Below are positions 1 through 13,873 of a stretch of 13,873 nucleotides of DNA, piece after piece. Where the stretch lies: contig JBGSTX010000340.1 of assembly GCA_041736305.1 (NCBI GenBank), forward strand, positions 1 to 13,873. Reading direction: 5' to 3'. The position numbers were made by a program, and so were the translations under genes. The notes under the pieces are model-generated. The model searched no databases and was not told where the DNA came from. It saw nothing but the letters and a program-made list of their open reading frames with translations. This stretch comes from Oligoflexus sp. (lineage in GTDB: Bacteria > Bdellovibrionota_B > Oligoflexia > Oligoflexales > Oligoflexaceae). Positions within the stretch are counted from its first letter, which is position 1; every line of letters begins with the position of its first letter.

Positions 1-259
1 TTGACCCGCCCGAGCAAGAGAGGCAACTCTCAAGCTACGTTACGAGCGAATCAGATAGTTACCCCCGGATGCTTCACCAGTCCTGGGCTCTAAGGCAAGT
101 GGTTAAACAGGAGTAAGGGGATTAGGCCAGTGCTGCTTGCAGGTAAACCGCTCGATAACTTCGGCTAGGTGACCTTTACCCGCGCAAGCGGAGTACCCTG
201 GTGTAAGCCAGGATTGTCTCTCACGAGACGGACAGCCGGGAAAGACCGGCACCTTTTTT
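1..259 (+). ncRNA. HEARO / IscB-type omegaRNA scaffold (5' end and guide lie outside the window; 3' end approximate)
   Basis: Ordered motifs recalled as typical of HEARO/omegaRNA: TTGACC (1-6), CTACGTT (35-41), GGATGC..CCAGTCC..GCTCT (67-91), GGTTAAACAG (101-110), GCCAGTG (126-132), ATAAC..GGCTAGG..CTTTACC (155-180). Pairings visible in the sequence: GAGAG-GCAA-CTCTC (18-31); GTTACGAGCG 39-48 with CGCTCG(A)TAAC 149-159; GCAAGTGG 95-102 with CTGCTTGC 133-140; loop TCACC 74-78 with GGTGA 168-172 (pseudoknot-like); GNRA hairpins at 180-191 and 197-212. Confidence 0.85.
235..259 (+). terminator. Possible intrinsic terminator / omegaRNA 3' end
   Basis: GCCGG-GAAAGA-CCGGC stem (235-250), then ACC and a T6 run (254-259). 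The stem is short and the U-tract is not immediately adjacent. Confidence 0.45.
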
Positions 260-301
260 AGGATGATCTCCGACCTGGGAGATAGATTACTCTCAATTCC
301 T

Positions 302-321
302 CCCACCGATGAATCGGTGGG
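302..321. repeat. Perfect 8-bp inverted repeat; putative TnpA (Y1)-recognised subterminal hairpin
   Basis: CCCACCGA (302-309), loop TGAA, TCGGTGGG (314-321); 20 nt before the ATGAA junction. Confidence 0.75.
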
Positions 322-341
322 TATCCCTTGCGAGGCGGTTT

Positions 342-1325
342 ATGAAACCTAGCACCTGGATTTGGCACGGCGGAGAATTAGTACCTTGGGAAAATGCTAC
401 TGTGCATGTACTCTCTCACGCGCTACACTATGGTACCAGCGTCTTTGAAGGCATACGTTGCTACCCGACCAACCGCGGTCCTAGCTTTTTTCGTCTGCAA
501 GATCACATCGATCGTCTGCTTCAGTCAGCGCACATCTATCGGATGCCCATGACGGTGGGAGCTGAAGAATTGGTCGAAGCTTGCCATACAGTGGTCGCTA
601 AGAACAATCTGACGAACGCTTATATACGTCCCATTATATTTTACGGTTATGGCAGTATGGGCATCCGTCCAACGGCTGCGACCCGTCTCGAGATGGCGGT
701 TGCGGCTTTTGAATGGGGTGCTTATCTCGGCGAAGAAGGCATCGAAAAAGGGATCGATGTCGGCGTTACCTCCTGGCAACGTGCAGCGCCGAATACCCAT
801 CCTCAGCTCGCTAAAGCCGGTGGTAACTATCTAGCTTCGTTCTTTATGGTCGACGAAGCGCGTCGGCATGGTTACACCGAAATGATCGCTCTCACGCATC
901 AAGGATTTCTCAGCGAAGGTCCGGGTGAAAACCTCTTCATTGTGCGGAAGAACAAGATCTACACCCCTTCGATCCACTGCTCTATCCTCGAGGGGCTCAC
1001 GCGCGAAACAGTCATGACTCTAGCGCGCGACATGGGCTACGAAGTCGAAGAAGGTACCTACCCACGCGAGCTTCTATATATAGCCGACGAGCTCTTTTTT
1101 ACGGGTACCGCAGCCGAGATCACTCCGATTCGCAGCGTCGATGGACAAAAAGTAGGGGAAGGTCTTCCCGGTCCTGTGACGAAAGCTCTGCAGCGCGCCT
1201 ATTTTGGTCTTTTTAAAGGCGAAACGATCGACCGCTGGAACTGGCTTACGCCTCTGGCCAAATCATCGTCCGCCCATTCCGGGGATAAGCATGCAAAAAC
1301 AAAAACCCACAAGGACGGTGTTTGA
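342..1325 (+). CDS. ilvE: Branched-chain amino acid aminotransferase (PLP class IV)
   Basis: Motifs [30 protein letters not shown] (PLP lysine), [23 protein letters not shown]. Start placed at ATG 342 ([16 protein letters not shown]), because the 309-341 extension in the ORF track is the mobile-element end. Confidence 0.96.
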
Positions 1326-2685
1326 AAAAATTTGGCGGGCCCATCTGGTAGGCGAGGAAACTCCCGACCATCCCGCTTTGCTCTACATAGACCGCCACTT
1401 TGTGCATGAAGTCACTTCGCCGCAAGCCTTTAGCGAGCTACGGCAGCGTGGTCTCTCTGTCAGGCGGCCAGATCGAACCTTTGCTACTCTCGATCATTCC
1501 ATACCTAGCGATAAGCAGCGTCGCAACTACCCCGACGCACAAGTGCGCCAGCAGGTCCAAACCCTGCGAGAGAACTGCCAAGCTTTCGGTATTGAGCTCT
1601 TTGATATGGGCTCGGCCGAACACGGTATCGTTCACGTTATCGGCCCCGAACTCGGTCTCACTCTACCAGGCCAGACCATCGTCTGCGGCGACAGCCACAC
1701 GGCTACCCACGGAGCTTTCGGTGCATTAGCCTTCGGTATCGGTACGAGCGAAGTGGGCCATGTGCTGGCTACGCAGTGCCTCTTGCAGAGGCAGCCCAAG
1801 ACTATGGCTGTGCAGGTAGAAGGAGCCCTTCCTCACGGCGTGCTGGCCAAAGACTTGATTTTGGCGATTATCAAAGAACTTGGATCCGGGGGTGGCCGCG
1901 GCTACGTGATCGAGTACCAAGGCGCTGCGATCAGGGCCCTCGACATGGAAAGTCGGATGACGGTCTGCAACATGAGCATCGAAGCTGGGGCGCGGGCTGG
2001 GCTCGTGGCTCCTGATGATCTCACCAGCGCCTATCTTAAAGGTAGGCGCTATGCACCGCAGGGCGAAGCCTGGGAGCAGGCCCTCGAGCGCTGGAATGAG
2101 CTCTACAGCGATCCCGACGCCGCGTTTGATGCAAGTCTTCGCATCGATGCTTCGAAGCTCGCGCCTATGGTAACGTTTGGAACCTCTCCCGATCAATCGA
2201 TCCCCATCGATGGGGAAGTACCGAGTTCCAATCCCGAAATCGCTGAGGCGCTCGACTATATGCGTTTCGAAGGTGGACGTGGGCTGCTGGGCACGCCTAT
2301 CGATGTGGTTTTCATCGGCAGCTGCACCAACAGTCGCATCAGCGATCTACGCATGGCTGCCAGCATTCTCAAAGGGCATAAGAAGGCAAAAAATATTCGT
2401 CTTCTGATCGTGCCCGGTTCCGAAGGAGTGAAGCGTCAGGCAGAAGCCGAGGGACTCGCCCAGATTTTTATCGAGGCCGGCGCCGAATGGCGCGAGCCGG
2501 GCTGCTCCATGTGTATCGCCATGAATGGCGATCAGCTCGAAGCTGGGCAACTTGCCCTCAGTACCAGCAATCGCAACTTCGCTGGACGGCAGGGTAAGCT
2601 CGGGCGAACTATTCTCGGCAGTCCGGCGACAGCGGCTGCTACGGCCATCCATGGCTATCTCGCCGATCCGCGGTCCTTCCTATAA
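1291..2685 (+). CDS. leuC: 3-isopropylmalate dehydratase large subunit
   Basis: [32 protein letters not shown], and Fe-S cysteines in GSCTN and GCSMC; STSNRNF. Start placed at ATG 1291 after GGGGA (1281-1285), giving a 35-nt overlap with ilvE. Confidence 0.97.
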
Positions 2686-2698
2686 TAGGAGATGAGAA

Positions 2699-3277
2699 AT
2701 GCAAGGTTGGCAAGAACTGCGTTCGAGATTTTTACTGCTCGATAAGGCCCATATCGATACCGATCAGATTATTCCGGCTCGCTTCCTGAAGCAGACCCAC
2801 AAGGAAGGCTTGGGGGCGGCTCTCTTTTGCGACTGGCGCTACGATGCTGATGGCCGTTTACGGCCAGACGAAGCTTTAAATTTTCGCAGCGACGAGGGTC
2901 TCGAGATCCTGGTCGCAGGTCCCAACTTCGGCTGCGGCTCTTCGCGAGAGCATGCGGTCTGGGCGCTTTGCGACTATGGATTCCGGGCTGTGCTGAGTCC
3001 ATCTTTGAGCGATATTTTCAAAAGCAATGCTTTGAAGAATGGCCTCCTGACTCTGGAGGTCTCAGCGGATTTCTATCAAATTCTGCTCGCGCATCCGCAC
3101 AGTCAGCTGAGTATTAATCTTGAGCGTCGCCTCGTCACGGTGGATGGGAGACATGAATTCGAATTTCAAATGGAAGGATTTGCGCGCACTTGCTTGATGC
3201 AGGGGCTTGACCAGCTCGGCTATCTCCTGCAGCATGAACCTGCCATCAAACGCTACGAAGAGGAGTATTGCCCATGA
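2699..3277 (+). CDS. leuD: 3-isopropylmalate dehydratase small subunit
   Basis: IDTDQIIPARFLK, NFGCGSSREHA, DIFKSNALKNGLL; SD AGGAG at 2687-2691; follows leuC. Confidence 0.97.
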   Translation: MQGWQELRSRFLLLDKAHIDTDQIIPARFLKQTHKEGLGAALFCDWRYDADGRLRPDEALNFRSDEGLEILVAGPNFGCGSSREHAVWALCDYGFRAVLSPSLSDIFKSNALKNGLLTLEVSADFYQILLAHPHSQLSINLERRLVTVDGRHEFEFQMEGFARTCLMQGLDQLGYLLQHEPAIKRYEEEYCP

Positions 3278-4341
3278 GAGCCAATATTGTGCTTCTGCCT
3301 GGTGACGGCATCGGACCCGAAGTAGTAGCCAGCGCCGCCGAAGTCCTTCGCTGCATAGCGAAGGCCGAAGACTGGGGTATCGAGATGCAGACCGGATACA
3401 TAGGGGGTGCGGCCTATGAGCGCTGCGGTCGACCCTTGGATCCGAAGACTCTGGAAGCCTGTCGCAGCTCAGATGCCGTTCTACTCGGTGCCGTCGGCGG
3501 ACCGCAGTGGGAGCATTTGCCGGCCCATCTTCGTCCCGAAGCAGGCCTCTTAGAGCTGCGGCAAGAACTAGGGGTTTTCGCCAATCTCCGCCCTGTGCTG
3601 GCGAGGCCCGCCTTGTATAAGCGAACCCCTTTCCGACCTGAGCTTCTCGCCGGCGTCGATTTGATATTTGTGCGTGAATTAACCGGTGGAATCTACTTCG
3701 GAGAGAAAGCGGGCGATAGCGATCAGGCCTATGATATCTGCCGCTACTCCCGCGAAGAAATCCAGCGCATTGGGCGGACTGCTGCCTCGCTTGCCCTCTC
3801 GAGAAAAGGCCGGCTTTGCTCGATTGACAAGGCTAATGTGCTCGCGACCTCTCGGCTGTGGCGTCAGGTGATGACAGAGCTGATTGAAGACGAGTTTCCC
3901 GATTTGACCCTCGAGCATGTTCTGGTCGATGCTGCTGCTATGTATCTCATGCAGCGACCCAGCAGCTTCGATGTCATCGTCACGGAAAACATGTTTGGGG
4001 ACATCCTCTCCGATGAGGCCAGCATACTCGCTGGATCGCTGGGCCTGCTCCCTTCAGCCTCGTTGGGCGATGGAAACGTCGGCCTCTACGAGCCGATCCA
4101 TGGATCGGCCCCAAGCCTTGCCGGGCAGAATCTAGCGAATCCCATCGGTGCGATCCTCAGCGTCGCTCTCATGCTGCGACACAGTCTGGAAGCACCCCAG
4201 ATAGCCGACCGAATCGAAGCAGCTGTTGAAGCGCTGATCGAGGAGGATTTTCTCACGCCTGATCTCGCCGAGGGTACGCCCCGTACGACCGCTGAAGTCA
4301 CAGCTCGGGTTTGCCAGCATCTTAGCAAAAAATTTATCTGA
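3274..4341 (+). CDS. leuB: 3-isopropylmalate dehydrogenase
   Basis: LPGDGIGPEV, GAVGGPQW, RELTGGIYFG, DKANVL, NMFGDILSDEAS, YEPIHGSAP. ATG 3274 overlaps the leuD stop (ATGA); SD GAGGAG at 3260-3265. Confidence 0.97.
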   Translation: MRANIVLLPGDGIGPEVVASAAEVLRCIAKAEDWGIEMQTGYIGGAAYERCGRPLDPKTLEACRSSDAVLLGAVGGPQWEHLPAHLRPEAGLLELRQELGVFANLRPVLARPALYKRTPFRPELLAGVDLIFVRELTGGIYFGEKAGDSDQAYDICRYSREEIQRIGRTAASLALSRKGRLCSIDKANVLATSRLWRQVMTELIEDEFPDLTLEHVLVDAAAMYLMQRPSSFDVIVTENMFGDILSDEASILAGSLGLLPSASLGDGNVGLYEPIHGSAPSLAGQNLANPIGAILSVALMLRHSLEAPQIADRIEAAVEALIEEDFLTPDLAEGTPRTTAEVTARVCQHLSKKFI

Positions 4342-4534
4342 CCAGTTTGAGATGGTTGCCGTGGTTTGCTAGCCTTTCATTGGCGCTAGCAACTATGGCT
4401 TCGGACTTCCGACGGGCTTCAGCTTGGATTTCCATAGGTGAGAAAGAGGTTTGGCTCTGCAGCTTCAGGCCAAAGTTCCGATATAAAGTATACAGTGTAA
4501 CGATACCGAGCAGCGTCAAGAGCGAAGGCTGCAT
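4334..4534 (-). CDS. Small hypothetical single-pass membrane protein (66 aa)
   Basis: From the internal Met (MQPSLLTLLGIVTLYTLY...NHLKLVR). AGGGAG SD lies 6 nt upstream; a hydrophobic N-terminus is followed by a helical charged segment; stop is convergent with and overlaps leuB. Confidence 0.55.
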   Translation of the reverse strand: MQPSLLTLLGIVTLYTLYRNFGLKLQSQTSFSPMEIQAEARRKSEAIVASANERLANHGNHLKLVR

Positions 4535-4665
4535 GATGTACTCCCTAGGAAAGGCGCTTGATCGGGAAAGAGACTCGGGCCTAGCCGAGCTGTTCATTCA
4601 ATGATACCTCATGGGGAAGAATTTGGAACGGCCTTCAATTATATTCAAGTGAGGCTAAGGATATT

Positions 4666-5220
4666 TTGAGATCTAAACTGCTTCGAACTCCTGCCCCGAC
4701 TCTCCTACTGAGCTTTCTCTGTTTGAGTGGTGGAGCTTGCGCGAGTCTAAAAGAAATGTTCACTAGCGAGACCGACTACAAACCGAAGATAGAAGCGGGT
4801 CAGGATCCAACGGAGAAGCGAGAGAAGGGTGGCTATCGCACAATCATAGCCGGTGACGATCGATTCAACGTTGAGTATACGGTCGAGTCGCGCAACGATG
4901 TCCGCGATGCCGCTATCTGGGGACTCTATCGGTCTGCAGAAGTCGCTTTGCAGGAGGACGCTGCTTATTTAGTGTTCATTCGAGGACGGGTAGACAGCGT
5001 AGGGTACGAATATGTAGTGAAAGGCAGCCGGGCCTATAAACCTGAGGCGCAGCCGCCCACAGGTAAAAAAGGCGGGACTGCCTCTTTCCTCTTCCGCGTC
5101 TTTAAAGATAAGGCTGAGGCGGAGGCTTTTAAGAAAGACCCCTCTGTCACCCATCCTCTCGTCTACAGCAGCGAAGATCTCAAGAAACGGCTGAGTCCTT
5201 TTTTACCAGCTGCATCGTGA
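4666..5220 (+). CDS. Putative lipoprotein, resembling the CC0125/CC1285-like family
   Basis: Basic N-terminus, hydrophobic stretch and imperfect lipobox (LSGGA-C). Core GGY..IAGDDRFNVEY...LYRSAEVALQEDAAY resembles that family's GY..DRFxV..LYRAAE pattern (by eye). Confidence 0.65.
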   Translation: MRSKLLRTPAPTLLLSFLCLSGGACASLKEMFTSETDYKPKIEAGQDPTEKREKGGYRTIIAGDDRFNVEYTVESRNDVRDAAIWGLYRSAEVALQEDAAYLVFIRGRVDSVGYEYVVKGSRAYKPEAQPPTGKKGGTASFLFRVFKDKAEAEAFKKDPSVTHPLVYSSEDLKKRLSPFLPAAS

Positions 5221-5226
5221 AAACAT

Positions 5227-7212
5227 CTACATTAAGGCTTGATTGGGGCAGGGGGAAGAAGAAATGGCGCCATGAGCTATAGGAGGAGGAAGCTGATTCC
5301 TGGCATATCCAACTATTTTCTCGAGCAGTATACCAATACTGAAGGGTTTAGTGAGGTGGTCATTGCACCCGACTTCGAAGGCTCTGACCTTCTCATCTTT
5401 CATCGCCGCGGCGGAAACAGCCAAGATGGGGCGCTGATAGCCACTGGCTCGCAGCTTAGCGGTGGCATCGAATCCATCGAGCAGAGGCATATGCAGATCC
5501 ATCAACACCACATCGAATTCGTGGTCGCGGAGGATTACGACGGCTTCGAGGCCGTTTTCGGCCAGGGCTATGGTAGCTCCGTACTGCGCGAGAATCTGGC
5601 TAGCCAGGGCTCGGCTGTCGGGAGCATCTTCGACGATCAGTACCGAGATGCCCTCGAGCAATCTTTCGTTCTCCAGACCTAGATCTATCGAGCTTGGGGC
5701 ATGAATCAAATCGCGTTGTTCGTTCTCTCCCATGAGGCGCCAGCTTCCTTGGGCGTCGCGAGCTTGGACGGAAACCCGAAAGGTCGAACCAAAGCCGGGA
5801 TTACTGTAAACCAGATCGACCGTCCCACCCAAGAGCTGGGCCAGACGCCGTGAGAGGATCAGACCCAAACCGGTCCCACCGAAATTGCGGGCGACCGAGG
5901 CGTCGGCCTGCGAGAAGGCCATGAAGAGCCGGCTTTGCTGCAGCGGTTCTATACCAGGGCCGGTATCCATCACCGAGAATACGATGTCGATTGGGAGGCC
6001 CCGAGCCGTGCTCTTGCTCGTGATGTTGACGTGAACGCCCCCTTGCTGGGTGAACTTAACGGCGTTACCGACGATATTAATCAAAATCTGCTTGAGACGC
6101 ACAGGGTCGGACATAAACGTTTCGGGTAGTCCAAAATCGGAAGTGACGCGCAGGTAAATGCCCTTGTCGGCGGCTTGCTTGCCGATCAATTTGATGACAT
6201 CGGTGACTATCTCTGGCAGTGAGCAGCGAATATGCTCCACCTCCATCCGGCTAGCTTCTACCTTCGAGAGATCGAGAATATCATCGAGCAGCTGCTGAAG
6301 GAGTTTGCCATTGCGGGTGATCGTTCGAATAAAGTCACGCTGTTTTTCCGGCGAAAGCCGACTATTCTGCACCAGCTCTGCGAAACCCATGATGGCGTTC
6401 AGAGGGGTACGAATCTCGTGACTCATGTTGGCGAGAAACACGCTCTTCGCCTCGTTTGCACGTTCAGCGGACTCTTTGGCTTCCTTAAGTTCTTCTTCGA
6501 CTCGCTTCTTGTCTGTGATGTCCATGGCAATGCCAGCCATGCGAATCGGAAGCTCTGCATCGTCATAGAAGGCTCGCGCCTTCACCAAGCTCCAGCGAAT
6601 TCCGCCATCCGGCGTAACTATGCGAATCTCAATACTGAGATCGTTCTTGTAGGCTAGAGCTTGTTTTGCAGCTTCTTCAATCCGTGGCAAATCTTCAGGC
6701 GGAATTCTACTCTTGAATTCATGTGTTGCTAACTTTTCGGCCTGTCCGGTGCTGCCCGGTGTCCAAATTACCTCACCCGATCCTAAGTCCCAATCCCAGC
6801 TACTGATCTGTGCTACGTCTATTGCGAAGCGAACATTACTTTTTCTCTGCATAGCCTGCTTGAGCATCCGGACGAGTATCCATGACTGCAGATGTTCCAA
6901 GGGTAAAAGGTCAAAACTGAGCTGTGGATCCTTGATAAGATTTTCAACCTGCGACAATTCTGAAGAGCGATACACGAGAAGCAGCGGCGAAGAGGCGATA
7001 CTCCTGAACAAGGCGTAGGCGTCAGCCGGATTCATCTTTAGGAGATTCGCAGTATCCAACAAATAAACAAGATCAGTGCTAGCTTTGTAATTGACGAGGG
7101 CCTGGGGGTTGGGAACATAGACTTGAGCTATACCCTCCTCTTGGAGAAGGGAACTCAGCTCTTGCACAACGCTGGCATCGACGCAGAGGCAAACTCTAAA
7201 AGTTTCGCTCAT
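5227..7212 (-). CDS. Cytoplasmic hybrid sensor histidine kinase (degenerate REC-like - PAS/PAC - HisKA - HATPase - REC)
   Basis: SWDWD...IPPEDL...IRW..KAR..DITDKK (PAS/PAC); H-box FLANMSHEIRTPLN; N-box NIVGNAVKFT; G boxes DTGPGI and GGTGLGL; receiver IVED...LMDLHMP...KPF. No TM segment seen. Start at ATG 7212 preferred (GAGG upstream). Confidence 0.93.
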   Translation of the reverse strand: MSETFRVCLCVDASVVQELSSLLQEEGIAQVYVPNPQALVNYKASTDLVYLLDTANLLKMNPADAYALFRSIASSPLLLVYRSSELSQVENLIKDPQLSFDLLPLEHLQSWILVRMLKQAMQRKSNVRFAIDVAQISSWDWDLGSGEVIWTPGSTGQAEKLATHEFKSRIPPEDLPRIEEAAKQALAYKNDLSIEIRIVTPDGGIRWSLVKARAFYDDAELPIRMAGIAMDITDKKRVEEELKEAKESAERANEAKSVFLANMSHEIRTPLNAIMGFAELVQNSRLSPEKQRDFIRTITRNGKLLQQLLDDILDLSKVEASRMEVEHIRCSLPEIVTDVIKLIGKQAADKGIYLRVTSDFGLPETFMSDPVRLKQILINIVGNAVKFTQQGGVHVNITSKSTARGLPIDIVFSVMDTGPGIEPLQQSRLFMAFSQADASVARNFGGTGLGLILSRRLAQLLGGTVDLVYSNPGFGSTFRVSVQARDAQGSWRLMGENEQRDLIHAPSSIDLGLENERLLEGISVLIVEDAPDSRALASQILAQYGATIALAENGLEAVVILRDHEFDVVLMDLHMPLLDGFDATAKLRASGYQRPILAVSAAAMKDEKVRAFEVGCNDHLTKPFSIGILLEKIVGYARNQLPPPIAHGAISSSPCPNQALM

Positions 7213-7290
7213 CGGTATCCTCAACAGGCGCCGTAAGCTGGCGTTTCAAGGCAGCAAAGGTATCAGTACACATCAGTCAAATTCCTCGGT

Positions 7291-7518
7291 TCAAAACCAC
7301 CCACGTTGAAAAATCTCTAAATCAAAATGCAATGCATGCAGATGACTACCATCGGCAAGTTCTTCAGCTTGAGGATGAGCGAGGTGCATGAAACCCCGTT
7401 CATCTACGACAAACAAAGATGCAGGTAAATCGGCAATTTGAAAGAGCGGCTTGAAGTCCTGCTGTTTTGCATCGGGACTAGCACAGGTCATATACGCTGC
7501 GAAAAGGTCGCTGGTCAT
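7291..7518 (-). CDS. Small hypothetical protein (75 aa) with a partial PAS-like motif
   Basis: GGAGG SD 5 nt before ATG 7518; DLPASLFVVDERGFMHLAHPQAEEL resembles the start of a PAS fold; co-oriented with and just upstream of the kinase. Confidence 0.55.
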   Translation of the reverse strand: MTSDLFAAYMTCASPDAKQQDFKPLFQIADLPASLFVVDERGFMHLAHPQAEELADGSHLHALHFDLEIFQRGWF

Positions 7519-7916
7519 GGGTGCCTCCAACTAAAAAGAGAACGATAAAAAAAGATAAATTTCTGAAGCTCGCTCAGTCTGAAAATATTCGTACTCGCTT
7601 ACACGATTTCTAGTGCTGAAATGGAGATATGAATTTTGCCAATCTTTGTTCGTGATCGCTGCGAACAAAATTTTTAGCCATCTTATTACAACTCTTTGCG
7701 GAGTCTAGATGGAAAATAAATCTTTACTCAATTCGCTCGGAGAGACTGATCCCTTTCCCCTAGTCGCTATGAGGAGACGATTGGCGCGAGAGACGGGCTG
7801 TAGAGCGTTGGTTTGACGTGAATTCCTAGAGATAGCCGGCCTTCGGTTTCCGTGTTATGAACGAGCTTGAAAAAGTTTGGTTTATGGGCGGTCCTATTAG
7901 CAAAATATGCGCCTCA

Positions 7917-7959
7917 ATTACTCCTCAAGCGGCCTCTCGTATGGGAGGCGCTAAGTAAT
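7917..7959 (+). promoter_or_regulatory. Candidate thrS leader stem-loop with a Thr anticodon-like (CGU) loop
   Basis: ATTACT 7917-7922 / AGTAAT 7954-7959, AGC 7928-7930 / GCT 7950-7952 and GCCTC 7932-7936 / GAGGC 7945-7949 enclose TCGTATGG; the hairpin ends 15 nt before the SD AAAGG (7975-7979). Confidence 0.4.
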
Positions 7960-7987
7960 AAGTCTGTTGTATTGAAAGGTTGCCTTG

Positions 7988-9823
7988 ATGAACGCGTCTG
8001 CGTCTGCCTCCGCCTCTGCTGCTCAAGATGCTAATGTGAAGCTTCACAAAATTCGTCATTCACTGGCCCATGTTCTGGCCCAAGCGGTACAGTTGAAATA
8101 TCCTGACGTGCAGATGGGCTTCGGGCCGCCGACTGAGCATGGTTTTTACTATGACTTCGATTTCGGTGTGAAAGCTATAGCCGAGTCCGACCTTAAAGAT
8201 ATTGAAAAGCAGATGCGCAAAATCATCGGTGCCGCGCAGTCCTTTGAATATTTTGAATTCGATTATGAGGGAGCCATCAAGTTCCTCGAAGGGCACGGCG
8301 TTGCTCCTTATAAGCTGCAAAATTTGCAGAATCTACGCGAACGAGGCGAGACCAAGTTCACGTTTTACAAGACCGGTCCCTTCTTGGATGTCTGCGAAGG
8401 TCCTCATGTGAACAGCACTCAGCAGCTGCCTGCCGATGCGTTCAAGCTCGATCGGATCGCTGGTGCCTATTGGCTTGGCGATGAAAAGAACAAGATGCTG
8501 ACGCGCATCTACGGCCTTGCGTTTGAGAATCGCCAGCAGCTCGACGACTTCCTCAAACGCCGGCAGATGGCCGAGGAGTTTGACCATAAAAAACTCGGCA
8601 AAGACCTCGATATTTATCATTATGAGGATATTGTCGGCAAAGGTTTGCCGCTCTGGCTGCCCAACGGCACGGTTATCCGTGATGAGATTCAGCGCTATGC
8701 CATGGAGATGGAATTCAAGTATGGCTACAAGCGCGTAGCTACTCCCAATATAGCGAAGGGCGATCTCTACCTGCGCTCGCAGCACTTGCCAGCTTATCGC
8801 GAGTCCATGTTTCCGCCGATGGTGATCGAAGAAGAAGAAAAGAAGACAGAATACTATCTCAAGCCGATGAACTGTCCGCATCATCACTTGATCTACGCTG
8901 CTCGCCGGCGCAGCTATCGCGATCTGCCTCTGCGCCTGGCAGAATACGGGACCTGCTACCGCTACGAGCAGTCGGGCGAAATTTCTGGTCTGATCCGCGT
9001 GCGCTGCATGACGATGAACGATGCGCATATTTACCTGCGCGAGAGCCAGTTCACCGAAGAGTTCAGCAAGCTCCTTAAAATGTACCAGGAGTTCTATGCG
9101 ACCTTCCAACTCAGCGAATACCGCTTCCGGCTCTCCCTGCGCGGGGAGGGGAGTGAGAAATTCCGCGGCGAAGGCGAGATGTGGGACAAGGCGGAGCAGC
9201 TGCTCGAAAAGGCCTTGCAAGATGCTGGCGTCCCTTTTTATCGAGGGGAAGGTGAAGCAGCCTTTTACGGCCCAAAGATCGACATTCAGTTTAGAAACCT
9301 CATGGGTCGAGAAGAGACTGTTTCGACCATCCAGGTCGACTTTCTCAGTCCGGCCAATTTCGATCTCGCCTATGTCGACGAGCAAGGCCAGGATCAAAAG
9401 CCTATCATCATCCACCGCTCGCCGCTCTCGACTCACGAACGCTTTATCAGCTATCTGATCGAATACTACGGCGGGGCTTTTCCCGTCTGGTGCGCTCCCG
9501 TTCAGGTGGTTTTGATTCCCGTCAACGATGCGTGTGCAGCCTACTGCCACGAGTTTCAGGCCGAGCTCCATAGCCAGATGATTCGCGCTGAAGTCGATGA
9601 GTCGGATCACAGCTTCAACAAGAAAATTCGCAGTCATACGATGCGGAAGGTTCCGCTGCTGCTGATCGTAGGGCAAAAGGAACTTGAAGAGCGTAAAGTC
9701 ACTGTCCGCCGCTACGGGATTCAGGAGCAAAAGACGATGGATAAAGCGGAATTTGCGACTGAACTGCTCAGCGAGGCCAAGCAGCGTTTGATGTTCAGAA
9801 AACCGATGGGTGCTTTGATTTAA
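7988..9823 (+). CDS. thrS: Threonine--tRNA ligase, short form lacking the TGS domain
   Basis: Editing motifs RHSLAH, GFYYDF, DVCEGPHV, GAYWLGD; DHKKLG; zinc-site motifs KPMNCP, NDAHI, IIHRS; GEAAFYGPKID; C-terminal anticodon-binding domain. ATG 7988 preferred over TTG 7985. Confidence 0.97.
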   Translation: MNASASASASAAQDANVKLHKIRHSLAHVLAQAVQLKYPDVQMGFGPPTEHGFYYDFDFGVKAIAESDLKDIEKQMRKIIGAAQSFEYFEFDYEGAIKFLEGHGVAPYKLQNLQNLRERGETKFTFYKTGPFLDVCEGPHVNSTQQLPADAFKLDRIAGAYWLGDEKNKMLTRIYGLAFENRQQLDDFLKRRQMAEEFDHKKLGKDLDIYHYEDIVGKGLPLWLPNGTVIRDEIQRYAMEMEFKYGYKRVATPNIAKGDLYLRSQHLPAYRESMFPPMVIEEEEKKTEYYLKPMNCPHHHLIYAARRRSYRDLPLRLAEYGTCYRYEQSGEISGLIRVRCMTMNDAHIYLRESQFTEEFSKLLKMYQEFYATFQLSEYRFRLSLRGEGSEKFRGEGEMWDKAEQLLEKALQDAGVPFYRGEGEAAFYGPKIDIQFRNLMGREETVSTIQVDFLSPANFDLAYVDEQGQDQKPIIIHRSPLSTHERFISYLIEYYGGAFPVWCAPVQVVLIPVNDACAAYCHEFQAELHSQMIRAEVDESDHSFNKKIRSHTMRKVPLLLIVGQKELEERKVTVRRYGIQEQKTMDKAEFATELLSEAKQRLMFRKPMGALI

Positions 9824-9870
9824 CAAGTCCCGACGCCCAAAGGTGTCACGGTCTGAAGGGGTTCTGAACT

Positions 9871-10281
9871 ATGGTTCGTATGTCGCCTGAACTCGCTAAA
9901 ACGTTTATCGGCGTGCAGCCAGACGGCTGCCTCTCGCGCTGCCCAGAAACGCCTAACTGCGTATGTAGCCAGCATCCCGATGACGCCTCGCACTATATGG
10001 AGGCTTTCTCCTTCAAGGGTAGTCTAGCGGACGCTCAAAACCGCATTCGAGCCCTCATTCGCAGTATACCGAAGGCAGTGATCGTCGATGAGAGAGGGCC
10101 TTATATCCACGCGACTTTCACTTCGGGCTTTTTCAAGTTCGTCGACGATGTTGAGTTTTTGATCAAGCCCGAAGAGTCCCGGATCCATTTTCGCTCAGCC
10201 TCGCGGCTGGGGCGTTCGGATCTGGGGGCGAATAAGCGGCGGATGCAGAAGCTAAAGGAGCATTTTGATCGCATGGGTTGA
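9871..10281 (+). CDS. DUF1499 family protein
   Basis: CPETPNCVCSQ, FKFVDDVEF and HFRSASRLGRSDLGANKRR are characteristic of DUF1499. Confidence 0.88.
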   Translation: MVRMSPELAKTFIGVQPDGCLSRCPETPNCVCSQHPDDASHYMEAFSFKGSLADAQNRIRALIRSIPKAVIVDERGPYIHATFTSGFFKFVDDVEFLIKPEESRIHFRSASRLGRSDLGANKRRMQKLKEHFDRMG

Positions 10282-10292
10282 TGCGAGTCCGG

Positions 10293-11630
10293 CTAGCTTT
10301 TACATAAGCTGGCCAGCTCACGCCGATACTTGACGATGTCTATGTTCTGCCGCGCGACTCCTGATGCAATAGCTGCTGCAGCGACTGCCGACGAAACTTC
10401 GACTAGAGCGCGTGGATCATTGGGTTTAGGGATGATATAGCGCCGTCCAAAACTGAGAATGCCTTCTTTTTCATAGACTTTCTGGACCTCCGGCAGAACT
10501 TTCTCCTTAGCCAGTGCAGCGATAGCCACCGCTGCCGCCTTCTTCATTTCTTCATTAATAGTCCGCGCCTGCACATCCAGAGCTCCCCGAAAAATGTAGG
10601 GAAAGCCGAGTACGTTATTAACCTGATTAGGGAAGTCGCTGCGCCCGGTAGCAATAATAACATCGGGGCGAACGCTCAAGGCCAGGTGCGGTGTGATTTC
10701 TGGATCGGGATTGGCGAGGGCGAAGACGATAGGATCGCGAGCCATCGAACGCAGCATGCCGCTACTCATCAGACCGGCAGCGGATACACCGACGAAAACG
10801 TCACTACCCTTCAGTGCCTCTTCGAGCGAACGCAAAGATGTCTGCCGGGCAAAGCGCCGCTTGAATACGTTGAGGTCGGGTCGCTCGCTCTGAATGACTC
10901 CCTTGCTATCGCACATGAGCAGATTCTCAGGGTTCACGCCAGCGGTCAAAAACATCTGGGCACAGGCTATTGCGGCTGCGCCGCCGCCGGAAAATACAAG
11001 TTTAATATCCTCGATTTTCTTTTTAACCAGCTCGAGTGAGTTCAACAGCCCAGCCGTAGCAATAATCGCTGTGCCGTGCTGATCGTCATGAAAGACTGGT
11101 ATCCCCATCTTGGCCTTTAAAGCCTCTTCGATGTGAAAGCACTCAGGAGCTTTGATGTCTTCGAGATTGATTCCACCAAAGGTGGGCTCTAAAGCTGCAA
11201 CCATGCGGATGAAGGCTTCCGTATTGTCTTCGTCGATCTCGAGGTCGAAGGAATCGATGCCGGCGAATTTCTTGAACAGCATCGCCTTGCCTTCCATCAC
11301 GGGTTTCGCGGCATAGGCTCCAATGGAACCCAGACCGAGTACAGCTGTCCCGTTTGAGATTACGGCTACGAGATTTCCACGACCTGTGTAGCGAAACGAG
11401 AGGTCACGATTACCTTCAATCAGGCGACAGGGTCCAGCTACACCCGGTGAATAGGCCATGGCCAAATCCTCGCGCGTGTCGAGGGGCTTCTTGAGATAAG
11501 TCCCAATTTTGCCGCGAGCTTCTCGCTCATGATAAGCAAGAGCGAGATGTTCGTAGTCGATAAGCACGGGGGCTTCTACTGCCTGGGACTTGGGGGACAA
11601 CCTAATCTCTTGAGTCTCCATATTTTTCAT
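10293..11630 (-). CDS. NAD(P)-dependent malic enzyme (MaeB-like catalytic part only, no PTA domain)
   Basis: [73 protein letters not shown]. Start placed at ATG 11630 after a GGGAG SD (445 aa). Confidence 0.93.
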
Positions 11631-11915
11631 CGCAATTTCTCCCTGCTGGGTCTGAGGACGTTTCAGCGCCGGTCGAGCTAAGCTTAATATTCGTAGGCTA
11701 ACATGTGTAACCTGAAGCTCGAGGTATATCTTAAAGAGTAACAAAGGCGAAGATTAATTCCAATACAGCGAATCGAAAGCCTCATTTTTCGCTCAAAGAT
11801 CGTAGCTTTTTCGTTTATTTGGGCTTTTTTGGCAGACAATCCGCATCCCCTTTCATTGCGAAGAAAGCCCCGTAGCGGTAGACTGTAGCGACGTTTAGAG
11901 TCAGGAGGGTCTGTG

Positions 11916-13061
11916 ATGCTTGAAGCTCGTTATGCACGACAGATGATACTCAAGGAAATAGGACAGACAGGCCAAGAAAAGTTGGCTCAGAGCCGCGTAC
12001 TCATCGTGGGTCTCGGAGGACTGGGATCTCCCGCGGCTCTTTATCTCGCAGCGGCGGGCGTCGGTACTTTAGGTCTGCTTGACGATGATCGAGTTGATAT
12101 CACGAATCTACAGCGTCAGGTGTTGTATACCACAGCCGATCAAGGTCATAGCAAAGTTGAGAAAGCCGCACTGCGCCTGCAGGAGCTGAATCCCAATCTA
12201 CGCATCAATATTCATTACGAGCGGCTACACGCCGCCAATGCCATCGTGCTGATTCAAGACTACGATATTATTATCGATGGAACGGATAACTTCGCCAGTA
12301 AGTTTCTCCTCAACGACGTCGCTGTCAAACTTAGAAAGCCTCTCGTCTATGGCTCGATTCTCCGCTGGGAAGGTCAGCTCGCCGTCTTCTGGGCTCCCTA
12401 CGGACCCTGCTATCGCTGCCTCTTCCCGGCGCCGCCCGAACGTCCAGTCGCCAACTGCGCCGAAGCCGGAGTTGTAGGAGCACTGGCGGGTACGGTAGGC
12501 AGTCTGCAGGCCCTTGAAGCTATCAAGCTTATCGTGGCTGGTGCTCCTCCTTATGAAAAGCTGAGCCCCATGCTTGGCCATCTCTGGCTCATCCGCTCGG
12601 CGACGATGGAAACGCAGAGACTCCGCATTCAGCGCAATCCTGCCTGTCCCGTCTGCAGTAAAGCTGCTGATTCTATTTCTATCACCGACCTTCACCACGG
12701 TGAGCAAGCTTGTGGGACTTTACTGAAGAATGCTGCTGCTGCAGGTTTCGAAGAATATGCGGCGGCTGAGCTGCTCGAGAAGAACCGTTGGCAGGATTTT
12801 CAGTGGATAGATGTGCGTGAGATTGAAGAATGGAACGCAGGACACATCCCTGGTGCTAAGCACTGGCCCCTCTCGCAGCTGATGAGTGGGCATATGCCAC
12901 CCGAACTTGAGAGCGAGACTCTGCTCCTCTACTGTCAAGGCGGAAGACGTTCGGCTATGGCGGGTGAGCTGCTGCTCGGTCGTGGTTTCACGCTCAAGGG
13001 GCACATGAAGGATGGCTTTAAAGCTTGGCACGGACCTATCGAAAGGCCGCAGCTCTCTTAG
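11916..13061 (+). CDS. moeB: ThiF/MoeB-family adenylyltransferase fused to a rhodanese domain (MoeZ/MoeBR type)
   Basis: RYARQ, GLGGLG, TNLQRQ, DGTDNF, zinc motifs CYRC and CPVC, NCAEAG; C-terminal rhodanese DVRE..EW..GHIPGA with active loop CQGGRRS; SD AGGAGG at 11903-11908. Confidence 0.92.
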   Translation: MLEARYARQMILKEIGQTGQEKLAQSRVLIVGLGGLGSPAALYLAAAGVGTLGLLDDDRVDITNLQRQVLYTTADQGHSKVEKAALRLQELNPNLRINIHYERLHAANAIVLIQDYDIIIDGTDNFASKFLLNDVAVKLRKPLVYGSILRWEGQLAVFWAPYGPCYRCLFPAPPERPVANCAEAGVVGALAGTVGSLQALEAIKLIVAGAPPYEKLSPMLGHLWLIRSATMETQRLRIQRNPACPVCSKAADSISITDLHHGEQACGTLLKNAAAAGFEEYAAAELLEKNRWQDFQWIDVREIEEWNAGHIPGAKHWPLSQLMSGHMPPELESETLLLYCQGGRRSAMAGELLLGRGFTLKGHMKDGFKAWHGPIERPQLS

Positions 13062-13831
13062 AGTTCGCTCGAATAAATCGGCTGATCAGGATGCGACTTT
13101 GCTTGGGGAACACTGATCGGTTTCAGCCAAGGGCTACTGAGCCAGCCGAGGAAAAAGCCTAATGCCAGACCAATGGCATGGGTGCGGTAGCTGACCTGCG
13201 GCTCGATCTGACTGGGAGCTAGGACGACGAGAATAAAGGCTAGCGTCCGCATGCTCCTCTGTATCCAACTCAAATAGTCGGCATACTTCCAGAAAAGCAG
13301 CAGCCAGAGAGCCGCCATAAGATAAACCATGCCTGAAGCACCGATCAACTTCACCTGTGGGTCATAGGTGCCTAGCGCTAAAGCCGTGGTGAGAATTCCA
13401 CCGAGCAAGCTTAGCGTCGGGAAGGCCCAGGTGCCGAAGTACTGACGAAGAAAGAGACCAAAGACCAGGAAGAGACCGCTGTTAGCTAGGAGATGGGCGA
13501 GGTCTGCGTGCACAAAGAGAGTCGTGAGGAGTCGCCAGTATTCTCCCTTCCCGAAAACATCAGCAGCTCGTGCTGACCAGAGTTCATAACCTGGATATTG
13601 ACCCCAGACCCACATACTGAAGAAGGCGGAGATAAGTAAAAGTGCGAGGGCAGGATAAGCACTTTTGAACTCAAGCTTTTGGCCTAGTGGATGGGAGCTG
13701 ATGTCGAAGCGGTGGATAATATCTTCCGGGGTCTCGCCTCCTGGCATGAAGCTCTGTCGATCGAGAGACCATTGGGCTATGGGCGCAGGGGCGGACGTGC
13801 TAGTAGATTCTTCTCGATCAGCTAAGTTCAT
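13058..13831 (-). CDS. Rhomboid-family intramembrane serine protease
   Basis: YWRLLT, HADLAHLLAN, catalytic GASG and SYRTHAIG, multiple TM segments. ATG 13831 preferred (GGAGG 7 nt upstream); stop overlaps the moeB stop. Confidence 0.92.
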   Translation of the reverse strand: MNLADREESTSTSAPAPIAQWSLDRQSFMPGGETPEDIIHRFDISSHPLGQKLEFKSAYPALALLLISAFFSMWVWGQYPGYELWSARAADVFGKGEYWRLLTTLFVHADLAHLLANSGLFLVFGLFLRQYFGTWAFPTLSLLGGILTTALALGTYDPQVKLIGASGMVYLMAALWLLLFWKYADYLSWIQRSMRTLAFILVVLAPSQIEPQVSYRTHAIGLALGFFLGWLSSPWLKPISVPQAKSHPDQPIYSSEL

Positions 13832-13873
13832 GGCATGGCCTCCAGGCATTACCTTACTAAAATAAAGCGCTTC

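Follow-up and report, generated by a model that had tools for sequence, protein, structure and literature searches.

IStrons combine a group I intron with an IS605 or IS607 element. The HEARO RNA family was reportedly described by Weinberg in 2009, and stand-alone omegaRNAs are said to have been described by Altae-Tran in 2021. The closest mobile elements are the PATEs related to ISGst5 of Geobacillus stearothermophilus, an element with IscB and the TAM TTCAT, some of which encode omegaRNAs; in the parts of that source covered here, IscB omegaRNAs rely on outside promoters, the DNA-guide principle is described, and the bias reported concerns the orientation of upstream genes, not docking at host starts (Meers 2023, bioRxiv 10.1101/2023.03.14.532601). 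Furthermore, the ISC transposons ISC1-1_MA, ISC2-1_HM and ISC2-1_MS are listed with the target N|ATGA in the portion consulted of Kapitonov, Makarova, Koonin 2016 (PMC4810608).

The element analyzed here shares its RNA family and fold with HEARO and stand-alone omegaRNAs, but the open reading frame that follows is a host gene instead of the HNH frame of HEARO. Like IStrons, it would be an IS605-type element that limits the harm to the gene where it lands; unlike them it has no ribozyme, and the rescue proposed here is translation re-initiation at the element end. As far as the covered parts of Meers 2023 describe them, the ISGst5-related PATEs resemble it in the lack of a protein gene, IS605-type ends, a retained omegaRNA and an identical target word (ATGAA being the complementary strand of TTCAT), as well as in the reliance on a host promoter and the guide from outside the right end that are proposed for our element; the terminator-like module that replaces iscB distinguishes our element from them. 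The element itself is of a known kind, since omegaRNA-bearing PATEs are already in print (Meers 2023). With the three ISC transposons, as presented in the consulted portion of PMC4810608, it shares the initial 5'-GT, an insertion point on the 5' side of ATGA with no duplication of the target and mobilization in trans by a Y1 TnpA, which for our element is a proposal, but they encode IscB. A term look-up in the covered text of Meers 2023, the main text of Kapitonov 2016, a 2026 review and a 2022 HEARO paper returned no mention of host start codons or ribosome-binding sites, the one start codon named in Meers 2023 labeling a plot axis, and a search of literature listings turned up nothing about docking at start codons or about ribosome-binding sites being replaced.

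A protein-free IscB-type element with an intact omegaRNA

The window, the whole 13,873-nt stretch of DNA analyzed, corresponds to the complete contig C178 of genome G000 (1-13873), which begins inside a repeat. Positions 1-341 hold the 3' portion of an IscB-type (ISC/IS605) element that is 401 nt long and protein-free. The features are:

1-179, plus strand: omegaRNA/HEARO core scaffold, assigned by covariance score and covariation
1-5, plus strand: TTGAC, which forms the 3' side of the first omegaRNA stem; it pairs with GTCAA, the first 5 nt of the element, on contig C80
180-215, plus strand: two further hairpins; in iscB-bearing relatives the equivalent stretch runs into the start codon of iscB
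216-259, plus strand: module that replaces iscB in protein-free copies, with a hairpin (216-229), a terminator-like stem (235-250) and six T (254-259)
266-283, plus strand: hairpin ATCTCC-N6-GGAGAT, kept ahead of the left end in elements of either target-word subfamily, protein-free or iscB-bearing
302-321, minus strand: left-end subterminal hairpin with an 8-bp stem, by analogy a putative TnpA binding site; the transposed strand is the minus strand
322-325, minus strand: predicted DNA guide GATA (TATC on the plus strand), fitting the target TCAT
332-335, plus strand: Shine-Dalgarno-like GAGG within the linker of 16 nt (326-341) at the left end, spaced 6 nt from the ATG, anti-Shine-Dalgarno pairing of -5.9 kcal/mol, predicted 51% unpaired
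342-346, plus strand: target word ATGAA, host DNA, encoding Met3-Lys4 of the uninterrupted ilvE and now holding the first ATG of the downstream frame
342-1325, plus strand: ilvE, branched-chain amino acid transaminase, intact, 327 aa (NF005146, 422 bits, profile positions 6-306 from residue 4)

A densely paired HEARO/omegaRNA had been proposed at the start of the window in a first-pass annotation made from the letters alone. The covariance search agrees with it: HEARO (RF02033, gathering threshold 83 bits) matched window 1-179 with 85.9 bits (E 1.4e-16, model positions 48-211), a match that is 5'-truncated because the contig begins there. In the search of the whole genome the same copy scored 78.1 bits, just below the 83-bit cut-off, and two complete siblings scored 103.6 and 113.9. 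The three long-range pairings that had been claimed are all present: GTTA-CGAGCG (39-48) with CGCTCG-A-TAAC (149-159), with one bulge; GCAAGTGG (95-102) with CTGCTTGC (133-140), with two G-U pairs; and TCACC (74-78) with GGTGA (168-172). Across 13 aligned copies from 6 genomes, these helices and one more, all taken from the window copy, had 96.2% of cells paired vs 30-43% in slid controls, and compensatory change altered both sides in 16 of 30 pairs, the shuffle test of covariation being inflated by the kinship of the sequences.

Three sibling copies of window 1-346 were found in G000, at 93-99% likeness: on C179 (98.6%), C371 (96.5%) and C342 (92.8%). Those on C371 and C342 are complete (400 and 401 nt), start with GTCAAC and have no gene inside. 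The window element likewise contains no frame of at least 80 aa, and iscB is absent between the scaffold and the hairpin at 302-321, as the annotation had read it; the locus thus departs from the OMEGA layout, with iscB directly 3' of the omegaRNA. Both ends without a protein gene, over 401 nt across C80 and the window, are the features of a PATE. A 487-nt protein-free copy before glyA (L242, G009:C8) shows an extra 40-nt hairpin insert inside the scaffold.

Precise insertion at the start of ilvE

On contig C80, leuA (named by eye) is followed by AAGGAG-CAGAC-ATG-TCT and then by the initial 200 nt of the element. The sequence at C80 1-140 matches window 1-140 without a difference, and the missing 60 nt correspond to C80 200-141 on the minus strand, where the right end reads GTCAA-hairpin-CATG. 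The GTCAA-type start expected upstream was therefore recovered. The limits of the element were corrected relative to the first-pass annotation: its 3' limit is 341, directly before the ilvE ATG at 342, and its start is 60 nt upstream, on C80.

The empty site was found in a sister-strain sequencing run, X2, where one 878-nt contig spans C80 583-201 (6 differences in 383) and continues with ATGAAACCTAGC. The same contig covers window 341-836, and ATGAAACCTAGC is the window from 342 onward, so that leuA is joined straight to ATGAAA. This fixes the join between C80 and the window and the element length (60 + 341 nt), and shows that the element inserted precisely on the 5' side of ATGAA with no duplication, the behavior of IS200/IS605 elements, which insert beside a fixed 4-5-nt word and leave no target duplication. 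Together with the covariance match, the GTCAA-type start and the complete siblings, the empty site bears out the earlier reading of a non-autonomous IscB-type element with an intact scaffold.

Among 30 relatives searched, five genomes of the same genus hold ilvE at 75-77% identity, and in all five the protein begins M-S-I/V-K straight after leuA. These junctions and the X2 site place the element after codon 2 of ilvE, at the in-frame Met3. Upstream of the insertion the native AAGGAG-N5-ATG-TCT remains, and downstream the frame is intact from Met3 on. After ilvE come leuC, leuD and leuB (these three named by eye from sequence), all intact. The ATG at 309 was rejected as the ilvE start: it lies inside the left-end hairpin, has no Shine-Dalgarno (SD) sequence and is not in the frames of the start-docked siblings.

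Since leuA joins ilvE directly in the five close orthologues, the locus is not the conserved native ilvE leader that the annotation had set as the alternative. Domestication of the RNA for a leader or regulatory role in the leucine operon is very improbable: the position inside leuA-ilvE-leuCDB and the terminator-like hairpin carried would suit such a role, but the RNA is missing at 5/5 close orthologous loci and in the strain that is 98.5% alike, empty sites that already contradict it. Furthermore, the same sequence is found at unrelated genes, and its guide has no other ATGA-flanked target in the assembly (0 matches with seeds of 16, 12 or 10 nt).

Transposon ends, target words and candidate proteins

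The end hairpin described in the annotation folds as stated and was equalled by 0 of 200 shuffles of 295-345; a hairpin occupies the matching place in other ends of the family. The order on the plus strand is hairpin 302-321, TATC, 16-nt linker and ATGAA, which on the other strand reads TCAT, linker, GATA and hairpin. GATA and TCAT are matched here by the IS608-type guide-target pairing rule, which we take to apply. The genus also has a second subfamily, whose ends lie before ATAA or TTAA and whose guide covaries with the target, with TATT accompanying ATAA and AATT accompanying TTAA. Subterminal hairpins with guides fitting the cleavage words, together with dispersed copies, are as in IS605 elements. 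A pattern scan of other contigs for the left-end hairpin gave 70 loci, mostly from unrelated taxa and probably due to chance, and was discarded.

Y1 tnpA is represented in G000 by three partial genes at contig ends and a broken one, with 3' ends unlike that of the element. Two longer iscB genes, on C219 and C254, belong to the other subfamily with the other target word, and their scaffold is 70% alike. The IscB with the ATGAA target is represented by its C-terminal 241 aa on C109, and the 3' end of this gene recurs at five contig positions. A cognate transposase in G000 and loading of the RNA in trans by IscB are plausible.

Three further loci of G000 were recorded. The iscB at C219:25612-26742 encodes 377 aa, about 17 aa below the C254 copy, with no left end after it, and is probably a 3'-truncated element. 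At C254:4800-4850 a TTAA-target element appears on the stop codon of an opposite-strand gene (smc-like by eye). Finally, a tnpB element at C150:4661 ends in a right end like that of the IscB family, GTCAAC-hairpin-CATG, with the opposite gene orientation.

A terminator-like module in place of iscB

The module at 216-259 has 9 matches in G000 and none in 110 iscB-bearing loci, some of which are duplicates. The same terminator-like hairpin occurs in protein-free copies of two omegaRNA subfamilies (window 216-259; G000 C59 and C194; L060). A promoter scan of window 1-400 found 0 sites.

The stem, at -11.2 kcal/mol, and its six T could act as an internal terminator, with no promoter found by the scan, so that the insertion would silence or strongly lower ilvE-leuCDB as a recent, mildly harmful event still unpurged or undone by excision. 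The insertion is recent, given that the sister strain is empty and that the copy is 98.6% alike to that on C179. We consider silencing improbable, since the same module also precedes intact etfB, an SDR and a histidine kinase in G000 and glyA in G009, three bases separate the stem from the T-run, which is short in several copies, and ilvE and the next three frames are intact.

Start-codon docking within G000

A left-end profile search of G000 gave 27 matches, 18 of which end at ATGAA, a proportion partly built in because the profile itself contained ATGA; six ends of the second subfamily, one degenerate and two weak ones were left out. Gene starts were those of a simple purpose-made gene caller (4517 genes in G000). 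Background ATGAA sites number 12,444, with 747 at starts (6.0%), 12.1% intergenic and 82% within genes. Seven of the 18 ends are at called starts (p=5e-5) and, with two recognized by homology (DUF5985 and YidC), 9/18 open intact genes (p=3e-7). Eight of the rest look intergenic and one lies inside a gene, vs the 82% expected. Compared with start and intergenic sites only, starts are not enriched (9/18 vs 33% expected, p=0.11), and nothing shows aimed targeting beyond the ATGAA word. What is missing, therefore, is insertion within genes, and starts are tolerated like intergenic DNA. The sole copy in a coding region is the complete sibling at C371:29319-29718, which breaks an IS5-type transposase-like gene (by eye) in the opposite orientation.

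Evidence independent of the left end comes from the upstream flanks: a native SD ends 7/12 of them vs 11.5% in the background (p=1e-4); these 12 come from a list of 18 flank rows, weak or other-type rows being left out. In addition, an eroded 129-nt element with both ends (G000:C155:8026-8154, L153) lies between a native GGAGGAG and the ATG of the only yidC. Its omegaRNA is lost, and GGAG is kept 8 nt before the ATG. Among the four relatives covered, the yidC junction is plain in three and the same a few codons on in the fourth, and the element is absent.

Docking in relatives and metagenomes

In genomes of the same genus, ATGA ends account for 12/21 loci, and seven precede frames of at least 196 aa: Fic, GlyA, TrxB, endonuclease V, IleRS, VIT1 and one without a family. 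In G002, a 1624-nt iscB element is at the ATG of ileS, which has only one copy over the cut-off, and G006 holds the empty site. Across the phylum, IscB turned up in 13 of 131 genomes. The complete genome G119, of another family and with another end sequence, has four iscB elements, which precede nrdR, kdsA, pssA and a polyprenyl synthase gene (4/4), all with GAGG-type ends; kdsA has one strong match in that genome. A fifth end is before a 317-aa frame.

The metagenome set contains 80 loci of related IscB, and the rule applied seeks only ATGA ends, other targets not being countable. There are 49 distinct ATGA ends, 30 of them before frames of at least 100 aa, and an SD is present in only 11. 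Nevertheless, 22 of the 38 SD-less ends still precede such frames. The iscB stop overlaps the host ATG in 17 of the 38 (Fisher p=0.015, on non-independent loci) and is within 12 nt in seven. Many of the SD-less elements (L162-L173, L185, L195, L218 and others) have an iscB frame that extends through the left end, with the TGA of the target ATGA as its stop codon; this overlap of stop and start is the classic layout of translational coupling. Of the 30 loci with long frames, 23 allowed the right end to be located, and in these a native SD was displaced by 8/17 SD-less and 2/6 SD-bearing ends, and no association between end SD and native SD was found in these 23.

The Shine-Dalgarno-like motif of the element end

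Ends were scored against an anti-SD sequence that we assume to be the one used by these hosts. Pairing of -5 kcal/mol or stronger is found in 16 of the 18 ends (median -6.15), vs 9% of intergenic sites and 56% of called starts, the latter raised by the SD bonus of the gene caller itself. The motif is spaced 5-9 nt from the ATG and is kept across several end sequences, with the exception of the start-docked copy on C84, where it is missing. The sister subfamily with ATAA or TTAA targets has no SD in the linker (-2.4 kcal/mol, two ends scored at the junction). At yidC, ileS and kdsA the element end is the only sequence before the ATG. The GAG also pairs, in an outer stem (290-296 with 328-334), with a CTC that precedes the hairpin. 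In 5/8 scored ends the motif is predicted to be mostly paired (0-12% unpaired; the lower quartile of native starts is 12%), the window copy not being one of these five. Because the family copies are related, the shared motif represents few lineages and not 18 events; furthermore, since SD is absent from most metagenome ATGA ends, it is a lineage trait and not a requirement.

These elements could instead be ordinary selfish PATEs that strike starts only through the ATGAA word, with GAG(G) as a structural arm and genes surviving by leak-through, stop-start coupling or weak initiation independent of that arm. This explanation, which we regard as rather unlikely, draws on the outer stem arms, which covary in several end types, on the lack of enrichment of starts over intergenic sites, on the SD-less majority of distant ends with their frequent iscB stops at or near the host ATG, and on the unlinked native and end SDs. 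Several details of the motif oppose it. G335, which turns GAG into GAGG, faces A289 and is unpaired, yet is mostly kept; one G119 end type combines a perfect AGCTCG/CGAGCT stem with a separate GGAGG beyond that stem, and the other reads GAGGT, its stem containing a G-G mismatch. Moreover, protein-free copies offer no frame for coupling, and the motif is missing from the non-ATG subfamily.

We favor, as the probable explanation, that an IscB-family element of 401 nt, free of protein genes but with its omegaRNA intact, lies exactly before ATGAA in the start of ilvE and that the GAGG of its end is likely a replacement ribosome-binding site from which the gene is predicted to be translated. Docking at start codons with an SD-bearing end is well supported as a pattern; its mechanism is a prediction from sequence.

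Proposed mechanism and wider reading

With the replacement ribosome-binding site as the working explanation, Y1 TnpA acting in trans would have inserted the element, reading TCAT through the GATA guide beside the hairpin at 302-321, as IS605 biology suggests. The leu operon promoter would then transcribe the omegaRNA, whose guide would consist of the leuA end and the native ribosome-binding site, and an ATGAA-specific IscB from elsewhere may cut only the empty allele, which would retain the insertion. The stem and T-run at 235-259 would give the RNA its 3' end but leak, and ribosomes would restart at GAGG-N6-ATG. Tolerance of start codons like intergenic DNA, with within-gene insertions purged, is attributed to a target word that is a common gene start and to an end that can restart translation.

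More tentatively, and with somewhat less than even confidence, IscB/IS605 lineages with ATGA targets may use host start codons as a niche, in which the host promoter drives the omegaRNA in the right orientation and the nuclease retains the element. The end would restore translation through a built-in SD (the lineage of the window, G119) or through overlap of the iscB stop with the host ATG, and the protein-free copies would form a genome-wide set of terminator-bearing guide-RNA genes through which essential genes have their ribosome-binding sites swapped. If the end restarts translation, this would explain how an RNA-guided transposon dependent on host promoters sits inside operons and before single-copy yidC, ileS and kdsA without breaking them. 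It would be a damage-limiting route other than that of the self-splicing IStrons, and would make these elements natural swappers of translation signals. The pairs of filled and empty alleles (ilvE; ileS in G002/G006) make the idea directly testable.

The rest of the window, examined by eye, encodes a hybrid sensor kinase (5227-7224, minus strand), threonine-tRNA ligase (7985-9823, plus), malic enzyme (10293-11630, minus), a MoeB-rhodanese protein (11913-13061, plus) and a rhomboid-type protein (13058-13849, minus), and shows nothing unusual.

Follow-up and report, generated by a model that had tools for sequence, protein, structure and literature searches.

A protein-less IscB-type element that probably split ilvE after its second codon, with predicted translational restart from a ribosome-binding motif in the element end

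The ISC transposons described by Kapitonov et al. (2016, PMC4810608), among them ISC1-1_MA, ISC2-1_HM and ISC2-1_MS with the target N|ATGA, start with 5'-GT(CA), carry subterminal hairpins and insert directly 5' of ATGA without target duplication. The element described here agrees with them in all these respects, but the copy at ilvE has lost iscB. The term 'start codon' does not occur in that paper, and neither a link to gene starts nor an end-encoded Shine-Dalgarno (SD) sequence is mentioned in the part of it available to us. For GstIscB of ISGst5, from Geobacillus stearothermophilus, the TAM was measured as TTCAT (Meers et al., 10.1101/2023.03.14.532601, PMC10055086). This is the reverse complement of ATGAA, the motif at our junction, and in both cases the guide comes from outside the element; the TAM of the ilvE element, unlike that of GstIscB, is a prediction. 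The PATEs of G. stearothermophilus resemble the ilvE copy in being protein-less and often omegaRNA-encoding; co-orientation with upstream genes is a further shared trait of the two systems. Start-codon docking or SD replacement was not found in the accessible sections of that report. With IS608 (He et al. 2011, PMC3201880, as far as its available text goes) the element shares a cleavage motif about 19–20 nt from the left hairpin and a guide tetranucleotide at the hairpin foot; the IS608 target is TTAC instead of TCAT, and IS608 encodes TnpA and TnpB. IStrons (10.1101/2023.11.20.567912, in the portion at hand) are likewise of IS200/605 type and cost the host little when they insert in a transcribed gene. 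They splice from RNA, whereas the ilvE element, which has no intron match, would supply a ribosome-binding site.

Outside the original HEARO paper and the 2021 IscB paper, a literature search returned no report of start-codon docking or of an end-encoded SD, and the main texts of the review PMC13565253 and of PMC9755519 contain no match to 'start codon'. Docking at starts is a recurring habit that has apparently been little described.

The window, that is, the whole 13,873-nt stretch of Oligoflexus sp. DNA that was analysed, is the start of contig C178. Its relevant features are as follows.

1–341, plus strand: protein-less ISC (IS200/IS605) element, the 3' 341 nt of 401 nt by sibling comparison
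1–179, plus strand: HEARO/omegaRNA scaffold (Rfam RF02033), its 5' part missing at the contig start
235–259, plus strand: GC hairpin and T run, terminator-like; possible omegaRNA 3' end, possible polar element
302–321, no strand assigned: subterminal hairpin (TnpA left-end palindrome, read on the minus strand), from the fold and sibling copies, laid out as in IS608
309–341, plus strand: spurious N-terminal extension MNRWVSLARRF, element DNA
322–325, minus strand: predicted TnpA guide tetranucleotide GL, GATA, matching the cleavage motif TCAT
332–335, plus strand: element-encoded SD core GAGG, 6 nt before ATG 342
342–346, plus strand: target motif and predicted TAM ATGAA, probably native ilvE codons 3–4 and likely the present-day start
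342–1325, plus strand: ilvE, branched-chain amino-acid transaminase, 327 aa, open frame, over cut-off for NF005146 and TIGR01122
1291–4341, plus strand: leuC, leuD and leuB, the operon remainder downstream of the insertion (Pfam Aconitase, Aconitase_C, Iso_dh)

We consider it likely that these features are best explained as a whole by insertion of an IscB-type element inside ilvE, followed by translational restart at Met3 from an SD carried by the element.

The element is of a known kind, an IscB guide-RNA (HEARO) element of the IS200/IS605 ISC group. An Rfam scan of the window gave RF02033 at 85.9 bits (cut-off 83). HEARO alone exceeded the Rfam gathering scores there and no group I intron was detected, so that the element is not an IStron. 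The genome holds 14 HEARO matches. The first 60 nt of the 401-nt element lie on another contig, C80; both ends are visible in the intact copies on C342 and C371, and BLAST revealed four near-complete copies of 93–100% identity. HEARO at the 5' end, subterminal hairpins, a fixed target and the lack of terminal inverted repeats and of target duplication are those of an ISC element, but a full ISC also holds an iscB gene, which the ilvE copy lacks. Since the ORF list has no plus-strand frame of at least 60 aa between the HEARO RNA and the element end, and full elements with the identical last 80 nt in same-genus genomes encode an IscB of 429–431 aa, the ilvE copy is a protein-less derivative rather than a full ISC. 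With both ends kept, no protein gene and several copies, it corresponds to a PATE. A full-length IscB with these ends was not found in its own assembly, which has a 3' IscB fragment with related ends on C109, and also two sister-family IscB and a partial tnpA. At window positions 142, 214 and 230 the letters differ from those of contigs from runs X1, X2 and X4; these are private changes or assembly errors.

The end hairpin at 302–321, CCCACCGA-TGAA-TCGGTGGG, has an 8-bp stem with a folding energy of −9.3 kcal/mol (z −4.9; 0/200 shuffles as good). It is followed after 20 nt (322–341) by ATGAAA at 342–347, as the initial annotation had described. When the first 420 bases were compared by BLAST, siblings matched the window through 346–348 and then diverged, which shows that the junction is real. 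In the same genome, 18 of 19 element ends, in two end families, lie at ATGAA, and the exception, on C284, lies at GTGA; the search patterns had ATGAA built in, and C284 was left out of the 18 junctions considered below. Because of that requirement, the unbiased test of the target came from a metagenome pattern without ATGA: it recovered 22 ends (18 from one assembly, two being the same site), 21 followed by ATGA and one by GTGA. Sibling copies thus end at ATGA, as had been expected. The exact end pattern occurred at one locus in a scan of the genome collection, and a viral scan gave four loci of little use.

In TnpA systems the guide tetranucleotide pairs with the cleavage motif, consistent with TTAC and AAAG of IS608. 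Here the tetranucleotide at the hairpin foot, read on the minus strand, is GA-N-A with TCAT in 18/18 ends. At sister-family ends AATA and AATT covary with the targets TTAT and TTAA (6/6); this second IscB/omegaRNA family, with ATAAA or TTAAA targets, was seen in the same assembly (G000) on contigs C59, C84, C194, C219, C254 and C341. The ilvE copy, being non-autonomous, would have been inserted 5' of ATGA by TnpA acting in trans, with the target chosen by base pairing with the guide tetranucleotide. IscB would also act in trans, and we infer that ATGAA is the TAM of a cognate IscB.

The left flank of the insertion is on a different contig. C80 carries ilvG, ilvM and leuA; at its end the leuA stop is followed by an SD, 5 nt, ATG-TCT (Met-Ser) and then the other end of the element. 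Joining it to C178 rests on synteny, because no assembled contig crosses the whole element here and a second contig, C79, overlaps the window equally well; both end in the 5' part of the element, each with 140 identical bases. C80 is similar to the ilvE loci of relatives and C79 is not. C79 (SD, 6 nt, junction) fits instead a sibling copy on C179, at a lipoprotein start. The C80–C178 join is thus inferred from gene order. In all five same-genus genomes compared, leuA is followed by an SD 4–5 nt upstream of an ilvE that begins Met-Ser-Ile/Val-Lys, and the N-termini align as Met-Ser-x-Lys. As C80 ends with an SD and Met-Ser, its flank would join ATGAAACCT two codons into ilvE. The empty allele therefore probably read Met-Ser and then Met-Lys-Pro, ilvE having been split after codon 2, with ATG 342 as the in-frame codon 3, within an operon of the order ilvG-ilvM-leuA-ilvE-leuCDB.

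This changes part of the initial annotation, in which the element lay between the native ilvE leader and the native ATG, a placement that the ATG-TCT preceding the element on C80 does not support. The annotation also overlooked the SD in the element end and the lack of an IscB gene in this copy. Its reading of ATG 342 as the initiation codon stands for the likely present-day start; the native start it probably was not, given Met-Ser on C80 and in 5/5 relatives. The original ilvE 5' flank is indeed the predicted guide and holds the native SD. It had also been expected that in relatives this flank would contain an SD and run directly into ATGAAA; the SD is there, but the Met-Ser codons intervene. 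The claim that MNRWVSLARRF is transposon end rather than enzyme held fully. We rejected ATG 309 as an ilvE start: it lies inside the end hairpin, the sequence upstream is not SD-like (+3.2 kcal/mol), and the 11-residue extension is absent from ilvE of every relative compared. At this locus, then, the predicted TAM is probably codon 3 of ilvE, now probably serving as its start.

It is improbable that ATG 342 was the main ilvE start before the insertion, either through a shift of this lineage to Met3 or because C79 is the true left flank. The native SD, 5 nt before the upstream ATG, is 11 nt away from Met3, a spacing found at 37 of 1341 host starts tallied (the peak is at 5–10 nt), and could have served Met3; C79 shares the same 140 bases with the window. 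This reading has to meet the conservation of Met-Ser, with its SD, on C80 and in all five relatives, and the dissimilarity of C79 to any ilvE locus among them. A contig from run X2, apparently a close strain, matches ilvE from 341 to 836 with five differences, preceded by 382 letters that are not of the element. This match start fits the empty allele we prefer, because a flank ending in CT predicts 341. Among the public runs searched, no record spans the junction.

With ilvE split after codon 2, the native SD and Met-Ser would remain upstream, forming the omegaRNA guide, and in the filled allele a ribosome that initiates at the old start would make a 15-residue hybrid peptide before it meets a stop. 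The linker of about 16 nt at the other end of the element would supply a new SD. ilvE can probably restart at codon 3 because this end brings its own ribosome-binding motif, and its product is predicted to be two residues shorter. The motif, GAGG at 332–335, forms a duplex of −6.7 kcal/mol with the anti-SD and is partly paired in the local fold (unpaired probability 0.32–0.93). A canonical 16S tail is present in the rRNA of two other genomes (G006 and G119); in the element's own assembly the tail was not found. Among distinct linkers from this genome and relatives, 19/23 reach −4.5 kcal/mol or better, against 0/6 linkers of the sister family (ATAAA/TTAAA) and 16.6% of genomic ATGAA sites, and no shuffle in 1000 had as strong a mean; these statistics overstate the evidence, as the linkers are kin and not independent. 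Linkers otherwise little alike keep a GGAG, GAGG or AGGA core at SD distance. The motif is limited to certain lineages, since in plasmid elements of other phyla an SD core occurs in only 6/15 and an annotated start at the junction in 4/15 (of 54 records, 16 were fetched, and ends were placed by eye in 15).

Docking at gene starts recurs. In our preferred reading, copies build up there because such insertions are tolerated and bring the omegaRNA, in sense orientation, under the control of a host promoter. In the same genome 9/18 junctions open ORFs of at least 97 aa, eight with a family match near the N-terminus; the remaining half open only short ORFs, despite the same SD motif. ATGAA sites at a start or within five codons of one amount to 5.1% of 12,552 others, or to 24% if coding insertions are purged, giving p 7e-8 and p 0.015, respectively. 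This background comes from a rough gene caller, which called 8/18 junctions exact starts and, because it rewards SD motifs, was used for the background only. The enrichment over the purge-only model is modest. Independently of these counts, an SD of −4.5 kcal/mol or better occurs in 7/11 of the 5' flanks (one match, on C31, looks like chance) against 0/12 for the ATAAA family. In relatives, 10/16 junctions open ORFs of at least 100 aa (glyA, ileS, trxB, fic, nfi, pssA, nrdR, kdsA, a polyprenyl synthase and one unnamed gene), as do 4/4 copies in the complete genome G119; in the metagenome set 10/22 open long ORFs, including rplS. ileS, rplS, yidC, kdsA and pssA are usually essential genes.

We put forward, tentatively and at somewhat less than even confidence, that ATGA-targeting IscB elements have evolved an SD in the transposase-end linker, probably more than once. 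Such inserts would be translation-transparent at, or a few codons inside, the starts even of essential genes, with restart at the target ATG and with the host promoter and ribosome-binding site as the guide source, a splicing-free counterpart of IStrons. The ilvE copy would be a natural test of this, since the native ribosome-binding site and start codon were both left behind. If true, it would account for the persistence of a TAM that reads as a start codon and show how the guides of IscB elements can be transcribed without loss of the host gene, a simple mechanism of host tolerance for OMEGA transposons.

A rather unlikely alternative is that the SD-like linker is incidental, either inherited or constrained by the transposase, and that docking follows from the ATGA target, the purge of coding insertions and retention of transcribed copies, ilvE being perhaps weakly expressed or polar-silenced. 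The purge-only expectation from the rough gene caller is already 24%, and retention of well-transcribed copies could add enrichment with no adaptation of the element end; co-orientation of iscB with upstream genes has been described (Meers et al., PMC10055086, in the part available). Beta- and gammaproteobacterial and Bacillota plasmid elements (e.g., L145 and L147) sit at starts without the motif. The alternative accounts less well for the SD core kept by otherwise dissimilar linkers (0/1000 shuffles as strong), for its absence from the ATAAA family of the same genome, and for ileS, rplS, yidC, kdsA and pssA lying intact behind such ends, where some ribosome-binding site is needed.

Polar silencing bears on the terminator-like site at 235–259, which could cut transcription into ilvE. 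The hairpin was not seen in the ends of four IscB-coding relatives, and the T run varies among copies. No sigma-70 promoter was found in window positions 1–600. A biosynthetic gene preceded by several hairpins and a T run, along with a 15-codon peptide that would begin at the old ATG, might also suggest a domesticated attenuator- or riboswitch-like leader of ilvE-leuCDB instead of a passive insertion. We regard this as very improbable and rejected it: the same element sequence, at 93–99% identity, precedes unrelated genes, it is missing at ilvE in relatives and apparently in the X2 strain, and Leu, Ile or Val codons form no run in the peptide. The insertion reading proposed here also carries a caution for annotation, as ORF callers include element DNA in such genes, and an insertion can trim protein N-termini.

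Some further sites were noted. The fic junction in G004 may be a second insertion of the internal type, with an SD and a GTG located four codons upstream. A decayed element end directly precedes the yidC start (L047; G000:C155, near 8000–8155). On a Deinococcus plasmid (L140, NZ_CP092193.1; 560–700 and 2290–2315) parA and parB are separated by an IscB element, a single copy whose ends were set by eye. Where an ATGA stop/start overlap would have stood, parA takes a TAA stop from the inferred first bases of the element, and parB receives an SD from the other end; parA and parB would be unchanged. On the Polaromonas plasmid NC_007950.1 (L145:2325–2335) the iscB stop at the junction shares bases with the ATG of the annotated gene that follows, and translational coupling could there replace the SD. 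Farther along the window, translations judged by eye suggest a hybrid histidine kinase (5227–7224), threonyl-tRNA synthetase (7985–9823), malic enzyme (10293–11744), a MoeB-rhodanese fusion (11913–13061) and a rhomboid protease (13058–13849). Lastly, leuA on C80 (L041:216–1430) is a short 404-aa form whose match stops after the first 390 of the 516 model positions and which seems to be without its C-terminal regulatory domain.
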